A stretch of 64,000 bases of DNA from a virus (Duplodnaviria > Caudoviricetes), in the IMG/VR virus record IMGVR_UViG_3300028534_000024, positions 1 through 64,000 of that record. One strand, written 5' to 3'. The notes below the pieces were generated by a model, which was given only the letters and a program-made list of their open reading frames with translations, did no database searches and had not been told where the DNA came from. Every line of letters starts with the position of its first letter. Position 1 is the stretch's first letter. The position numbers and the translations under genes are program-made. Below, piece after piece: positions 1-64,000 of this stretch.

Positions 1-8
1 CATAGAAT

Positions 9-25
9 AAAAAAAAAAAAAAAAA
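9..25. repeat. poly(A)17 homopolymer tract
   Basis: Run of 17 A at window start, just beyond the terminator of the 62..1033 gene. Confidence 0.9.
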
Positions 26-50
26 TGATTGTAGGATTAGCCTATAAGCC

Positions 51-74
51 AAAGAGAGGGATTACCCCTCTTTT
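51..74 (-). terminator. Intrinsic terminator, possibly bidirectional
   Basis: AAAGAGAGGG-ATTA-CCCCTCTTTT hairpin overlapping the stop codon of 62..1033, A/T tracts on both sides. Confidence 0.65.
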
Positions 75-1033
75 GATGCATCAAGCTCCTTTTGAAGCTT
101 TTCTAGAAGCTCCTTCTTTTTAGCCTCCTCCTCTTTTTTATCCATAAGTGATTTTTGGTCTTTTAGATATTCAGCTTGCTCTTCAGCCGTTTTTCTCTTC
201 TTTAAAGCAGAACGGCTTATATACCCTTTATCCCAAAGCTTTAAAGCAAGTCTATATTGACTTAGGGTCAATCCCCAGTTTAACTGAAGTCTAGCCTCGT
301 ATGCCGATAAAATGACCTTCAATTCTGTAAAACTCTTTTCACTTTGAAGATGTTTTAGTAACTCTTGGGTATTCTCTTCACGACTGCCATTTAACCAACC
401 TTGCTCTCTTAATTCTACAATTTTTCTATTTAATAACACTTGAAGAGTATGCACTTGACTCTTAACATCAATTCCGAGAATTTTGCGTTTTTGTTTGGTT
501 ACATCTACTGTAACCTTTTGCTTGATGATGTGGTTATCATCATCAACACTTTGGAGAGATTTCTCCAACTCTTCCAATTTTTCAATCTCTTTTTGTTTCT
601 CACTCTCTAAATCACTAAGAGTTTGACGATATGCCTCCTCGTTTTTAATACGACGGTTGATTTTCTCAAACTCTTTGATGATAGAGTTTAACAAAGCCTT
701 GACAACTTCGCTCTCTTCATCATCAATAATCGACTGTATTTCAGTGATACAGTTAAGATTGTGATTGAAATCATCATTTGAGATTTCAAATCTACCTAAA
801 ATCAAATCCCTAAAATCGCTCTCAAGTTGTTTCTGCTCAGTAGCTAAAATATCAAGCTCAGCCTTAAGAGTTGTAATCTTAACCTTACTATCTTCTTTTT
901 TAATCTCTTCGTTTTTTGCTATTATAGCATCATTTTTAGAGATAATAGCATCTTTTTTCTCTTCATAAGACTTGAAAAAAGCCTTTAAAGATTTTATTTT
1001 TTGCTCCATTTTTTTTATTTGTGCATTTTGCAT
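62..1033 (-). CDS. Highly charged coiled-coil protein (323 aa), unknown function
   Basis: Long ORF rich in K/E/Q/L heptads; A-rich leader with AAGGA; terminator directly downstream. Confidence 0.8.
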   Translation of the reverse strand: MQNAQIKKMEQKIKSLKAFFKSYEEKKDAIISKNDAIIAKNEEIKKEDSKVKITTLKAELDILATEQKQLESDFRDLILGRFEISNDDFNHNLNCITEIQSIIDDEESEVVKALLNSIIKEFEKINRRIKNEEAYRQTLSDLESEKQKEIEKLEELEKSLQSVDDDNHIIKQKVTVDVTKQKRKILGIDVKSQVHTLQVLLNRKIVELREQGWLNGSREENTQELLKHLQSEKSFTELKVILSAYEARLQLNWGLTLSQYRLALKLWDKGYISRSALKKRKTAEEQAEYLKDQKSLMDKKEEEAKKKELLEKLQKELDASKEG

Positions 1034-1039
1034 AATTTT

Positions 1040-1965
1040 ATTCTTTATTTTTTTTTTTTTGTTATTCCTTAAAATAACATTTACATACTTTATAAATAAA
1101 GCATATAAATATCATCTTAGATACACTTAATACCTACATATTAAGTGTATCTTTACTTATTTAAGATTGTAGGCAATTATATCTCACCTTAAATTTTAAG
1201 AAGGTACTCACCTGTGTATTGCCCCACTTTTCTTTGGGTTTTCCCTACTCGTATCAAGTAGCATACTAAACAATCTATATTAAATAGATTGCTGTTCATC
1301 TTGCATACTGCTAATATACAAGGATAGGCTCTTCACCTATCACCCCTGATACAATTTAACATACATATTAAGTTATTCTTATTATAGTTTTTACCCTGTT
1401 CGTCCAAAATAGACTTACAGAAACTTTTTAAAATAACTTAACATTTTGTTGTTAATGAACCTGTGTTCATTTACTTATTCGTTGCTATATCGTTACTAAC
1501 ACTCAAAAAGAGTGTCTTCACATTAGCATTACATTTGTCTCGGATAGATACTCACTCAAACACTTACATACCCTTACATCGTTTTCAGTGTATAGCCTAC
1601 TCACTTATAAGAAACTTTTTTACACTCTTTAAATTATCAACATCGATTTACCCCTATACTAGTAAATCAACTCCTTTTTAAAGGAACACAAAAAGCTATG
1701 CTGTATATGTCCTGTTGTTTCATATCTACTTTTACTAAGCTTACTTATTAACTAATCCAACTGCTTTAACAGTGTCTAGCTAATAGAGGTAATTTAAGGT
1801 ATTACCACTTAGTCCTTAACAAAATAATAAGTAAATGAACACGAGCTATAAAAGCTCATACCGTATTATAGCCACTTACTCTTAATCTAACCTTATTCCA
1901 ACTCGAAATAAGGAAAAAAATAAGTGACCTAACACGGCTTTAGATAGGCTTGTTATCGTCTATCT
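1040..1965 (-). ncRNA. Candidate large structured non-coding RNA or leader (~900 nt)
   Basis: Consensus promoter upstream; no minus-strand ORF of 60 aa or more; many hairpins, nested helices with G-U pairs, and a perfect 17-bp long-range helix 1463-1479/1826-1842. Confidence 0.6.
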
Positions 1966-1971
1966 GATGCA

Positions 1972-2000
1972 ATTATAGCTACTTTTTAGATGTATGTCAA
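1972..2000 (-). promoter_or_regulatory. sigma70-type promoter TTGACA-N17-TATAAT
   Basis: Perfect consensus hexamers (tgtcaa 1995-2000, attata 1972-1977 on + strand). Confidence 0.85.
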
Positions 2001-2100
2001 GTCTTTTTAGTAATTTTTTCTAAAATTTTTTAATTTTTTATTCGTTACTTGCTTATGCTTACATTATATATAGCAAATCATCTGCTCAGATAAGCAAGTG

Positions 2101-2225
2101 TTTGCCCTGTGGGTTGCCCTGTCAGTTTGCCCTGTGGGTTGCCCTGTCAGTTTGCCCTGTGGGTTGCCCTGTCAGTTTGCCCTGTGGGTTGCCCTGTCAG
2201 TTTGCCCTGTGGGTTGCCCTATCAA
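2101..2225. repeat. Tandem array 5 x 25 bp (TTTGCCCTGTGGGTTGCCCTGTCAG), last copy diverged
   Basis: Read directly; each unit contains TTGCCCTGT twice; GC-rich in an AT-rich genome. Confidence 0.95.
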
Positions 2226-2229
2226 TCCA

Positions 2230-2295
2230 TCTTATGATGCCTTATTAGTTATTGTTATGTTACCCATTAAGCTAAACTAATAAGGCATCATAAGA
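2230..2295. repeat. Perfect 21-bp inverted repeat with 24-nt spacer
   Basis: TCTTATGATGCCTTATTAGTT (2230-2250) / AACTAATAAGGCATCATAAGA (2275-2295). Confidence 0.95.
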
Positions 2296-2299
2296 GTAG

Positions 2300-2425
2300 C
2301 TTATAGATGTACCACTGTTTATCTTATAGATGTACCACTGTTTATCTTATAGATGTACCACTGTTTATCTTATAGTTACCTATTAGTTTATCTTATAGTT
2401 ACCTATTAGTTTATCTTATAGTTAC
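2300..2425. repeat. Tandem array of 23-bp units (3 x CTTATAGATGTACCACTGTTTAT, 2 x CTTATAGTTACCTATTAGTTTAT, plus a partial)
   Basis: Read directly; constant TTTATCTTATAG core recurs every 23 bp. Confidence 0.95.
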
Positions 2426-2543
2426 TTTGAGTAACACCATAGCACCTTTGAGTTACTTTTATGTTTACTTTCAGGTGTCTTTAAGCTAACTTTTGGTAGA
2501 GGGGGTGGGGTCATATCTGTTACTTTTGTGTTGGCTTTTAGTA

Positions 2544-2727
2544 AACCTAACTTATACAAAACTGAATTTCGGGACTGCTTTTAGAATAAAAGAATAACTC
2601 AAGTGATGTATTTATGGATACTTATGGGATGTACTGTTATAGGTATATTCTATGGCCGTGTATAATAAGTAAAGCCATAACCTAACTTATACAAAACGGA
2701 ATTTTGGGACTGCTTTTAGAATAAAAG
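2544..2727. repeat. 49-bp direct repeat, two copies (2544-2592, 2679-2727), 2 mismatches
   Basis: AACCTAACTTATACAAAAC[T/G]GAATTT[C/T]GGGACTGCTTTTAGAATAAAAG. Confidence 0.9.
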
Positions 2728-2897
2728 GACATCTAAAGGGGTGTATTTGTGGGGGCTTAGGGGTTATATTTATGTACTTTTATAAGCATCTCAAGTGATG
2801 TATTTGTGAATACTTAGGGCATATACTTATAAGTAACATAAAGATACTTTCGTGATGTATTTAATGGTATTGATAAGGAAGAACCATAAGTTATGTT

Positions 2898-4703
2898 TTA
2901 TGGTTCATATATAGGCTTTGAAGGAAGTTTGAAGTGAGTGAAAAGAGGTTTTATATTAGGGGATACTTTCGTGATGTACTCATAAAGTGGTATATCTATC
3001 TCTTTAAGTGTTAAATGATTATAGATATGTATTGAGAAATCATTAAGTGAATCATCTGTTTGGTCTATGTAAATTGTATATATGTCCTTAAATGTCTGTG
3101 ATGTTTTGTATAGATAGTCGTACTTAGTTGTTGTTTTAACTTTATCTTTAAAAGTAGTAAGTTCATTTTCAAAAGACTCTAGTGATGTATCCATAAGAGT
3201 AAAAGGGTATACCATAGGAAACTTATTATGTTTCTTCGGTTTCCGATGTTGTAAATGGGAAACTATTGGTGATACCTTAAGTGTTATATGAGGACACTCT
3301 AGTGTTGTATCTTTGGAAAGTAATGTATTACATTTAGGGCATACTATTGCTAACTTAATTTCTCTATTTCTATCTGCTACTTCTGAGATTGTGCATTTAG
3401 GTATGACATTATCTCTTTTTAAAGATTGTTGAATATTATTTCTTAAGTCGTCATCTGGTATGAAATTAAGAACATTATGTTTATTAAAAAGCTTAGCATT
3501 AAATGCTCTCTCATAAAAGTGTGGTTTAGTTATTTTATGATATGTATAAGTGATATATTCATTGTTATCTTTATTAAAGAATGATTTATATTTTTCTTGT
3601 CCTTTTAAATGATCCTTATAGACTATCGTTGAAGTGATATTAGTCTTTGGATTAAAGAATGAATATTTCTTAGTTGGTGTATGAAATAATTTATTAAGTA
3701 CAACATTTAAGTTTGTTGATAAAAATAAAGGTAAGGATAAAAATACATTTCTTTTATCCTCAAGGGATGGATGTTTATCATAAACTTCATCGGTTAAGTA
3801 TGAGGATGAATAGTATGTTAATAATTTATTTGAAATCAAAGTATAAAGCTTACTTGTATGAAAATTAAACTTCTGATAAAGTGATGGTATATTAAGCTTA
3901 ATTGCTCCATACCCTGTCTCTACATACTTAAAGAATGGTAGTGAATGGTAATTCTTAAAAGGTAACTTTCGTGATGTACTATTAAGGTTATCTACTTCAC
4001 TTTGTGTTAATAAACATTTCGCTTCCCCATTAATTCCAGTATTGACTTCATCGATATTGCAGTTCGCTTGGATAGTTGTTGTAGGTAACTGTACCGATGT
4101 TTCTTTATCTTCCTCTTTAAGGTGTTTGGAGATATGAGTCTCAATATCCTTGAGAATGGCTTGTTCTGTTTTAGAAATCCGAAGTAACTCCTTATTGGTT
4201 GAGATATTAAAGTCATCGTCATGGTTATCTTTTAAGTTAGTATATCTTGTATCTTCGGGTTCATCATTTGATGGGTATCCCATAAGTTCATTTATGTGAC
4301 TATCAGATAAATATCGTGATGTATCTGTTATCATAACCATTGGTATAGATGGAAGTAATGTATGTTGTGTCTGGTCATGTATATCCTTAAGTTGTTTTAT
4401 ACTTAAGTTTAATATATGTGCAAGCACTTCTTGTGGTACTGTATAGTAGCAAGCATGGATCAGTGCTATTTCTGTGTCTGTTATTGCAGGTCTTAAATTG
4501 TCTTTTGTTAAATTAGGAGGTGATTTCCTTGTTTGTTTATTATTAAGTTTAACTTGTTCATACATTTGAGACGTAGGTAAATCAGCAGGTAATCCCTGAA
4601 AAGTACCTATCTCTTTAACTTGCCTTACTTTTTCCTGTTCTTCGTTATAGAACATATCAGATATGTATAAAGTATCGGATATAGTATTATTTTGTGTATC
4701 CAT
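2898..4703 (-). CDS. Unknown 601-aa protein with possible HTH segments and a CPKC...CPH zinc-ribbon motif
   Basis: Long ORF with AGGA RBS; motifs read by eye. Confidence 0.7.
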   Translation of the reverse strand: MDTQNNTISDTLYISDMFYNEEQEKVRQVKEIGTFQGLPADLPTSQMYEQVKLNNKQTRKSPPNLTKDNLRPAITDTEIALIHACYYTVPQEVLAHILNLSIKQLKDIHDQTQHTLLPSIPMVMITDTSRYLSDSHINELMGYPSNDEPEDTRYTNLKDNHDDDFNISTNKELLRISKTEQAILKDIETHISKHLKEEDKETSVQLPTTTIQANCNIDEVNTGINGEAKCLLTQSEVDNLNSTSRKLPFKNYHSLPFFKYVETGYGAIKLNIPSLYQKFNFHTSKLYTLISNKLLTYYSSSYLTDEVYDKHPSLEDKRNVFLSLPLFLSTNLNVVLNKLFHTPTKKYSFFNPKTNITSTIVYKDHLKGQEKYKSFFNKDNNEYITYTYHKITKPHFYERAFNAKLFNKHNVLNFIPDDDLRNNIQQSLKRDNVIPKCTISEVADRNREIKLAIVCPKCNTLLSKDTTLECPHITLKVSPIVSHLQHRKPKKHNKFPMVYPFTLMDTSLESFENELTTFKDKVKTTTKYDYLYKTSQTFKDIYTIYIDQTDDSLNDFSIHIYNHLTLKEIDIPLYEYITKVSPNIKPLFTHFKLPSKPIYEP

Positions 4704-4732
4704 ATGTATCCTCGTGTAGTTTAAATTATGTA

Positions 4733-5161
4733 TTATATATCATCTTTCAGTAGCTTTAAGAAATCTAAAATATCAAGTTTATATTCTTTATCAAATAATT
4801 TAAAATTAATAAGATTATCTTTATATGTTACCTCTAATATTTCAGCATAAATTGATTTTAAGAAATCAACATCATTTGTAGTTAAAAGTGTTGAATCTAT
4901 AAATGTTATGTCATACTGTGGTGATGTATTTATTGCTTCTGATATAGAAAAGACAAGTGGCTTTGTTAAGTTCTGTTCATTAACTATATCTACCATTAAA
5001 GAAGCAAGTTGTTCATCCTCAAACATATCTTCATATATCTTATCAATATTGTGATAGGTATCATTGAGGAAGTCTTTTGGATTTAGATATTGATGTATAT
5101 TTGAATTGTTAAGTATAATTGATGGGATATTCCCAAAGTCTGATTTTATTAAAATTATCAT
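4733..5161 (-). CDS. Hypothetical protein
   Basis: ORF with AAGGA RBS in the terminase operon. Confidence 0.7.
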   Translation of the reverse strand: MIILIKSDFGNIPSIILNNSNIHQYLNPKDFLNDTYHNIDKIYEDMFEDEQLASLMVDIVNEQNLTKPLVFSISEAINTSPQYDITFIDSTLLTTNDVDFLKSIYAEILEVTYKDNLINFKLFDKEYKLDILDFLKLLKDDI

Positions 5162-5261
5162 ATGTTTCCTTGTATTATTGTTGAATTAAATATTATAATT
5201 AGCTTGAAAGGAAATAAATGGATCCTTCAAGCGATTCTTGAGATGAAACCTATATGTATTC

Positions 5262-6704
5262 TTAAGTTTCATCTTCTAATTGCGTTTCAGGTAAGTTCCA
5301 GAAACGCTTAAGTGATGCAACCAAGTAACGGAATGCATGTGCTACATCATAGTGGTGACCTTTAACTCTCACAAAAGGGTCTCCTGATGAAGAAGCTGAA
5401 AGCTGTGATGCAACTGTTTCTTTAAATGCTAATGTTTCTAATTGTTCAATTAAAGTGTTGGAGTCAAATGGAATAAATATTAAATTATCTTTAAATAATT
5501 TATTAATATCATCAACTCCAGCTTTTATCTTATTAAATGCAGGTAGATTTTCTACATCATAATCATTAGCTAAATCAAATCTCGTTAAGGCTGCCGATGG
5601 GTCAATGTAAATAGCACCATCTGAGAAGTCTAATGTGATGTCATCGTGGTTTTCCCATTTATCGATCATAGAGGATAGGTTCTTAGCTATCTCATCTGTT
5701 GTCATTAAGTTAGAATGAAAGGTATCTAATATGAATAACTTATTCTCTATTATTGTGCCTACTACGAAAGCTGTACTATCCACTAACCCTACATCTACCC
5801 CTATAAATCCTTGAAATGTTATTGATTTATCTAATTTCTTAAATAAATCTACTTGGTCATATAAATGTGTTTCTTTATTAAATCTAGGGAACACATTGGT
5901 CGCAGATGCGTGTATAAATTCACCCAAATATTCTGTCCTCCAAATATCAGGTTCAGTTGTCTTAATGATAGCATTAATTATATCTTCATTAACAAGTGGC
6001 GAATCATATATATTATAATTGTAGGATATATAACCATCTGGGGATATATATCCATCATTTCTTTCGTGCAGATGTCTTTCCATAATAGGAGGTAGTCCTT
6101 TAAGATAGTCTTTATGGAAGTCTGATCCAATAGTACGAGGTGATGACACTTTGATAACCTTAGAGACAAACTGTTTGGTATCCTCGTAAGTACCATAGTC
6201 AATCCTCATCGGGAGAAGTGCTTGTTCCATAAAGTCAGCATAGTTGAACGTCCCCGCCTCATCCACTAGTAGTAGAGAACTTTTCGCCCCGAGCAAGTTC
6301 TCTGTTTGGGAATTAACTGCACATCTTAGATGTGATTGTCCTATAGTTAATGAATATGTATTAGAATTTATTTTATCTGGTTTAATTCCTAGTAATCTTA
6401 AATTCTTAACGATCTCATTGAAGTTAGCTGTTAAGGATTTTGATGATTTAGATACTAATATTACTGAACTATATGGTTTAAGTAATTCAAAACATACTAT
6501 AATAGAAATAGTGAATGTCTTTCCTGATCTACGAGATGCACATAGTGTCATATAAGACCACTGATCCAGTCTCTCATCAAAATCTCTTATAATAGATTGC
6601 TGCATTGGTGTAGGTGTAACATCTAAGGCATTAAATAATTTACCTAATGCCACAAGTGATGATGCTTCTCTATATTGTTGCGTTTCTTTATTAATAATTT
6701 TCAA
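5262..6704 (-). CDS. terL: Terminase large subunit (TTG start)
   Basis: Walker A ASRRSGKT, Walker B LLLVDEAG, coupling motif VSSP, RNase H-like GVDVGLVDST and terminal HYDVAHAFRY. Confidence 0.92.
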   Translation of the reverse strand: MKIINKETQQYREASSLVALGKLFNALDVTPTPMQQSIIRDFDERLDQWSYMTLCASRRSGKTFTISIIVCFELLKPYSSVILVSKSSKSLTANFNEIVKNLRLLGIKPDKINSNTYSLTIGQSHLRCAVNSQTENLLGAKSSLLLVDEAGTFNYADFMEQALLPMRIDYGTYEDTKQFVSKVIKVSSPRTIGSDFHKDYLKGLPPIMERHLHERNDGYISPDGYISYNYNIYDSPLVNEDIINAIIKTTEPDIWRTEYLGEFIHASATNVFPRFNKETHLYDQVDLFKKLDKSITFQGFIGVDVGLVDSTAFVVGTIIENKLFILDTFHSNLMTTDEIAKNLSSMIDKWENHDDITLDFSDGAIYIDPSAALTRFDLANDYDVENLPAFNKIKAGVDDINKLFKDNLIFIPFDSNTLIEQLETLAFKETVASQLSASSSGDPFVRVKGHHYDVAHAFRYLVASLKRFWNLPETQLEDET

Positions 6705-6705
6705 G

Positions 6706-7233
6706 TTAGTCCTTCTTAATAAGATTTAAGATATTAACTACTTGATTATCTTTAGTACCTAACTCAGCTTTTTCTCTTTCTTTCTGTATTTGATCTAGTG
6801 CCATTATTAAGTCAAGTGTATCTTTATTAGAAAGTGATGACATATCTTCATTTTCATCAAGATTATTAAGTCTTGATTCAACAATCTGTGCTATTAAATC
6901 TTCTCTATTCTGTTTCTCTTTAATAGTAATCTCTTTAAGGTAGTCTGATATAAATTCCCTTACATGTTTTCTATTTCTAATTAACTTAACAGTTGCTAAA
7001 TCTAAATCTAATTTAGTAGCTATTGCTTTAAATGAAATACCATTGACAACTGCCATTGCAACTTCTTTCTCTATAGGCTGTAATATCTTTAATTGTTCGA
7101 TAGCTTCGTCCATCTCTTCTGTGTAGGTCTTCATTGGGGAAGTATCCATACCAATAAGCATATTATCTATAACTTCTGTGGATATATTATCTTTCTTGAT
7201 ATCATCACCAAGTTTATTAGGTTCATAATTCAT
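6706..7233 (-). CDS. Probable terminase small subunit
   Basis: Directly upstream of terL; N-terminal HTH-like segment (ISFKAIATKLDLDLATVKLIRN) and helical oligomerisation-like C-terminus. Confidence 0.6.
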   Translation of the reverse strand: MNYEPNKLGDDIKKDNISTEVIDNMLIGMDTSPMKTYTEEMDEAIEQLKILQPIEKEVAMAVVNGISFKAIATKLDLDLATVKLIRNRKHVREFISDYLKEITIKEKQNREDLIAQIVESRLNNLDENEDMSSLSNKDTLDLIMALDQIQKEREKAELGTKDNQVVNILNLIKKD

Positions 7234-7294
7234 ATGTATCCTTTATATAATTTGTATTTGATTTATCATTAATGTCACGGTAACCTTAATGGCT

Positions 7295-7352
7295 AACTTA
7301 AGAAAATACTTATAAAACAACTTAACTTATGAACTTAAGAAAATACTTATAA
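7295..7352. repeat. 21-bp direct repeat AACTTAAGAAAATACTTATAA x2
   Basis: Copies at 7295-7315 and 7332-7352, upstream of terS. Confidence 0.85.
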
Positions 7353-7389
7353 GATGTCTTAAATGATACTACCATGATGGATGTATAAG

Positions 7390-8190
7390 TTACATTTGAA
7401 TATAACCACCAAATACTAATTTTGATAGATAAGGTTGTATCATTGATTCATAGTAATCTCTAACAGATGGATCCAATATAACCTCATCTTTATCTATACT
7501 TGTCACTACTTTTGACTTTTTTATTATTTTTGTAGTCGTATTAATATCTCTTAAATAGGATAAATGTGAACTTCTTGCAATGTATTTATATAGAGAATGT
7601 ATTTTATCTTTATTTATCATATTTAATATTTTAATTTTACTATTTTGTTTATTATATGGTGGAATGTATCCATTAAGTCCACCAATTAACGCTCTCTGAA
7701 TAATATATGTTTGAAAATATGTATACTCATCGTTATTTGTACATATATGTTTACCATTATGTATACTTTTAATTATTTTATCGAATTCTTTAAATATACA
7801 TTCAGTATTACAATTAAGAGAACATCTCATGAATATAGCTATATCTTCTGGGAAGTGTATTAAGAACTTATCGTTACCATCTTTATCATATAATAATTCT
7901 TTAGGTATCAATGGTGGTATAGTTGGTTGTGATATTTTAGCTATTTTAACTTTATGTTCATACGCTATATTTAAAATATAATCTAAAGATTCATACTTCA
8001 TAAATGGTTCATTAAATACACTCTCCGTATGTTTAACCGATAGTGTACCTACAACTTTTATGTCTTTAATATGTGAATAGCACCATATACTATATTTAAT
8101 TGATTTATAAATAGGGTATAATACAATACCATCCCCATCGTCTACTAATAAAAATTTATGAAAAGTTTTATATAAAATTATATCTGACAT
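7390..8190 (-). CDS. Hypothetical protein (266 aa)
   Basis: ORF with RBS (GAGGA) behind a consensus promoter. Confidence 0.7.
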   Translation of the reverse strand: MSDIILYKTFHKFLLVDDGDGIVLYPIYKSIKYSIWCYSHIKDIKVVGTLSVKHTESVFNEPFMKYESLDYILNIAYEHKVKIAKISQPTIPPLIPKELLYDKDGNDKFLIHFPEDIAIFMRCSLNCNTECIFKEFDKIIKSIHNGKHICTNNDEYTYFQTYIIQRALIGGLNGYIPPYNKQNSKIKILNMINKDKIHSLYKYIARSSHLSYLRDINTTTKIIKKSKVVTSIDKDEVILDPSVRDYYESMIQPYLSKLVFGGYIQM

Positions 8191-8219
8191 TATATTCCTC
8201 TTATTTCTTTATATATGGT

Positions 8220-8249
8220 ATTATATCATACTTTATAGTCATTTGTCAA
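8220..8249 (-). promoter_or_regulatory. sigma70-type promoter TTGACA-N18-TATAAT (TGn extended -10)
   Basis: Consensus hexamers read directly. Confidence 0.75.
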
Positions 8250-8346
8250 GTATTTCTGAAATTTATCTTAAATTTTATGTAAAAACCCTTTTTAAATTTT
8301 ATATAAATATAGCTATAAGTAGTAATTATTAAGTTATACTATAGTG

Positions 8347-8440
8347 ATAGGACTATCGTCCTATATATTGTGAACCTTTCGGTTCGTATTCGATATTATA
8401 CCATAAAAGTTATGTTTTGTCAAGTCTTTTTTGAAATTTC
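8347..8440 (-). repeat. Partial copy A of the promoter + twin-hairpin element
   Basis: TTGACA-N17-TATAAT then GAACC-GAAA-GGTTC and ATAGGAC-GATA-GTCCTAT; matches copies at 34.3, 44.5 and 62.5 kb. Confidence 0.9.
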
Positions 8441-8574
8441 TTTAAATTTTTTACATATTTGTCAAGTTTTTTAATAAATTTCACTAAAATTAGTACAAAA
8501 AGATAGTATTTATACCTAATATAATATAAATATAACAGAAAAATAACAAAATAGTATAAAATTTATATGCTATC

Positions 8575-8588
8575 GTGACACTAAGGTC
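8575..8588 (+). promoter_or_regulatory. Candidate late-promoter motif GTGACACTAAGGTC
   Basis: Identical 14-mer also at 14888-14901; both precede structural operons. Confidence 0.5.
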
Positions 8589-8629
8589 GCCGTTGCCATA
8601 GGCAAATGTGTATCCTTTCTTTTATGATT

Positions 8630-8650
8630 GGAGGGATTGACCCTCCTTTC
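8630..8650 (+). terminator. Terminator-like hairpin in the portal leader
   Basis: GGAGGG-ATTGA-CCCTCC-TTT. Confidence 0.45.
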
Positions 8651-8718
8651 ATACTAAGGGTACAATGTATATAATAGCTAAATATACATTACATTTTCTA
8701 TGGTAGAAATATGAAAGG

Positions 8719-10119
8719 ATGCTTATGGGATTATTTTCAAAAAAGAAAGAAGAGCCTGAAGTTAATGAATATATAGATGATGTTACAGGTATAGCATCTA
8801 TAAGAATTGGTAGCGAATATAGTTCTAGAATGGTTAAACATCTACAAGATGGGGATACAACTCAACCTAAAGGAGTTAATGATACTAAAATAAATGATAC
8901 ATACTTAACAAGTGATTTAGTACATAAATGTATAGAATATCTAGCTACTACAGTATCTCAAGTAAGATTCAGTGTTAAACAAAAAGGCAAAGATACCAAC
9001 TTACTTGAGCCAATTAAAGATAAAAAATTAGCACTTATGTTTGATACTGCACCTAATCCTTATCAGACGTGGGGGGAGTTATTATACATAGATACTTTAG
9101 CTACTCAACTTACAGGTAACTCTTATATAACATTTGAAAAAGTAAAAGGTAAGTATGAAATGTGGGCTATAACTAACCCACAAGAAATGGAAGTAATTGT
9201 TAATGAGACTGAGGGTACCGTTATAGGATATAAATATAATAGTCTAATAGATTACTCTTATGATGAAATTATACATAATAGATTACCAATATTAGGAAAT
9301 AATTACTATGGTGCTTCCACTATTCAATCATTATTAGATCAGTTATTTTTAGAGGGATATGGTACACAGGATTTAATTGAGTTCTATAAAAATAGTCTAG
9401 TTAGTACATCTATATTAACTAGTGAACAGCCATTAACTAAAAAACAAGCAAAAGATTTAACTGAAACCTTAGGAAAAGATTATAATATATCTAAAGGTAT
9501 GAGACACTCACTTATTGTATTACCTAATAATTTATCTGTTAAACCTCTTAAAATGAACCCTAAAGAAGCTATGTTATTAGATTCATTAAATATATCAGAA
9601 GATAGGGTATTATCTGCTTTTAAATTACATAAAATGGTATTAGGTGGTAAAATAGAGACTTATACACATAATATAGATGACTTACTACAACTTCAATTCA
9701 CTAATGCTATACGCCCTATTATAAATAGGGTAGTAGATAAGATACAATCATTCTTAAGAAGAGTAACTAAGAATGATAAATTAGTAATTGAAGTTGACTA
9801 TAGTTACTTACCTGAAGTTAAACTAGCTAAGTTGACTAATCAAGATACTGCAAGAAATCTATATGTGTCTGGATTGTGTTCACTTAATGAGGCTAGAGAA
9901 ATACTAGGGCTTCCTGCTATTGATGCAGAATTAGCTAATCAGAATCACCTACCTAGTTTCTTAGTTGGTACAGATCTACACACTATTCAGAATCTTACTC
10001 CAGAAGTAATAGATAAGATAAGGAATAGTGTAGATGGTACATCCACTAATAACGATACGATGAATACTGATATACTAGGTGGTGCTAATACAGGTAAACA
10101 AGATAAGATAGATGTTTAA
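8719..10119 (+). CDS. Portal protein, HK97 family (likely start 8725)
   Basis: VHKCIEYLATTVS, PNPYQTWGEL, LTGNSY, IIHNR and SLNEAREILGLP motifs; first gene of the head module. Confidence 0.92.
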   Translation: MLMGLFSKKKEEPEVNEYIDDVTGIASIRIGSEYSSRMVKHLQDGDTTQPKGVNDTKINDTYLTSDLVHKCIEYLATTVSQVRFSVKQKGKDTNLLEPIKDKKLALMFDTAPNPYQTWGELLYIDTLATQLTGNSYITFEKVKGKYEMWAITNPQEMEVIVNETEGTVIGYKYNSLIDYSYDEIIHNRLPILGNNYYGASTIQSLLDQLFLEGYGTQDLIEFYKNSLVSTSILTSEQPLTKKQAKDLTETLGKDYNISKGMRHSLIVLPNNLSVKPLKMNPKEAMLLDSLNISEDRVLSAFKLHKMVLGGKIETYTHNIDDLLQLQFTNAIRPIINRVVDKIQSFLRRVTKNDKLVIEVDYSYLPEVKLAKLTNQDTARNLYVSGLCSLNEAREILGLPAIDAELANQNHLPSFLVGTDLHTIQNLTPEVIDKIRNSVDGTSTNNDTMNTDILGGANTGKQDKIDV

Positions 10120-10142
10120 ATTTTAAATTAAAAAGGATTGGT

Positions 10143-10721
10143 ATGGAAGAAACCATATATGATTTTGTCAAGCTTTCTGAGGTGGACACATCTCAGGAAG
10201 ATATTATAATAGTTAAAGGTTATGCTAATAAGTATAAGTGGAAAGGTAATGTTGAAGTTGATTCTTATGGTACAACTTTTGTCCCTACTGCATATGACTT
10301 AGAGGTATATAAACTTAACCCAGTTATTCTTTACATGCATGACATTACTCAACCTGTAGGTAAATGTCAAATAATAAAGATAACTGATGAAGGGCTTTAT
10401 ATTGAAGCTATAATTTATAAGTCGGTTAATGAGATGGTATTTAATGCTGTAAAAACAGGTATACTTAATGGATTCTCTATTGGAATACATATTAAGGCAG
10501 AGGAATATTCACAAGTACTAGATGCTTATGTTGTAACTGAAGGGGAATTGATTGAAATATCACTTGTAACAACACCATCAAATACTAAAAGTGTTATTGA
10601 AAATGTTGATTTATGTGAGTTAGGTGCTTGTCAAGTTTTAAGAAGTAGAAAAGATACTACAGCTAGAAATATTGATAAAGCTATGATTAGAGAAATGGTT
10701 AAGAAAGCCTTAAATCTATAA
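10143..10721 (+). CDS. Prohead maturation protease (HK97-type)
   Basis: KGYAN, LYMHD, GFSIG and EISLVTTPSN catalytic motifs. Confidence 0.92.
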   Translation: MEETIYDFVKLSEVDTSQEDIIIVKGYANKYKWKGNVEVDSYGTTFVPTAYDLEVYKLNPVILYMHDITQPVGKCQIIKITDEGLYIEAIIYKSVNEMVFNAVKTGILNGFSIGIHIKAEEYSQVLDAYVVTEGELIEISLVTTPSNTKSVIENVDLCELGACQVLRSRKDTTARNIDKAMIREMVKKALNL

Positions 10722-10739
10722 TATATTAAACTTGAAAGG

Positions 10740-11153
10740 ATGCACATGGAAAAAGAAGAAATATTTAATATAGTAAAAGAGGTAGTTGCTGAGCTTGTAC
10801 CACAGATTGAACCTCAAGAAGAACCTGAAGTTGAACCTGAAGTTGAACCTCAAGAAGAACCTCAAGAAGAACCTGAAGTTGAACCTGAAGTTGAACCTCA
10901 AGATGAACCTCAAGAAGAACCTGAAGTTGAACCTCAAGAAGAACCTGAAGTTGAACCTCAAGGAGAGCCAAAAAGTGACACTAATTCGGACGCCAAATCA
11001 TTTAATGATACCTTAACTTCTATTGAAAATAGTTTAGCAAATGATTCCGATGAACTAACAGAAGACGAAAAACAACTTATAGAATTTATTATGTTAAACT
11101 ATGATAAATTAGAAAGTAAGGTCGATAAATTAATTAATAATCAAGGAGATTAA
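10740..11153 (+). CDS. Acidic EPEV/EPQE-repeat protein, probable scaffold (likely start 10746)
   Basis: Lies between protease and capsid genes; low-complexity acidic linker plus helical C-terminus. Confidence 0.6.
   Translation: MHMEKEEIFNIVKEVVAELVPQIEPQEEPEVEPEVEPQEEPQEEPEVEPEVEPQDEPQEEPEVEPQEEPEVEPQGEPKSDTNSDAKSFNDTLTSIENSLANDSDELTEDEKQLIEFIMLNYDKLESKVDKLINNQGD
10805..10965 (+). repeat. 12-nt unit coding repeat (GAACCTGAAGTT / GAACCTCAAGAA)
   Basis: Read directly. Confidence 0.9.
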
Positions 11154-12326
11154 ATGGCTTTAGATACAATCAAAGCATTACAAGATAAAATCGCTGCTCT
11201 TGAAACAAGAATGGGCGAAATGTCAGAAAGAAAACCAAAAGGTGAAATTCAGAGACCTGAGATATCACAAAAAGAAGTAAGAAATAAGGCTTCTAATCTT
11301 TATCTATTATCTAGAATTAGAGATGTAGCTCCTCAAAGTCTTGCAACATACAATGATGTTAAAGAACTAGCAACTCGTGCTATGGTACCTGCGGACACAC
11401 CTGATTGGCTAGCAGAAGAGTTTAGTAAAGATATTTATGAAAGAATGTCTCTTATTGCTAATGTTGAGAGTCTATTCCCTAAATATACAATACCTAGTAA
11501 TGTAGAGGCACTTAGTATACCTCAAAAAACATCTAAAACAAAAGCTTATCTGATTCAGCCAGCAGCTGACGCTATTCAATCAGCTATTACTGCTGCTAAA
11601 GTAACATTTAGAGCTAAAAGATTGGTAACACTTGCTACTCTTACAGATCAAGCCGATGATGAAACAGTTGTAATGCTTACAGAAATGATTAAAAATGATA
11701 TAGCAGAATCACTTGTTCTTGCTATGGAAAATGCAATCATAAATGGAGATGAAACTGCTGGAGATACAAACATTAACGGTTCAACTGTAGGTAATGATGC
11801 AACTGATCAACTAAGAACATTTAATGGACTTAGAAAAATTACAATGGATAATGATAATACTGTTGACTTTGGTGGGGCATTAGATTATGCTACTATAGCA
11901 GGTATGAGAAAACTAATGGGTAAAGATGGTATTAACCAATCTGAACTTGTTTATATTGTATCGCCTTCAACTTATCATCAACTTGTTCTACTCCCAGAAG
12001 TATTAACAGTTGACAAATATGGCTCTAAGGCAACTGTTGTTACAGGTGAAGTAGCAAAAATAGGAGCAATTCCTGTTGTTGTATCAGAATTTGTACCAGA
12101 AGATTTGGATGCTACTGGTGTATATGCAGATGGTGGAGATAAGACAGTTATTATTCTTGCAAAAAGAAAATATTTCGCTGTAGCTGATAGAGGAATGGCT
12201 GGATTTGAAAGAGATAGAAATGTTATTTCTGCAACTAACATTTATGTTGGACATAGGGATGTAGATTTCAATCCACTTCTACCAGATAAGGAAATATCTG
12301 TTCTAGGATTCAATGTAGCTACTTAA
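11154..12326 (+). CDS. Major capsid protein, HK97 fold
   Basis: N-terminal coiled coil, EEFSKDIYE, AIINGD, YIVSPSTY..L, IPVVVSEFVP and GHRDVD motifs; position in head module. Confidence 0.9.
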   Translation: MALDTIKALQDKIAALETRMGEMSERKPKGEIQRPEISQKEVRNKASNLYLLSRIRDVAPQSLATYNDVKELATRAMVPADTPDWLAEEFSKDIYERMSLIANVESLFPKYTIPSNVEALSIPQKTSKTKAYLIQPAADAIQSAITAAKVTFRAKRLVTLATLTDQADDETVVMLTEMIKNDIAESLVLAMENAIINGDETAGDTNINGSTVGNDATDQLRTFNGLRKITMDNDNTVDFGGALDYATIAGMRKLMGKDGINQSELVYIVSPSTYHQLVLLPEVLTVDKYGSKATVVTGEVAKIGAIPVVVSEFVPEDLDATGVYADGGDKTVIILAKRKYFAVADRGMAGFERDRNVISATNIYVGHRDVDFNPLLPDKEISVLGFNVAT

Positions 12327-12335
12327 TAGTTACAC

Positions 12336-12353
12336 ATAGGGGATTACCCCTAT
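12336..12353 (+). terminator. Hairpin after the capsid gene
   Basis: ATAGGGG-ATTA-CCCCTAT. Confidence 0.55.
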
Positions 12354-12427
12354 GGATATTATATCCCTTATATTTGAATATACTTTATTTGTATATTCTA
12401 TATATTTAAATATAAAGGATTTAATAA

Positions 12428-12685
12428 ATGAAATATTTTATTACATATTTACTAAAAGGTGATTACAGATTAGGAACTAAGTTAGTTTGTAAATCTGGTA
12501 CACAAACTGAAGTATCTGAGGATATTTTTAATTACTTAAATAGTACTTTTGGTGATTCTGGATGGTTCACTTTTAAGAAAGAGAAAGAGTTTACAGAAGC
12601 TAAACCTAAAAAAACTAGAAAGAAAAAAGAAGAATCTATAGAAGAAGTAATTGATATAGATAAGTCACAAGACCTATCTGAATAA
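12428..12685 (+). CDS. Small head-module protein
   Basis: ORF with AAGGA RBS and basic KKTRKKK tail. Confidence 0.7.
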   Translation: MKYFITYLLKGDYRLGTKLVCKSGTQTEVSEDIFNYLNSTFGDSGWFTFKKEKEFTEAKPKKTRKKKEESIEEVIDIDKSQDLSE

Positions 12686-12702
12686 TTTAAAAGGATTAAC
12701 AT

Positions 12703-13881
12703 ATGATTGATAATAAAACAATCTATAGTGAACATCCTTTTTATAATCAATTTGTAAAGTGGAGTGGACTAGAACTTAATAGTGAAAACTACTTTATGAT
12801 AAATACAGCACTTTTCGGTGCTGAAGATTATATATCTCAGAGATTTGACATAAAACTTTCTCCTATTAATATCATAGAACACTTCGATACTAATACCCAC
12901 CCAAGATATAGAATAAGTAAACTTTTAAATGTTATGTCTAATACTTTATTATTACCATCAGTTAGGTATTATAATAAAACTACTAATGAGTATGAAAATG
13001 TAGATGGGCAATATTCATTTAATGATAGTTTAAATGTAACAGAAGATAGTACTATTACTTATTTAACTGGTTATATAGGAAAACAAGATATAACTTTCGA
13101 TGTTCAACCTAGTGGTACATTTGACAATAAAGCACCATTACAGCCATTGATATACTTTAATGATATACTAGTGGATACTCCTATTTATACATTAGAAGAT
13201 ACTATAGAGGTAGTTGTAGAGGGAGAAATAGGAAGTAACATTTATGTTAATGAAAAAAATACTACTATTAATATAGGCGATGATGGTACAGCTACTATAT
13301 CATTAAATATTAATAGTAGGATTACAACATATAGAATAACACTAGTAGATACTATGAATAATGTATCTGAGAGAAATAATATTCTTATTCTTAAACAGGA
13401 AAATCAGAATATCTTAAATTTGATACTTTTAGGTCAGGAGTTGGTTACTAACAATAATGAACTTAAAGTTTCTATTTATTTGTCTGAGAGTGGTAATTTG
13501 ATTATAAATGGATTAGATAAAGGTATGTACACTAAAGGAATTCACGAAATAATAGTAGATAATCTTGATGGTTCATACATTATACTTCAATTAGTTAATG
13601 ATAATAGAATATCTGATGATATCGTTATACCATACTCTATAGTAACATATGATGATAATTATGTCAAGGCAGTTAATAAACATCTCCTTGATATTCCGTA
13701 TATACCTATGGATTTATTAATAGCTTTCTTTAAGTTAACTCAGCACTTATACCATAGTACATTATATAAAGATGATAATATCGATAGGTACTCAGCAGGT
13801 ACATCAAAATCAATATCATTTACATCTCATAGAATACCTAAAGATATACTTGAAGTACTTAGTTTGTATATAGAATATTAA
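12703..13881 (+). CDS. Head-tail adaptor (gp6/gp15-like) with a large beta-rich insertion
   Basis: AEDYISQRF N-terminus and IPMDL...IPKDILEVL C-terminus typical of adaptors; position. Confidence 0.65.
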   Translation: MIDNKTIYSEHPFYNQFVKWSGLELNSENYFMINTALFGAEDYISQRFDIKLSPINIIEHFDTNTHPRYRISKLLNVMSNTLLLPSVRYYNKTTNEYENVDGQYSFNDSLNVTEDSTITYLTGYIGKQDITFDVQPSGTFDNKAPLQPLIYFNDILVDTPIYTLEDTIEVVVEGEIGSNIYVNEKNTTINIGDDGTATISLNINSRITTYRITLVDTMNNVSERNNILILKQENQNILNLILLGQELVTNNNELKVSIYLSESGNLIINGLDKGMYTKGIHEIIVDNLDGSYIILQLVNDNRISDDIVIPYSIVTYDDNYVKAVNKHLLDIPYIPMDLLIAFFKLTQHLYHSTLYKDDNIDRYSAGTSKSISFTSHRIPKDILEVLSLYIEY

Positions 13882-13889
13882 GGCTAATT

Positions 13890-14438
13890 ATGGCAGTTAA
13901 GATTATAGACTTAAAAGATGATTATATAAAGTTTCGTACTAATTTAAGAGCTTTAGGTTTTAAAGGTGATTCATTAAATATAGGTGTTAAAGTAGCTGAA
14001 GATTTTCTTGATAAGTTTCATATTATGCAAGTTGCTAAGTTTCAGACTGCTAAAAATAAAGTAGCTAGATTAGAAAAAAATTTAAAAAAGAAATTAAGTG
14101 ATCCGTTACCTAATAGTTTAAAAGGTAAAAGGAGACATTTTAATAGAAAATATCCTTATGCTAATTCAGGATCTTTAAAAGATTCTGTGCATCTGAAACT
14201 AGAAAAATCCGTTAGTGAGAAAAGATGGGTATATGAGTTCACAGGCATGGCGTATGGTAAAGATAATAATAGTTATGATCATGCTAATTTAACAAATAAA
14301 AATATAACTAAATTATATCCACACAAAAGAAAAGTTGCTTGGGAACATTGGTGGGATGAAGCAATGGATAGAGGACACTCTTATGGTATTGTAGGAGCTA
14401 AGGATTTAATGGAAAGTCTATTTAAGAAAGGACAATAG
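13890..14438 (+). CDS. Neck protein (HK97 gp10-like)
   Basis: YPYANSGSLKDSV motif; position. Confidence 0.55.
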   Translation: MAVKIIDLKDDYIKFRTNLRALGFKGDSLNIGVKVAEDFLDKFHIMQVAKFQTAKNKVARLEKNLKKKLSDPLPNSLKGKRRHFNRKYPYANSGSLKDSVHLKLEKSVSEKRWVYEFTGMAYGKDNNSYDHANLTNKNITKLYPHKRKVAWEHWWDEAMDRGHSYGIVGAKDLMESLFKKGQ

Positions 14439-14878
14439 TGAGAGAAGAAGATTTAATAGATAGCCTATCTGATATATTAACTAATTTAAAAACATCTGAT
14501 GATAAATTTGCAACTCCATTATTTAAAAAAGTTATTAAAAATAATATTCCAATATGGACAGCAATAAATGATACGCCATCTATTGCTTTTTATATTTCGC
14601 ATACAGAATATACTAATAATAGATATAGTAATAATGTAGTTGCAGAGGTTGTAATATTTATATATAATAGACATAAAAAAACAGGATTATCGTTAGATGA
14701 TATTTTAAGTCCTCTTGTTACTAAAACTAGATATGCTGTAAAAGAATTAGTTAATCAAAATGAAAATATTATATCATCCGATATAATAGAAAGTAATAAA
14801 GATGGTGGTACAATACTACCATACACGGTAGCTGAGCTTGTATTTCAAGTCGAATTCGTAGAGGAACCATTGTGTTAA
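14438..14878 (+). CDS. Probable tail terminator
   Basis: Size, position before the tail tube gene, PSIAF motif. Confidence 0.55.
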   Translation: MREEDLIDSLSDILTNLKTSDDKFATPLFKKVIKNNIPIWTAINDTPSIAFYISHTEYTNNRYSNNVVAEVVIFIYNRHKKTGLSLDDILSPLVTKTRYAVKELVNQNENIISSDIIESNKDGGTILPYTVAELVFQVEFVEEPLC

Positions 14879-14887
14879 TACTAAAAT

Positions 14888-14901
14888 GTGACACTAAGGT
14901 C
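14888..14901 (+). promoter_or_regulatory. Candidate late-promoter motif GTGACACTAAGGTC (second copy)
   Basis: Identical to 8575-8588; about 30 nt before the tail tube start. Confidence 0.5.
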
Positions 14902-14932
14902 CCACGAAATTTTTAAAATATAAAGGATTAAA

Positions 14933-15934
14933 ATGGCATTACAAAAATCGAATGCTACAATAGCAGCATTTAAACTAGAACCTACATTTAAAGAAGCCGT
15001 TACCTTTGAAGATAAAGATGTTGTACCATATAACTCTTTAAGTTGGAAACCTGAGACTGATACTATAGAACGAACCTATTTAAATTCTAAAAGTTTGATT
15101 GCAGGTAAACCACTTCAAGGTAAATCAACAGCTAGTGGTTCTATACAACTAGAGGTAATACCTGATGCATCAGACTCAACTATACTTGTCGGAGATGTAC
15201 TTTATCAAGTAGCATTAGGTAAATATACAGCTAATGGTGCTGAAATAGATTTAACTAATCATACAATTGTAGATCATATATCTGCTGCTGATGGTGATGC
15301 AGGAATGTATTATCTATCTGATGGTAGTGAAGCTATTCAATCTATGGGTGCTAAATATGTTATAGGTGGTGTAGAAGCTAATTCTGTCGATATTAGAGGA
15401 ATTCTTATTAGCTCGCTTAAATTTACTTTCCCGACCCAAGGATTAGTAACAGCAGATTTCGAAATGGGTGGATCTACAGGGTTTATTCCAGTTGACCAAG
15501 GTACAGATTTAGCAGATTTCTGTAGTTCAATGACTCCACATGTTGCCAGAGGAATGACAGTAACTATAGATGGTGTTGCTGTATGTGCTACAGATTTGGA
15601 ACTAACTATAACAAATGAAATAGCGGATTATGTGTGTGTTACACAAACAGGTGTCGGGGAGAAATCAGTAACTAAAAGAACAATCGAAGGTTCATTTAAA
15701 ATTGCTTTTGAAAATCTTGATCAAATAAATGCGTATAATGCATGGCAAGAAGCTTCAATATTCGCATACTCTGTAACATTAGATGGTAAAGAATTTGCTA
15801 TTGAGTTACCTAAGACACAAAGAACAAGTTTAGATTTAGCTGATGATAATGGTATATTTACACAAACAGTTACATTCTCAGTAATTGATGATTGTGCAAA
15901 TGGGAATTTACCAATTAAGATAGCATCTAAATAG
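14933..15934 (+). CDS. Major tail tube protein
   Basis: ASGSIQLE and RTIEGSFKIAF motifs; position. Confidence 0.8.
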   Translation: MALQKSNATIAAFKLEPTFKEAVTFEDKDVVPYNSLSWKPETDTIERTYLNSKSLIAGKPLQGKSTASGSIQLEVIPDASDSTILVGDVLYQVALGKYTANGAEIDLTNHTIVDHISAADGDAGMYYLSDGSEAIQSMGAKYVIGGVEANSVDIRGILISSLKFTFPTQGLVTADFEMGGSTGFIPVDQGTDLADFCSSMTPHVARGMTVTIDGVAVCATDLELTITNEIADYVCVTQTGVGEKSVTKRTIEGSFKIAFENLDQINAYNAWQEASIFAYSVTLDGKEFAIELPKTQRTSLDLADDNGIFTQTVTFSVIDDCANGNLPIKIASK

Positions 15935-15959
15935 ATATAGTAATTAAGAAAGGATCACT

Positions 15960-16370
15960 ATGGCATTAACATTTAAAGCAAAAAAACTACAGGACACATT
16001 TACTTATATCCCAGAAAGTCAAAGAGGAGAAGAAAAACCCTTCTCTGTTGAGTTTAAAAGGATACCACTAGATGTATTAGCAGAACTACAGGATGAATCT
16101 ATTGGACTATCTCAATCTGGTACTTATACAATTAATATAAATCAACAACATCTTAAGGCCCTTAAATATGCCCTTATTGGGTGGGAAAATATAGACGATG
16201 GTAAGAAACCTATTAAGTTCAGAATAGTACATAATCAAGCATCTGATGAATCTCTAGAAGTTCTTCCACCAGAGATTAGAGCTGAGATAGCTTCTGTTAT
16301 TATAGAAGTTAGTAAAGATCCTGCTAGTGCAGATAAGATTTTAGGGAATGAAGATGGAGAAGATAAATAA
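15960..16370 (+). CDS. Tail assembly chaperone
   Basis: ALIGWENI motif; between tail tube and tape measure genes. Confidence 0.75.
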   Translation: MALTFKAKKLQDTFTYIPESQRGEEKPFSVEFKRIPLDVLAELQDESIGLSQSGTYTININQQHLKALKYALIGWENIDDGKKPIKFRIVHNQASDESLEVLPPEIRAEIASVIIEVSKDPASADKILGNEDGEDK

Positions 16371-16998
16371 AGATTTATTTCCTAAAAGTACACTATATCC
16401 TAAAGAGTATTCTTTTGAATCCTCTATTGGATATATAGACTTCAAAGCATTAACTTACAGAGAAATTGATAATCTCTATTCTAAGTATTCTATGAGACCT
16501 AATGCACTCAAAATAAATACTGTTAAACTCTCATTAATAGACTCTTCTATACTTCCTAACCTTTCTCAAAATATTATTGATAATTTATTTGATTTAATAA
16601 TCTATGTTTCTACTCTAACAAAAGATGAGTTTGCTACTATAGAGGATGCTCTTCATATAATGAAAGAAGATCAATTTGAGGATAAAACTTTTAAATCATG
16701 TAAGTTATGTAAGGAAAGTGGCTACGATAAATTACGAAATTGTCCAATGTTAGATAAAAAATATCATTCTAGAGATGTGTTTTACTTAGTAAATAATAAA
16801 AAACTAAATGAATGTCCTATGGATAATATAAATAATAATGAAATGGTGTCAGACGCTATATCTGCTTATATTATGTATAAAGATAAGTTATTACCTATAT
16901 TAGGCGGATTAACAGAACAGACTACATATTTTTTTAGGGTAGCTCCTATGGCTTATAGTATTTTATATCAACCTAGTTTAAAAGATATAGATAAATAG
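16348..16998 (+). CDS. Second tail assembly chaperone-like protein with Cys cluster
   Basis: Overlaps upstream gene; C..C......C...CP motif; GGLTEQ near the C-terminus. Confidence 0.6.
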   Translation: MKMEKINKDLFPKSTLYPKEYSFESSIGYIDFKALTYREIDNLYSKYSMRPNALKINTVKLSLIDSSILPNLSQNIIDNLFDLIIYVSTLTKDEFATIEDALHIMKEDQFEDKTFKSCKLCKESGYDKLRNCPMLDKKYHSRDVFYLVNNKKLNECPMDNINNNEMVSDAISAYIMYKDKLLPILGGLTEQTTYFFRVAPMAYSILYQPSLKDIDK

Positions 16999-17018
16999 CG
17001 AAATAAAAAGGATTATAT

Positions 17019-20000
17019 ATGGCTTTAACAACTAATTATAAGTCAGTTCTAGATTTGGATTTTAATGTTCATGCTGAAAAGTCCGAACAAATATTAGATA
17101 GAATAAATAAAAGTATCTTAGATACTGAAAAGATGCTAGATAGGTATGCTAAATCTATTAATAGTACTTATGAAAAACAACTTCAATTAATAAATAGGAT
17201 TAATGAGGGTACTATTAAAGAAAGGGAAGCAGTTTTAAAAATTAAAGCGGCGGAAGAGAAAAGATTAGCTACTGAAAAAAGTAGAATAAAAGTAAAAGAA
17301 AAAGAAAATATATTACAACAAGAAATAAATAGCAAAGCTCAAATGGAGGATCATTGGCTAAGAACTAGGAAGGAACTAGCTAAGTATAATGCGGAGTTAA
17401 AAAGTACCGATCATAGTATGGGAAGTGTATTCTCTAGAGCATTAGCTACTGTACCAGCTTTTTATGCTGCGTATTCATTATTAGATATGATTAAATCTGG
17501 ATTACAGGCAGTTGTTAATGAAGCAATTCTGTATGATAGTACTATGAGAACATTAAGTGCTGTTACAGGAGAGAGCTTAGATGTTACAGCTAAACTATCA
17601 AAAGAAGTACTAGAGTTAGGAAATGTATATGGTGGGAACTTAAATGATTTAGCTAAAACATCTCAAGAACTTGCTAGAGCAGGTATTGCTACAAACGAAC
17701 TTGCTAATGCTACTAAAGTTGCTACACAATTAGCATTAATTACAGGGGATAGTATACAAACTGCTACAAATGCTATAGTATCCTACTCACAAGTATATGC
17801 TAAAGCTAATGGTAAAATGATATATAGTACACAAGATTTAGGTGATAAGCTAGCGTACATGGCGAATGCTTCTAGACTATCTGTACAAGATATTGGGACG
17901 CTATCTAACTATGCTCTAGCCTCATCTAAATCAATAGGTTTAACTATAGATCAAGTTAATGGTCTTGCTATTGCTTTCGCTAATGCGGGTAATAACGCAT
18001 CTACTATTGGTACACAAATAAGAAGATTTTCTTCTACATTGAGCTCTAACTCATCAGCAGTTAAAGAATTCTATAAAGCTATAGATGTTAATAGAAGTGA
18101 ACTAATAAGTAATCTAGGTAAATCTAAGAATGGTACTGTAGAAGGCATACAAGAATCTAATAAGGCATTTGAAGAATTTGTAATGAAAGTAAAAAGTCTT
18201 TCTGAGAATGAATTTAGAAATGCTATTTATGGTATGAATGTATTAGATACACAATTCTTTACGCAACTACGAAACAATAGTGATGAAGTAGTTATGCATA
18301 TGAAAAATTCATTTAGTGACTTGAACGGGGAATTAGATAAAACAGCCGTCATTGCCGATAGTATTAGTAAAAGATGGGAAAAAATGAAAAATAGGGCCCT
18401 TACTTTTGCTGAAAGTGATTTAAAAGAAGTTACAACAGTAGGTACAGGATTAGTTGAAGAATTACAATTAGGTTTGGGGTCAACATTTGAGTTACTAACT
18501 ACCGATATATCTAAAAATGCTAGAAAGTATACAGCAGATGTTAATACTATAATAGCGTTTACTAATAAATTAAGAGATCTACAAGAAAAAGATAATAAAA
18601 CAGATTCAGATAGAGCATTAATGGATGAGTATGCTGCATATGTTAAAAAGTATGAACTATTAAAGAAGATAAATAAATTAAAAATAGATGATAAACAAGT
18701 AAGTGCTGAATTAAATAATCAAGCTGTTATTAATGAAGTAATATTAGAAAGACAACAAAAAATAGTTGAAGCAGTAAATAAAGGGTTCTCATTAAATAGT
18801 ATAGAAGTAGAAAAAATAAAAAGAAAATATGCTGGAGTTATAACATTATTAAATACTGGATATAAAAAACATCAGGAATCCTTAAAACAAGAACAAGCAA
18901 AAAAAGATATTGTAAATATAATAGCTGATATAAAAAAGAATAAAGAACTTAAAGCTGATGATGATATTATACAGAGTTTAAATAGACAAGCATACCTAAA
19001 AGCTGTATCAGCTGGGCTATCAAAAGAAGAAATACAATCATTAGGTATAGTAGTAGATGAACTGACAAAAGTAGAAGCTAAGCATATAAATATTAAATCA
19101 ATACAAAAAGATCAGCTTAGAGACCTAGAAACATATAGTAAGTTAGTTAGAGATTCATCTGTATCTACTGATGATCCAATGTTTCAAGCTTTCGAAACTC
19201 AAATGTCAGATTTAATTAATATGCAATCTACATCATTGACAAAATATAAAAATGATTTAGTTAGGTTAGTTAATGATGCTAATAAATTGGATCTTAAAAT
19301 AGCAGATCCTAAAGGGGCTATTGATCTATCAAAAGAAGTGGAAGAACTAGTTAAAGCTAATAAATATACAGAGGCTAATAAAAAATCAATAGAAGCAACC
19401 ACTAAACTATACCAAATAAGAACAGATTTATTAACAGAAGAGAAAAGACTTGAAGAAGAAGGTGTAAGTAAAGAGGATGAAAGATATAGTAAACTTTTAG
19501 CTATACAAGAGGCTGTAGAAGGGTGGTTACGAGGACAAGCAGACTTAAATAAAGAATTACTTATCACAGATGAAACATATACTAAAGTAAATAAAAATGC
19601 TAGTAATGTAACAGCTGAAGTAAATAGAACAGCTCAAGCTATTATAAATGCTTCTAATAATACAATAGCTTTTTCTAATCGTATGAATCAATTAGCTGTC
19701 CAGACTCAAATGTTAGCACTTAAATGGGAAGCATTTAAAGGTAACTTAAAATCAACAGATTTAGGACAGATTAAAGTAAACCTAGATATAGATAGTACTA
19801 AAAAAGATATAGATGCTTATAGAAATGAAATAACAAAATTAGGCTCTAGAATGTTATCTGGCGATAGTAGCCCAGAACTCTTAAAACAAATAGATGATTA
19901 TAAATATAAAATAGAACAGAAACAATTAGAATTAGGTAATCTAGAATTAAAAAATGAAGAACTTATCAGAGCAAAGAAAGAACAAACCTTATTAACCGAT

Positions 20001-22163
20001 ACTCAAATTAAGAATGTTCAGCTTCAAATAACAGCTGTGGGTAAAGATAAAATTACACAAGCTAAATTAGCAGTTGAGCAGGCAAAAGAAGAGTACAATA
20101 CTATACTAAAAATAAATAAAGACAAAGGTGCAAATAAAGATACACTAGCCATTAAACAAAAAGAATTAGCACTTAAGCAAGCTGAGGCTAGTCTAGCAGA
20201 TGCCCTAGTTAAATCAAATAGTAAAGCTACATCTACTACAAAATCTAATAATACATATCAAGCAGATTTAACTAAAGAATTAGAAAAACAAAAAGCACTT
20301 ATTAAAGATATAAATAATATAAAAAATGGCGAACAGCAACTATCATTAAAAGAAGCATTAAATCAATGGGAAGCCAGTAAAAATATTGTAAAAGAATATG
20401 AGAAGTTTAAAGACACTAACAGATTAAAGTACGAGAAATCTGTAACGGCAGAACTAAAAGCACAAAAAAAGTATCTTGAGTTGGCTAAAAAAGAAGCAGA
20501 AAAGTATGCTAATAGTTTTGAAAGTATGTTTAATAGTTTCTTTGATGGAAATTTTGCTGACGGTATAAAAAATATATTTAAAAGTATAGGTGATGATATG
20601 ATGAAACCTATGCTAAATGATATGTCAAGCTATATGAGTAAGCTTACATCTGGAATAACTAATAGTTTTAGTGGATGGGCTTCATCATCTTTTGGTAATA
20701 TTGGAGGTAGTATAGTAAGTGGGTTAGGGGGTCTAGCACTAGGGGGTCTAGGTTCGTTGTTTGGTGGTCTGATTGGTGGACTATTTAGTAGCGAAGAAAC
20801 GCCTCCTGAGTTAGAGTCTATGCATCTTACATCTGAAAGTATGGCAAAATCTTTAGACTTTATAAAAGAAGCACAACATCCACTCTTGAGTTATACTAAA
20901 AAACAAACTGAGTACTTAGAAACAATATCCAGAAGCTTTGGACGGATAGGTAATAATCTGTTAAATAGTGGGCTTGATTTGGGTGGTAACTTCTATCAGG
21001 GTAAATCAAAAGGTAACTTTTTTAGGACTAAAACTTACGAGTTATATGGTACAGATGTTAAGTTTGATGATGCTAGTTTTATGCAGTATATGACAGGTGA
21101 TATCCAAGCAGCTTATGATGAAATTATAAAAAAGACTTATGATAGCTGGTTTAAACATAAAGTATCATATAGTACCCATACAACAGACATTAGTGATTTA
21201 CTATCGCAAGACCTTGCACAAGCAACTAAGTCTATGTTCGATAGTCTTAATGCAAGTGGAGATTTGCTAGGGCTTGATACCAGTGGTCTAGTAAATGAAA
21301 CCATATCTCTCGGTAAAATGGACACTACAGGTAAAGATGGGACTGAGATAGCCCAAATGATTGAAGATAGATATGCTGCCGAAATGGATAGAATAGTACA
21401 GGATATGTTCGGTAATGAATTGTACGACTTCCAAAAGGCAGGGGAAGGACTAGCAGAGACACTAAGTAGGGTATCAACAACTTTTGAACAAGTATCTTAT
21501 AGCTTAGATATGATAGGACAAAGTGCTAGTTGGCAAAATACAAACTATCTAGCAGACTATTCTGGAGGACTGACAGAGTTTAATAGCACCTTTGATGCTT
21601 ACATAGATGCATTCTATAGTGATGCTGAAAAGTGGGATATGAAGCAAAAAGAACTTACAGACTCTTTTGCAGCTTTAGGTGTGGCATTACCTGAAACTAA
21701 AGATGATTATAGAAACTTAATAGAAAGCTTTAGTATTACAGATGAAGCTAGTGCGAAAACATATGCTGAACTTCTTAAGCTTGCACCTGCTTTTGATGAG
21801 TTGAATGAGAGTATGGAAGATTTAGGAGTAAGTGTAAGCGAAGCTATGAAGTCTATATATGATGCTTATATGGGAGATTTAAGCTACTTTACTACACAGC
21901 AAAAGCTAGACTTCGCTGAAAAATCATACAGCTTAGGTTTTGATAGCGAAACATCTACACAAAATTATGAAGATTATCTTAGCTTGTTGAAACAGAACTC
22001 CACTAGAGATGAGTATATAGGTGCTTTTAATGAGTATATAGCAATGCAATCGGATGAAGTAGAAGATGCTTCAAATCGTGATTTGCTTAATGAGTTGATA
22101 GCTATAAGGGATGAGTTAGATGACCTTAAGACAGCTACACAAGATAGTATAAGGATGAGCTGA
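17019..22163 (+). CDS. Tail tape measure protein (1714 aa)
   Basis: Very long helical Ala/Lys-rich ORF with a TP901-like core (LARAG, GTQIRR) and glycine-rich segment. Confidence 0.92.
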   Translation: MALTTNYKSVLDLDFNVHAEKSEQILDRINKSILDTEKMLDRYAKSINSTYEKQLQLINRINEGTIKEREAVLKIKAAEEKRLATEKSRIKVKEKENILQQEINSKAQMEDHWLRTRKELAKYNAELKSTDHSMGSVFSRALATVPAFYAAYSLLDMIKSGLQAVVNEAILYDSTMRTLSAVTGESLDVTAKLSKEVLELGNVYGGNLNDLAKTSQELARAGIATNELANATKVATQLALITGDSIQTATNAIVSYSQVYAKANGKMIYSTQDLGDKLAYMANASRLSVQDIGTLSNYALASSKSIGLTIDQVNGLAIAFANAGNNASTIGTQIRRFSSTLSSNSSAVKEFYKAIDVNRSELISNLGKSKNGTVEGIQESNKAFEEFVMKVKSLSENEFRNAIYGMNVLDTQFFTQLRNNSDEVVMHMKNSFSDLNGELDKTAVIADSISKRWEKMKNRALTFAESDLKEVTTVGTGLVEELQLGLGSTFELLTTDISKNARKYTADVNTIIAFTNKLRDLQEKDNKTDSDRALMDEYAAYVKKYELLKKINKLKIDDKQVSAELNNQAVINEVILERQQKIVEAVNKGFSLNSIEVEKIKRKYAGVITLLNTGYKKHQESLKQEQAKKDIVNIIADIKKNKELKADDDIIQSLNRQAYLKAVSAGLSKEEIQSLGIVVDELTKVEAKHINIKSIQKDQLRDLETYSKLVRDSSVSTDDPMFQAFETQMSDLINMQSTSLTKYKNDLVRLVNDANKLDLKIADPKGAIDLSKEVEELVKANKYTEANKKSIEATTKLYQIRTDLLTEEKRLEEEGVSKEDERYSKLLAIQEAVEGWLRGQADLNKELLITDETYTKVNKNASNVTAEVNRTAQAIINASNNTIAFSNRMNQLAVQTQMLALKWEAFKGNLKSTDLGQIKVNLDIDSTKKDIDAYRNEITKLGSRMLSGDSSPELLKQIDDYKYKIEQKQLELGNLELKNEELIRAKKEQTLLTDTQIKNVQLQITAVGKDKITQAKLAVEQAKEEYNTILKINKDKGANKDTLAIKQKELALKQAEASLADALVKSNSKATSTTKSNNTYQADLTKELEKQKALIKDINNIKNGEQQLSLKEALNQWEASKNIVKEYEKFKDTNRLKYEKSVTAELKAQKKYLELAKKEAEKYANSFESMFNSFFDGNFADGIKNIFKSIGDDMMKPMLNDMSSYMSKLTSGITNSFSGWASSSFGNIGGSIVSGLGGLALGGLGSLFGGLIGGLFSSEETPPELESMHLTSESMAKSLDFIKEAQHPLLSYTKKQTEYLETISRSFGRIGNNLLNSGLDLGGNFYQGKSKGNFFRTKTYELYGTDVKFDDASFMQYMTGDIQAAYDEIIKKTYDSWFKHKVSYSTHTTDISDLLSQDLAQATKSMFDSLNASGDLLGLDTSGLVNETISLGKMDTTGKDGTEIAQMIEDRYAAEMDRIVQDMFGNELYDFQKAGEGLAETLSRVSTTFEQVSYSLDMIGQSASWQNTNYLADYSGGLTEFNSTFDAYIDAFYSDAEKWDMKQKELTDSFAALGVALPETKDDYRNLIESFSITDEASAKTYAELLKLAPAFDELNESMEDLGVSVSEAMKSIYDAYMGDLSYFTTQQKLDFAEKSYSLGFDSETSTQNYEDYLSLLKQNSTRDEYIGAFNEYIAMQSDEVEDASNRDLLNELIAIRDELDDLKTATQDSIRMS

Positions 22164-23569
22164 TGGCATTTGTTGGTATTTTAAATAATACAGAATTTTA
22201 TAGTGAACAAGGGTTCACAGACCTATCTCCTGAAATTGATTTTAGTCAAGATTATGATGATGGCACTATACTTAAAAGAGGTGAAAATCTCTTTAAAGTA
22301 AATAATAACTTATCATTTGTAAATAGTGAATTGAGTGTTACAGTAGATAGTGCAGAACAATACGAATATGCAAAAGATAACTTATATCAAATAGAGAACG
22401 ATACATACTTAGCTATGTATCAGTATCCTGAATATCACGATAACCCAGTACAACAATGTGATGAAAGTTTATATCATGGTAAATTTTGTGATTTGTACGG
22501 TGATTTAACAAAATATGAAGTTGATGGAGAACATCATATCTTTACATTTAAGATAGACTGTTGTGATGACAATGGATATTGGCAATATACAGTAGTATCA
22601 CAAAAGGTAAATGCATATACATTTAATGTTGTACTATTACAAAGACAAAAATACAACTGTGACGATAGCGAAGATGGATACCTTTGGACACTAGCAAATA
22701 GCGGTAAAATCTATATATTAGATACAAACAATCCTACACTAGACTATAGTAAAGTAGATGCAGATGATTGGATTATAAACTATAGAGTAAGTAGTGTAGC
22801 TAGACTTTATAGAATAACAAGAAATTTATTAGGAACAGAGTCTTACCCATTTAAAAAACTTCCTGCTTTTATCTATACTGGGAAAAGAAATGAGTTAAAA
22901 CCTTTCGATGGGTACTACTCTGTAGCAAAAAGTACAGATGAGAGTATAAATAAAATATATGAAGTAAAAGCATTGAGTGATGCTAACTCTTTAATATTAG
23001 GTGGGATTATCGCTAAAAGTGTAAATATAAAACTACTTAGAGATGGTATGGTAGTACAGGAAAGTAGTTTTTATCCAGATACTTTAATGGATGGATATGG
23101 ATTACTTGGTAGTTCAAATGTTACAACTATCACAAAGCTAGATATAAAGCAAGATGATTTGATATATATAGAGTTTGGGGATGGTGATGTAGAAGTAGGA
23201 AGCATAGAAACTTCTACTGTAGTAGATGATGGACTTACTAAATATAGTTTTAGTTTTAACTTTGTTAATTACAACAATAAAACAGAAGAGTTTGGGGAAG
23301 TTGAGTTAGGTACTAAACCACTAGTTGGTAGGGTAAGCATAACTAATGTAGTTGATTTTAGTTCTGGTCGACAAGTATATAATAGATATAAAAAACTACA
23401 ACTACACAACATAATATATGATCCGTTTGATAGTTATATAAATCCTACAATGTCTAGCTGGGTACTTAGAGGATTTATAGAAGATGTAAAAGTGAACACT
23501 AAACAAGTAAATGAAGATAGCTATCCTGAGTTATTCAGCGTAGCAGTTAATATAAGAGAGATATTATGA
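22163..23569 (+). CDS. Tail tip / distal tail protein
   Basis: Directly after the tape measure gene, translationally coupled. Confidence 0.55.
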   Translation: MAFVGILNNTEFYSEQGFTDLSPEIDFSQDYDDGTILKRGENLFKVNNNLSFVNSELSVTVDSAEQYEYAKDNLYQIENDTYLAMYQYPEYHDNPVQQCDESLYHGKFCDLYGDLTKYEVDGEHHIFTFKIDCCDDNGYWQYTVVSQKVNAYTFNVVLLQRQKYNCDDSEDGYLWTLANSGKIYILDTNNPTLDYSKVDADDWIINYRVSSVARLYRITRNLLGTESYPFKKLPAFIYTGKRNELKPFDGYYSVAKSTDESINKIYEVKALSDANSLILGGIIAKSVNIKLLRDGMVVQESSFYPDTLMDGYGLLGSSNVTTITKLDIKQDDLIYIEFGDGDVEVGSIETSTVVDDGLTKYSFSFNFVNYNNKTEEFGEVELGTKPLVGRVSITNVVDFSSGRQVYNRYKKLQLHNIIYDPFDSYINPTMSSWVLRGFIEDVKVNTKQVNEDSYPELFSVAVNIREIL

Positions 23570-24555
23570 TTTGTTATGATAGTTTACCAAAAATAAATAA
23601 TGTTTTTAGGAATACCATTTGCCCTATTAAGCTAAATATGTGTGTTAAGCTAGATGACTATAGCGTTACTACAGATGCTATAGTAGGCTATGGTAGGTAT
23701 ATGACGCCTGATAGGTACAAAGTAACACTAACATTACTAGCTAGAAACGAGACTGATATATCTCGTATCCCACAAATAATAAAAGATGGTATGTTCTATA
23801 TAGATTTACCAATTACAGATGAGATTATAACTTATAGATGTGTGATAGATGGCGATGTAAAAGAAAAGTATCTAAATGAGCTTAATAGAGATTATACATT
23901 AAGTGCTACAGTACAAGATGCTAGAGATACATTTGGTTATCGCTTTCCACAAGATAACACTTATGTCAATAAATTTGGTACTACTTGTAGGTTTATAAAA
24001 TGGAGAGAGCCTAGAGACCACGATACTATGAATGTGTTTAGTCCATATCCGTTTGCAGGTCTAACACAAAAAATCTTCCAAATAATAGATGGACATCTTA
24101 TTATTGGTGGAGTTGATTACGGTCCTGTAACTCCCACAGATAAATTATGTTGTGTTAGTGGCAATAATGCTAGTCATGTAGATAATGCAGAGTTGTATCA
24201 CGGAGTTCCAGAAGAAGGTTCAGTGGTATGTGTATTTGCTAGAGATTTAGATGAAAGCTACTATCCACCCGTGCAACACGATGATTGTGAAGCCGATAAC
24301 AATATAGCAGTAATGCAGATACTTACTTGGAAGAGTATAGGGGATGGTAAAGTAGTTATGTATAACTATATAAATGGCTACTTATATGATGTACAAGAAG
24401 ACTATGCAGATGTTTTTAACATCTATATAAGGGATGAAGATATGTGTTACATTTCTATAGTAGATGGCTATCTAAAAGATTGGCAAGTATCACTTTATAA
24501 CTACAATTTAAGATGTGGTGATTGTGATGATGTATATAGAAGAAATAACCTATAA
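23566..24555 (+). CDS. Tail tip / baseplate protein, Cys-rich
   Basis: Position and overlap. Confidence 0.5.
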   Translation: MICYDSLPKINNVFRNTICPIKLNMCVKLDDYSVTTDAIVGYGRYMTPDRYKVTLTLLARNETDISRIPQIIKDGMFYIDLPITDEIITYRCVIDGDVKEKYLNELNRDYTLSATVQDARDTFGYRFPQDNTYVNKFGTTCRFIKWREPRDHDTMNVFSPYPFAGLTQKIFQIIDGHLIIGGVDYGPVTPTDKLCCVSGNNASHVDNAELYHGVPEEGSVVCVFARDLDESYYPPVQHDDCEADNNIAVMQILTWKSIGDGKVVMYNYINGYLYDVQEDYADVFNIYIRDEDMCYISIVDGYLKDWQVSLYNYNLRCGDCDDVYRRNNL

Positions 24556-24564
24556 GGAGGATAC

Positions 24565-25227
24565 ATGATAGAACGATATGATGGCAAAATGAAAGCATTT
24601 GCAAGTGAGTATACTTGTAACTATAAAACGATTTTCAATATGGGTGTAGATAGTAGTACACTAGAAAGCAATATGACAGATGATTGGTTTAGAGGTTTTG
24701 AGAGTGTAGATAAACCTACTATACAAGATTGGAATGCATTTGGATACACGATAACTACCCAGATAAATTATCTGTATCAACAAGGTATATCAGAATGGAA
24801 TAGTGAACAGGACTACTATATAGATAGTCTTTGTGTTTACAATGGTACAATTTATTTATCTACAACAGGAAGCCTGTCAAGTCCAAATGTAGGCAATACT
24901 CCAGATGGTGATGACATATGGTTAGCTTTATCCAGTAGTACAAGAGAGCCTATAAAAAATCTAATAAAAGATGATAGTTGTCATATTGGTGCTGGTACAT
25001 TTGTTTGGGCAGATACAAGCAATGGCTCTTGGACACTACAACTAGATGATGCTAACAATTTTGAAGTGGTTAAGATTGTCGATTTTACAGGTTCTTTTGA
25101 TACAAATAATTTGATTGTTGATGGTGGTGTAAACACCATAATGGGAAGTGATGATAGTTTTGTTATAGATGTAGAAAATGCAAGTGTAGAGTTGAGACTA
25201 ATAAATGGTGATTGGAGAGTTGTATGA
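24565..25227 (+). CDS. Tail fibre-associated protein
   Basis: EWNSEQDY..DSLCVYNGTIY carbohydrate-binding-like motif and DTSNGSWTLQL fibre-type segment. Confidence 0.55.
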   Translation: MIERYDGKMKAFASEYTCNYKTIFNMGVDSSTLESNMTDDWFRGFESVDKPTIQDWNAFGYTITTQINYLYQQGISEWNSEQDYYIDSLCVYNGTIYLSTTGSLSSPNVGNTPDGDDIWLALSSSTREPIKNLIKDDSCHIGAGTFVWADTSNGSWTLQLDDANNFEVVKIVDFTGSFDTNNLIVDGGVNTIMGSDDSFVIDVENASVELRLINGDWRVV

Positions 25228-25751
25228 ACTATAGTTATATGATAAAAAGACAGATCGATGTAGCTAATGTAGATGCTGATACATTAGATGGTAAAAATTC
25301 TACAGATTTTGCAAATAAAAATGGTGATACTACACAAAGTTTTTATATAGCAGATGGTGGAGAAGATGCACAAGCAGTATCTTTATCACAACTTAATAAT
25401 GTAGAGGAAAAGATAACATTAAAAGTAGTAGATGATGTCATAAAAAACATAGATGATACATCTATAAAAACTACCATAAATGAACTGATACTGTTTGATG
25501 GTGCTGATGGTGGTACTGTTATAACTAGTTTAGGACTTACATTTACTAGAGAGGATGTTGGAAAATATACTATAACATTTGATACAGAAAAACCTGATAC
25601 AAATTATATAGTAAATGCAACTGATACACTAGTAGCAAAAGTAAAATTAGATATAGCAAATAAAACAACAGCATCTTTTAAAATAGAAACATTTGATAAC
25701 GATAATGCGAATGTAGATATAGATGTATGTAGCTTAGTTGTGATAGGGTAA
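25212..25751 (+). CDS. Tail fibre protein
   Basis: DADTLDG motif and GKYTITFDT..PDTNYIV domain. Confidence 0.6.
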   Translation: MESCMNYSYMIKRQIDVANVDADTLDGKNSTDFANKNGDTTQSFYIADGGEDAQAVSLSQLNNVEEKITLKVVDDVIKNIDDTSIKTTINELILFDGADGGTVITSLGLTFTREDVGKYTITFDTEKPDTNYIVNATDTLVAKVKLDIANKTTASFKIETFDNDNANVDIDVCSLVVIG

Positions 25752-25755
25752 TAAA

Positions 25756-26763
25756 ATGCTAGAAATAAGCAAGAGTAATTTTAGCGTTAAGTATGTTATA
25801 GACGCTGGGGCTATTATATATGATATGATGGTAAGAAGTCCAGAAAATGGACGCATAATAATAGTAGATGAAGATGGTACTAGAGATGTGTTTTTTGATG
25901 GTGAGTATGTTTTTGAAACGAAAGGAGAAGTTAGACTTTATGGTGAAAATATAGACTATTTTAAAACTAGAAATAGTGGCGATATTACATCTCCATACGA
26001 CCTGTCTATACGAGAAGTATATATGTATAAGGCTGTAGATATTGTTAATATGAAATTAACATTCGTAAATCTAGCAGAACTAACAAAGTTGTATATAGAT
26101 CCAGACTCTTTACAGAAATGTACACAGATGACTAGAATGTGTAAGGGATGTCGGAAACTAAAAGAAACACCATACTTACCTAAAACATATGCACTAACAG
26201 ATATACAAGAAATATATCGTAGTGCTATGTACTATCAAAACACAAATGATGATGATTTTTATATGCTTCCTGTGTATAAATTTAATTATATGTACACAGA
26301 AAATGTAACAAATTTTGTAGGAGCTTTTGATTCTACTAAACTCAAAAGTATCCCAGCTATAAGTTATAAAAATGCTATTGACTTGAATAGTGCATTTGCT
26401 TATATGTATTGGCTTAAAACAGTTAATCTACATCTACCTAAAGCTACAAGCATGAAGCTATTGGTTAATAATTGTAGGGAACTATTAAATATAAAAGTTG
26501 TAGGCGAAAACATAACAAATGCTTATTCACCTTTTTATAGCTGCGATAACTTATCTAAAATAACTCTTATGTTAGACACACCTTTATTAAATGCAGTAGC
26601 TATGTTTCAATATTTAAATGATTTTTGTGTAGAGGGTGATTTTGCAACAGATGAAAATTGTGATACATCATCTATGTTTTATAGGGTATCTGGGACGAAC
26701 CTAACACAAGATGAAATGGATAGTCTTAAAGCTGGTGGATATAGACTTATAAAAAGTTGTTAA
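25756..26763 (+). CDS. BspA-like leucine-rich-repeat protein, putative receptor-binding or accessory tail protein
   Basis: Repeated ~22-aa units of the type xTx(M/F)xxxFxxCxxL. Confidence 0.55.
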   Translation: MLEISKSNFSVKYVIDAGAIIYDMMVRSPENGRIIIVDEDGTRDVFFDGEYVFETKGEVRLYGENIDYFKTRNSGDITSPYDLSIREVYMYKAVDIVNMKLTFVNLAELTKLYIDPDSLQKCTQMTRMCKGCRKLKETPYLPKTYALTDIQEIYRSAMYYQNTNDDDFYMLPVYKFNYMYTENVTNFVGAFDSTKLKSIPAISYKNAIDLNSAFAYMYWLKTVNLHLPKATSMKLLVNNCRELLNIKVVGENITNAYSPFYSCDNLSKITLMLDTPLLNAVAMFQYLNDFCVEGDFATDENCDTSSMFYRVSGTNLTQDEMDSLKAGGYRLIKSC

Positions 26764-26782
26764 TAAATAAAAGGAGAAAAAG

Positions 26783-28000
26783 ATGATAAATGAATTTATA
26801 GACGAACTAAGAAATGGTAGTTTGGTAGTTGTAAACCCAGCTACTGTTGGTAGTAGATGTGAAATAGCTAGTGCTATGACCCCTATGTGTTTGGACGAAC
26901 TAAAAGAAAGTGTTATTGAGTATAAAGAGCTAGAGCCTATTGATGGGACATATATAGTCGATAATGGGTACAAGCTTGGTAGGTACACAGACCCTAGTAT
27001 TTGTACTCGACCTTATATGTTAGATAAAGATGGCGAGTATATTGTTAGCGTAGACCACGATAAACACTCTATATTTTACTTCGATAAAAACTTTAACATA
27101 CATTCTAAGTACTATACAGGTGAGAACAGTGACAATAGATATCCTAGAAGCGTAGCCATAACAGATACAAAATTGTATATAGGAACAGACTACAATAGAC
27201 TACTTTGTATAGATAAAGCGACAAGAGAAGTTGATTGGGAGTTTGGAGTTTATGGAAGTAGAGGGAAGTGTGTAGATGGTAAAATTGGTGAATGTATGCA
27301 AGTGCAAGTACTCTCAAATGGTAACATCTTAGTAGGAACATATGATGGTGCTGGGGATGCTGGGTTGTATTACGGAACTTTAGAAGAATTTGATGCAGAC
27401 GGCAACTGGATAAAAACACATCTGGAGTATGAAGGTACAGGGTTAGGTGTAGATATGCAAACAAAATATATACAATCTATAAGAGTGTATGATGATGTTG
27501 TATATGTAGGTAAGTTGGATGAAATAGATATATTTAAGTATGAAAATGGAGAACTAACATATATACAAACTATACGAAAACCAAGCAACTCAGGGGTAGA
27601 TGAGCTAAATTTACGAGATTTTGTTATAGATGGAGATATACTATATCTAACAGCACCCAATCTCAAAAAAGTTATAGGGTTTAATCTAATAGACCAATCG
27701 GTAGATTTTAGTGTAGGTAAGTATAGTTACGAAAGTGTTGGTGGTATCCCACATGCTGGGAACGGTTTTAACTATCCGATGGGTATTGTAGTTGTCGATG
27801 GACATATTTATGTAGCAGATAGTAGCAATTATAATATAGTAGAAGTTTTCAAAGATGACTATATATATCCAAAATTTGAAGTACCTGTAAACATAGAATT
27901 GCTATACAGTTCAAATAAAATTGAGGATGACAGTACGGTAGCGACTCCAGTAGGTGAAGAACCTGCTAATTTACATATAGTGTATAAAGAACAAGTATGA
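26783..28000 (+). CDS. Beta-propeller (NHL/PQQ-like) protein
   Basis: YPRSVAI, FNYPMGIVV..GHIYVADSSN, WEFG repeats. Confidence 0.65.
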   Translation: MINEFIDELRNGSLVVVNPATVGSRCEIASAMTPMCLDELKESVIEYKELEPIDGTYIVDNGYKLGRYTDPSICTRPYMLDKDGEYIVSVDHDKHSIFYFDKNFNIHSKYYTGENSDNRYPRSVAITDTKLYIGTDYNRLLCIDKATREVDWEFGVYGSRGKCVDGKIGECMQVQVLSNGNILVGTYDGAGDAGLYYGTLEEFDADGNWIKTHLEYEGTGLGVDMQTKYIQSIRVYDDVVYVGKLDEIDIFKYENGELTYIQTIRKPSNSGVDELNLRDFVIDGDILYLTAPNLKKVIGFNLIDQSVDFSVGKYSYESVGGIPHAGNGFNYPMGIVVVDGHIYVADSSNYNIVEVFKDDYIYPKFEVPVNIELLYSSNKIEDDSTVATPVGEEPANLHIVYKEQV

Positions 28001-28323
28001 GAGAGCTTGTTCTTTTTGTAGTAGCATATTTATTGGTAATGCTACTTACCCCTTTTGTGTTTATATATAAAGTTATAAAAGAAACTAATAAGAAAAATTA
28101 TATAGAAACTTGTGCAATAGGATTTGACCAAGCTGGTGGTAGCGTAATGTATAGTAAAGAAAATTTTACAATATCATCATACACATATTATTTATGTAGG
28201 TATTGTAATAAAAAATGCTGGTTTATGAAGTTTATAGACTTTATTTTTGGAGATAAGCATTGTAAAAATAGTTACTTTTGGGAAGTAACTAAAGATAAGA
28301 AGGACTTAGAAGAGATATGTTAA
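27997..28323 (+). CDS. Membrane-anchored phage protein (lysis region)
   Basis: N-terminal hydrophobic helix, FDQAGG...TISS motif. Confidence 0.6.
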   Translation: MRELVLFVVAYLLVMLLTPFVFIYKVIKETNKKNYIETCAIGFDQAGGSVMYSKENFTISSYTYYLCRYCNKKCWFMKFIDFIFGDKHCKNSYFWEVTKDKKDLEEIC

Positions 28324-28733
28324 ATGATATAAATAACACAGTTACTACTAGCGTAAAAGCAGGAGCAAGTGCTAGTAGTTTTCTAGCTACAAACTTGGTT
28401 ATATTTACAGATAACACATATATGTATCTAGCAATCACAGGTGCAGTTGTTAGTAGCTTGGGAGTTTTACACGAACTCTTTGGCAAAACAGGGGTGGATT
28501 ATTCTGCTAAAAAGATTATAGCAGAGGTTATCAAAGGCTTTATTCTTGGTGTTCTCGCTATACCATTTTGGTTTCTTGTAATTACAGAGGGAGTTTTAGG
28601 GAATATAGTAGGCTTTAATATAGGGGATGTATCATCTTCCTTGGCGCTCATTATCTCATTCGCTCTTAGCTGGTACACAGTTCCGATCTTTGATTGGATG
28701 GTAAGCAAAGTGAAAATAAAGGCTAACAAATGA
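28317..28733 (+). CDS. Putative holin
   Basis: Three hydrophobic segments, basic C-terminus, upstream of the endolysin. Confidence 0.55.
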   Translation: MLNDINNTVTTSVKAGASASSFLATNLVIFTDNTYMYLAITGAVVSSLGVLHELFGKTGVDYSAKKIIAEVIKGFILGVLAIPFWFLVITEGVLGNIVGFNIGDVSSSLALIISFALSWYTVPIFDWMVSKVKIKANK

Positions 28734-28969
28734 GTGGGATTATATTACTTAATATGATAAGCTTAGGGCTTTTATTTGTACTTATAGTTACAGGTTCTTG
28801 GAGAAAGAGTTACACTACAATCGCATATGTAGTGTCTCTTGTTGTCGGAATAGAGATAATGAAGTTTATAAATATAGATCTAGGTATCTTAGTGATAGTA
28901 GCTGGTGCAGTATTTAGCGTAGCAAGAGCTATTTTACAGAACCAAAATGATAGATTTTTAAAGGTTTAA
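28730..28969 (+). CDS. Small membrane protein (holin/antiholin-like)
   Basis: Hydrophobic throughout. Confidence 0.5.
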   Translation: MSGIILLNMISLGLLFVLIVTGSWRKSYTTIAYVVSLVVGIEIMKFINIDLGILVIVAGAVFSVARAILQNQNDRFLKV

Positions 28970-28970
28970 G

Positions 28971-29213
28971 ATGGGTAATATAAAAGCATTTATAAGTGCT
29001 ATAATTTTGATAGGATATGTTGTTGGTTTTGTATATGTTAAATATTTAAAAAATGAAATAGAACATTTACAAAATGATATAAAAGTAGAAAAAGCACAAG
29101 CTACTTATAATTGTGTAAAAAAGTACACAGATAAGGAAATAGAAGATGTTAAAAATATTAAAGTTGTTATTGATGACGATAATAGCACTATTGATTTTGA
29201 CGAGTTGTGGTAA
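28971..29213 (+). CDS. Putative inner-membrane spanin
   Basis: N-terminal TM helix then coiled coil; overlaps the lipoprotein gene. Confidence 0.55.
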   Translation: MGNIKAFISAIILIGYVVGFVYVKYLKNEIEHLQNDIKVEKAQATYNCVKKYTDKEIEDVKNIKVVIDDDNSTIDFDELW

Positions 29214-29445
29214 GCCTGTTCCTAATGTAGAACCAGCAAAATACAAAGTACACACACTTAAAAAATGTGGTAAGTTAAAGTATGAAAAGCAAGGCGATAA
29301 ACTTATACTTGATTATAAAGTAGCTAAGTGTTTAAAAAATAATCTAATAGTTTGTTGCAAAGATAAGAAAGCATTAGAGATTTGTAATAATGCGAATATA
29401 GAATATATAAAGTTATTGAAGGATTACATAAATGATAGAAATTAG
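29146..29445 (+). CDS. Putative outer-membrane spanin lipoprotein (likely start 29173)
   Basis: Signal peptide with lipobox LTSC; implies a Gram-negative host. Confidence 0.65.
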   Translation: MLKILKLLLMTIIALLILTSCGKPVPNVEPAKYKVHTLKKCGKLKYEKQGDKLILDYKVAKCLKNNLIVCCKDKKALEICNNANIEYIKLLKDYINDRN

Positions 29446-30097
29446 AAAACTAAAACTTATATTTCCAGAATCAAATGATTACTTTATATATGAATTATAT
29501 AGATATTTATCTGAGTATTCTAATAGCTTCAGACTTGATAATAAAGGTAGATTAGCAAAGTTCTTAGCACTAGCAAAAGCTGAGATATTTTTTAAAAATG
29601 GAAAACCTATACTTGTTGAAAATCTAAATTATAGCAGAAAACAACTTAAAAGATTTAGCAAAAGATTTAGAAATAATCCTAAACTATTAGATAAAGCAAT
29701 GAGTCTAAAAGGAAAAGAAAAACAGAAATTCATAGCAATGGAATGGTATGGTACAGGGAAGAAAGCAAAAGCCCTTGGAAACAAATCAAAATACGATGGA
29801 TGGAGATTTAGAGGTAGAGGTATTTTTCAAATAACAGGAAGATACAATTATGAAATTATAGCAAACTATGTATTTGAACATAGTGATATAGTATGGATAT
29901 ATGATAATGATGATGTTTTCAATAGAATAACTGGCTCTATGGAGTTTAATATTGTTAGTGCATTTGGTTTTTGGTCTTATCATAGAATGTATGATAAGAG
30001 TATAAAAAAATGTATAAAAACTATAAATGGTGGTCTTCCTTCATCAGAGATATATAAAAGAAAAAAGTACTATAAAAAAATATTGGCAATGATTTGA
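29432..30097 (+). CDS. Endolysin, glycoside hydrolase family 19-like
   Basis: GWRFRGRGIFQITGRYNY and SAFGFW...INGG motifs. Confidence 0.85.
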   Translation: MIEIRKLKLIFPESNDYFIYELYRYLSEYSNSFRLDNKGRLAKFLALAKAEIFFKNGKPILVENLNYSRKQLKRFSKRFRNNPKLLDKAMSLKGKEKQKFIAMEWYGTGKKAKALGNKSKYDGWRFRGRGIFQITGRYNYEIIANYVFEHSDIVWIYDNDDVFNRITGSMEFNIVSAFGFWSYHRMYDKSIKKCIKTINGGLPSSEIYKRKKYYKKILAMI

Positions 30098-30107
30098 TGT
30101 CATTAGC

Positions 30108-30731
30108 TTATATAAGCTTATCAAGTAGGTTTTTAATTTTTTCTAGGTGTTGTAACCGGTCAAGATGTTCTTGACGTGATGTATGATTTTTATTGTATTT
30201 TTTATTTTACGTAAGAATTGTAATTTCCAGTCATTAATACATAATGATGCATCAGGAAGAGTAAATTCACTACCATTTATTTTATTAAATTCTGATAATG
30301 CTTCATTATTTAGATATACTATTATCTTATGAATTAAATGTTTATCATATTCAATTGTCATAGCATACATATAATCTTTTTGGTAATTACCAAAACTCCA
30401 AATTACTTTGTACAGGTCCCAAACCAATCATTATCATTTTTATGTTTATGGAATGTTTCCCTATCTATAAACTGGTAATGTCTATCTTGTAATTTATTAT
30501 CTTTTATATCCTTAAGTAATGATACAACTCCTGTATTAAGTTCATTATATACTACTATTTCAAATTGAGATACCTGCAATGTGTAAAAACTCATAGCCCT
30601 CTACCACCAAATAAATCTACAAAATATTTTACATTAGTATTTTCTTTTATTATAAAATCTATTATCTTGGGTGCCAATCTTCTTTTGCTTCCTAGATATG
30701 GCATACCCAATCCTTTTATTACATCATTCAT
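30108..30731 (-). pseudogene. Frameshifted, C-terminally truncated Dam-like (D12 class) adenine methyltransferase
   Basis: Fragments MPYLGSKRRLA..FVDLFGG / AMS..VVYNELN / KVIWSFGN / LDRLQHLEKI in successive frames; no DPPY motif. Confidence 0.75.
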
Positions 30732-30742
30732 ACATTCCCTTT

Positions 30743-31276
30743 CTATTGTTTAAAATTAACTATCTTACCTATTATTTCTTGTTCATCTTCTGCCTCAAAG
30801 ATATTATAGCTTAAAGTTTCTGTCCATCCGTCCCCATATACTTCTTTAGGTATTGCTCTTCTATATTCATCATATGTGTTAAGAATAAGCTGTTCTCTAT
30901 CAAAAGCGTCTATTCCTTTATCGAATCTTACGACTGCTAGTATTTTAAAATCTTGGAATGGTTGATTTTTATACCTAGTAGCAACATCTAAATGTGTTAT
31001 ACCTAATTTATAATAAGTATTTCCATTTATATTAAATGATATATAGTAAAGATTGGATGGTATATCTTTCTTATCACCAAGTTGTTCCCGCATCCTACAA
31101 GAATAACAATTAAATCTTAAGTGATTATCTGGTGTCTGATAAATGCGTCCATGAATGGGACATATAATAGGCACCTTAGTTCTATTATTTATATAGTTAA
31201 CATATCGATAATCAAACTTATCCCCATGTACCTCTTTCGCTTTCTTAATAAAATCCTCTGTGGTTAGTCTTTTCAT
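30743..31276 (-). CDS. Free-standing homing-endonuclease-like protein (DUF723 + GIY-YIG-like)
   Basis: EDFIKKAKEVHGDKFDY...IICPIHG and YYKLGIT....RY...EQ.IL motifs. Confidence 0.7.
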   Translation of the reverse strand: MKRLTTEDFIKKAKEVHGDKFDYRYVNYINNRTKVPIICPIHGRIYQTPDNHLRFNCYSCRMREQLGDKKDIPSNLYYISFNINGNTYYKLGITHLDVATRYKNQPFQDFKILAVVRFDKGIDAFDREQLILNTYDEYRRAIPKEVYGDGWTETLSYNIFEAEDEQEIIGKIVNFKQ

Positions 31277-31284
31277 ATCTTTCC

Positions 31285-31833
31285 CTAATTATCTATTGGT
31301 AACTCTTCAATTATTATTTGTTTTGGTAAGAAGTCACAACAATAATATGAAGAACTAAATGTTATATTACTTCCTTGCCCGTAAAGTATTCTTTTATCGA
31401 ACATCAATAATTGCATATCCTTATTAGCTTCTTTAAATACAAACTTACTATATTTATCATTAAGCCAAGCATTTGTCATTAATAAAGCGAATGGTTTATT
31501 AAACTTCAATGCTCTTTCAAAGATAAATCTTTTTTTACTAAAAGGTGGATTGCTTACCATAATATCCCATTTATCAGGTTCATATTCATAGTAGTCTTGT
31601 CCGTATTCTATATGGGAGTAAGTAACTGTGACAAATGGTAATTCTGCTATTAGTTTAACAAACTTACTTTCTTCTTTATCAAATGGGCACCACACTATTA
31701 AATTATCATATGGGTCTATCCCTTGTTCTTTTATGAATACATCATAGTAATACATCTCAATGTACTTTAAAATTGGTTTTACACCATAAGCTGGTGTGTA
31801 GCATTCATCATTCTTTCCTTTTGAGTATATCAT
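31285..31833 (-). CDS. DNA adenine methyltransferase-like protein
   Basis: NDECYTP, VWCPFD and VSNPPFS motifs. Confidence 0.75.
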   Translation of the reverse strand: MIYSKGKNDECYTPAYGVKPILKYIEMYYYDVFIKEQGIDPYDNLIVWCPFDKEESKFVKLIAELPFVTVTYSHIEYGQDYYEYEPDKWDIMVSNPPFSKKRFIFERALKFNKPFALLMTNAWLNDKYSKFVFKEANKDMQLLMFDKRILYGQGSNITFSSSYYCCDFLPKQIIIEELPIDN

Positions 31834-31854
31834 ATATTCTCCTTATACTATTCT

Positions 31855-32790
31855 TTAGGTACCCATCATAAGTTCTAACATTGATGAACTACCTATTATT
31901 TTCTCACCAGCTTCACCAAAGTCCTTAAAGTTAGACTTATAAAGCCACTTTGTCTTATTATCAAATAAACCTAAAGTTGTAGGTATTTTTTCTTTCCATT
32001 TATTAAATAATGATTGTTTATTGCCTAACATTTTTTCTACACCTGCATTATCATTATCCCAGCATAGTATTACTCTATCTGTACCTAACTTAATAGCTTC
32101 AAGTACCCAATTATCACTAGGAGTACGGAACCCTAAAGATGGTGTTGCAGCTACCCCTAATTGTAATAAATGAAGAGCATCTTGTGATCCTTCTGTTACA
32201 ATTAAAGTTGATGTATCTATATTATTATCTTTCATATACTTACCAAATAAGATATGATTAGATGGTTGTATGCCAGTCGAGTGCATATACTTAGGGATAG
32301 ACTTATCGGTTGAATTACCTATATACCTACCTGTATATCCTACAAGTTCATTATCTATATTATAAAAAGGAAATATAAGTCTATCTTGAAATCTACCTCT
32401 TAAACATATAAAAGCATTAATATCTGAAAGAAACTCTTTAGATAGTCCTCTATATTCATCAGGAAATTTATGTGCTGGTGGTAAAGCAAACACGGTATTC
32501 TTATCGTTAATTGTTTGAAACTTACTTTCAAGCTTGTTTATAATATCATTGAAGCGGGACTTAAGGTGTAAATCTTTAAGTTCTTGACTATCATTTGTAA
32601 AAGTTTTAGGGGATACATAGAATCCGCATGCTTTACAAGATAGCCACCCTTCCATTGTACTGACAAAGCAACTTTCGTTACTATCATCATGTTCAGGATT
32701 TGGACATTGACATAATAAATATCCGTCTCCTGATTGTTTCCATCTTAACTTCTGGGTATCTAACCAATCAGTTATTATTTGTTTAAACAT
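31855..32790 (-). CDS. dnaG: DNA primase (zinc finger + TOPRIM)
   Basis: CPNPEHDD...C..C zinc-binding domain, RLIFP, VTEG..D and WDND.AG. Confidence 0.88.
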   Translation of the reverse strand: MFKQIITDWLDTQKLRWKQSGDGYLLCQCPNPEHDDSNESCFVSTMEGWLSCKACGFYVSPKTFTNDSQELKDLHLKSRFNDIINKLESKFQTINDKNTVFALPPAHKFPDEYRGLSKEFLSDINAFICLRGRFQDRLIFPFYNIDNELVGYTGRYIGNSTDKSIPKYMHSTGIQPSNHILFGKYMKDNNIDTSTLIVTEGSQDALHLLQLGVAATPSLGFRTPSDNWVLEAIKLGTDRVILCWDNDNAGVEKMLGNKQSLFNKWKEKIPTTLGLFDNKTKWLYKSNFKDFGEAGEKIIGSSSMLELMMGT

Positions 32791-32817
32791 AATATTATCC
32801 TTATAATTACATTTATC

Positions 32818-33816
32818 TTATTTAACATTCCCATATTTAAGTAATTTATAGTCCTCAAGTTGTAAGGTAGGGAACACATTGAAAATACTAATACATTTTC
32901 TTATAAAGTCTTCATAAGTTAAATCTGTTGGTTTACTATCAAGTGCTTTTTTAATAATTACTAATTCATTTGGTTTAACTTTATGAATAGGTATCGGATT
33001 CATCATTAGAAGATTATGGTGATATTGTGCTTTAACATCTTGGAACTTAGCCTTTGGGTGTATATGAAGGTTATACTTCTTTTCTTCTATTAATTTATTA
33101 GCTATATCTTCCCATTCATCTACCGGATAAGGTAGAAAGTGCTTCTTAAATCTTGCCTTGGCTATATTAACAAGCCCATAGATGGAATCTTTTTTCTGTC
33201 CTTTTAAAGCAGAATAATGTGGTAAAATATCAAAAGGTAGCCCATATAACTCTTCTACTTGTTCTTCGTGAGTATATAGTTCATTCTTAGAGTACTTTAA
33301 AAGGTGCGTATTACCTTTGTCAGTTCCTGTATTTTCAATCCTATAGTACCAATCTTCATCAAGAGAAAATAGAAGTATATTAGCTTTAGGTTTTAAAGTT
33401 CTAATAATGTTTGATAAATCATCTGCTTCTAATGTTGAATTTAAGTCTTGTAATGAATAACCTACATCATTAAATATTTTGGATAGGTTCATATAATCTT
33501 TAAGGAAAGCTTCCCTTTCTTTTTTATGCTTATCATTATCCCTTGATTGAATCTCTTTTCTTTGCCCTTTATAATCATGTTGCATATTTAGTCTATATTC
33601 TGATTTATTAAAATCACTTGCATATAGTACTTTTTTAAAGTTTATTTTGTTAAACTTTAAGGCATCTGCTATAGTCTTAAACATATGCGTTGCATGTTGT
33701 TTCCTATGGAATGAATTATAAGCTACCAATTTACTATCCACAATAACATAATCATAGACTATATTAGGCCTATTAATTTTCACATCTGGTATGTATTTAT
33801 TTTGTTGTTCTTTCAA
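32818..33816 (-). CDS. 5'-3' exonuclease / phage RNase H (FEN-like)
   Basis: VIVDS, YKGQR, LEADD, SLDEDW and LKGQKKDSI motifs; TTG start. Confidence 0.82.
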   Translation of the reverse strand: MKEQQNKYIPDVKINRPNIVYDYVIVDSKLVAYNSFHRKQHATHMFKTIADALKFNKINFKKVLYASDFNKSEYRLNMQHDYKGQRKEIQSRDNDKHKKEREAFLKDYMNLSKIFNDVGYSLQDLNSTLEADDLSNIIRTLKPKANILLFSLDEDWYYRIENTGTDKGNTHLLKYSKNELYTHEEQVEELYGLPFDILPHYSALKGQKKDSIYGLVNIAKARFKKHFLPYPVDEWEDIANKLIEEKKYNLHIHPKAKFQDVKAQYHHNLLMMNPIPIHKVKPNELVIIKKALDSKPTDLTYEDFIRKCISIFNVFPTLQLEDYKLLKYGNVK

Positions 33817-33824
33817 TATTACTC

Positions 33825-33989
33825 CTATGTATTTATCATTTCTTTAATAATATCTTCACTTACATCAAACATCTCTGCAATATCTGAAATACTAATACCT
33901 GAATTAATCAAGGTTATTACATTATCTTTACTAAATTCCCCATGTATACCTAATGTAGCGTCTATTATATCATCTAAAAATCCAAACAT
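33825..33989 (-). CDS. Small HTH-like protein (54 aa), not in the ORF track
   Basis: AAGGAG RBS; MFGFLDDIIDATLGIHGEFSKDNVITLINSGISISDIAEMFDVSEDIIKEMINT. Confidence 0.7.
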   Translation of the reverse strand: MFGFLDDIIDATLGIHGEFSKDNVITLINSGISISDIAEMFDVSEDIIKEMINT

Positions 33990-34022
33990 ATATTCTCCTT
34001 TTAATGCTATTTTAAGATCTAT

Positions 34023-34241
34023 TCAATCTTTAATGTTATCAATCTTATCTTTCATAAGTTTAAATAATTCAGTATTTGAAATAGTTGAAAGTTCTTTTCT
34101 TGTATTAGCTGTTACATCAGAAATAACTTTGCATATTGAATATAAAGTAGCCTCACTTAATAATTCAAGTCCGACTAATGATTTTGTAAGTTCATCTTGA
34201 AACTTTTTCTTTGCTTTTATATTTAATTTATTTGATTGCAT
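34023..34241 (-). CDS. Hypothetical protein
   Basis: AAGGA RBS, downstream of a consensus promoter. Confidence 0.65.
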   Translation of the reverse strand: MQSNKLNIKAKKKFQDELTKSLVGLELLSEATLYSICKVISDVTANTRKELSTISNTELFKLMKDKIDNIKD

Positions 34242-34270
34242 ATATGTCCTTTATTTATTTTATATGTAGT

Positions 34271-34300
34271 ATTATATCATATATAGTGTATATTTGTCAA
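34271..34300 (-). promoter_or_regulatory. sigma70-type promoter TTGACA-N18-TATAAT
   Basis: Consensus hexamers. Confidence 0.75.
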
Positions 34301-34309
34301 GTATACTAT

Positions 34310-34600
34310 ATAAATAAACCTATATAGTTATCTTATAAAGTAAGGACTATCGTCCTATATATTGGGAACCTTTCGGTTCAGACTGATATTATACCATAAA
34401 AGTTATGTTTTGTCAAGTCTTTTTTGAAATTTATATAATATTTTTCAGGAAACTTTTGTAACAAAAGAAAATTGAAATTAATTTATATTATTATATAAAG
34501 TTTCCTAACAAGATATACCATTTAAAGCAACAGAATGGTACTTTAAAAGGCTTTTCTTTTAGTTTAGGTATCATAGGCTACCTAAGATGTAAAACCTTTC
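34310..34600 (-). repeat. ~290-bp dispersed repeat, copy B (palindromic block + promoter + twin hairpin)
   Basis: Near-identical to 44509-44797; inverted copy at 62269-62558. Confidence 0.95.
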
Positions 34601-34615
34601 ATATTTGCTTTTAAA

Positions 34616-35650
34616 TTATTTATCAATTCTTATTCCGTGATACACAGGAAACCTAGGAATACCCCCATCAGTAAATTCGAAGAACCTTACTTCAGCTAAC
34701 TGTCCAATATACTCATTTTTGTTTTTAAGTATTTCTTTTCTCTCATCTATTGATACTTTCATATTACATTTAAAAGTTGTATCATTGATTTTACATATAA
34801 CTGTACCTTGCGTAGTATCTGCTTCATTAGGAATAACATCAACTATTTCGTAAGTCTCATCTATAAAGTCTTTATATTTAAGAAGCGATTTGGATCTTTT
34901 ATTGAACTCATAATGTGTATTATCAGTTCTGACTATCGTCCCTTCATATCCTTGTGATAGGAATTGTTTATGCCAACCTTTAAGTTCATCTAATGAGTTA
35001 ACTTTATATGTAGGTACTATTTCTATATTATTTTTATATATACATAAATTATAAAGCTCATCATATCTTTCGGAGAATGTTCCTTTAATAGAAGGCATAT
35101 CATACACATAGTATTTAATCTTTTCTGTTTCATTTTCTTGATATTTTTTAACTCTTGAGATTATTTCTTGGAATGTCATTCCGTGACAGTATAATTCACC
35201 ATCAAGTATATCTTCATCAGTTAAGAAAGACAAATCGATATGTTCCACTGTTGTAACTTCTCTATTCTTTCTTGAAAGTTTGTTTTTATTTGTCCCTACC
35301 ATTCTTACACCATCTAGTTTAGGTTGTACATAACAATGAAACTCAATAGTCTTCTCATTAAACTTATTTGCTAGCATAGGCATAAGTGATGTATGCGATT
35401 TAGCTTCTTCAAGTGTTTCAAAGTACCCTTCTTTTAATTTCTTAGTAATAAGAGCTTCCATTTGAAGTATTGATTGTTCATCAGCAGTTGTTTCATTAGC
35501 TCGACCTATATTCTTAGCTTTACACTCTCTGATATTAGTTACTAATTTACCATCAAGTAAACCTGATTCTTGATAAAGAAGATGTCCTTTAGTGAACACT
35601 CTCAATATCCTTATTTTGTTCTTACTATCTTTTTTATATAATGTTTTCAT
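34616..35650 (-). CDS. ATP-dependent DNA ligase with N-terminal WGR-like domain
   Basis: PMLA, QPKLDGVR, LDGELY, EGTIVR, LLKYK and PRFP motifs. Confidence 0.92.
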   Translation of the reverse strand: MKTLYKKDSKNKIRILRVFTKGHLLYQESGLLDGKLVTNIRECKAKNIGRANETTADEQSILQMEALITKKLKEGYFETLEEAKSHTSLMPMLANKFNEKTIEFHCYVQPKLDGVRMVGTNKNKLSRKNREVTTVEHIDLSFLTDEDILDGELYCHGMTFQEIISRVKKYQENETEKIKYYVYDMPSIKGTFSERYDELYNLCIYKNNIEIVPTYKVNSLDELKGWHKQFLSQGYEGTIVRTDNTHYEFNKRSKSLLKYKDFIDETYEIVDVIPNEADTTQGTVICKINDTTFKCNMKVSIDERKEILKNKNEYIGQLAEVRFFEFTDGGIPRFPVYHGIRIDK

Positions 35651-35927
35651 GTATGTTCCTACTATCTATGGTATTAAATAATTTGTATATATCTGCCACT
35701 TCATTTATTACATCGTCACAAGATTGTTTAGTCAAATCTATAGTTAGTTCATATAGATTAAATGTAGATTTTCTATGGGTAAGTCTTGTGACAGGTAATA
35801 TTTTTTTTTTTTTATATTTATCTAGCAAGTAAAATATTAATATATATTTATCAGTCTTACATCTAATACATTCTTGGTAGTATCTACCAAGAATATCTTT
35901 CATATTTTTATTATAAATTGTTTTCAT
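35634..35927 (-). CDS. Hypothetical protein containing an A13 tract (KKKK)
   Basis: ORF with RBS between nrdB and ligase. Confidence 0.55.
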   Translation of the reverse strand: MKTIYNKNMKDILGRYYQECIRCKTDKYILIFYLLDKYKKKKILPVTRLTHRKSTFNLYELTIDLTKQSCDDVINEVADIYKLFNTIDSRNIHENII

Positions 35928-35941
35928 ATATGTGTCCTTTG

Positions 35942-36349
35942 TTATTTAAAACTTGTCCAGTCTTCGTCTGTAATTGTGCCATCTGTAATCCCTAATTTAT
36001 AATTTCCTGAAATCTTTTCTTTTTGTGCTACTTGAATAGCCCCTGTTTTTGTGTATTGATTAACCCATAAGCAAGGATTAAATGTTTCTTCCGCTATTGG
36101 TTCTTCTCCAATAGATCTTAAAACATTATTAACATTATATTCAGCGTATTGTTTAAGTATTGTACTATTTAGTCCTAGTAATTGAGGATTATCCTCGAAC
36201 TGATAATCTATCCATTCATAATCAGCATCTAAGGCATCTTTATATAATTTAATATACTTATCTTTTTGCTCTTCAAAAGCAAATGCCCATTCTGGATCTT
36301 TCTTTAATCTATTTATAAGATTAACAGTCATAGCGTAATGCATTATCTC
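35942..36349 (-). CDS. nrdB: Ribonucleotide reductase beta subunit, exon 2
   Basis: After predicted splicing reads ..QLD|EIMHYAM, restoring the DExxH diiron motif; ends with a QE-type C-terminal tail. Confidence 0.88.
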   Translation of the reverse strand, partial: EIMHYAMTVNLINRLKKDPEWAFAFEEQKDKYIKLYKDALDADYEWIDYQFEDNPQLLGLNSTILKQYAEYNVNNVLRSIGEEPIAEETFNPCLWVNQYTKTGAIQVAQKEKISGNYKLGITDGTITDEDWTSFK

Positions 36350-37407
36350 CTTTATATTCAGATGAGGTCGTTAATCCCATCCCGCTTATTAGTAAGCTGC
36401 TGGTACTTTCATACCAGAATAGATCATATCATGAACCTTAGTTTTAGTGAAGGTCCCCTACCTTTTCCATCTCACTCGAGATGTACTCTACTTGCTTCTC
36501 ATAATACCTATTTGTATTGTTCTGCGTTCGATGATCGTTACACATGTTTGTATTAAGTTTGTTAAATATAATTCTATCATTTTTTGTTAATCTATTATTT
36601 CTAAGCTTAGAAATAATAGAAGGGTCTAAATCAAATTTTCTTGCTATATCTGCGTTAGTATTATCTGCAAAGAAAGCATCTATAAGTAATGCCTCCCTGT
36701 CGTACATAAAATTATTTTTTGTACTTACATTAGCTACCTGATTCGGAAATTTTGTATCCCACACACTTTTCCATCTCTTTTTGTGTCGAATCAATGATAC
36801 ATATCTTGGATGTAAATTAAAAAGTATCGCTACTTCCTCGTTCGTTCTACCATCTATAAGAAGCTTAATTACTTGCTCTGCGTCATTATTTGTCAATTTA
36901 GCATTGTAGCAATCCTCGCCTTTAGGTACTTTGACTAACCCAGTAGTAATAGCGTGTATTTGGTTCTCAGATCTAGTTACCCATTCTAAGTTACTAATAT
37001 TATTATTAGTTTTGTCACCATCTATATGATTAATATGTGGTTTATTGTATGGATTAGGTATAAAAGCTTCTGCTACTAATCTATGGACCAACTTTGTATG
37101 TCCTTTCTTATTATTATCCCTTAAACCAACCATCACATATCCAGTATTACTTATAGTAGTTGATAACTCTTTTGGTACTAGCCTATTATAGTAATTATAT
37201 GATATTACTCTACCATCCGTAGTTATTTTATATTTATCGAAACCTAGTATTGTTTTGCTTTTCATATTCTCTCCTTTATATCAGATAGAATATTATATTA
37301 CTTAATACAAATTTAGCACGGTATTGCCATATGCTTTCGCACTTAGGGTTCCACCGTTTAGATAGGTTTTATATCTATATGTTACCATATAGTTGGACTC
37401 AAAGTTA
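36350..37407 (-). mobile_element. Group I intron (T4 td-like, IA2) in nrdB
   Basis: P1 TTGGAT/GTCCAA with U-G splice pair; CTATCTAAACGG..GAACC...CCGTGCTAAAT and GATTAACGACCTCATCTGAATATAAAG resemble the td intron core and 3' end; terminal G. Confidence 0.9.
36444..37265 (-). CDS. Intron-encoded HNH homing endonuclease (NUMOD4-HNH plus C-terminal HTH-like domains)
   Basis: YKITTDGRV, LVHRLVAEAF, INHIDGDKTNNNISNLEW, ENQIHA. Confidence 0.92.
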   Translation of the reverse strand: MKSKTILGFDKYKITTDGRVISYNYYNRLVPKELSTTISNTGYVMVGLRDNNKKGHTKLVHRLVAEAFIPNPYNKPHINHIDGDKTNNNISNLEWVTRSENQIHAITTGLVKVPKGEDCYNAKLTNNDAEQVIKLLIDGRTNEEVAILFNLHPRYVSLIRHKKRWKSVWDTKFPNQVANVSTKNNFMYDREALLIDAFFADNTNADIARKFDLDPSIISKLRNNRLTKNDRIIFNKLNTNMCNDHRTQNNTNRYYEKQVEYISSEMEKVGDLH

Positions 37408-38112
37408 ATCCAATTGAATCTTCTGTATCGCATCTGTTGCATTTATCATAATACCATTTTCTTTATATGCAAATGATGTAACAAATGATGTCTTAAACAA
37501 TACTGCCTCTAGTATGTTCAATGCGAACAATGACATTACTATTGATTTCTTATGTTCATTTTCATTATATTTCTCTGGTTCAATATGTCTAAGATTATAT
37601 CTTGCATTATGTATAATAGTATCTTCAAATGTATCAATAATATCTTTAGCTCTTTTTAGAATATTGTCATTAATAATTATATCATCAAATATCTCAACAA
37701 TATCAGTTGGCATAGCTTTAAGTATTTCTGCATAAGTTGGACTATGAATTGATGTTTCGAAGAATTGGTGGGTACTCCACCACAGCTCAAGTTGAGGATT
37801 TGTAGTTACTGGAGAGAATACCTCAGCGACTGCTCTTCCAGCTATTGAGTCAAGAAGTGTTTGGAATTTAAAGTTTTTAAGATATAAGTTCCTAAGTTCG
37901 GGAGTCATCTTCATAAAATCTTTTGCATCTTTCTTGTAAGGAAAATCCCCTTTGAACCACATCAGTCCTTGTGCATTGTCTGTTAGTTTTTGAATTCCTT
38001 GTTCGATATTTAAATCGTTCCTTGCTACATTCCTACCAGAGCCTAAGAATAAAGGCTCATTTGTGAAATCTATGTTGTTTGGGTTAAATAAATTATGTAC
38101 TTCTGTTGTCAT
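37408..38112 (-). CDS. nrdB: Ribonucleotide reductase beta subunit, exon 1
   Basis: QTLLDSIAGR, FETSIHSPTY and LNILEAVLFKTSF class Ia R2 motifs. Confidence 0.9.
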
Positions 38113-38140
38113 GTGTATCCTTTTATATTTTATTAGTTAA

Positions 38141-40372
38141 TCAGACTGAACATCCACCACCAACACATCCTTGTTCACTTGTGTCGTCGGCATCTTCTAC
38201 TTTTGTATTCTGATAATATCTTGCTTTAGCACCATAGTATTTAGCGAAGAATAAATCTGATATAATATTAGATGCATATACTTTACCATTATTATCTGGT
38301 GTATAGAAAGTATTCATAGATATTCCTTTATCTATCCACTTTTGCGTTATTGCTACATGTTTAATGAAATCTTTATTTATATCTCTATCATAAGCAAAGT
38401 CATAATATTGAGCCAGTTCAAGTGCTTTAGGTGCATACTGTTTTAAATTAACTCCTGATTTATCTTTAATTGTGAGCAAATCTTTAATAGGTTCTAATGA
38501 GGTTGTTTGATTAGATGGTACGGATGAACTTTCCGATGGTGGAATACAAGATAGTCCACAGTTAGCTGCTCCGTGTTTTATTAATTCCCCTCTTAAATAT
38601 TCCCAATCTAAATCATATGCTCTATTTACTAATTCATCTACTGTTTTCTTATATCTATCAATAGGTAAGAACTTGTCAATATCTACCTTGCTCCTAAATA
38701 AAGGAGCTTCCCCTACTTCTTTTGCTAATTTAATAGATGCATTTATTAACCCATAAGCAAAATGTTCCATATACTGATCGTGTAGTTCTAATCCTTTTGT
38801 ATGTCCATACCTAACTTTATTTTTAGCTAAGAAATATGCATGATTAGATATACCAATTCCTATATCTCTATATTGTTGTACAAAAGCATTTGCTTGAGGC
38901 ATTGGATGGTTTTGTTTAACAGCTAAATGTGTCTGTAATCTAACCATTAGTTCAGTCATTAATGGTAGCTCTTCTAATGAAACCTCTCCTTGATTAATAT
39001 TACCTAAAACACATACACCTATATCTGGACTATTTGGGCTATTTGGATCTAATGGTTTTGTAGGGTGGAAGACCTCTTGACATATATTACTTTGTGGTAT
39101 AGCTTCCTTATAAGTAGTGTTATAATTAGCTTCATCAATATTTACTAAATAATATGCAGATGTTTCTGTTCCTTCAGTCGCAAATAATTTAAAAAAGTGT
39201 CTTGCATCTACTTCATCTTTTGCTAAACCTTTTTGCTCACATTCTTCGTAGTATCTTATAAACTCTTCTTGATCCTTGGCATAAAATAACTCATTAAGTT
39301 TTGGACAATCTCTTTTAGAGAATAATGATAATTTTTTTCCTTGTTTAGCTCTATCATATACAAATTGATTAACCTTTATACCATAAGATAAGTCATTAAT
39401 TCTGTCCTCAGCAGGCATTCTTGGAGATTTAAGTGCCATAATAGATAATAGTTCAGGATCATAAAAATTAATAAAAGGTGTAGCACTTCCTCTTCTACCG
39501 TTTTGAGAACATTTTCCTATTGTAGTATCTATAGATTTAACAATAGGTAATTTACCTGAATGAGTAATTAATCCATTTTTGACTTTATCTCCTACTGATG
39601 CAACATCAGCTATATCTACACCACACCCTGCAGATTCAACTGTATGAAGTACCAACGCCTTATCTACTTCGTGCCACGATGGTATATTATCACCTAATCT
39701 TAAAAGAATACAAGACGCATAAGCTGTAGAGTTTGTTCTTAATGCTCTCATCTCAGGCGATGGAAGAGTAACCTTAAATGTAGATAAGGCTTCATAAAGT
39801 GTTTCAATCCAAAACATTCTATTCATATGATAGTCTTTAAATGCATCCATAGCAATTAACATATAAATAAATTGTGGTGTTTCTGTTGGTTTCATATCTT
39901 TTATTATTCCATAATTTTCACATACATATTGAATACCTGAGTATGTAAAATTAAAATCTCTACTATGTTGTATTTTAGAATTAAGTTTATCTAATTCCTC
40001 ATCACTAAAGAAAGCCTTAACAAAGGAGTAACTTATTTCTTTATTTTCTTGTAGCTCTATAAACTCTTTAATATGCGGAGGTTCAATACTATTAAAAATA
40101 TTTTTATATAGTTTTTGGATGTATAGGTTTTTAGCTACTGCGTCATACCCAATATTTTTCAATGATGACATATCATTGCATGTCTTAATAAATGTATCAT
40201 GAATAAAATCAGTAGAAATACCATCGAATAGGTGTAATTTGGCCCTCATCATAATATCTGATACTGATACATTTGGAATACCCTCTGTTGCCCATTGAAG
40301 CGATTTAATTGCTTTATCTAAATCTAATGGCTCTAATGTACCATCTCGTTTCCTTACTTTATAGTTCTGCAT
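38141..40372 (-). CDS. nrdA: Ribonucleotide reductase alpha subunit (class Ia, with ATP cone)
   Basis: VRKRDG ATP cone, SCIL, SNICQE, VCVLGNIN and C-terminal CVGGGC. Confidence 0.93.
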   Translation of the reverse strand: MQNYKVRKRDGTLEPLDLDKAIKSLQWATEGIPNVSVSDIMMRAKLHLFDGISTDFIHDTFIKTCNDMSSLKNIGYDAVAKNLYIQKLYKNIFNSIEPPHIKEFIELQENKEISYSFVKAFFSDEELDKLNSKIQHSRDFNFTYSGIQYVCENYGIIKDMKPTETPQFIYMLIAMDAFKDYHMNRMFWIETLYEALSTFKVTLPSPEMRALRTNSTAYASCILLRLGDNIPSWHEVDKALVLHTVESAGCGVDIADVASVGDKVKNGLITHSGKLPIVKSIDTTIGKCSQNGRRGSATPFINFYDPELLSIMALKSPRMPAEDRINDLSYGIKVNQFVYDRAKQGKKLSLFSKRDCPKLNELFYAKDQEEFIRYYEECEQKGLAKDEVDARHFFKLFATEGTETSAYYLVNIDEANYNTTYKEAIPQSNICQEVFHPTKPLDPNSPNSPDIGVCVLGNINQGEVSLEELPLMTELMVRLQTHLAVKQNHPMPQANAFVQQYRDIGIGISNHAYFLAKNKVRYGHTKGLELHDQYMEHFAYGLINASIKLAKEVGEAPLFRSKVDIDKFLPIDRYKKTVDELVNRAYDLDWEYLRGELIKHGAANCGLSCIPPSESSSVPSNQTTSLEPIKDLLTIKDKSGVNLKQYAPKALELAQYYDFAYDRDINKDFIKHVAITQKWIDKGISMNTFYTPDNNGKVYASNIISDLFFAKYYGAKARYYQNTKVEDADDTSEQGCVGGGCSV

Positions 40373-40388
40373 TCGTATCCTTTCTTTG

Positions 40389-41264
40389 CTATTTAAGTTC
40401 TTTTATAAAATCAATATTAAGATAAATCTGTTCAAGCGTTTCCTGTGTAAACTTAGGGGATTTATCTTGTTTAGTTAATACAAGTGTTCTATCATCACAC
40501 ACTTGTAAAATATCAGTTAAATTATCTACACTCTCTGCTTTAAATGTTGGTACAAGTCTTATATAATTAAAATTATGTTTCTCTAATTGTAGATCCAATA
40601 AGAACCATCTTTTAGAAAATATAATATCATCTATATACATATCTGATATGTATATTAAATCATCTTTTAAATACCCAGTTAGCCAACTATTTAATGGTAT
40701 CTCTAGTTGTTGTAGTTCATCCTCAATGTGTTCTTTGATGTGTATTCTCTTACCTTCTAATGTTGTCACTATTGTCAATCCGAAGTCATTATATATATTA
40801 ATTCTTTGTGTATTTGATGGAAGTAATTGTACATAACAAGGGAATGATGGAAACCCATAATCTATTGGGTACTCATTCCTTATAGTAAAGGATTTATAGT
40901 CTAAGAAATAAATATCTTTAATAGTTATCAGTAGTGATCTGTTAAGAATAACTGAGTAAGCCTTCTGAGATGGACTATCAAGACTCCTCACGTAACTTAG
41001 AAGCTCATCTTCATAGGTTTTATCTACTTCAAATTTAAATAGCTTTCTTCTAAACATAGGAAAAGTATCAATGGTTGGTATAGTAGGCTCTGACTTAAGG
41101 ATTACATTGAATCTTTCTGATAACTTAAATCTATACTCAGGAGATGTTGCTAATATTAATAACTGTACAAATAATGTGTCATTTTTATTCTTTTGTATGA
41201 ATTTTATTTGTTTGTTTTTTGTATCCAATTCTGATAATTTTAATAATTTTATATGTGGTTGCAT
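40389..41264 (-). CDS. Degenerate ATP-dependent ligase paralog (no KxDG)
   Basis: PCYVQLLP, WLTGYL, FSKRW and IRLVPTFKAESVDNL align by eye with the intact ligase at 34616. Confidence 0.6.
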   Translation of the reverse strand: MQPHIKLLKLSELDTKNKQIKFIQKNKNDTLFVQLLILATSPEYRFKLSERFNVILKSEPTIPTIDTFPMFRRKLFKFEVDKTYEDELLSYVRSLDSPSQKAYSVILNRSLLITIKDIYFLDYKSFTIRNEYPIDYGFPSFPCYVQLLPSNTQRINIYNDFGLTIVTTLEGKRIHIKEHIEDELQQLEIPLNSWLTGYLKDDLIYISDMYIDDIIFSKRWFLLDLQLEKHNFNYIRLVPTFKAESVDNLTDILQVCDDRTLVLTKQDKSPKFTQETLEQIYLNIDFIKELK

Positions 41265-41284
41265 TTATCCTCCTATTGATATAT

Positions 41285-42589
41285 TTATGGTACCTTCTCT
41301 ACATTATCAAGTTCCTCTAGAATATCACTTATTTTACTTGATTTATAATTACCCCATTTAGGTATATAATTAATAAATAAAGGTTCTGGCTTATTATCAA
41401 ACTTAGTTTTTAATCTACCTACTAATTGATCCACATTCTCTTTAGAACCTAAAGCCATCATATTAATTACTAATGATAGCCTTGGGATTGATACACCTTT
41501 TAACATTACATTAAGTCCTGTAAATATTTGTATTTTGCCATCTTTTACTTTTTGGATATTCTCGTCTTGTACCTTTTTATTCCTTGCTTCACTATTAAAA
41601 ACGCAAGTAGTGTAGCCTAATGTTTCAAATAAATTAGCATAATGGTTCTGTACTTTCTGCGATGGTGTAGCTAACATAATAGTTCTATCAGAATACTTTG
41701 ATACTAAATTAATTATGTCATTGACAACTTCTTTCTGTAGAAAATACTTATTATAACTAGCTGATGGATTAAAAGTACTAGGTTTATAACTTAAAGGAGC
41801 TTGATGATTATACCACTTAACTGTCATATCATTTGGATTATATCCTACTACCTTAATTTCTCCGAATAAATCAAATAATACATTTGTTAGACCATCTGAT
41901 GATCTACTAGGAGTTGCTGTTAATCCTAGCCTATACCTTGATGGAAAAGATTGAATAATTCTCTTATATGTATTAGCAGCTGATACATGAAGCTCATCTA
42001 CAATAACTAATCCATACTTTAACTTGATTTGTTTTGTAATATCGGGATTTTTATTTAAAAACTGAAAGGTTGTGATTGTTATATCATAATCATTTAAATC
42101 CTTATCTAGTATTCCTATATTTGCATTTGTAAATGTTTTAATATCTGATATAAATTGATTAACAAGCAAAGTTTTATCGACTAATATAAGCGTTTTTTGT
42201 TTTAATTTTTGTATAACAGCTGTGGCACATATACTTTTACCAAATCTAGTCTTAGCTTGTGCAAGACAGTTAATATCATTTTTAAATACATCTAAAATTA
42301 AGTTTACAAAAGGAACTTGATAGTCATATAAAGCAATCCCATTATTGAAATTAAATGATGTACTTTCGTTTGTTATTAGATTATACTTTAAGGATATATT
42401 TGGAAATATGCTTTTAAATTTATCAATGTTTCTAGGAAACCAATATTCATTATTTGTAGTATAATAATTATGTACTACCTCCTCACCATCATAGGTTATT
42501 TTATTGTACATATAGTGTTTAAGGTGGGTATTAGATACATATTTTTTAGGTATCTTAATGGTACCACCGACTACTGCTTCATGTTTCAT
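41285..42589 (-). CDS. Superfamily 2 helicase (UvsW/T5 D10-like)
   Basis: AKTRFGKS, VDELH, GLTATP and QLVGRL motifs. Confidence 0.88.
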   Translation of the reverse strand: MKHEAVVGGTIKIPKKYVSNTHLKHYMYNKITYDGEEVVHNYYTTNNEYWFPRNIDKFKSIFPNISLKYNLITNESTSFNFNNGIALYDYQVPFVNLILDVFKNDINCLAQAKTRFGKSICATAVIQKLKQKTLILVDKTLLVNQFISDIKTFTNANIGILDKDLNDYDITITTFQFLNKNPDITKQIKLKYGLVIVDELHVSAANTYKRIIQSFPSRYRLGLTATPSRSSDGLTNVLFDLFGEIKVVGYNPNDMTVKWYNHQAPLSYKPSTFNPSASYNKYFLQKEVVNDIINLVSKYSDRTIMLATPSQKVQNHYANLFETLGYTTCVFNSEARNKKVQDENIQKVKDGKIQIFTGLNVMLKGVSIPRLSLVINMMALGSKENVDQLVGRLKTKFDNKPEPLFINYIPKWGNYKSSKISDILEELDNVEKVP

Positions 42590-43175
42590 AAAGAATCCTT
42601 AAAATATCTTGGATTCCATCGTAAGAGGATGCTAAAAATAATCCATCAATAGATTTAAATATTCTATTCCAGTTATACATATTTTCGTAGTTAAAAAGAA
42701 TAGCTATTCCTCCATTAGCTACAAACATAAGACAACTTTCAAGTTTATCATCGATAAGTATATTAGGTTTGCCATTATCATTTATTGCAAAGTCATATTT
42801 ATAATATGTATGGATAACATTTGAAATACCATAATATTTATAAATATGTTGATCCTTGAATGTTTTTGTTTTTTCGTCTTTAGTCGATGTCAAGATGGTC
42901 GTATTGTACAACCTAGAAACCTCATCAAAGAAGTCTATCGAACCTTGAATAGGTTTTACTTCGTAGTTACCTGAAGTATAAGGTAAATTTTTCTTAAAGT
43001 ATTCAGTTACCTCATATTGAGTATTAAGTTCTTGGAAAAACTCCCATCTATTTATATCCTCAAACTTATAATTAGTATTATATGTACCATTAACCCATTT
43101 TATCCACTTAAAAGGTAAATCATTGAGGGTAGCATCATAATCAATGTATAAGTTCATATCTTTATTGTTCTTCAT
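42579..43175 (-). CDS. 5'(3')-deoxyribonucleotidase (HAD family)
   Basis: IDYDATL motif I and LIDD motif. Confidence 0.8.
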   Translation of the reverse strand: MKNNKDMNLYIDYDATLNDLPFKWIKWVNGTYNTNYKFEDINRWEFFQELNTQYEVTEYFKKNLPYTSGNYEVKPIQGSIDFFDEVSRLYNTTILTSTKDEKTKTFKDQHIYKYYGISNVIHTYYKYDFAINDNGKPNILIDDKLESCLMFVANGGIAILFNYENMYNWNRIFKSIDGLFLASSYDGIQDILRILYET

Positions 43176-43185
43176 TTATTTCCTT

Positions 43186-43521
43186 TTATTTCAAACTTAG
43201 GAGTTGTATCATAAATACATCTATGTTTCCTAAAAGTTGCCATTTTATATTTTTATTGTTAGCTCTAGGATGATGATAGTATAATCTATGAATATAAGTA
43301 CAAACTAAATCGTACCTCTTAATAGATAAATAGTAGGAGATAGATAAAATCAAATCATCCATATATTGATATGTACTATTTGATTCATCTTTATTTTTAC
43401 ATTTAAGTAAATCATATATTCTACCAATTAAATCATATTTTAAATCATAATCTTTTATATCCATAAGTATGTCTGCATAAATTGATAGCCGTACCTGTTT
43501 AGTTTTACTTAAATTATCCAT
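43186..43521 (-). CDS. Hypothetical protein
   Basis: ORF with AAGGA RBS. Confidence 0.6.
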   Translation of the reverse strand: MDNLSKTKQVRLSIYADILMDIKDYDLKYDLIGRIYDLLKCKNKDESNSTYQYMDDLILSISYYLSIKRYDLVCTYIHRLYYHHPRANNKNIKWQLLGNIDVFMIQLLSLK

Positions 43522-43546
43522 CTCTATCCTTTTTGTATTAAGAAAG

Positions 43547-43909
43547 TTAGCTACTTTTAGGTATGTCTGGGTTATACATATCTAAAAAGTTAAATGTTTC
43601 ATCACCTTTATGTGGATATAGGTTATTTTGACGATATTGAGATGTTCTTAAAATAGATATTAAAAGATCGTCTTCTATTGTATTTAAACTCCCTCCTCTA
43701 TATCTAGCTATTAAATCATTGGTAAAATTGAAAATAAGTATATTATTTATCATAGTATTCTTACTATTTTCAGTTAAAGTGTTAAATACCTCATCTTCTT
43801 TACTTAAAAGTTTATATGCTAATTTAAATAACATATCATAGTTGATTTTATTTTCTAGTTCTGGGCATCTTAATCTAACATTACTCTTAAAATTTTTATA
43901 ATCTAACAT
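43547..43909 (-). CDS. Hypothetical protein
   Basis: ORF with AAGGA RBS. Confidence 0.6.
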   Translation of the reverse strand: MLDYKNFKSNVRLRCPELENKINYDMLFKLAYKLLSKEDEVFNTLTENSKNTMINNILIFNFTNDLIARYRGGSLNTIEDDLLISILRTSQYRQNNLYPHKGDETFNFLDMYNPDIPKSS

Positions 43910-43968
43910 TTTTTTCCTTTTATATTATGTGTATTATATCATATAATTACTTATAAGTTACTTAGTTG

Positions 43969-44451
43969 CTATCTTGTAATTTGTAGAAAATCATCTATTA
44001 GGTCTGATGCTAATGGATAATTTCTTTTAAATAAAGAAGTAGCATATATATCTGAACATATTATTGTAGTATTACCATTTGCTTTATTTAATTTAATGAG
44101 GTTTGATAATACTTTATCTGAATAATTTGTAGAGTTAGCTAATTCTTCACCTACATCATAAATATACAATACATTACTTTTAACTGTACCATTTCCACCA
44201 TCAAAGACAGCCGAGAAGTATTTAGGATAGTCAATACCATATATATCACTAGGGCTTTTTGTTTCATCCTCTATAAGCCTATCTAAAATGGCCCCTTTAT
44301 CTCCATGTAGAAACACTGTCTTATTTCCTTCACTCAATTCTATAGCCAACCTATTAAATTTAGCTGGAGAATATAAATGTAAATCCTCCCATTTAGTATC
44401 TATAAGCGTCAATGGGATATTTTTTAATTGTAGTACTTGTTTATTATCCAT
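43969..44451 (-). CDS. Degenerate DnaC/IstB-like P-loop protein
   Basis: VFLHGDKG (eroded Walker A), LYIYDVG (Walker B-like), TIICS. Confidence 0.45.
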   Translation of the reverse strand: MDNKQVLQLKNIPLTLIDTKWEDLHLYSPAKFNRLAIELSEGNKTVFLHGDKGAILDRLIEDETKSPSDIYGIDYPKYFSAVFDGGNGTVKSNVLYIYDVGEELANSTNYSDKVLSNLIKLNKANGNTTIICSDIYATSLFKRNYPLASDLIDDFLQITR

Positions 44452-44508
44452 TTTCTTCCTTGTATTTATATATTCTATTATATAGGTATAATATCATGAA
44501 TCTCTATA

Positions 44509-44797
44509 TAAATAAACCTATATAGTTATCTTATAAAGTAAGGACTATCGTCCTATATATTGGGAACCTTTCGGTTCAGACTGATATTATACCATAAAAG
44601 TTATGTTTTGTCAAGTCTTTTTTGAAATTTATATAATATTTTTCAGGAAACTTTTGTAGCAAAAGAAAATTGAAATTAATTTATATTACTATATAAAGTT
44701 TCCTGACAAGATACACCATTTAAAGCAACAGAATGGTACTTTAAAAGGCTTTTCTTTTAGTTTAGGTATCGTAGGTTATCTAAGATGTAAAACCTTT
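44509..44797 (-). repeat. ~290-bp dispersed repeat, copy C
   Basis: Direct repeat of 34310-34600 with a few substitutions. Confidence 0.95.
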
Positions 44798-44806
44798 TAA
44801 ATCATC

Positions 44807-45025
44807 TTATACTTCAATATAATATACTTCATCTTTTATTAACTTTTTAAAATCTTCATATTCATCATAGGTATCATCCATTTGCTCTAACAGATATCCT
44901 AAGTTATATCGAGCTGTACCATCTAAGTCATTTACCATTATAGGCGATGTATTCCGTAGTAAATCTAGTGCTTTCCTAGATAATACTTGATTAATTACTG
45001 CTAGTTTTACTATTATGTATTTCAT
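44807..45025 (-). CDS. Hypothetical protein
   Basis: Coupled to the polA stop, AAGGA RBS. Confidence 0.6.
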   Translation of the reverse strand: MKYIIVKLAVINQVLSRKALDLLRNTSPIMVNDLDGTARYNLGYLLEQMDDTYDEYEDFKKLIKDEVYYIEV

Positions 45026-45931
45026 TATTTATCCTTTTTAAAGTCTTCTTCTAATTTATTTAAGAAATCTTTTATTTCACCCAAACTTGCATTATTTGCT
45101 AAAGTTTCTTGTTGTTTCCATGAAAAACCAAAATCAAGTTCAGCTTTATTATGTACTAATTGATCTTCTTTATAGTCTTTTATCATTTCTGATATAACTA
45201 TTTCGTTAGCTTTTTGTACTATTATAGGATCGTTCTTAACTTGAAGATATACAGCATCGTGTATAGTTAAGAATATATACATATTATCCTCTAAGTTTTC
45301 ATCTTCAATTCTTTTTTGAATCCTATTAATAGCTTTCATCATAAGTTGTCCTGATAATCCTTGAATTAATGCATTACAATAAGATCTTTCAGCTTTTTCT
45401 ACTGATATCTGTTCCTCACCTAGTAATTCATGACATCTTATTATTAATCCATGAGGTGTTCTTCCTACTCCTTTATTATCTCTAGCTTCTTTCAGATACT
45501 TGTCATAGTATTTTTGTACACCACTATAAAGTTTGTGGTAATTATCTACAATAATCTTAGCCTCATCTAAAGAAATATTTAAAGAATTTGCTACAGAATG
45601 TTCAGTTGCTCCGTAAGCAAGTCCAAAAGTTACGGCTTTAGACAACTGTCTTAAATCTGGAGCTTCTTCTTTAATTATAAAGGATTCCTCAACTGTTATA
45701 GTATTACCGTAAGGTAATCCTCTTTCCTTTAATTCATCAGCAAAGTAGCTGGCTGTATTAAAAGAATGCGAGTCATGTCCTTCAAGGATTACTTTACATT
45801 TTGCATCATCTCTTGTTTCTTCCGCACCTACTCTATCCTCCAAAGCATTAAAATCAGCTCCCGCAAATAGGTAATTATCTTCAGCAATACAAACGTTTTT
45901 AATAAGTTTAGCATAGGTTGAACCTGAAGGC
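45025..45931 (-). CDS. polA: Family A DNA polymerase, exon 2 (motifs A, B, C)
   Basis: PSGSTYAKLIK..GADFNALEDR, RQLSKAVTFGLAYG, TIHDAVY; reading frame is open upstream of the track start to 45931. Confidence 0.9.
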
Positions 45932-46802
45932 CAGGGTGTTATACAAGCGTGTAGTGATATAACAACCTATACTATATTATAAGGTCTATCTATTACTTTA
46001 TATTTATCTAAAAGATAATTAACATGTAATGCTGCCTCTTTTTCGGTATTAAACCGTTTCTGTCCTATAGTTTTATTATTGAGTCTTAGTGATCCTATCC
46101 ATTTCTGTCTACTCTTATCATAGCTAACATTATGATAGTTTGAGGATTTACCAATCTTTAATCCCAAAGTAGGTAAATTATACTCCTTAAGTCCTGTTGT
46201 TAAGGCATGTATTTTATTTTCACTGGATGTACACCATTCTAAATTATCTAGTCTATTATTTAATTTATTCCCATCTTTATGATTGACTTCTAATTGTTCA
46301 CTATTATCTACTGGATTAAATGTTAACATAACTAATCTATGAACTAAATAATTTTTATTCCTAATTGAGACATCTAAATAACCACTATTTAATAAATGTG
46401 GTCGTAGGTACGGTACTTGTATCCCTTTAATTCTACCATAAGTTGATATTAAATATCTAGTATCAATAGGGCATTCTTTCCATTGTTCAATAATATCCTC
46501 CTTTAATTTTTATTTAATTGCTTGTATCACTCACAGTCTCCTATGAGATCGGACTATATCTTCACCCTTAAATAAGGGGATCACCACTTCGACGTCACTA
46601 CTCGTCTACTCCTAAAAGGATAGTCTCTGAACCTTTACCTTATCTCGCACTTAGGTACTTGGCTGCTGATTGTCTCTATTATATGTATTTTTAGGGGCCG
46701 TTAAGTCATTTCTGCTTAATATCCTAACATATACCTAACAAGATGTTCCAGCAATTCGATGATTTTACTATATCATATTGCTATGATATGACCCACCATT
46801 CT
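45932..46802 (-). mobile_element. Group I intron in the DNA polymerase gene
   Basis: P1 ACCU/GGGU, P10 GAAUGGU with exon GCCUUC, core elements GAATTGCTGGAA, AATCAGCAG, TTCAGAGACT, GAAGATATAGTCC; splicing restores NLQNL-PSG. Confidence 0.9.
45967..46491 (-). CDS. Intron-encoded NUMOD4-HNH-AP2-like endonuclease, predicted ATT start (174 aa)
   Basis: Frame open from an in-frame TAA through EQWKEC..YLISTYGRIK into VNHKDGNKLNNRLDNLEW; AAGGAGG lies 5 nt before ATT. Confidence 0.8.
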   Translation of the reverse strand: MEQWKECPIDTRYLISTYGRIKGIQVPYLRPHLLNSGYLDVSIRNKNYLVHRLVMLTFNPVDNSEQLEVNHKDGNKLNNRLDNLEWCTSSENKIHALTTGLKEYNLPTLGLKIGKSSNYHNVSYDKSRQKWIGSLRLNNKTIGQKRFNTEKEAALHVNYLLDKYKVIDRPYNIV

Positions 46803-48463
46803 AGGTTTTGTAAGTTTGGATTTGAACTACTAAGTCTTCCAGACACTGTACCATGAAGTTTAAAGTCTCCATGTACTCTATATATGCCTTTATCATCTTG
46901 AACAGAAAGTTCATCAAATGCTTTTAAGAATGTACCTGCTACTTTAGACGCATCAGTTATATCTTGAAGTAGTTTTAATATTCTTAATTTATGTTCGTCT
47001 TGTTCCTGTTCCCTATATTGTTTCATGACATCTTTACCTACTGATGGATTACCAGTTTTCTTAGATGTTTCAAGAACAGGATAACCTAAAGTATCAATAA
47101 GAAGCATCACTTTATGGTTCGTAGAGTTAGGATTAAATTCTACATCAAAATCATCCACTGTTTTCTGTTTAACATGTGATGAGTTATATTTAAACATAGC
47201 ATTATATTTTAAATCAGTTACTACTTCTTTAATCTCATCAAAACTTCTTAACTCTTCAAGTGACTTTTCTATCAGACTATTAAGTTCCTCTTGTGCTTCT
47301 GTAAGTTTCTCTTTATCAATTATAAGTCCTTGATACTTCATCTTAATAAGAGTCTTAAGGGATGGTTTATAATAATTAGTAAAGATATCTAATTGATCTT
47401 CCTCTATTATCTTCTTAGAATACTTATTATACGCTTCAAATGTACCTGTAACATCATACACATTATATGTACCAACATCTTTAAATGAATACTCTAATAA
47501 CCTATCCTGTTTGATATTATTATCATATTCTCCATATATATCAAATAGTTCATCTTTAAGGCCTAAACTGACTCTTTGTAGCCCATTAACACAAAGGTAT
47601 TTTAGGTGCATTACATCAGTGATATTCCAATTATTAACAATATCATTAAGTCTTTTTCGTTCATAAACAGAAACATCCATCAAATCCCTTAATATGAATG
47701 GAACATCAAATATAGCGTTATACCCTAATTGCTCGCCTTTATACATAAGATAGAAATTATATAATTCTTCTCTGATCTCCTCATATTCTGATGAATATTC
47801 TGGACAAGTAGCAAAAGCATATCCTTTAGTTGTACTTGTAGCTAACGCAACTGTGATAATCCTATCTCTTCCTAAAACTAAACCTGTTGTTTCGATATCC
47901 ATAGCTAGTTTAGGTTCTTTAATAAGCCTATCAAGTACATCTCTTGTTTCTTCTAGATTATCTATAAGTTTTACATCAATCTTATCAAGGATATTGACTG
48001 TATCTTTATAAGTACCATTAAGTACACTATCTAAACATTCTACTGATTTATTTAGCTCAGTTAATTTCTGAGGTTGTGAGAATAACATAAAGAAGTTAAG
48101 AACAGGTACTATCTTATATCCATCTAGTTCATTTATACCATCTAAAGCTTTTCCTAAAGATGCCATAAAGTGTTTTGATCCTGTTGCAAACTTAAAGAAA
48201 TCTGGGTTGGTGGTTGCAATAGTAAGCACGCCATTATTCTCAGCTATCTCTTTCAATTCTTTAACATTTTCAGTATAGTGTACTTTTTTATGTTTTCCTG
48301 TTTTCGTGTCCAAGCTTAAAGCATAATATAAAACTGATTGTTTATTACTATCAGAAAGTTTAGCCTGATAATTAATCATAAGTTTGGTAATATTTGAATG
48401 ATTCATCAAATTAGGATTACCAACAATTATAACTTTTGGATTGTTTGATTTATTAATTAACAT
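46803..48463 (-). CDS. polA: Family A DNA polymerase, exon 1 (possible UDG-like N-domain, 3'-5' exonuclease)
   Basis: MDIETTGL, YNAIFD, YNVYDV and GTVSGRLSSSNPNLQN. Confidence 0.92.
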
Positions 48464-48713
48464 TTTTCTCCTTTTACTTTAGTGTTTCTTAGAATCAAAG
48501 TACCAATAATACTGTAATAATGTATTAGCAACAATAGCAATCAATGCTATATGTTCGAATGTACCCCAATTCATTTATTAAACCACAATAGAATAATAAA
48601 TGGAATTATGATACCAATAGTTAAATCTAATAGTATCTCCTTATGGTCTAGTTTATCTTTCTCATCTATCCACTCTATATACCTTAAAAATTCTTTCATA
48701 TTATATCCTTTCT

Positions 48714-49937
48714 TTATATTTGCCCTAAATCTTCAAATCGTTGTATATCCAATCTATCAGCTAATCCTACAGAACACTTAGTGGCATTTCTAGCTTTAGT
48801 AACCACCATTTCAAGCAACCCATCAACATCAGGTGGACGATAAATAAGTAATGCTAACGATGCCGTATTAAGTAACTCAGTTGTTCCCCTTGTTCTCATT
48901 TTTAATGTACCATCAGTCTCCTTTTCGATATCAATTTGTGTAGGTAAGATAACAACAATACCTAACTCCAGACATAGCTGATTTAAATCCCTAACGAAAG
49001 TTGCTTTTGATTGCCAAGTTGATCCATCTGAATTTGCTTTAGCAGAAGTTAAATTAAGATAATCAATAACAAATAATTCCACATTATGCAATTCATTATA
49101 AGTTCTTATTAAACTCTCAATCTCAGTAGGATCGAATACATCATCGAATATGAATATATCTGGTGATGTACTTGATGATAATTGCTTCCTTCCTTTATCA
49201 AGTTTATCTTTAAGTTCTTTTGATAGTGGTTTTCTAATATCATCAGGCAGTAAATCATTAAGGATATCAGCTAGTGGTACCTCACAAAGGTTTGCTAATA
49301 ATCTAGCTTCAAGTAACTTAGCTGGTAGCTCTAATGAGAAATAAACAGATGATCTTCCATTTTTCCAATTATGTATACATTCTTGTGCTGCGAAAGCTGA
49401 CTTACCTACCCCTGATGGGGCCCCTACAATAGTTACACCACATAGTCTATTACCTGTTTTATTAAGTGTAGGGAAAGATGATGGTAACATAAAGATATTA
49501 TTATCAATATCTTCACCTAACTTCTTTGCTTGTTTTTGTGAGGTACTTGATACTACCTTAGTTAGCTCCTTAGTTTTACTTGCTAATACATCTAAGTCTT
49601 TATTGATAGCAGCATCAGCAATTTCTGATAAGGAACTTTCAACTTGCGTTAAAGCATAATTTACCTTTAGATTCTCAATTACTTCATTGGCACTTAATTC
49701 TGTCTCTAATTCATCAACAGTTGATAAGTACGCTTCACATTTAAGGTATTCAGAGTTACCTAGTGATGATTTAAGTAAAGTTGATAAATCTTGCCTTGTT
49801 ATGTTATTGTTTCTTTTAAAGGCTTTTGAGTAGATTCGTATTATTTGGAACACCAAAGGATTCTCTAACCACCCCAATTGAATATCATTAGGTGATATAT
49901 TTCCTTGTAACAAATGGTATAGTAATAGTTTTTCCAT
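48714..49937 (-). CDS. dnaB: DnaB-like replicative helicase
   Basis: GAPSGVGKS, FSLEL, VIDYL, PTQI and KARN motifs. Confidence 0.88.
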   Translation of the reverse strand: MEKLLLYHLLQGNISPNDIQLGWLENPLVFQIIRIYSKAFKRNNNITRQDLSTLLKSSLGNSEYLKCEAYLSTVDELETELSANEVIENLKVNYALTQVESSLSEIADAAINKDLDVLASKTKELTKVVSSTSQKQAKKLGEDIDNNIFMLPSSFPTLNKTGNRLCGVTIVGAPSGVGKSAFAAQECIHNWKNGRSSVYFSLELPAKLLEARLLANLCEVPLADILNDLLPDDIRKPLSKELKDKLDKGRKQLSSSTSPDIFIFDDVFDPTEIESLIRTYNELHNVELFVIDYLNLTSAKANSDGSTWQSKATFVRDLNQLCLELGIVVILPTQIDIEKETDGTLKMRTRGTTELLNTASLALLIYRPPDVDGLLEMVVTKARNATKCSVGLADRLDIQRFEDLGQI

Positions 49938-50768
49938 TTAAGCTCCTTGCTTTAATCCATTGAATATATGTTTTATTACCTCTATAGTCCAACCATTACC
50001 AATGGCATGACATCTGGACGTTACTCCTAGCCCTTTAGTGTATCCTTCAGGAAGTGTTTGAAGTCTTTCCCATTCTAGTGGACTCATAAGTCTAACCTTT
50101 GTTTTGTCCTCATTAAACAAATATTGATATGCATGGGATCTATTCGTTGTTAATGTGTTGGATTTTGGGTTATTTACCCAATTTAGACCATCTGCTCTGA
50201 TAGTATTCCCATATTTACCATATATGAATTTTGGAGGGTCTCTCCAAGGCTCTTTAAGATCCAATATATCCTTAAAGATAATACCTCTATCTTCAGGTAA
50301 AGTTACATTAGGTATATTAGTCCAATATAACCTCTTCCTTCTTTGTGCAGACACTAATGCACTATCAATCATTAGAGGTTCTACACCAAGTAAATTAGTT
50401 ATAACTTGCTTTGATTGATTATTCATTATAACATTCTCTAACATAAAATATTTAGGTTGTATTACATCTAAGGCTCTTTTAAACTCAAAAAATAATTTAC
50501 TTCGTGGATCTTCTAAGTTCAGTCTTTTACCTGCGAAACTAAACCCCTGACAAGGACTACCTACTATAATTAAATCAATATCTTTATAATCTTCGAAATT
50601 TATTTTTGTAACATCTCCAATATATATAATATCGTCCCAATTATTTTTAGAAATTTCTATAGCTTTCTCATCAATCTCAGAAGCATAGTAGGTATCTACT
50701 TTAATACCTAACTGATCTAATGCTATTCTCCCACAAGATATACCATCAAATAAACTTAAAACTTTCAT
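49938..50768 (-). CDS. dcm: DNA (cytosine-5) methyltransferase
   Basis: LSLFDG, GSPCQGFS, ENV, QRRKRLYW and GNGW motifs. Confidence 0.93.
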   Translation of the reverse strand: MKVLSLFDGISCGRIALDQLGIKVDTYYASEIDEKAIEISKNNWDDIIYIGDVTKINFEDYKDIDLIIVGSPCQGFSFAGKRLNLEDPRSKLFFEFKRALDVIQPKYFMLENVIMNNQSKQVITNLLGVEPLMIDSALVSAQRRKRLYWTNIPNVTLPEDRGIIFKDILDLKEPWRDPPKFIYGKYGNTIRADGLNWVNNPKSNTLTTNRSHAYQYLFNEDKTKVRLMSPLEWERLQTLPEGYTKGLGVTSRCHAIGNGWTIEVIKHIFNGLKQGA

Positions 50769-50777
50769 ATGTTACCT

Positions 50778-51314
50778 TTATATTTCTTTTGTATAAGCTA
50801 AAATTATATCTAGCACTTCCTCATCTGTATGTGGTAGTTCTTTCCAGTTACTTAAATAATCTCTACTATACAATACCCAAGCCTTATGTGCTTCCAGTAT
50901 GGGTATAAAATAACCTTCGTTTTCACATACATTAACGATAACATCTAAATCATCAAGATGTGGTTCATAAGGCGGTAAATCAATAGCATCTCGAAGGCAT
51001 TTAAGTTTTATTATTGAAGCATTCATTTGTTTCCTTAAAATGTCTTCATATTCTGGAATGTAAATCCAATAGTCTACATCAATTTCGATATTAGGATTAT
51101 CATCCCACTTAAATCCTTCTAGGACTATTGAATCCCATAAGTTAATAAACCATTTATATGCTTCGCTATTGAAACCTAAAGCTCTTACCTCTAAAGCATC
51201 TACAACACCATCATATGGACAATCTTGTTGAAGTATGGTGTAGTAGTCTATTTCCTGTAATTTACATTTTCTTATTATCTTATAATTTTTATCTTTATCT
51301 TCTTGGATTTTCAT
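50778..51314 (-). CDS. Hypothetical protein
   Basis: ORF with AAGGA RBS. Confidence 0.6.
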   Translation of the reverse strand: MKIQEDKDKNYKIIRKCKLQEIDYYTILQQDCPYDGVVDALEVRALGFNSEAYKWFINLWDSIVLEGFKWDDNPNIEIDVDYWIYIPEYEDILRKQMNASIIKLKCLRDAIDLPPYEPHLDDLDVIVNVCENEGYFIPILEAHKAWVLYSRDYLSNWKELPHTDEEVLDIILAYTKEI

Positions 51315-51523
51315 ATGTTATCCTTATGTATATTTTTATTTATATCTACCAATTCCGATAATCTAAATGATACAACATTATATAGGTATTTAAATAAACT
51401 ATCAGATGAGTTATTGATAGATAAGAACTCCGTTAATTCTTTTTCCATTTCTATAACCTCATCATACACTGTACATGATATAATACAAGAGTCAATTATT
51501 CTTTTTATTGTTAATGTTTTCAT
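51311..51523 (-). CDS. Hypothetical protein
   Basis: ORF in operon. Confidence 0.5.
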   Translation of the reverse strand: MKTLTIKRIIDSCIISCTVYDEVIEMEKELTEFLSINNSSDSLFKYLYNVVSFRLSELVDINKNIHKDNI

Positions 51524-51613
51524 ATTACCACATTGTTAATACTTCACATATTAGAGAGAATAATATTATCAGTATGAATGTTTGAATAGAATAAGATATA
51601 AGTCTTTCTACGG

Positions 51614-51853
51614 TCATATTATCCCTCCCCTCACTGTCGTTAAATTTTCGACTAACCAATCACATTCAGTCTCATTAGACATCTCAATTTCATATGCATC
51701 TGAGGCATAGAAATCAGCCCCATTAAACTCACCTTTGTAATATTTATTTTTAGCTTTAGTAATAGCATCCTCTCTTGATGTAGCTTTTACTTCTATGTCA
51801 AGCAAATCAACCGATTTGACATCAAACTCCAATCTTACTATGTATTTATCCAT
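51614..51853 (-). CDS. Hypothetical protein
   Basis: IEVKATSREDAI motif, RBS. Confidence 0.6.
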   Translation of the reverse strand: MDKYIVRLEFDVKSVDLLDIEVKATSREDAITKAKNKYYKGEFNGADFYASDAYEIEMSNETECDWLVENLTTVRGGII

Positions 51854-51868
51854 TGCTATCCTTGTATT

Positions 51869-52060
51869 TTATGAATATATAAAATATAAATTAGAGAAAT
51901 CAAACCTCTCAGTTTCTTGTATTACTAAATTTTCCTCATATAATCTATTATACAATTCAATTTCATTGAGAATAAACTCATCATCTATTTCTGTATTTTC
52001 AAGCTCCTTTATGTAGTTTATAAGGGCTTGTTCGATTGTTTCATCTATCATCACACTCAC
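51869..52060 (-). CDS. Acidic hypothetical protein
   Basis: ORF in operon. Confidence 0.5.
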   Translation of the reverse strand: MSVMIDETIEQALINYIKELENTEIDDEFILNEIELYNRLYEENLVIQETERFDFSNLYFIYS

Positions 52061-52670
52061 TCTTATTATTAACCCAATGAATTGTAGGTAATCCTACAAA
52101 ACTTTTATCCCAAATATACCAAGCATATGCTATAGCATTTGACGCTCCTGTATCCTCCCCATTCTTATACATAGGTTGTCTGTTTGAGAATACAAGAACA
52201 TATTTAAGATGTGAATTATTGGTAAAGAACTCATATCTACCAATAGACTCTAGATAAGTTAATTTAAGGAACATAGCTACTCCTTTATTAGCTTCTTGTA
52301 AGGCTTTATTAATAATAGGTTGAAGTAGTTGTCTATCATATGGTGGATTTGTTATTATCCAATCAATACCATCAAATGGAGTTATTAGATAGTCTGTAAT
52401 ATCAACATCAAATACATAATCGAAATCATATTTGTACTTATCAGTGGCTATTGTTTCTTTAAAGTATGGAGATAGTACTTCAGCAACCCATCCTGTACCA
52501 GCACAAGGTTCTAATAAAGTATCATTTGATGTATCACCTAACAGCCCACTCCCAATTAATGCTAAAGTTGAACATCTAGGTGTTGGGTAATAATCTGTTG
52601 GATGCCTATCTTCACTTTCTTTTCTTCGTCCCCCTGTTAGTAATGATGGCCTATTTTTAAGTTTATTCAT
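52041..52670 (-). CDS. DNA adenine methyltransferase-like protein
   Basis: DYYPTP, LEPCAGTG, ITNPPY and YAWYIW motifs. Confidence 0.85.
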   Translation of the reverse strand: MNKLKNRPSLLTGGRRKESEDRHPTDYYPTPRCSTLALIGSGLLGDTSNDTLLEPCAGTGWVAEVLSPYFKETIATDKYKYDFDYVFDVDITDYLITPFDGIDWIITNPPYDRQLLQPIINKALQEANKGVAMFLKLTYLESIGRYEFFTNNSHLKYVLVFSNRQPMYKNGEDTGASNAIAYAWYIWDKSFVGLPTIHWVNNKSECDDR

Positions 52671-52680
52671 ATGTCTTCCT

Positions 52681-52920
52681 TTAGTTATCTATGCTTTCAA
52701 GATGCCCTATTAAGAAATCCAAATTCTGTCTTGCCTTCCTCAAATCCTCGATACCATTTTTAAATTTATATCTTGAAACATATTTAATAACACATCCCTC
52801 AACAAATCCTAAATCATTTTGGAGAATATACTCCATAGGTTGTATCTTAAGTTTCTGGTAGTGAGTACCTCCAACTTGTTTATCAAATACATTCACTAGT
52901 TTCCTCCTCCATAACAACAA
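52681..52920 (-). CDS. DUF3310-family protein (T7 gp1.7-like nucleotide kinase domain)
   Basis: QVGGTHY, GCVIKYVSRY..KNG.EDL.KA. Confidence 0.8.
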   Translation of the reverse strand: MLLWRRKLVNVFDKQVGGTHYQKLKIQPMEYILQNDLGFVEGCVIKYVSRYKFKNGIEDLRKARQNLDFLIGHLESIDN

Positions 52921-53128
52921 CTGATGGGATTATATTATTAATTTCCATAAAGTCTTCAATTAATTTTGCTTTATCTATATATAAATGTGTTGGATTATAT
53001 AGTTCATTACCGGAAGCCAATTTATATGTAAATCCATTATGATCCTCTACAATACTCTCAATCACATCACATTCAATCTTCAACCCATTTATAAAATAAA
53101 TCTTATCATTAACTTGAATATTTCTCAT
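52883..53128 (-). CDS. Hypothetical protein
   Basis: ORF with RBS. Confidence 0.55.
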   Translation of the reverse strand: MRNIQVNDKIYFINGLKIECDVIESIVEDHNGFTYKLASGNELYNPTHLYIDKAKLIEDFMEINNIIPSVVVMEEETSECI

Positions 53129-53130
53129 AT

Positions 53131-53352
53131 TTAATCCTTTTTATTATTGTTTGTTTTACAAGCTTCTTGTTTAAGAAGCACAGCAAGTATAGCCTTTTGT
53201 ACATAAAGTTGTTCTAATCTGACATCACCTACCAAAGAGGCTTTATCCATAGTACTTAATGCTATATTTAATTTACTTTTAGTTATAGAACATTCTGATG
53301 TTTCAGAAAATACAAATACAGAAAGTAATATTAATAGTTTAATTACTTTCAT
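53131..53352 (-). CDS. Small protein with signal peptide
   Basis: Hydrophobic N-terminus, two Cys. Confidence 0.55.
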   Translation of the reverse strand: MKVIKLLILLSVFVFSETSECSITKSKLNIALSTMDKASLVGDVRLEQLYVQKAILAVLLKQEACKTNNNKKD

Positions 53353-53539
53353 AATCTACTCCTAGATATTTTTCTTGATTGTCTGTACAAAATATACATT
53401 CATCATCATTATCTAAACACATACATCCATAACTAGATAAATTATCTATACCGTTCATATGTAATTGATTTAACATTTCTGTATGTATCAATAGTTGTAT
53501 ATACTCACCCCTATCTATTGTTACTGCATTATTATCTAT
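53339..53539 (-). CDS. Small phage protein (66 aa), predicted ATA start, not in the ORF track
   Basis: AAGGA 7 nt upstream; TIDRGEYIQLL...GIDNLSSY resembles the common phage EY..L...GVDNW.GY pattern; fills the gap exactly. Confidence 0.55.
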   Translation of the reverse strand: MDNNAVTIDRGEYIQLLIHTEMLNQLHMNGIDNLSSYGCMCLDNDDECIFCTDNQEKYLGVDYESN

Positions 53540-53550
53540 AATATATTCCT

Positions 53551-54036
53551 TTAATTATTAGTCCATATAAGTTTTCTGCAATCATCAAAATTAGCTTTAT
53601 ACCAATTTGCTTTAGCTTCTTTCGATAAATCTTTCTCGAACTTACCATTAACTATAGATCCAACTCTAGAGTTAATTTCCTTAGCTACCTCTAATAGTAC
53701 CTTTTCTGGATCATATTTAATCTTCATAAGTTCTGTTATAGAGAATACAATAATATCAGCAATTGCATCAGCTCTTATATCATCATGTGATACTACTAAT
53801 TCAGTATCTATAACATTTTCTTTTAGAAGTTCTTTTAGAAAATTTTCATAAGCTGTCTTAAGTTTATCTCTATCCTCTTTCTTGACCTCTCCTCCAAGTA
53901 GCTCTATAAGTTCTTCTTGGATATTAGCAATGTAGTCAAAAGCTGAATACTCCATTTGATGAATATTCCTATCTATTGCAAATCTTTCAATTTCTTTTAT
54001 AGGATTCTTGCAATCATCTTGTACTTCATTTTTCAT
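53551..54036 (-). CDS. MazG-like nucleotide pyrophosphohydrolase
   Basis: IQEELIEL and DAIADIIVF acidic motifs. Confidence 0.65.
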   Translation of the reverse strand: MKNEVQDDCKNPIKEIERFAIDRNIHQMEYSAFDYIANIQEELIELLGGEVKKEDRDKLKTAYENFLKELLKENVIDTELVVSHDDIRADAIADIIVFSITELMKIKYDPEKVLLEVAKEINSRVGSIVNGKFEKDLSKEAKANWYKANFDDCRKLIWTNN

Positions 54037-54057
54037 ATCGTCTCCTTTATGTTAGAT

Positions 54058-54936
54058 TTATTGTTTGTCTTCCTTAACTATCAAATTAAGATAACTTTTA
54101 GGTGCAGCCTCTTGTATAGCTATTGCAAGCTCTCTCATTAAAAAGTAAGCTGCACCAGAATTTCTTAGCTTTAAATAGTTTTTAAGTGATCTAAGATTCA
54201 TCTTAAAAACTAAATCAACTTTCCAATTATCAGTTACAATATGCTTAAAGCTGTCACCTATATTTCTTGCTTGTTTTGATGATTGCAATGCTTCAAACAC
54301 CATATCTGGATTATATTGATTTATAGCTCCATTATTTCTCATATCTTTTGATGTAGCTAATTCAATGAATTTTTCTTCACCTAAAGCTATTTTTTGTTTA
54401 AGTAATCGTCTATACATAAAGTGTATATCCTCTTCCTGATCTTTAATAGTAAACATATCAAATTCTTTTACTTTATTTAAGAACCAATCATAACCATTTG
54501 TATGTCCACATACTTGACTAGCTAAAAATGCATTTATAACTGATGACATAGTGTATCTTGTTGATTGTACTGTTAATTCTTGTACTCGGTGCCTAGAGTG
54601 TTCCTGAATTACACTTCTGCTCGTACCATTAACAAAGAACCAGAGTTCACACATCTCAAGTACACTATGATGATGGTGTACCCAAGCTAGATTTGTTAAA
54701 AGTTCTGATGATTCTATTGCATTTACTTTTGATATCGTATTATCTAGTTCAATCCCATAGTCTTCATCTTCCTTGAGAAGAACAGCTAAGTCTTTAATTG
54801 CATTATTTTCTGATTTGTCGTAGCTATTATATGCAGTTCTTCCAGCTAGCTCTGAAATACCTAATCCTTCAGCTTTAAGTAGTGTAACTGTAGGTAGATA
54901 GTATTCAATACCATTATGCTTAATTGTTTTGTTCAT
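54058..54936 (-). CDS. thyX: Flavin-dependent thymidylate synthase
   Basis: HHSVLE, SRSVIQEHSRHR, VQSTRY and NLRSLKNY..LR. Confidence 0.92.
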   Translation of the reverse strand: MNKTIKHNGIEYYLPTVTLLKAEGLGISELAGRTAYNSYDKSENNAIKDLAVLLKEDEDYGIELDNTISKVNAIESSELLTNLAWVHHHHSVLEMCELWFFVNGTSRSVIQEHSRHRVQELTVQSTRYTMSSVINAFLASQVCGHTNGYDWFLNKVKEFDMFTIKDQEEDIHFMYRRLLKQKIALGEEKFIELATSKDMRNNGAINQYNPDMVFEALQSSKQARNIGDSFKHIVTDNWKVDLVFKMNLRSLKNYLKLRNSGAAYFLMRELAIAIQEAAPKSYLNLIVKEDKQ

Positions 54937-55079
54937 TTTTATCCTTTAACTTAAATTATATAACACATATATACATATTAAACTAAAACCTATAAACCAT
55001 TCTAGTGATCCATTATTCTCTAGTGTATTTAGACCTATGAAAATAATAAGTAATATTGCTATAATTATTTTCATACCAA

Positions 55080-55244
55080 TTATCCTTTCTTGTTAAAATA
55101 CCCTTCACATAACTCTGTGTCTTTTAAGTTACCTATAGAGAATATAGGATTACCATTATAAAGTCTATTTGCCCTGTCCTTGTGTTTATCTGTTAAGTAT
55201 CTTAAACATAAATCATTACCACAAATTTTATCCATATAAGTCAT
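55080..55244 (-). CDS. Small Cys-containing protein (54 aa), not in the ORF track
   Basis: MTYMDKICGNDLCLRY...LCEGYFNKKG. Confidence 0.55.
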   Translation of the reverse strand: MTYMDKICGNDLCLRYLTDKHKDRANRLYNGNPIFSIGNLKDTELCEGYFNKKG

Positions 55245-55444
55245 ACCACCATCCTGCATTAAAAATTAGTATATATCTCTATTGATTTATACCTGTCATT
55301 GATTTCAAAGTTGTCTTCCTTAAATTCTTTTCTAATCATATATGTCGGAGAATCTAAATATTCCTCATAAGTGTACTTTAATTCATAATCTTGTGGTAGT
55401 GTCTTTAAGTATTCTATCATATCTTTAACCTGCATATTTCATCC

Positions 55445-55705
55445 TTAATGTTGTTTTGATTTAATAAACTTATCTATATAAGTTATAAGTGAATCATTTG
55501 ATATATAAAATAGATTTAGATTATACTCTATTTCAATTAAATAAATCAATTGTCCTATTCTTAAATTATGCTTCTCACATACTGTTTTTATATAATCCAT
55601 AGGTAAATCTACTGATTCTCCCCTTAACATTTCTTTATTCATTAACTTTTGATTAATGAAATTCTGTATTTTATCCATCATATCTATCCTTTCATTTATC
55701 TCCAT
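55445..55705 (-). CDS. Hypothetical protein
   Basis: ORF in operon. Confidence 0.55.
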   Translation of the reverse strand: MEINERIDMMDKIQNFINQKLMNKEMLRGESVDLPMDYIKTVCEKHNLRIGQLIYLIEIEYNLNLFYISNDSLITYIDKFIKSKQH

Positions 55706-56192
55706 AATATGCTAAAAAGTAAGCATCTGTTAAATCGTACAATCCAGTTGTTTTCTTAAAGCCATTATCTACAAAGAACTTCTTGATATTTTCAGGGAGA
55801 GCATCTAACATATCTTCTTTATTTGCTCTACCATTACCTGTGGTTTTCTTTTTAAGTGAACTAGGTGCTATCTGATATGAGTTATTTTTATGTCTATATA
55901 TCAATGTAGCTATGAAGTAATGAAACCCAAATAATTGGTATACCCTCGACCCTTTCCCTAAAAAAGCAGGGGCTTCAAGATATACATCATAATCAGGATA
56001 TTTTAAAATAACTTGATTTATCTTATCTGCTACTTGAAGACTTCTCTTGTAGATATTGGTATTAGGGCTAGTCTTTATTGTAAAGAACTCTTCTATAGCT
56101 TTATTGTTATCAAGCACCACAACACCTGTAGATGTCATTGATAAATCTATACCGATAGTTCCGTGTATTTTATTGACTCCCATCGACTTCAT
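55692..56192 (-). CDS. ruvC: RuvC-like Holliday junction resolvase
   Basis: IGIDLSMTSTG, YLEAP, PSSLKK..TGNG.ANKEDM and DLTDAY. Confidence 0.85.
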   Translation of the reverse strand: MKSMGVNKIHGTIGIDLSMTSTGVVVLDNNKAIEEFFTIKTSPNTNIYKRSLQVADKINQVILKYPDYDVYLEAPAFLGKGSRVYQLFGFHYFIATLIYRHKNNSYQIAPSSLKKKTTGNGRANKEDMLDALPENIKKFFVDNGFKKTTGLYDLTDAYFLAYYGDK

Positions 56193-57123
56193 CCTCCATA
56201 ACCTTTTCTATAACTAAATGTGTCAACCTGCTATGCTTTTCGGCATAACTAACTTCTAAAAGAAGTCTATCAAGTCCTAATTTAAGATACTTTTTAGTTA
56301 CTTTATATTTAATACTATAAATTTTATCTTTATAGCTGATCTTAAAACCTATAGGATTATAGTTATTATCAACAACCCAATCTATAGGTTTGACTATAAG
56401 ACAACCTTTAGGTACAAAAATAGTCTCAGGAGTGTCCTTTAATAGCGTGATGTATTTACCTATATTGTTTTCCTTTAAAGATTGTAATTGACTTTCTTTA
56501 ATACTAGGTAGATCAGTTATAGTTGTGTATGTATTTGTTTTACCTTGAAAGTAATTTAATAAGGATTTATCTCCTTGCATCACAACTATATCCCCATCTG
56601 TGATATAACACCATTTTGGTGGTACATTCGGTCTTTTTCTTCTATCTATAATAGACGAGTAAGTATTTTTATCTGATCTATAAGTATAATGTAATTTAGA
56701 GCTATTATGAATAATATAAGGTATATCTATATCTTTTTTAAATTCACCTATAAGTTCCGATAATGTATACAGCTTATCTGAATTATAAATTATATTGTTA
56801 TCACTAAATACATTGCTATTTGATAGTAGATGTTTAAACACAACTTGATACTCTGTTGGAAATAGATTGATATACTTATTGATAGTTTTTACATCTTTTG
56901 CTATGATGATATTATATACCAAGCTTTTTATTTTATCATCACTTAATTTTGATGCGTTTGTAGTTAATTTTATTTTAGATATAGGTAACTGAAAATGAAC
57001 TTTTAATGATAATAGTAATTGTAGGTCTTTTGTTGGGTTCTTAAGTAGACGGGCTAATTGATGTCTTCTTAAGGTATTATCTAGAGGAATAAGATTATAT
57101 AATATTTGAAAAGTTTCATTCAT
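56170..57123 (-). CDS. Possible second degenerate ligase-like protein
   Basis: Helical N-domain resembling T4-type ligase DNA-binding domain; LIVKP.DW..GFKI OB-like end; no KxDG. Confidence 0.35.
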   Translation of the reverse strand: MNETFQILYNLIPLDNTLRRHQLARLLKNPTKDLQLLLSLKVHFQLPISKIKLTTNASKLSDDKIKSLVYNIIIAKDVKTINKYINLFPTEYQVVFKHLLSNSNVFSDNNIIYNSDKLYTLSELIGEFKKDIDIPYIIHNSSKLHYTYRSDKNTYSSIIDRRKRPNVPPKWCYITDGDIVVMQGDKSLLNYFQGKTNTYTTITDLPSIKESQLQSLKENNIGKYITLLKDTPETIFVPKGCLIVKPIDWVVDNNYNPIGFKISYKDKIYSIKYKVTKKYLKLGLDRLLLEVSYAEKHSRLTHLVIEKVMEDEVDGSQ

Positions 57124-57135
57124 ATTTTGCCTTTA

Positions 57136-57558
57136 TTATGTATTAAATATATTTTTAACTATATATATATCATTATCTGATGGTTTATCAAAAAGTACAT
57201 TAAACAGTGCTTTTATTTCAGCATCGGAGAAATCAGATAGATCTATATCTAATGATATATCAATATCTTCATCCTCTAAATCTTTATGTAAGTACTCAAT
57301 AGATGTTTTATAGTAGTGTTGAATACGGTATCGTATTCTATGCTTTAAATGATTACCTAATGAACCTTTTGTCTTATCATATGTATTCAATCCATCGTTA
57401 ATCCCTTGCATACATTCTTCTAAGAATATACCATCAGGTATTCTTTTCCAATTATTATACGAATTTACTATAAAAGTAGCTATATATTTAGCGGTCATAA
57501 GACTTAATGAGTTGAAACGGATAAGTAGTTCTTCTAAAACTAATGATTTTTTTAACAT
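57136..57558 (-). CDS. Sigma-factor region-2-like protein (putative late sigma)
   Basis: EECMQGINDGLNTYDKTKGSLGNHLKHRIRYRI matches the sigma region 2.2-2.4 pattern; no region 4. Confidence 0.6.
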   Translation of the reverse strand: MLKKSLVLEELLIRFNSLSLMTAKYIATFIVNSYNNWKRIPDGIFLEECMQGINDGLNTYDKTKGSLGNHLKHRIRYRIQHYYKTSIEYLHKDLEDEDIDISLDIDLSDFSDAEIKALFNVLFDKPSDNDIYIVKNIFNT

Positions 57559-59117
57559 AATGTAATCCCTTGTTCTTTGGTAAGAGTAATTACTTCATCA
57601 AATAACTTATATGGTAGTTCATTATGATGTTGTATAACAATTACATTTTTATTCTTTTTTAGTTCATCTATTAAAGAACTAATTGGTTTAATATTATGCT
57701 TATCTATTCTATTGAAGGCTTCATCTATAACAAGTATAGGCACAATTATATTTAACTGTTGCTCTAATGTTTTAAATAATGCCGTAAGAATAGTTAAAGC
57801 AAGAATAGTAAACTCACCTCCACTTAGCATAGCTAGTTCTCTATCTACCCCATTACTAGAAATATTAAACATAATTTTACCTTTAACTATTTTAGCATAT
57901 AAAGAGAAATCATTATTTGTGGATGATAAAATATCTTCAATATTATCATTTAATCCAGATATAAATGTATGTAGATATACAGTTGTAACTTTCCCAGATT
58001 CTAATAATTTAATTAGAGATTTAACTATCTGTAATTCTTTCTCTTTTTCTAGTAATTCTAATTGTAACTTATCAATATCCTTAGATGGGGCAGATAGTAT
58101 ATGTTTATGTGTAGCTATTTTAGCTTCCAGACTAATTATCTTATCATTTATTATTTTAAATTGACTATCAAATTCATCTTTTAAATTAGTTAAAGATTCT
58201 TGTTTATGTGATAATAAGGTTGATGTTGTTAATATTTTATCTTCAATATCACTTAATTGTTCTTGTAAATTATCTACATTTAAATTATCTAAAGGTCTAT
58301 TACAAGTAGGACAAATAGATAATTCTAATAACTGAAGTGATGATTCTACTTGTTTTTTAATAGAATGTAAAGATGATAATTTCTCAGACAAAATAGAAAT
58401 ATCATTTGTAAGTTTAGATTTGCTTGTCATATAAGTATGATTTTCAATTAACTCCTCCTTATCTTTATTCAATTCATCTAATTCATCATATAAATTATCT
58501 TCATTTACTACAGATATAGATTTAGTTATATCACCTATTCTTAATTTTAAAGTCCTAATATCAGAGTTCAGGTTAGCTCTCTTATCCTTAGCCTTCCTTG
58601 TGTAGATATCCAATATTGTCAAATCAAAATATTTAAGAATTAAATTACCATCAGTTGAAAATAGATTTCCAATAGTATCTTGATTTATATATGATAAAGT
58701 AACAAATTCTTCATAAGTTAATCCAATAATATCTTGGATTATTGTTAATGATTCCGTTATCCTATCTGATAGCACTTTATCATTTGTCAGATCCTTAACT
58801 ATGATAGATAAAGTATTTCTATCATTAGAAATAAGATAGTCTATACTTTTAACTTCAATATAAAGTTTAATCACATAAGGTTTACTTGTTATGTGATTAT
58901 TAAGATTTTCAAAATAATTTGACTTTGGGTTTCGATTAAAGAGACATTGTATAATTGATAAAGTAAAAGCACTCTTACCTGCACCATTAGATGTTGGAAG
59001 ATTATCTACAAGTACATCATTATTTATACCATTAAGAAGATACAATTTATTCTCAAAAGTAAAATCAATATGCCCTATGGACATAAAATTATTAATAATT
59101 ATTCTTTTAATTTTCAA
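57552..59117 (-). CDS. sbcC: SbcC/Rad50/gp46-like ATPase
   Basis: SNGAGKS Walker A, CPTC zinc hook, LSGGE signature, LVIDE and H-loop. Confidence 0.92.
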   Translation of the reverse strand: MKIKRIIINNFMSIGHIDFTFENKLYLLNGINNDVLVDNLPTSNGAGKSAFTLSIIQCLFNRNPKSNYFENLNNHITSKPYVIKLYIEVKSIDYLISNDRNTLSIIVKDLTNDKVLSDRITESLTIIQDIIGLTYEEFVTLSYINQDTIGNLFSTDGNLILKYFDLTILDIYTRKAKDKRANLNSDIRTLKLRIGDITKSISVVNEDNLYDELDELNKDKEELIENHTYMTSKSKLTNDISILSEKLSSLHSIKKQVESSLQLLELSICPTCNRPLDNLNVDNLQEQLSDIEDKILTTSTLLSHKQESLTNLKDEFDSQFKIINDKIISLEAKIATHKHILSAPSKDIDKLQLELLEKEKELQIVKSLIKLLESGKVTTVYLHTFISGLNDNIEDILSSTNNDFSLYAKIVKGKIMFNISSNGVDRELAMLSGGEFTILALTILTALFKTLEQQLNIIVPILVIDEAFNRIDKHNIKPISSLIDELKKNKNVIVIQHHNELPYKLFDEVITLTKEQGITLC

Positions 59118-60045
59118 GAATACTCCTTATATAATCTTCATCTTTTTTAATTGTTTTAGGTAAAATAGATATTAAAGTATCTATAATAGTATCTTTCTTG
59201 GTCACAACTTCTTTTTTAGTAGCTTCTTCTTTTTCTATTTTAGGTATAAGCCTAGTAATACAGGAGGGTATAACTAACTTCTTTAGTTTTTTAAGTTCAT
59301 CAGTATTTCGTATATCTACTTTAATGATATATTTATGTTTTATGTCAATATTTTCTAGGAAAGAAACTAATTTTGATAAAGGTAAAGTTATAGATAGTTT
59401 ATTAGGTAAGTCTAGTAGAACTCGTTCATAAGTTAAATCTTCGAAATTTACAAGTAGGTATGAATGCTCACCTTGAATTTTATATTTATTAGAATATGGA
59501 CTTCCAATATAGATTACATTAGCTTCAGGTTCATAGCTTTCATGAATATCTCCTAAAAATACTATATCAAATTTGTTTTTAATATCACTTTCATATTTAT
59601 AAAGTTCACCTTTACCAAATAATGGATGTGACCATCTAAAATGTGATAATAATACATTATTTCCTTTATAAGATAAATCTAAATATTGTATAGATTCTAT
59701 ATCTTGATGACCTATAGGATATATTTTAGTTGTTCCTGTAAAAGAAGTTTCTATTTTTTGAATATTAAACAAACCCATAATATCATCAAGGCAGTAGTAT
59801 TGAGCATTTACTCTTTCGTGATTACCTTCGATATAGTAAATTGGCTTACTAATACAATCTATAAATTCTTTAAAAGCTATAATATCAAACATATCTGGTT
59901 TTGATTTATCAAATATATCTCCTAGAAGATATACTTCATCTGATTCATCTCTATCTAAAATACTTCCAAGTTCTATCAGTCTATTAGTTTCAAATACTTT
60001 GTCTTCTGAAGTATTGATATGAATATCAGCCACTAGTGATACCAT
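59107..60045 (-). CDS. sbcD: SbcD/Mre11/gp47-like nuclease
   Basis: ADIH, LGDIFD, GNHE, SH and GDIH metallophosphoesterase motifs. Confidence 0.92.
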   Translation of the reverse strand: MVSLVADIHINTSEDKVFETNRLIELGSILDRDESDEVYLLGDIFDKSKPDMFDIIAFKEFIDCISKPIYYIEGNHERVNAQYYCLDDIMGLFNIQKIETSFTGTTKIYPIGHQDIESIQYLDLSYKGNNVLLSHFRWSHPLFGKGELYKYESDIKNKFDIVFLGDIHESYEPEANVIYIGSPYSNKYKIQGEHSYLLVNFEDLTYERVLLDLPNKLSITLPLSKLVSFLENIDIKHKYIIKVDIRNTDELKKLKKLVIPSCITRLIPKIEKEEATKKEVVTKKDTIIDTLISILPKTIKKDEDYIRSILEN

Positions 60046-60409
60046 CGTGCTTCCTTATAAAATATGCACAATAAAATTCCATTGGGTTATTTATTAATAA
60101 TTGTAATTGCATACAGTTTCCTATTTTATTGTCAAAATTTTCACAACAATTACAACATTTATCATTCACTATAACTACTGCATACTCCATAAACATTTTA
60201 TGTACTGTTATTAATTTATTAGCTTTTTTATTATATACATAAGCATGATTTATATCTTCATGTGGTATATTAACCCATACATCCTTGTCTTCATAATCGT
60301 ATGATAACGATTTAAGTTGTTTTAATGTAGGAACTTCCCATCCTTCTTTATTAGCCACATCAAAAAGTTCACTATAACCAAATTTTTTAATTAAACTTTT
60401 TAGCCGCAT
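60026..60409 (-). CDS. Hypothetical protein with C-terminal Cys cluster
   Basis: CCNCC...C...C motif. Confidence 0.55.
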   Translation of the reverse strand: MRLKSLIKKFGYSELFDVANKEGWEVPTLKQLKSLSYDYEDKDVWVNIPHEDINHAYVYNKKANKLITVHKMFMEYAVVIVNDKCCNCCENFDNKIGNCMQLQLLINNPMEFYCAYFIRKHDGITSG

Positions 60410-60630
60410 TAATTATCCTTATAATTATCTATAACTTTACTCAGAAAATTAAAAATAGTGTAATCTAGATCAGAGTCTTTAATGCATGGTACTTTATTAC
60501 ACTCTGTGTATTCTTCTACAGTGTTACTACTTAGATTCATTCTGTGCCACATAGTGTACACTTCTTCAATAGTTTCTAGTGTGATAGTAACAGGTTTAAA
60601 TTCTTTATTTTGTTCAATTTTCATATGCAT
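60409..60630 (-). CDS. Hypothetical protein
   Basis: FKPVTITLET motif, RBS. Confidence 0.6.
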   Translation of the reverse strand: MHMKIEQNKEFKPVTITLETIEEVYTMWHRMNLSSNTVEEYTECNKVPCIKDSDLDYTIFNFLSKVIDNYKDN

Positions 60631-60643
60631 CCTTTTGGTTTAT

Positions 60644-61075
60644 TTAATGGTATAACATATTAGATATACTTAATGTATCTACATAATGTAGAATATGGTT
60701 AGGAATAATAACACTATAGTTTTCTGAATGTTTAGTCCTTACTTTACCGATACTTGTATGTCTATATTTAGGCTTTATAAGTAGATTTAAATGTAACTCT
60801 TTGCACAATTCTATAATAGTACCTAAATCTAAATAATGAATAGGTTGTATTTCAAACATACCACTATATCCATACTCATACCCATTATCATCTTCAAATT
60901 CATAATATTCATAAGGATTAAAAGTTACATTTCCAGATGATTCATAATATCGTCTTATACGATTTTCTATTTCATCATCATCGAAATATAACTCATAATC
61001 TTTTGTTAGTTTATCTATTATTATAGCTTTCATAGTTTTATCCTTATAAAATGTTGATATGGACAAAAAGTCCAT
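60644..61075 (-). CDS. Hypothetical protein
   Basis: ORF in operon. Confidence 0.55.
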   Translation of the reverse strand: MDFLSISTFYKDKTMKAIIIDKLTKDYELYFDDDEIENRIRRYYESSGNVTFNPYEYYEFEDDNGYEYGYSGMFEIQPIHYLDLGTIIELCKELHLNLLIKPKYRHTSIGKVRTKHSENYSVIIPNHILHYVDTLSISNMLYH

Positions 61076-61080
61076 ATCAG

Positions 61081-61878
61081 TTATGCTGGAAGATCATCTT
61101 GTGATGTTGTCCCTGTTTTAGACATAAGCTCCTCATCGAGCTGTCTATTTAAATCTTCTATATATTGATTTATAGCTTTATTAGTCTCAAGAATAAAGTT
61201 AAGATTATCAATCATTTCTTGTCCTTCGAATGCCCTAGCTGTTGTATTTTCGTTATCCAAATCAACAACAGCATACTTAACTGCTCCTTGTTTTCCTACC
61301 CCCATTTCCATATTAATAACTACATATGGAGTTTTTGGATTTACTGAAGATATAAGCTGATTCATACCATAAAGAATAGTACCTTTAATATACATATTAT
61401 ATGGTGTAAATGGTTCATCACTTTCTTTTGGTCTAATACCAATAGTTAGTAATGTTTGTGGTTTTACATCTTTACCTTCATCGATAAGTTGTACCACAGA
61501 CTTACCGGAAATTACATCTATATAGTTTACCTTTTTTGTATAAGGATCTTGTAGTTTTGTTTTAACTGAGACAGAATTTGTTGTCGGGTCAAACATATTA
61601 TACATAGATTTTCTATTAATAATAAGAATATCTATATCTTTTGGATCGTATACTATATTGTATTTGATAACTTCACCATCTTCATCTTTCTCAGGATCCC
61701 CTACAATTTGTCCGATCTCTGCAATACCTTTAACATTATTAACTTTTAAAAGGGGGAACGGTAATGAAACACCTGTAGTTACCTCAAATTGTTCTTTATA
61801 TACTTTCTCTGCTTCTTCTATATCCATACCTGAAGCTATTAATTGTGCTATAATTTGTTCTTTCATTTCGTTTGCCAT
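61081..61878 (-). CDS. Putative single-stranded DNA-binding protein
   Basis: Beta-rich core, acidic tail ending QDDLPA, next to the recombination nuclease genes. Confidence 0.45.
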   Translation of the reverse strand: MANEMKEQIIAQLIASGMDIEEAEKVYKEQFEVTTGVSLPFPLLKVNNVKGIAEIGQIVGDPEKDEDGEVIKYNIVYDPKDIDILIINRKSMYNMFDPTTNSVSVKTKLQDPYTKKVNYIDVISGKSVVQLIDEGKDVKPQTLLTIGIRPKESDEPFTPYNMYIKGTILYGMNQLISSVNPKTPYVVINMEMGVGKQGAVKYAVVDLDNENTTARAFEGQEMIDNLNFILETNKAINQYIEDLNRQLDEELMSKTGTTSQDDLPA

Positions 61879-61974
61879 TTAAATTCCTTATAATTTATTA
61901 TTTTAGTTGTTAGCATTATGCACCTATTATTTATTTGTTATATTTTAACTACTATACTTATTTATTAAATTATT

Positions 61975-62178
61975 TCATAAAATCTCCTTATCTTTTGGTG
62001 TTAATCTTTCAGTTATGATCGAAGGACATATATAACCACCCATCACGATAGCTTCAATGAGTTGTTTGATCTCTTTAGATGATAATGATGATAGATTTAA
62101 TAACTTTTTACCTCTCTTAGGCGATAATGTTAGACTATCTCTTGTGAGTTCTGATAATTTATATTTTCTAAACTCCAT
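61975..62178 (-). CDS. Hypothetical protein
   Basis: AAGGA RBS behind a consensus promoter. Confidence 0.6.
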   Translation of the reverse strand: MEFRKYKLSELTRDSLTLSPKRGKKLLNLSSLSSKEIKQLIEAIVMGGYICPSIITERLTPKDKEIL

Positions 62179-62206
62179 ATATGTCCTTTCTAATTTTATA
62201 TTTGGT

Positions 62207-62236
62207 ATTATATCATAGTAGATATAAATTTGTCAA
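62207..62236 (-). promoter_or_regulatory. sigma70-type promoter TTGACA-N18-TATAAT
   Basis: Consensus hexamers. Confidence 0.75.
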
Positions 62237-62268
62237 GATGTAAGGATAAATAATTTAAAAGAAAATAT

Positions 62269-62558
62269 GAAAGGTTTTACCCCTAAGGCAACCTATGATA
62301 CCTAAATGAAAAGAAAAGCCTTTTAAGATACCATTATGTTGCTTTAAATGGTATATCTTGTCAGAAAACTTTATATAATAATATAAATTAATTTCAATTT
62401 TCTTTTGTTACAAAAGTTTCCTGAAAATACTATATAAATTTCAAGAAATTTACATTTTACTCTTGACAAATCTTTAATAGTGTGGTATAATATCAGTCTG
62501 AACCGAAAGGTTCCCAATATATAGACCGTAGGTCTTAGCTTATAAGATAACTATATAG
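62269..62558 (+). repeat. ~290-bp dispersed repeat, copy D (inverted)
   Basis: Reverse complement of copies B/C; promoter 62463-62491 points right. Confidence 0.92.
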
Positions 62559-62570
62559 CTATTTTATAGA

Positions 62571-62972
62571 CTATATTTTACCCCATGTTTTATTATACCC
62601 ATACTTATGTATGATTCTATATACAGATGCTACAGATATATCATAGTCTTTTGCAAGTTGCCTTGATGATATACCATTTAATATAAATTCCTCAATTATA
62701 CTTTTATGAAGTACTTTAGGTATTCTTTTACGGATACATTTAAGTTTGTTATTGTATATTTTAAATTGCTTATGTACATCATATTTATTTACCTCTTCTT
62801 GTGTAGCATAGTAGAATTTGTAAAGTCCATCCACCCAAACAATAGGAGCAACATTATTACATACGCTTATATATTCGTTATCATTACTTACTACTAATAT
62901 CCCATATCCATTATCGTAGGCTTTTTGTGCTTCCTCTATTGTTAATTCTTTTCTATTTTTAAAGTTTTTCAT
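62571..62972 (-). CDS. Protein with C-terminal HTH
   Basis: GISSRQLAKDYDISVASVYRII. Confidence 0.7.
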   Translation of the reverse strand: MKNFKNRKELTIEEAQKAYDNGYGILVVSNDNEYISVCNNVAPIVWVDGLYKFYYATQEEVNKYDVHKQFKIYNNKLKCIRKRIPKVLHKSIIEEFILNGISSRQLAKDYDISVASVYRIIHKYGYNKTWGKI

Positions 62973-63048
62973 TATTTATCCTTATGTTAGTTTAAATTAC
63001 TTACCTATTAAAATAAGCAACTTTCTTGGTGTTGCTTATACTTTACCA

Positions 63049-63927
63049 TTAACTAATGAATTTATGTTGATCAAGTAAATCATCTGGATCAAATCCTAAT
63101 GACCATAATATTTCCCTGAATATTTTATTCTCCTCTTCCAATTCATCATAGTAAACATCATAGTAGTCGAAATAATTATCAACATATATATTATCTTTAC
63201 TTTCATAGACTTTGTTAGGTATCTCTATATCCTTAAGTACTTGAAGAGTATTTTCCATACAGTCTACATATAACACCTCATTTTTTGTATGTTCATTATC
63301 GTAGCCAACGCTTAAGTTTACACAAGCAATATCGTTTGCCAGCTCAGAGGCATCTGTGATAGAACCTATACTTTCCTTAAAGCCATACTCAGTAAATAGC
63401 TTTGTAAGCTCGTCATTATCATAACCATATAATGCAACTTCCTGTTTACCATAGCCAGATTTTCTATCTAAACCAATAAAACAAGTCGGGCTAAAATCCT
63501 CGATAAGATTTTCTTTTAGGTCTAGGGATAAGTTTCCACTACCAATACACCCTATCTCTTCATCTATAAAGAAACCTATATCATATTTAAAGTTATCCGT
63601 CTCATTCATATAATCTATCAACTTTAATGCAATATATAGTCCTGCTCTATCATCACCCCCTAGGCAACTTAGTTCGGATAAGGGAGAAAGACTTATAATA
63701 TTATTCTTACTGTCGAAAACAAAATCATCTACAGTAGGTTTTATATTATCCTTACTGTGTGTATTTATTGTATCTAAATGTACACATAGTAAAGGCTTTG
63801 AGGATGGACTTGTTAGTAGAATATATTTATCTCCTATTATTTTATCAAATCCATCGAATTTTTTGTTAAAAAAATACTCATATATCTCATCTTGTGTTTT
63901 ACTTAAAATACTTATTATGTTATCCAT
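63049..63927 (-). CDS. M20/M28-family metallopeptidase-like protein
   Basis: CVHLDT, GGDDRAG, DEEIG, GLDRK, TDA and GYDNEHT zinc-ligand motifs. Confidence 0.8.
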   Translation of the reverse strand: MDNIISILSKTQDEIYEYFFNKKFDGFDKIIGDKYILLTSPSSKPLLCVHLDTINTHSKDNIKPTVDDFVFDSKNNIISLSPLSELSCLGGDDRAGLYIALKLIDYMNETDNFKYDIGFFIDEEIGCIGSGNLSLDLKENLIEDFSPTCFIGLDRKSGYGKQEVALYGYDNDELTKLFTEYGFKESIGSITDASELANDIACVNLSVGYDNEHTKNEVLYVDCMENTLQVLKDIEIPNKVYESKDNIYVDNYFDYYDVYYDELEEENKIFREILWSLGFDPDDLLDQHKFIS

Positions 63928-64000
63928 TTATTTTCCTTAATTTTTGTTGTATTCTAAAAATGCTTCCTCTGATGACCAATATGTATCAGATTCTTCATCA

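Follow-up and report, generated by a model that had tools for sequence, protein, structure and literature searches.

A predicted large structured RNA, of a family new to catalogued sequences, beside the repeat arrays of a distantly T5-like phage

The window analysed here is the first 64 kb (64,000 nt) of a 73,349-nt virus record in IMG/VR, from an uncultivated phage that is distantly T5-like. It encodes the small and large terminase, portal and major capsid proteins. The nearest cultured relatives of its large terminase (TerL) are T5-like phages, at only 23–25% identity, and the small terminase of its relatives matches the Pfam family T5_Terminase_small. An ARAGORN scan detected no tRNA gene or tmRNA in the 64-kb window. 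A 601-aa ORF ends at 2898 and a 323-aa ORF starts at 1033; the 1.86 kb separating them form a non-coding block, in which no ORF was found with code 11, code 4, TAG=Q or TAA=Q. Its upstream half contains arrays of tandem repeats, together with an inverted repeat of 21 bp that is perfect. A repeat search placed these at 2100–2421, with no strand assigned: five copies of a 25-bp unit, the inverted repeat, and five copies of a 23-bp unit. Further dispersed repeats lie near the arrays, and the orphan 601-aa ORF adjoins them; its product matched no PHROG or Pfam family, and its best Atlas match had a TM score of 0.24, on a poor model. The downstream half of the block is the element described here, for which an earlier note on this DNA had proposed a large RNA read from the minus strand.

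The gene beyond the element (62–1033, minus strand) encodes the 323-aa protein, which was modelled as all-helical (pLDDT 84) and matched no PHROG or Pfam family, Atlas entry or PDB fold. A terminator scan found its intrinsic terminator at 55–71 on the minus strand, where 51–74 had been claimed. The 85 nt preceding its start codon (1034–1118, minus strand) form an AT-rich cassette, which combines a TGTTATC-N7-GATAACA-type palindrome with a ribosome-binding site. This cassette is part of the gene and not of the RNA, and it recurs before at least four other ORFs, both in the genome of this phage and in relatives. Copies upstream of other ORFs lie at 73208–73294 in G000, and, in the metagenomic relatives introduced below, at 13305–13385 in L009 and at 2544–2605 and 4270–4350 in L010. 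The sequence suggests that one class of genes shares the cassette as an operator or as a unit of translational control.

A sigma-70 consensus promoter, TTGACA-N17-TATAAT, lies at 1972–2000 on the minus strand and points into the element, with an inferred start at ~1965–1968. It scored 12/12, so that its description as perfect held. Its hexamers, their spacing and the A/T-rich surroundings are conserved in L009 and L010. It is among eight perfect consensus promoters in the window. The other seven (TTGACA-N17/18-TATAAT) are at 62236, 44614, 34416, 34300, 8423 and 8249 on the minus strand and at 62463 on the plus strand. Most of them have a hairpin within ~10 nt downstream; a GAACC-GAAA-GGTTC hairpin follows four of the seven. 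Since seven more perfect promoters are present, mostly with a 5′ hairpin, the promoter of the element is of the standard strong type of this phage. Transcription of the RNA is predicted from the promoter consensus.

Downstream of the promoter lie ~930 nt, of which the proposed minus-strand RNA takes up ~850 nt. The earlier note's statement that no minus-strand ORF of at least 60 aa lies between 1034 and 2000 proved correct for code 11, code 4, TAG=Q and TAA=Q. No small ORF conserved across the window, L009 and L010 was found, and the conserved core has indels of 1–2 nt at no fewer than eight sites. Because these indels break the frame and no ORF is conserved, a coding function is excluded.

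The element was recovered in two metagenomic relatives, found through homologues of the 323-aa protein: L009, a 76-kb JGI contig, and L010, whose sequence recurs in L011 and L017. In an alignment of the three sequences (A2), the core, from the promoter to ~1240, is 91% identical to L009 and 79% identical to L010. The core is followed by a 3′ module and then by a conserved hairpin (1119–1152 in the window). Scans of IMG/VR seeded with the 323-aa, 601-aa and TerL proteins gave no further homologues; the TerL profile returned one locus only, already known, and a DNA pattern search of IMG/VR gave 0 matches. The same kind of pattern search in JGI metagenomes gave seven matches, of which only that in L017, the same contig as L011, was real. 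A pattern and TerL-profile search of GTDB genomes gave 0 matches, and these genomes therefore offer no clue to the host. No match to the element was found among cultured phages by blastn. The predicted RNA family is thus narrowly distributed.

The proposal of an RNA had been held open to refutation by dinucleotide-shuffled controls, and the minus strand folded well beyond them. The minimum free energy of 1034–1966 was −271.3 kcal/mol on the minus strand, compared with −188.1 ± 7.5 kcal/mol for the shuffles (z −11.0); on the plus strand the values were −182.6 and −139.5 kcal/mol (z −5.9). When the first 17 kb were scanned coarsely with windows of 450 nt, coding DNA had z values mostly between +2 and −4, and three of the four windows covering 451–2250 were among those with the largest energy excesses. 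Similar excesses were reached at 10801–11250 and 12151–12600. Values of z below −5 were obtained, with only eight shuffles per window, at 451–900, at 10801–11250 (minus strand) and at 12151–12600.

All of the individual pairings listed in the earlier note recur in the minimum-free-energy fold: the helices 1960–1965/1942–1947, 1930–1938/1860–1868, 1922–1928/1871–1877 and 1368–1377/1432–1441, the hairpins at 1891–1913, 1843–1857, 1499–1515, 1323–1341 and 1271–1291, and the 14-bp stem at 1119–1152. The perfect 17-bp pairing of 1826–1842 with 1463–1479 and the 14-bp palindrome were also recovered by the repeat search.

Selection on the pairing was assessed with the two relatives, in which compensatory changes had been proposed as a check. 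To avoid circularity, the structure was predicted from one sequence alone and the substitutions of another were permuted among stem columns, with 2000 permutations. From the window to L009, 24 pairs were broken where 37.3 were expected, and pairing survived in 11 of the 14 double changes, compared with an expectation of 2.0; 0 of the 2000 permutations did as well. From the window to L010, 40 pairs were broken against 59.7 expected, and pairing was kept in 13 of 23 double changes against 5.3 expected (P = 0.0025). The reciprocal tests, with structures taken from the relatives, agreed. Compensatory changes are therefore present in both homologues. The power of this covariation is modest, since only three distinct sequences, all close relatives, are available, and the identity of 96–97% between the window and L009 in the upstream genes limits it further. 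Hairpin-sized indels also occur in the alignment.

These tests bear on the reading of the region as coding sequence in decay, or as a structure that arose by chance and has no function. The very narrow distribution, and the lability of the locus among relatives described below, speak for it. However, the z of −11 argues against it, as do the broken pairs, significantly fewer than under permutation, and the compensations, significantly more numerous, and so does the conservation of the core: its divergence is 9% to L009 and 21% to L010, compared with 23% and 40% at the four-fold sites of the neighbouring 323-aa gene. We regard a functionless sequence as highly improbable.

The direction of the fold is marked by G-U pairs. 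In an RNAalifold consensus the sense alignment reached −190 kcal/mol and its reverse complement −107.5 kcal/mol. Canonical pairs filled 756 of 790 pair-cells, including 130 G-U cells, compared with 635 of 790 when the same pairs were read on the complement. The claim that G-U pairs in the element work only on the minus strand is thereby supported. The same observation weighs on a second reading, in which the region is a DNA-level element (palindromes serving as an injection-stop, packaging or cruciform signal) and its RNA fold is incidental. The model for such an element is the T5 injection-stop signal (iss), a ~1.8-kb non-coding stretch with many repeats and palindromes (bioRxiv 10.64898/2026.04.02.716235). 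The 1.86-kb block is likewise non-coding and rich in repeats and palindromes, and the 17-bp and 14-bp repeats are perfect Watson–Crick pairs in the window. Strand symmetry, which palindromes should show, nevertheless fails for 1119–1965 (−271 vs. −183 kcal/mol, with 130 minus-only G-U cells). Read on the opposite strand, those 130 cells turn into A-C mismatches; the long-range helix and terminal hairpin of L010 use G-U pairs; no RNA fold of this order is seen in the T5 iss region (z −1.2 and −2.6); and the consensus promoter points into the region. A DNA-level element is therefore very unlikely as an account of the downstream half. The likeness to the T5 iss is limited to the arrays at 2100–2900 of the non-coding block, and these arrays, rather than the RNA, may be its counterpart.

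The conserved domains of the predicted RNA cover ~720 nt, from 1968 to ~1240; all parts given below are on the minus strand. At the predicted start lies a 5′-terminal hairpin (1942–1965), which is present in the minimum-free-energy fold. The sequence of L010 is wholly different there and the hairpin is still formed, with three double compensations. Domain 1 (1860–1938) is a long irregular helix with several G-U pairs that encloses the hairpin at 1891–1913. Its pairs are all kept in the three sequences, except for one cell of one pair, and the changes in it fit G-U pairing on the minus strand only. A short hairpin at 1843–1857 follows, formed by three different stems in the three sequences: GAGCU/AGCUC in the window, GGCUU/AAGCC in L009 and GACUUC/GAGGUC in L010.

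Domain 2 (1463–1842) is multi-branched, spans ~380 nt and is closed by the 17-bp helix 1826–1842/1463–1479. This long-range duplex is kept in the relatives, with energies of −22.6 kcal/mol in the window, −18.6 kcal/mol in L009 and −16.6 kcal/mol in L010. An extra hairpin at ~1747–1786 is specific to the window, and a 46-nt insertion in the window relative to L009 amounts to a self-contained closed hairpin. Domain 3a (1356–1455) is a long hairpin of 35 pairs and is the most conserved part of the RNA, with 94–100% of cells paired in each helix. Domain 3b (1249–1354) is a multi-helix junction bearing the hairpins at 1323–1341 and 1271–1291. In domain 3 as a whole (1246–1455), 96% of cells are paired, compared with 37–50% when the partners are slid by 1–3 columns, and five pairs are changed on both sides.

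The 3′ arm of the 17-bp helix can pair in another way. Within 1455–1479, which includes the arm that pairs with 1826–1842, a local hairpin can form at 1455–1471 (AAUGAAC/GUUCAUU), with energies of −7.2 kcal/mol in the window, −7.2 kcal/mol in L009 and −9.6 kcal/mol in L010. The two pairings are mutually exclusive and both are kept in the three sequences, in L010 through correlated changes, which suggests ordered folding or a switch. The sequence comparison thus suggests that the 17-bp helix and the hairpin at 1455–1471 are a candidate conformational switch.

Beyond the core lies a variable 3′ module (1153–1245). It covers about 190 nt in the alignment, where L009 and L010 are 93% identical to each other and the window is only 63–65% identical to them; this pattern points to replacement of the module. 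Divergence is mosaic on a larger scale too. In a comparison of the window with L009 covering 62–6704, nucleotide identity was 97% for TerL, 96% for the 601-aa gene, 91% for the RNA core and 82% for the 323-aa gene. Together with the replaced module, this mosaic divergence indicates recombination breakpoints in or near the RNA.

The module is followed by a terminal hairpin of 14–15 bp (1119–1152), whose 14-bp palindrome is perfect in the window. L009 shows three double compensations in it, and L010 has U-G and G-U pairs that are workable only on the minus strand. Each copy of the cassette is preceded by a different hairpin, in this case 1119–1152, and for this reason the 3′ end of the RNA was placed there. 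The hairpin is probably the 3′ end, as a stabiliser or a non-canonical terminator; in the terminator scan it was terminator-like only on the plus strand, and on the minus strand no U-run follows it. The extent of 1040–2000 that the earlier note had given to the RNA stood only in part: the promoter-to-~1240 core is conserved, whereas 1153–1245 is swappable and 1034–1118 is the separate cassette of the next gene.

No canonical intrinsic terminator was found on the minus strand between the promoter and the 323-aa ORF, in agreement with what had been noticed before, and read-through into the 323-aa gene is therefore possible. This raises the alternative that the element is a long structured 5′ leader, a cis-regulatory RNA of an operon starting with the 323-aa gene, that controls the read-through, stability or translation of downstream early genes.

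More distant relatives bear on this alternative. The contig L005 (TerL 74% identical) has the same layout: a large ORF is followed by repeat arrays and then by a consensus promoter that is perfect. Behind the promoter it has a different, predicted RNA of 420 nt (5231–5685) that is ORF-free and cannot be aligned with the element. This RNA folds with a z of −9.6 in sense and −5.5 in antisense and ends in a clean intrinsic terminator. L005 shares only a 26-nt motif with the window. A (GGCTGT)×9 array lies upstream of the 420-nt RNA. In L007 (TerL 51%) the fold is weaker (z −6.1 in sense), and a possible small ORF was noticed on reading the sequence that was not called by the gene caller. In L024 (TerL 47%) a 220-nt leader and a 57-aa ORF occupy the same position. 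The presence of a different 420-nt RNA, or of a leader and ORF, in distant relatives indicates that the element is evolutionarily labile. As the promoter keeps its position across the clade and the contents behind it differ, the promoter position is old and the large RNA is a young, labile occupant.

A leader is suggested by the common orientation of the RNA and the 323-aa gene with no canonical minus-strand terminator between promoter and ORF, by the equivalent promoter of L024, which drives its leader straight into the 57-aa ORF, and by the switch-like look of the two exclusive, conserved pairings. Nevertheless, ~850 nt is far above the length of known leaders. The 323-aa ORF has its own repeated cassette, and immediately ahead of that cassette the RNA is closed by a hairpin that is both stable and conserved. 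Between the RNA and the 323-aa gene, L009 and L010 have an additional 200–630 nt, with one to three small ORFs that the window lacks there, and the L005 analogue ends in its own terminator. We consider a leader rather unlikely. One of the intervening ORFs, situated between the cassette and the 323-aa gene, encodes a conserved 28-aa peptide (…YGNISISELG.ILKHR) at 9807–9893 in L009 and ~1117–1203 in L010, and is absent from the window. A different hairpin lies ahead of each cassette copy in these sequences as well.

The suggestion of the earlier note that the RNA acts with the co-transcribed 323-aa protein fares poorly in the light of the repeated cassette, the intervening ORFs and the absence of a family or fold match. 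The 323-aa gene appears to be a neighbour with its own control cassette and not an obligatory partner, and its link to the RNA is weak.

The arrays upstream of the promoter invite a further alternative, in which the RNA is part of a replication origin and the strong promoter yields a structured primer or R-loop RNA, comparable to ColE1 RNA II or T4 oriF/oriG. ColE1 RNA II is a structured primer of ~550 nt. The 25-bp array, the 21-bp inverted repeat, the 23-bp array and the dispersed repeats lie directly upstream, and the orphan 601-aa protein is encoded next to these iteron-like arrays. However, no initiator, primase or RNase H site was identified at the locus, and the 601-aa protein matched neither a family nor a fold. 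A conserved fold of 720 nt is not something that an R-loop origin needs. As for the arrays, they might just as well mark a terminus, or serve for packaging or as a T5-like injection-stop signal (bioRxiv 10.64898/2026.04.02.716235). An origin RNA is therefore unlikely. Metagenomic contigs of relatives repeatedly end inside the repeat arrays that separate the large ORF from the promoter (3′ ends of L004, L020 and L021; 5′ ends of L010 and L011), and every contig with a 601-aa homologue breaks off in the repeat arrays. These stops may reflect assembly breakage at tandem repeats or a physical genome terminus.

The element was compared with known RNAs. Rfam 15, which includes GOLLD, ROOL, OLE, raiA, HEARO, introns, RNase P and tmRNA, gave no match in the whole window at gathering thresholds. 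At E values up to 10, the first 3000 nt (1–3000) gave only four weak, unrelated hits. The earlier note had been unable to assign the RNA to a known family and had proposed an Rfam search as a check; its judgement holds. With no match to a catalogued family, the element joins the small group of large phage RNAs without known function.

The closest likeness in setting is to rnaX of T5 (T5s08; NC_005859 40848–41566, complement), a 719-nt RNA annotated as ‘stable RNA with unknown functions’. It lies behind promoter P16-17 and directly before tRNA-Arg; RNAX is conserved in hundreds of T5-like phages, and tRNA-Arg directly follows it in T5, DT57C and others. Like the element, it is ORF-free, ~0.7–0.9 kb long, preceded by a strong sigma-70-type promoter and carried by a virulent siphovirus with a T5-like terminase, and both have a multi-domain fold with a long perfect hairpin at the 3′ end. 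Unlike the element, RNAX has a tRNA-like domain: ARAGORN called a tRNA in three of seven RNAX sequences and none in the element. RNAX also lies in a tRNA cluster, whereas the element lies beside repeat arrays, downstream of terminase genes.

Searches in both directions were negative. An nhmmer profile of the seven RNAX sequences found nothing in the window, L009, L010, L005, L007 or L024 at E values up to 10, and the element's own profile found nothing in the seven RNAX loci, while the nhmmer positive controls scored 1e-134 to 1e-216. The covariance models R1 and R2 gave no link between the element and RNAX in either direction. Model R2, built on the 5′ 200 nt of RNAX, which hold its tRNA-like domain, detected T5 and DT57C at 1e-52 to 1e-53; its best match in the window had an E value of 8.8 and lay outside the element. 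Across the RNAX profile and covariance tests, the positive controls reached 1e-45 or better. These tests show no homology of the element to RNAX, and the resemblance is one of kind only. That a T5-like virulent phage carries an RNA unrelated to RNAX suggests that such phages have acquired large stable RNAs repeatedly.

Two further groups of phage RNAs offer parallels. GOLLD (RF01998) and ROOL (RF03087) form RNA-only homo-oligomers, as seen by cryo-EM (PMC12286853). They too are large (~600–800 nt), intricately folded and phage-borne, and are abundantly transcribed in the cases studied. The element differs in that it has no Rfam match and does not lie next to tRNAs. An RNA of ~800 nt that lacks an ORF is the phage transcript found in greatest abundance for the Vibrio phage ICP1 (PMC7567579); it is located between gp139 and gp140 in a ~1-kb gap of a virulent phage without tRNAs (PMC7567579). 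ICP1 belongs to a phage lineage unrelated to that of the window, and its RNA has no sequence similarity to the element.

We conclude that the region is probably, on the strength of its promoter, fold and compensatory changes, a free-standing, promoter-driven gene for a large structured non-coding RNA. The proposal of a new large structured RNA on the minus strand is borne out by the stability of the fold, the compensations and the absence of both an ORF and an Rfam match, and the predicted RNA is a real, new family of large phage RNA, unrelated in sequence to known ones. In such a gene, host RNA polymerase would start at ~1965 from the consensus sigma-70 promoter. The transcript would fold into a protective 5′ hairpin, three conserved domains and a swappable 3′ module, and would end at, or be trimmed to, the hairpin at 1119–1152, giving ~850 nt in all. 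By parallel with T5 RNAX, the ICP1 RNA, GOLLD and ROOL, we infer that the RNA may accumulate as a stable species early in infection and may act in trans as a scaffold, decoy or self-assembling particle. A bolder version, to which we give a small chance, is that of a giant RNA family expressed from the first promoter beside the repeat/terminus block and working as an early RNA machine with a helix switch; it might, for example, assemble itself into a particle, or divert RNases or the defences of the host as a decoy.

To our knowledge, large, elaborately folded RNAs of bacteria and phages are rare, and a function is known for almost none of them. Each sequence-unrelated family with compensatory support therefore widens the set available for the study of structure and function. 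The predicted RNA has a clean promoter, clear domain boundaries, a swappable 3′ module and the candidate helix switch, and these features make in vitro transcription for probing or cryo-EM feasible without the host.

Two other roles were considered and rejected. Complementarity of the element to the rest of the 73-kb genome, as would be needed for a trans-antisense RNA, is within chance (best match 14 nt, E 0.19). For a CsrB-like sponge, TAAGT(G) words occur 10 times against 2.4 expected, but no repeated loop motif was established. A folded stretch was also seen in T5 itself (L027): the minus-strand region at 10150–10935, a non-coding interval that separates the iss from gene T5.018, had a z of −5.9 on the T5.018 strand and −3.1 on the other.

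Follow-up and report, generated by a model that had tools for sequence, protein, structure and literature searches.

The closest described counterparts of the element reported here are the PeSLs (promoter-early stem-loops) of T4-type phages RB49/phi1, PST, and nt-1 (Arbiol et al. 2010, PMC2839356; Comeau et al. 2014, PMC4122927), in each of which a sigma-70 early promoter is combined with a stem-loop. PeSL copies recombine, form chimeras, and flank indels (PMC2839356, PMC4122927). Stem-loops at the 5' end are also known to stabilize mRNAs, for instance, those of E. coli ompA and papA and of the B. subtilis aprE leader (works cited in PMC3997798, references 93 to 95 and 109), and the stem-loop in the 5' untranslated region of the Helicobacter (H. 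pylori) vacA mRNA (PMC4843948).

The DNA analyzed here (the window) corresponds to the initial 64 kb of one 73,349-bp contig whose ends overlap. A promoter and twin-hairpin cassette is present in five near-identical copies (A to E) in this genome, A to D inside the window and E beyond its end. By its architecture, the cassette is a variant of the PeSL-like promoter/5'-hairpin cassettes. Both are dispersed intergenic elements consisting of a strong sigma-70-type promoter, an AT-rich upstream tract, and an adjacent conserved stem-loop, and both occur as chimeric, recombining copies with edges at sites of gene gain or loss between close relatives (here in one clear case). PeSLs, however, are found in T4-type myoviruses, by the dozen and in hyperplastic ORFan regions, whereas the ~73-kb genome studied here is that of a siphovirus, and its copies, only five in number, head large essential blocks (replication and packaging) as well as the ORFan block. 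Unlike a PeSL, the present cassette extends over ~300 bp with an extra upstream module and has two hairpins, both located downstream of the –10 element and predicted to be transcribed; the first hairpin (HP1) is invariant, and GGGG/CCCC stems are absent. A further difference is that one copy is inverted, so that a 9.3-kb block is flanked by a perfect inverted repeat of 117 bp. A stem-loop that serves as a terminator or attenuator of upstream transcription, as in PeSLs, may have a counterpart in the second hairpin of copies B and C, which is weakly terminator-like. The 5' stabilizer stem-loops are similar in that a small stable hairpin lies a few nucleotides from the predicted 5' end of a long mRNA, but they are single copy and rely on structure alone, whereas here an invariant sequence, a second hairpin (HP2), and a linker are repeated.

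Genome setting

The genome is that of a siphovirus-type tailed phage, with a 1714-aa tape-measure protein (the largest ORF), a portal protein, and a large terminase. Its replication set consists of PolA, a DnaB-type helicase, RNR, an ATP-dependent ligase, a flap endonuclease, an SbcCD-like nuclease, and ThyX; a phage RNA polymerase was not found in the genome. PolA and the portal protein are <32% identical to those of any isolate, PolA resembling N4-like phages at only 27 to 31%, and isolated phages gave no nucleotide match to 30 to 40 kb of the window or to the cassette. As far as sequence comparison can tell, this is a phage without a close isolated relative. The source metagenome is of the epibiont/hydrothermal vent type, and the nearest named homologue of the ligase is from uncultured Sulfurovum, which is a hint at the host rather than proof.

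Genes from 30.1 kb round via the contig ends to 8.2 kb run leftward, and the copies are spread along this block. Copy A heads a leftward block with a 266-aa gene and the large terminase; copy C (after PolA) heads the helicase/RNR/ligase block, copy B (after the ligase) the flap-endonuclease block, and copy E the 9.3-kb early block of small, mostly uncharacterized genes. Copy D lies at the distal end of the E block, facing back into the block.

Several other features of the genome were observed. The noncoding region at 2100 to 2830 contains a GC-rich array with a 12/13-nt period (2100-2250, five 25-bp units), three 23-bp direct repeats (2297-2375), and repeats of 105 to 135 bp (2544-2830), and these arrays may represent a replication origin or a packaging signal. 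A perfect TTGACA-N17-TATAAT promoter at 2000-1972 (minus strand) is followed by ~930 nt without a long ORF on that strand and then by gene 62-1033. In the head-gene region, a 137-aa ORF (10740-11153) includes fourteen in-frame 12-nt tandem repeats of the EPEV/EPQE type (10753-11002, plus strand). Two ORFs (46781-48463 and 45025-45843, minus strand; 45025 to 48463 overall) code for the family-A DNA polymerase, and the 120-aa HNH_3 plus AP2 endonuclease gene between them (45967-46329) looks like a free-standing homing endonuclease; related strain L046 has ~1 kb of different sequence at the PolA split point. An N6/N4 DNA methyltransferase (genome positions 68435-69118, minus strand) appears to be split; the match of its 111-aa ORF to the Pfam model is limited to the C-terminal half, and a further ORF, of 66 aa, is located upstream.

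Architecture of the cassette

Every copy has a perfect TTGACA-N17-TGnTATAAT promoter (TGG extension at A to D) with a 12/12 hexamer match, and most copies carry a conserved A-rich tract, AAATTTCAAAAAAG, upstream of it. HP1 (GAACC-GAAA-GGTTC) starts 8 to 9 nt past the –10 element and is followed by a 9-nt linker, (A/C)CAATATAT, and then by HP2, which also has a 5-bp stem; HP2 is AGGAC-GATA-GTCCT in A to C versus AGACC-GTA-GGTCT in D, with pairing retained. The initial annotation had described this arrangement, including the change of HP2 in D, at four positions, and all four copies read as it described them. Its total, however, was one short: a covariance model built on all known copies recovered exactly five genome-wide, the fifth lying past the end of the window. 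The HP1 14-mer, GAACCGAAAGGTTC, occurs 4 times in the window versus 0.14 expected, a count reached in 0/100 shuffles. Perfect TTGACA-N17/18-TATAAT sites number only nine in the whole 73-kb genome, namely, the five cassette copies, three N18 promoters beside A, B, and D, and the one at 2000. The other four perfect promoters have no hairpins, so promoter function as such does not require them.

Copy A (8348-8423, minus strand; 123.7 bits with the covariance model) has its –35 element at 8423-8418, its –10 element at 8400-8395, HP1 at 8385-8372, and HP2 at 8361-8348. A perfect N18 promoter (8220-8249, minus strand) lies 174 nt downstream of the A promoter, just before gene 7390-8190. Copy B (34306-34416, minus strand; 131 bits) has the corresponding elements at 34416-34411, 34393-34388, 34379-34366, and 34356-34343, followed by an AT-rich tail to 34306, and here too a perfect N18 promoter (34271-34300, minus strand) stands before the next gene, which encodes 72 aa (34023-34241). 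In copy C (44504-44614, minus strand), the elements are located at 44614-44609, 44591-44586, 44577-44564, and 44554-44541, and the tail is followed by gene 43969-44451. Copy D (62453-62569) is on the plus strand, with the –35 element at 62463-62468, the –10 element at 62486-62491, HP1 at 62500-62513, and HP2 at 62523-62535. Copy E (genome positions 71,946-71,840, minus strand) mirrors D, the two forming a 117-bp perfect inverted repeat (genome positions 71956-71840 at E) that spans the promoter, both hairpins, and part of the tail.

Four of the five copies are codirectional with the genes behind them and lie 133 to 200 nt upstream of the start codon. The exception is D, which runs into the 3' end of a convergent 133-aa gene (62571-62972), as the initial annotation had noticed; its tail abuts the stop codon of this gene. 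Separate N18 promoters had been proposed at A, B, and D, and all three are perfect; the one at D (62207-62236, minus strand), however, is divergent from the cassette and upstream of it rather than downstream, and drives gene 61975-62178. In C and E, no 12/12 consensus promoter is present before the next start codon, ~133 to 135 nt downstream, although weaker –10-like elements are. The 133-aa protein has a weak resolvase-type HTH at its C terminus (Pfam HTH_7, E value of 7.5e-5, narrowly failing the cutoff) and shares the N-terminal motif KRKELT-EEAQKA--GY with a 501-aa protein encoded two genes upstream (genome positions 63937-65442, minus strand).

The tail that follows the hairpins (~100 nt) is ~85% A+T, with repeated TATAG units, and carries 11- to 13-nt indels; the A-type tail is unrelated to those of the other copies. 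No conserved terminator (GC hairpin plus U-tract) was found behind the hairpins in the aligned copies. The run after HP2 has 3 to 5 U in 8 nt and differs between copies, and HP2 was flagged as weakly terminator-like only in B and C, with a U-tract that is not conserved. Downstream of the tail, at 44480-44506 and at genome positions 71790-71830, GATTC-N-TATAAT/TATTAT-like elements recur together with TATAG repeats; three tandem ATAGATTCT-TATAAT units are found at 2090-2200 of L051, a distant relative described below. The GATTC-N-TATAAT-like elements may represent a second, nonconsensus promoter class or a regulator-binding array.

Conservation in related strains and distant relatives

One metagenome was scanned for a –10 element with HP1, yielding seven true copies, all on short contigs from the same sample. 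Comparison with the genome by blastn placed six of them at orthologous loci (L031 at A, L045 at B, L030 and L046 at C, L037 at D, and L034 at E), and the L028 copy is in a context absent from the genome under study. The coding DNA flanking these copies is 77 to 85% identical to that of the genome. Since L037 represents the orthologous D locus, the orphan, convergent layout of D is conserved.

The five genome copies and the seven copies from related strains, together representing at least two to three strains, were combined in a 12-copy alignment, in which the number of variable columns was 0/6 in the –35 element, 0/6 in the –10 element, 0/14 in HP1, and 1/9 in the linker, compared with 11/17 in the spacer, 5/9 in the discriminator, and 32/36 in the tail. 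HP2 takes the forms AGGAC/GTCCT or AGACC/GGTCT, with GATA or GTA loops in varied combinations. Covariation, which the initial annotation had suggested looking for in related phages, was found in HP2: two pairs are changed on both sides, 98% of cells are paired, 0/500 shuffles reach the score, and slid controls collapse. Judged from this alignment, it is effectively one independent double compensatory event that would have been spread by conversion, and HP2 is broken in the L028 copy. In 11/12 copies, the RNA fold of minimum energy is the twin hairpin (z of –1.5 to –4.7); DNA folding is equally significant on either strand (z of –2.6 to –3.0).

In distant phages with a ligase that is ~60% identical, the cassette is missing after the ligase, and a consensus promoter with a single start-proximal hairpin is found just after PolA, which is the site of copy C. 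The hairpin of L056, GAACCC-CGTTA-GGGTTC, lies 3 nt past the –10 element and matches the covariance model with an E value of 9e-5; that of L051 has an 8-bp stem and a C-GATA-G loop and is borderline against the model. Because these phages keep the promoter and one hairpin, a hairpin at the predicted transcript start is a widely conserved feature, whereas the twin form and its invariance are specific to the present lineage. HP1 with the linker was not found elsewhere in IMG/VR, where an HP2-based pattern gave chance hits only, and no cassette was found at twenty ligase-bearing loci with 50% identity or less. Rfam yielded no family at gathering scores over the whole window, and at an E value of ≤5 the B cassette gave only a chance tmRNA fragment; a tRNA/tmRNA search found none.

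Recombination among the copies

The element is larger than the ~70 nt given in the initial annotation. In B, C, and D, the full repeat extends over ~300 to 320 bp, including a module of ~183 nt upstream of the promoter, and B and C have ~300 to 350 bp in common at 93 to 97% identity. The module of B (34442-34624, minus strand) contains several hairpins, starts within the final codons of the ligase gene, and is common to C and D; no convincing hairpin with a U-tract, in either direction, was found when the module was folded as a possible canonical terminator. The module of D (62245-62427, plus strand) is inverted relative to those of B and C (44640-44811, minus strand, in C), and its left edge carries GATAAATAA. 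The same sequence forms the last codons and the stop codon of the ligase ORF at B, which argues that the D module was copied from the B locus. Since this module is B/C-like and the promoter and hairpins are E-like, D is a chimera. The D locus repeats the order found at B (end of a gene, cassette, N18 promoter, following gene), except that its ~320-bp cassette is flipped, and copy D is best read as a cassette flipped in place at a B-like site or as a product of chimeric copying thereof.

Signs of exchange are also present at the other loci. The discriminator AGTCT and a C after HP1 are common to B to E in this genome, whereas the related strains have GATAC and an A; because each group shares its own discriminator and post-HP1 base, the copies appear to undergo concerted evolution within genomes. 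Spacer types, HP2 stems, and loops are reassorted among loci. As judged from these comparisons, the copies have been homogenized and moved by homologous recombination. A cassette edge also coincides with a difference in gene content between strains. Strain L030 lacks exactly the 72-aa gene 44807-45025 (minus strand), which sits between PolA and cassette C and is present here and in L046; the 5' edge of the C module is the breakpoint, and the junction lies between short direct repeats (TTTAAAAAGG/TTTAAAAGG), one of which constitutes the first bases of the module. This is one clear case in a small sample. An extra gene module between two copies in a relative had also been considered and was dropped, because the same PolA region is represented in both L030 and L046, which are two different strains.

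The D and E promoters face each other across the 9.3-kb block of small early genes. Their 117-bp inverted pair offers a ready substrate for inversion of the segment, and either orientation would leave one driving and one orphan copy. No inversion isomer of the D-E block was found in the contigs of four DNA runs aligned to 60 to 73 kb, a weak test because contigs break at repeats. In that segment, one joint on opposite strands (2245/11825) and variants at 11870-11884 were attributed to paralogous B/C contigs placed on D/E and were rejected.

A predicted 5' leader and its alternatives

The reading that we favor, to which we give roughly an even chance (~50%), is that of a dispersed promoter cassette of the PeSL type that gives its transcript a cis-acting stem-loop leader at the 5' end. 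The A-rich tract, TTGACA, 17-bp spacer, and TGnTATAAT constitute a near-ideal host-type sigma-70 promoter. Transcription usually starts ~7 nt after the –10 element, and this distance places the predicted 5' end 0 to 4 nt before HP1. The 5' end of the transcript would then consist of two small stable hairpins joined by the 9-nt linker, which would act in cis as a 5'-terminal leader on long transcripts from the cassette promoter, most probably by protecting them from decay that depends on the 5' end (RppH with RNase E or RNase J). The strict invariance of HP1 and the linker suggests that they are also a binding site for some factor. A cis-acting leader is favored over a discrete RNA because no conserved terminator is present, the tail is variable, and C and E have no intervening 12/12 promoter. 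Several observations fit the leader less well. D lacks an ORF to serve, yet a related strain retains it; with a second perfect promoter behind A and B, mere expression of the next gene does not require that of the cassette; the invariance of HP1 and the linker exceeds the need of a purely structural 5' cap; with the L056 hairpin only 3 nt after the –10 element, a standard start would fall inside the stem; and the hairpins fold as readily in DNA, on either strand, with effectively one compensatory event behind HP2.

It is unlikely, though with several points in its favor, that the hairpins act at the level of DNA, whether in an operator at which a phage repressor would bind over +1 to +40, in the form of mini-hairpins (extruded or single-strand), or, in concert with the AT-rich tail, in an R-loop replication origin. 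HP1 is a perfect 14-bp palindrome that sits where repressors block initiation, and the C-G-closed G(N)nA pattern that makes very stable DNA mini-hairpins is matched by all cassette loops. The equal significance of DNA and RNA folding on both strands, the TATAG-rich tail, the L056 hairpin beginning 3 nt after the –10 element, and an orphan copy that would need no ORF are likewise compatible with such an element. However, the arms of HP2 changed in step, and 13- or 14-bp geometry is tolerated within one genome, which points to base pairing rather than to one dimeric protein, and the palindrome spacing is not kept in L051 and L056. In N4-type hairpin promoters, a DNA hairpin is recognized by the phage virion RNA polymerase, whereas no phage RNA polymerase was found here. 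Transcription-activated (R-loop) origins include T4 oriF/oriG and the T7 primary origin, but a 73-kb genome with five origins, all of them joined to a perfect promoter, would not be parsimonious, and the iteron arrays at 2100-2375 are a better origin candidate. The same arrays at 2.1 to 2.4 kb weigh against a replication primer RNA, which the cassettes may produce and which was among the initial proposals.

A bolder reading takes HP1-linker-HP2 as a new phage RNA device, either for factor-independent (put-like) or protein-assisted reprogramming of host RNA polymerase at every major unit or as a short, abundant decoy RNA made from five promoters to titrate a host defense or RNA-decay protein; the inverted D would then be kept because the RNA itself is the product. 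We regard this as improbable.

The initial annotation had argued for a standalone RNA of ~50 to 70 nt. In a broader form, a twin-hairpin RNA of ~50 to 100 nt would act in trans, for example, as a decoy, and at D would be antisense to the 3' end of the 133-aa HTH gene, much as lambda OOP is an antisense RNA against cII. The orphan D, which runs into a convergent gene and is conserved in L037, speaks most strongly for a role that does not depend on a downstream ORF; the perfect N18 promoters after A and B, the sequence invariance of HP1 and the linker (as expected of a protein-binding RNA), and the weakly terminator-like HP2 of B and C agree with it. What an independent small RNA gene would have beyond a promoter, a defined and conserved 3' end, is absent from the cassette: no terminator is conserved, 3 to 5 U occur in the 8 nt after HP2, and the tail is the least conserved segment (32/36 columns variable). 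In C and E, moreover, the interval from the cassette to the gene lacks a 12/12 consensus promoter. Distant relatives L051 and L056 retain a promoter with one hairpin where the same operon begins, and D is accounted for by a B-like cassette that was flipped in place or copied chimerically. Rfam gave no match even at a permissive threshold. An RNA anti-CRISPR or solitary CRISPR-repeat mimic was dropped from consideration because HP1 was found in no CRISPR-like array: no GAACCGAAAGGTTC arrays at 35- to 65-nt spacing were present in 185,579 species genomes, from which the host is possibly absent, and the three hits were unrelated tandem repeats. Overall, a standalone RNA is quite unlikely.

Also of low probability is a cis-acting processive antitermination signal for the long leftward units, whether nut/boxB-like with a phage protein or HK022 put-like on its own. 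The lambda nut site consists of boxA and boxB, the latter a hairpin with a GNRA-like loop that is bound by the arginine-rich N protein, and HK022 put is a ~65- to 70-nt RNA with two long stem-loops that acts on RNA polymerase in cis. The cassette resembles nut in that a small hairpin, HP1, with a 5-bp stem and a GNRA (GAAA) loop, would be formed in nascent RNA near early promoters, and it resembles put in having two adjacent stem-loops. It stands directly downstream of strong promoters that head codirectional units of 5 to 10 kb, and its invariance is compatible with binding of RNA polymerase or a protein. On the other hand, there is little for such a signal to override. Only one canonical intrinsic terminator is found between leftward genes (72249-72231, just upstream of E), and terminator-like sites in the region of 30 to 46 kb number 4 versus 3.7 expected. 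No N, Q, or other antiterminator family was detected among 40 proteins scanned, no arginine-rich N-like peptide among the early-block proteins, and no boxA-like element was seen. In L056, CGTTA takes the place of the GAAA loop, and L051 and L056 have one hairpin rather than two. The 5-bp stems are far shorter than those of put, with no match to an Rfam sequence or model, and there are five copies here, each with its own promoter, rather than two as in nut and put. The near absence of terminators, the lack of an N/Q-type protein or boxA, and the loss of the GAAA loop in L056 make antitermination less likely, the boxB-like role first proposed for the hairpins included.

That the hairpins are functionless passengers of a promoter-bearing repeat kept uniform by gene conversion is very unlikely, for although concerted evolution is evident (AGTCT/C in B to E versus GATAC/A in related strains) and HP2 is broken in L028, conversion should homogenize the spacer, discriminator, and tail equally, and these vary whereas HP1 and the linker (1/9) hardly do, within and between strains; in addition, HP2 changed by compensation, and a start-proximal hairpin with a different sequence persists in distant relatives.

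Implications for phage transcription

In the PeSLs, repeats combining a promoter and a stem-loop organize transcription and serve as recombination seams, and the present cassette would extend this idea to an uncultured hydrothermal-vent siphovirus without a close isolated relative. As the hairpins are predicted to be transcribed and are doubled and strictly conserved, they constitute a compact candidate for a 5'-end RNA signal that may stabilize the RNA, modify the polymerase, or bind a protein, in a host group whose RNA biology is barely known.
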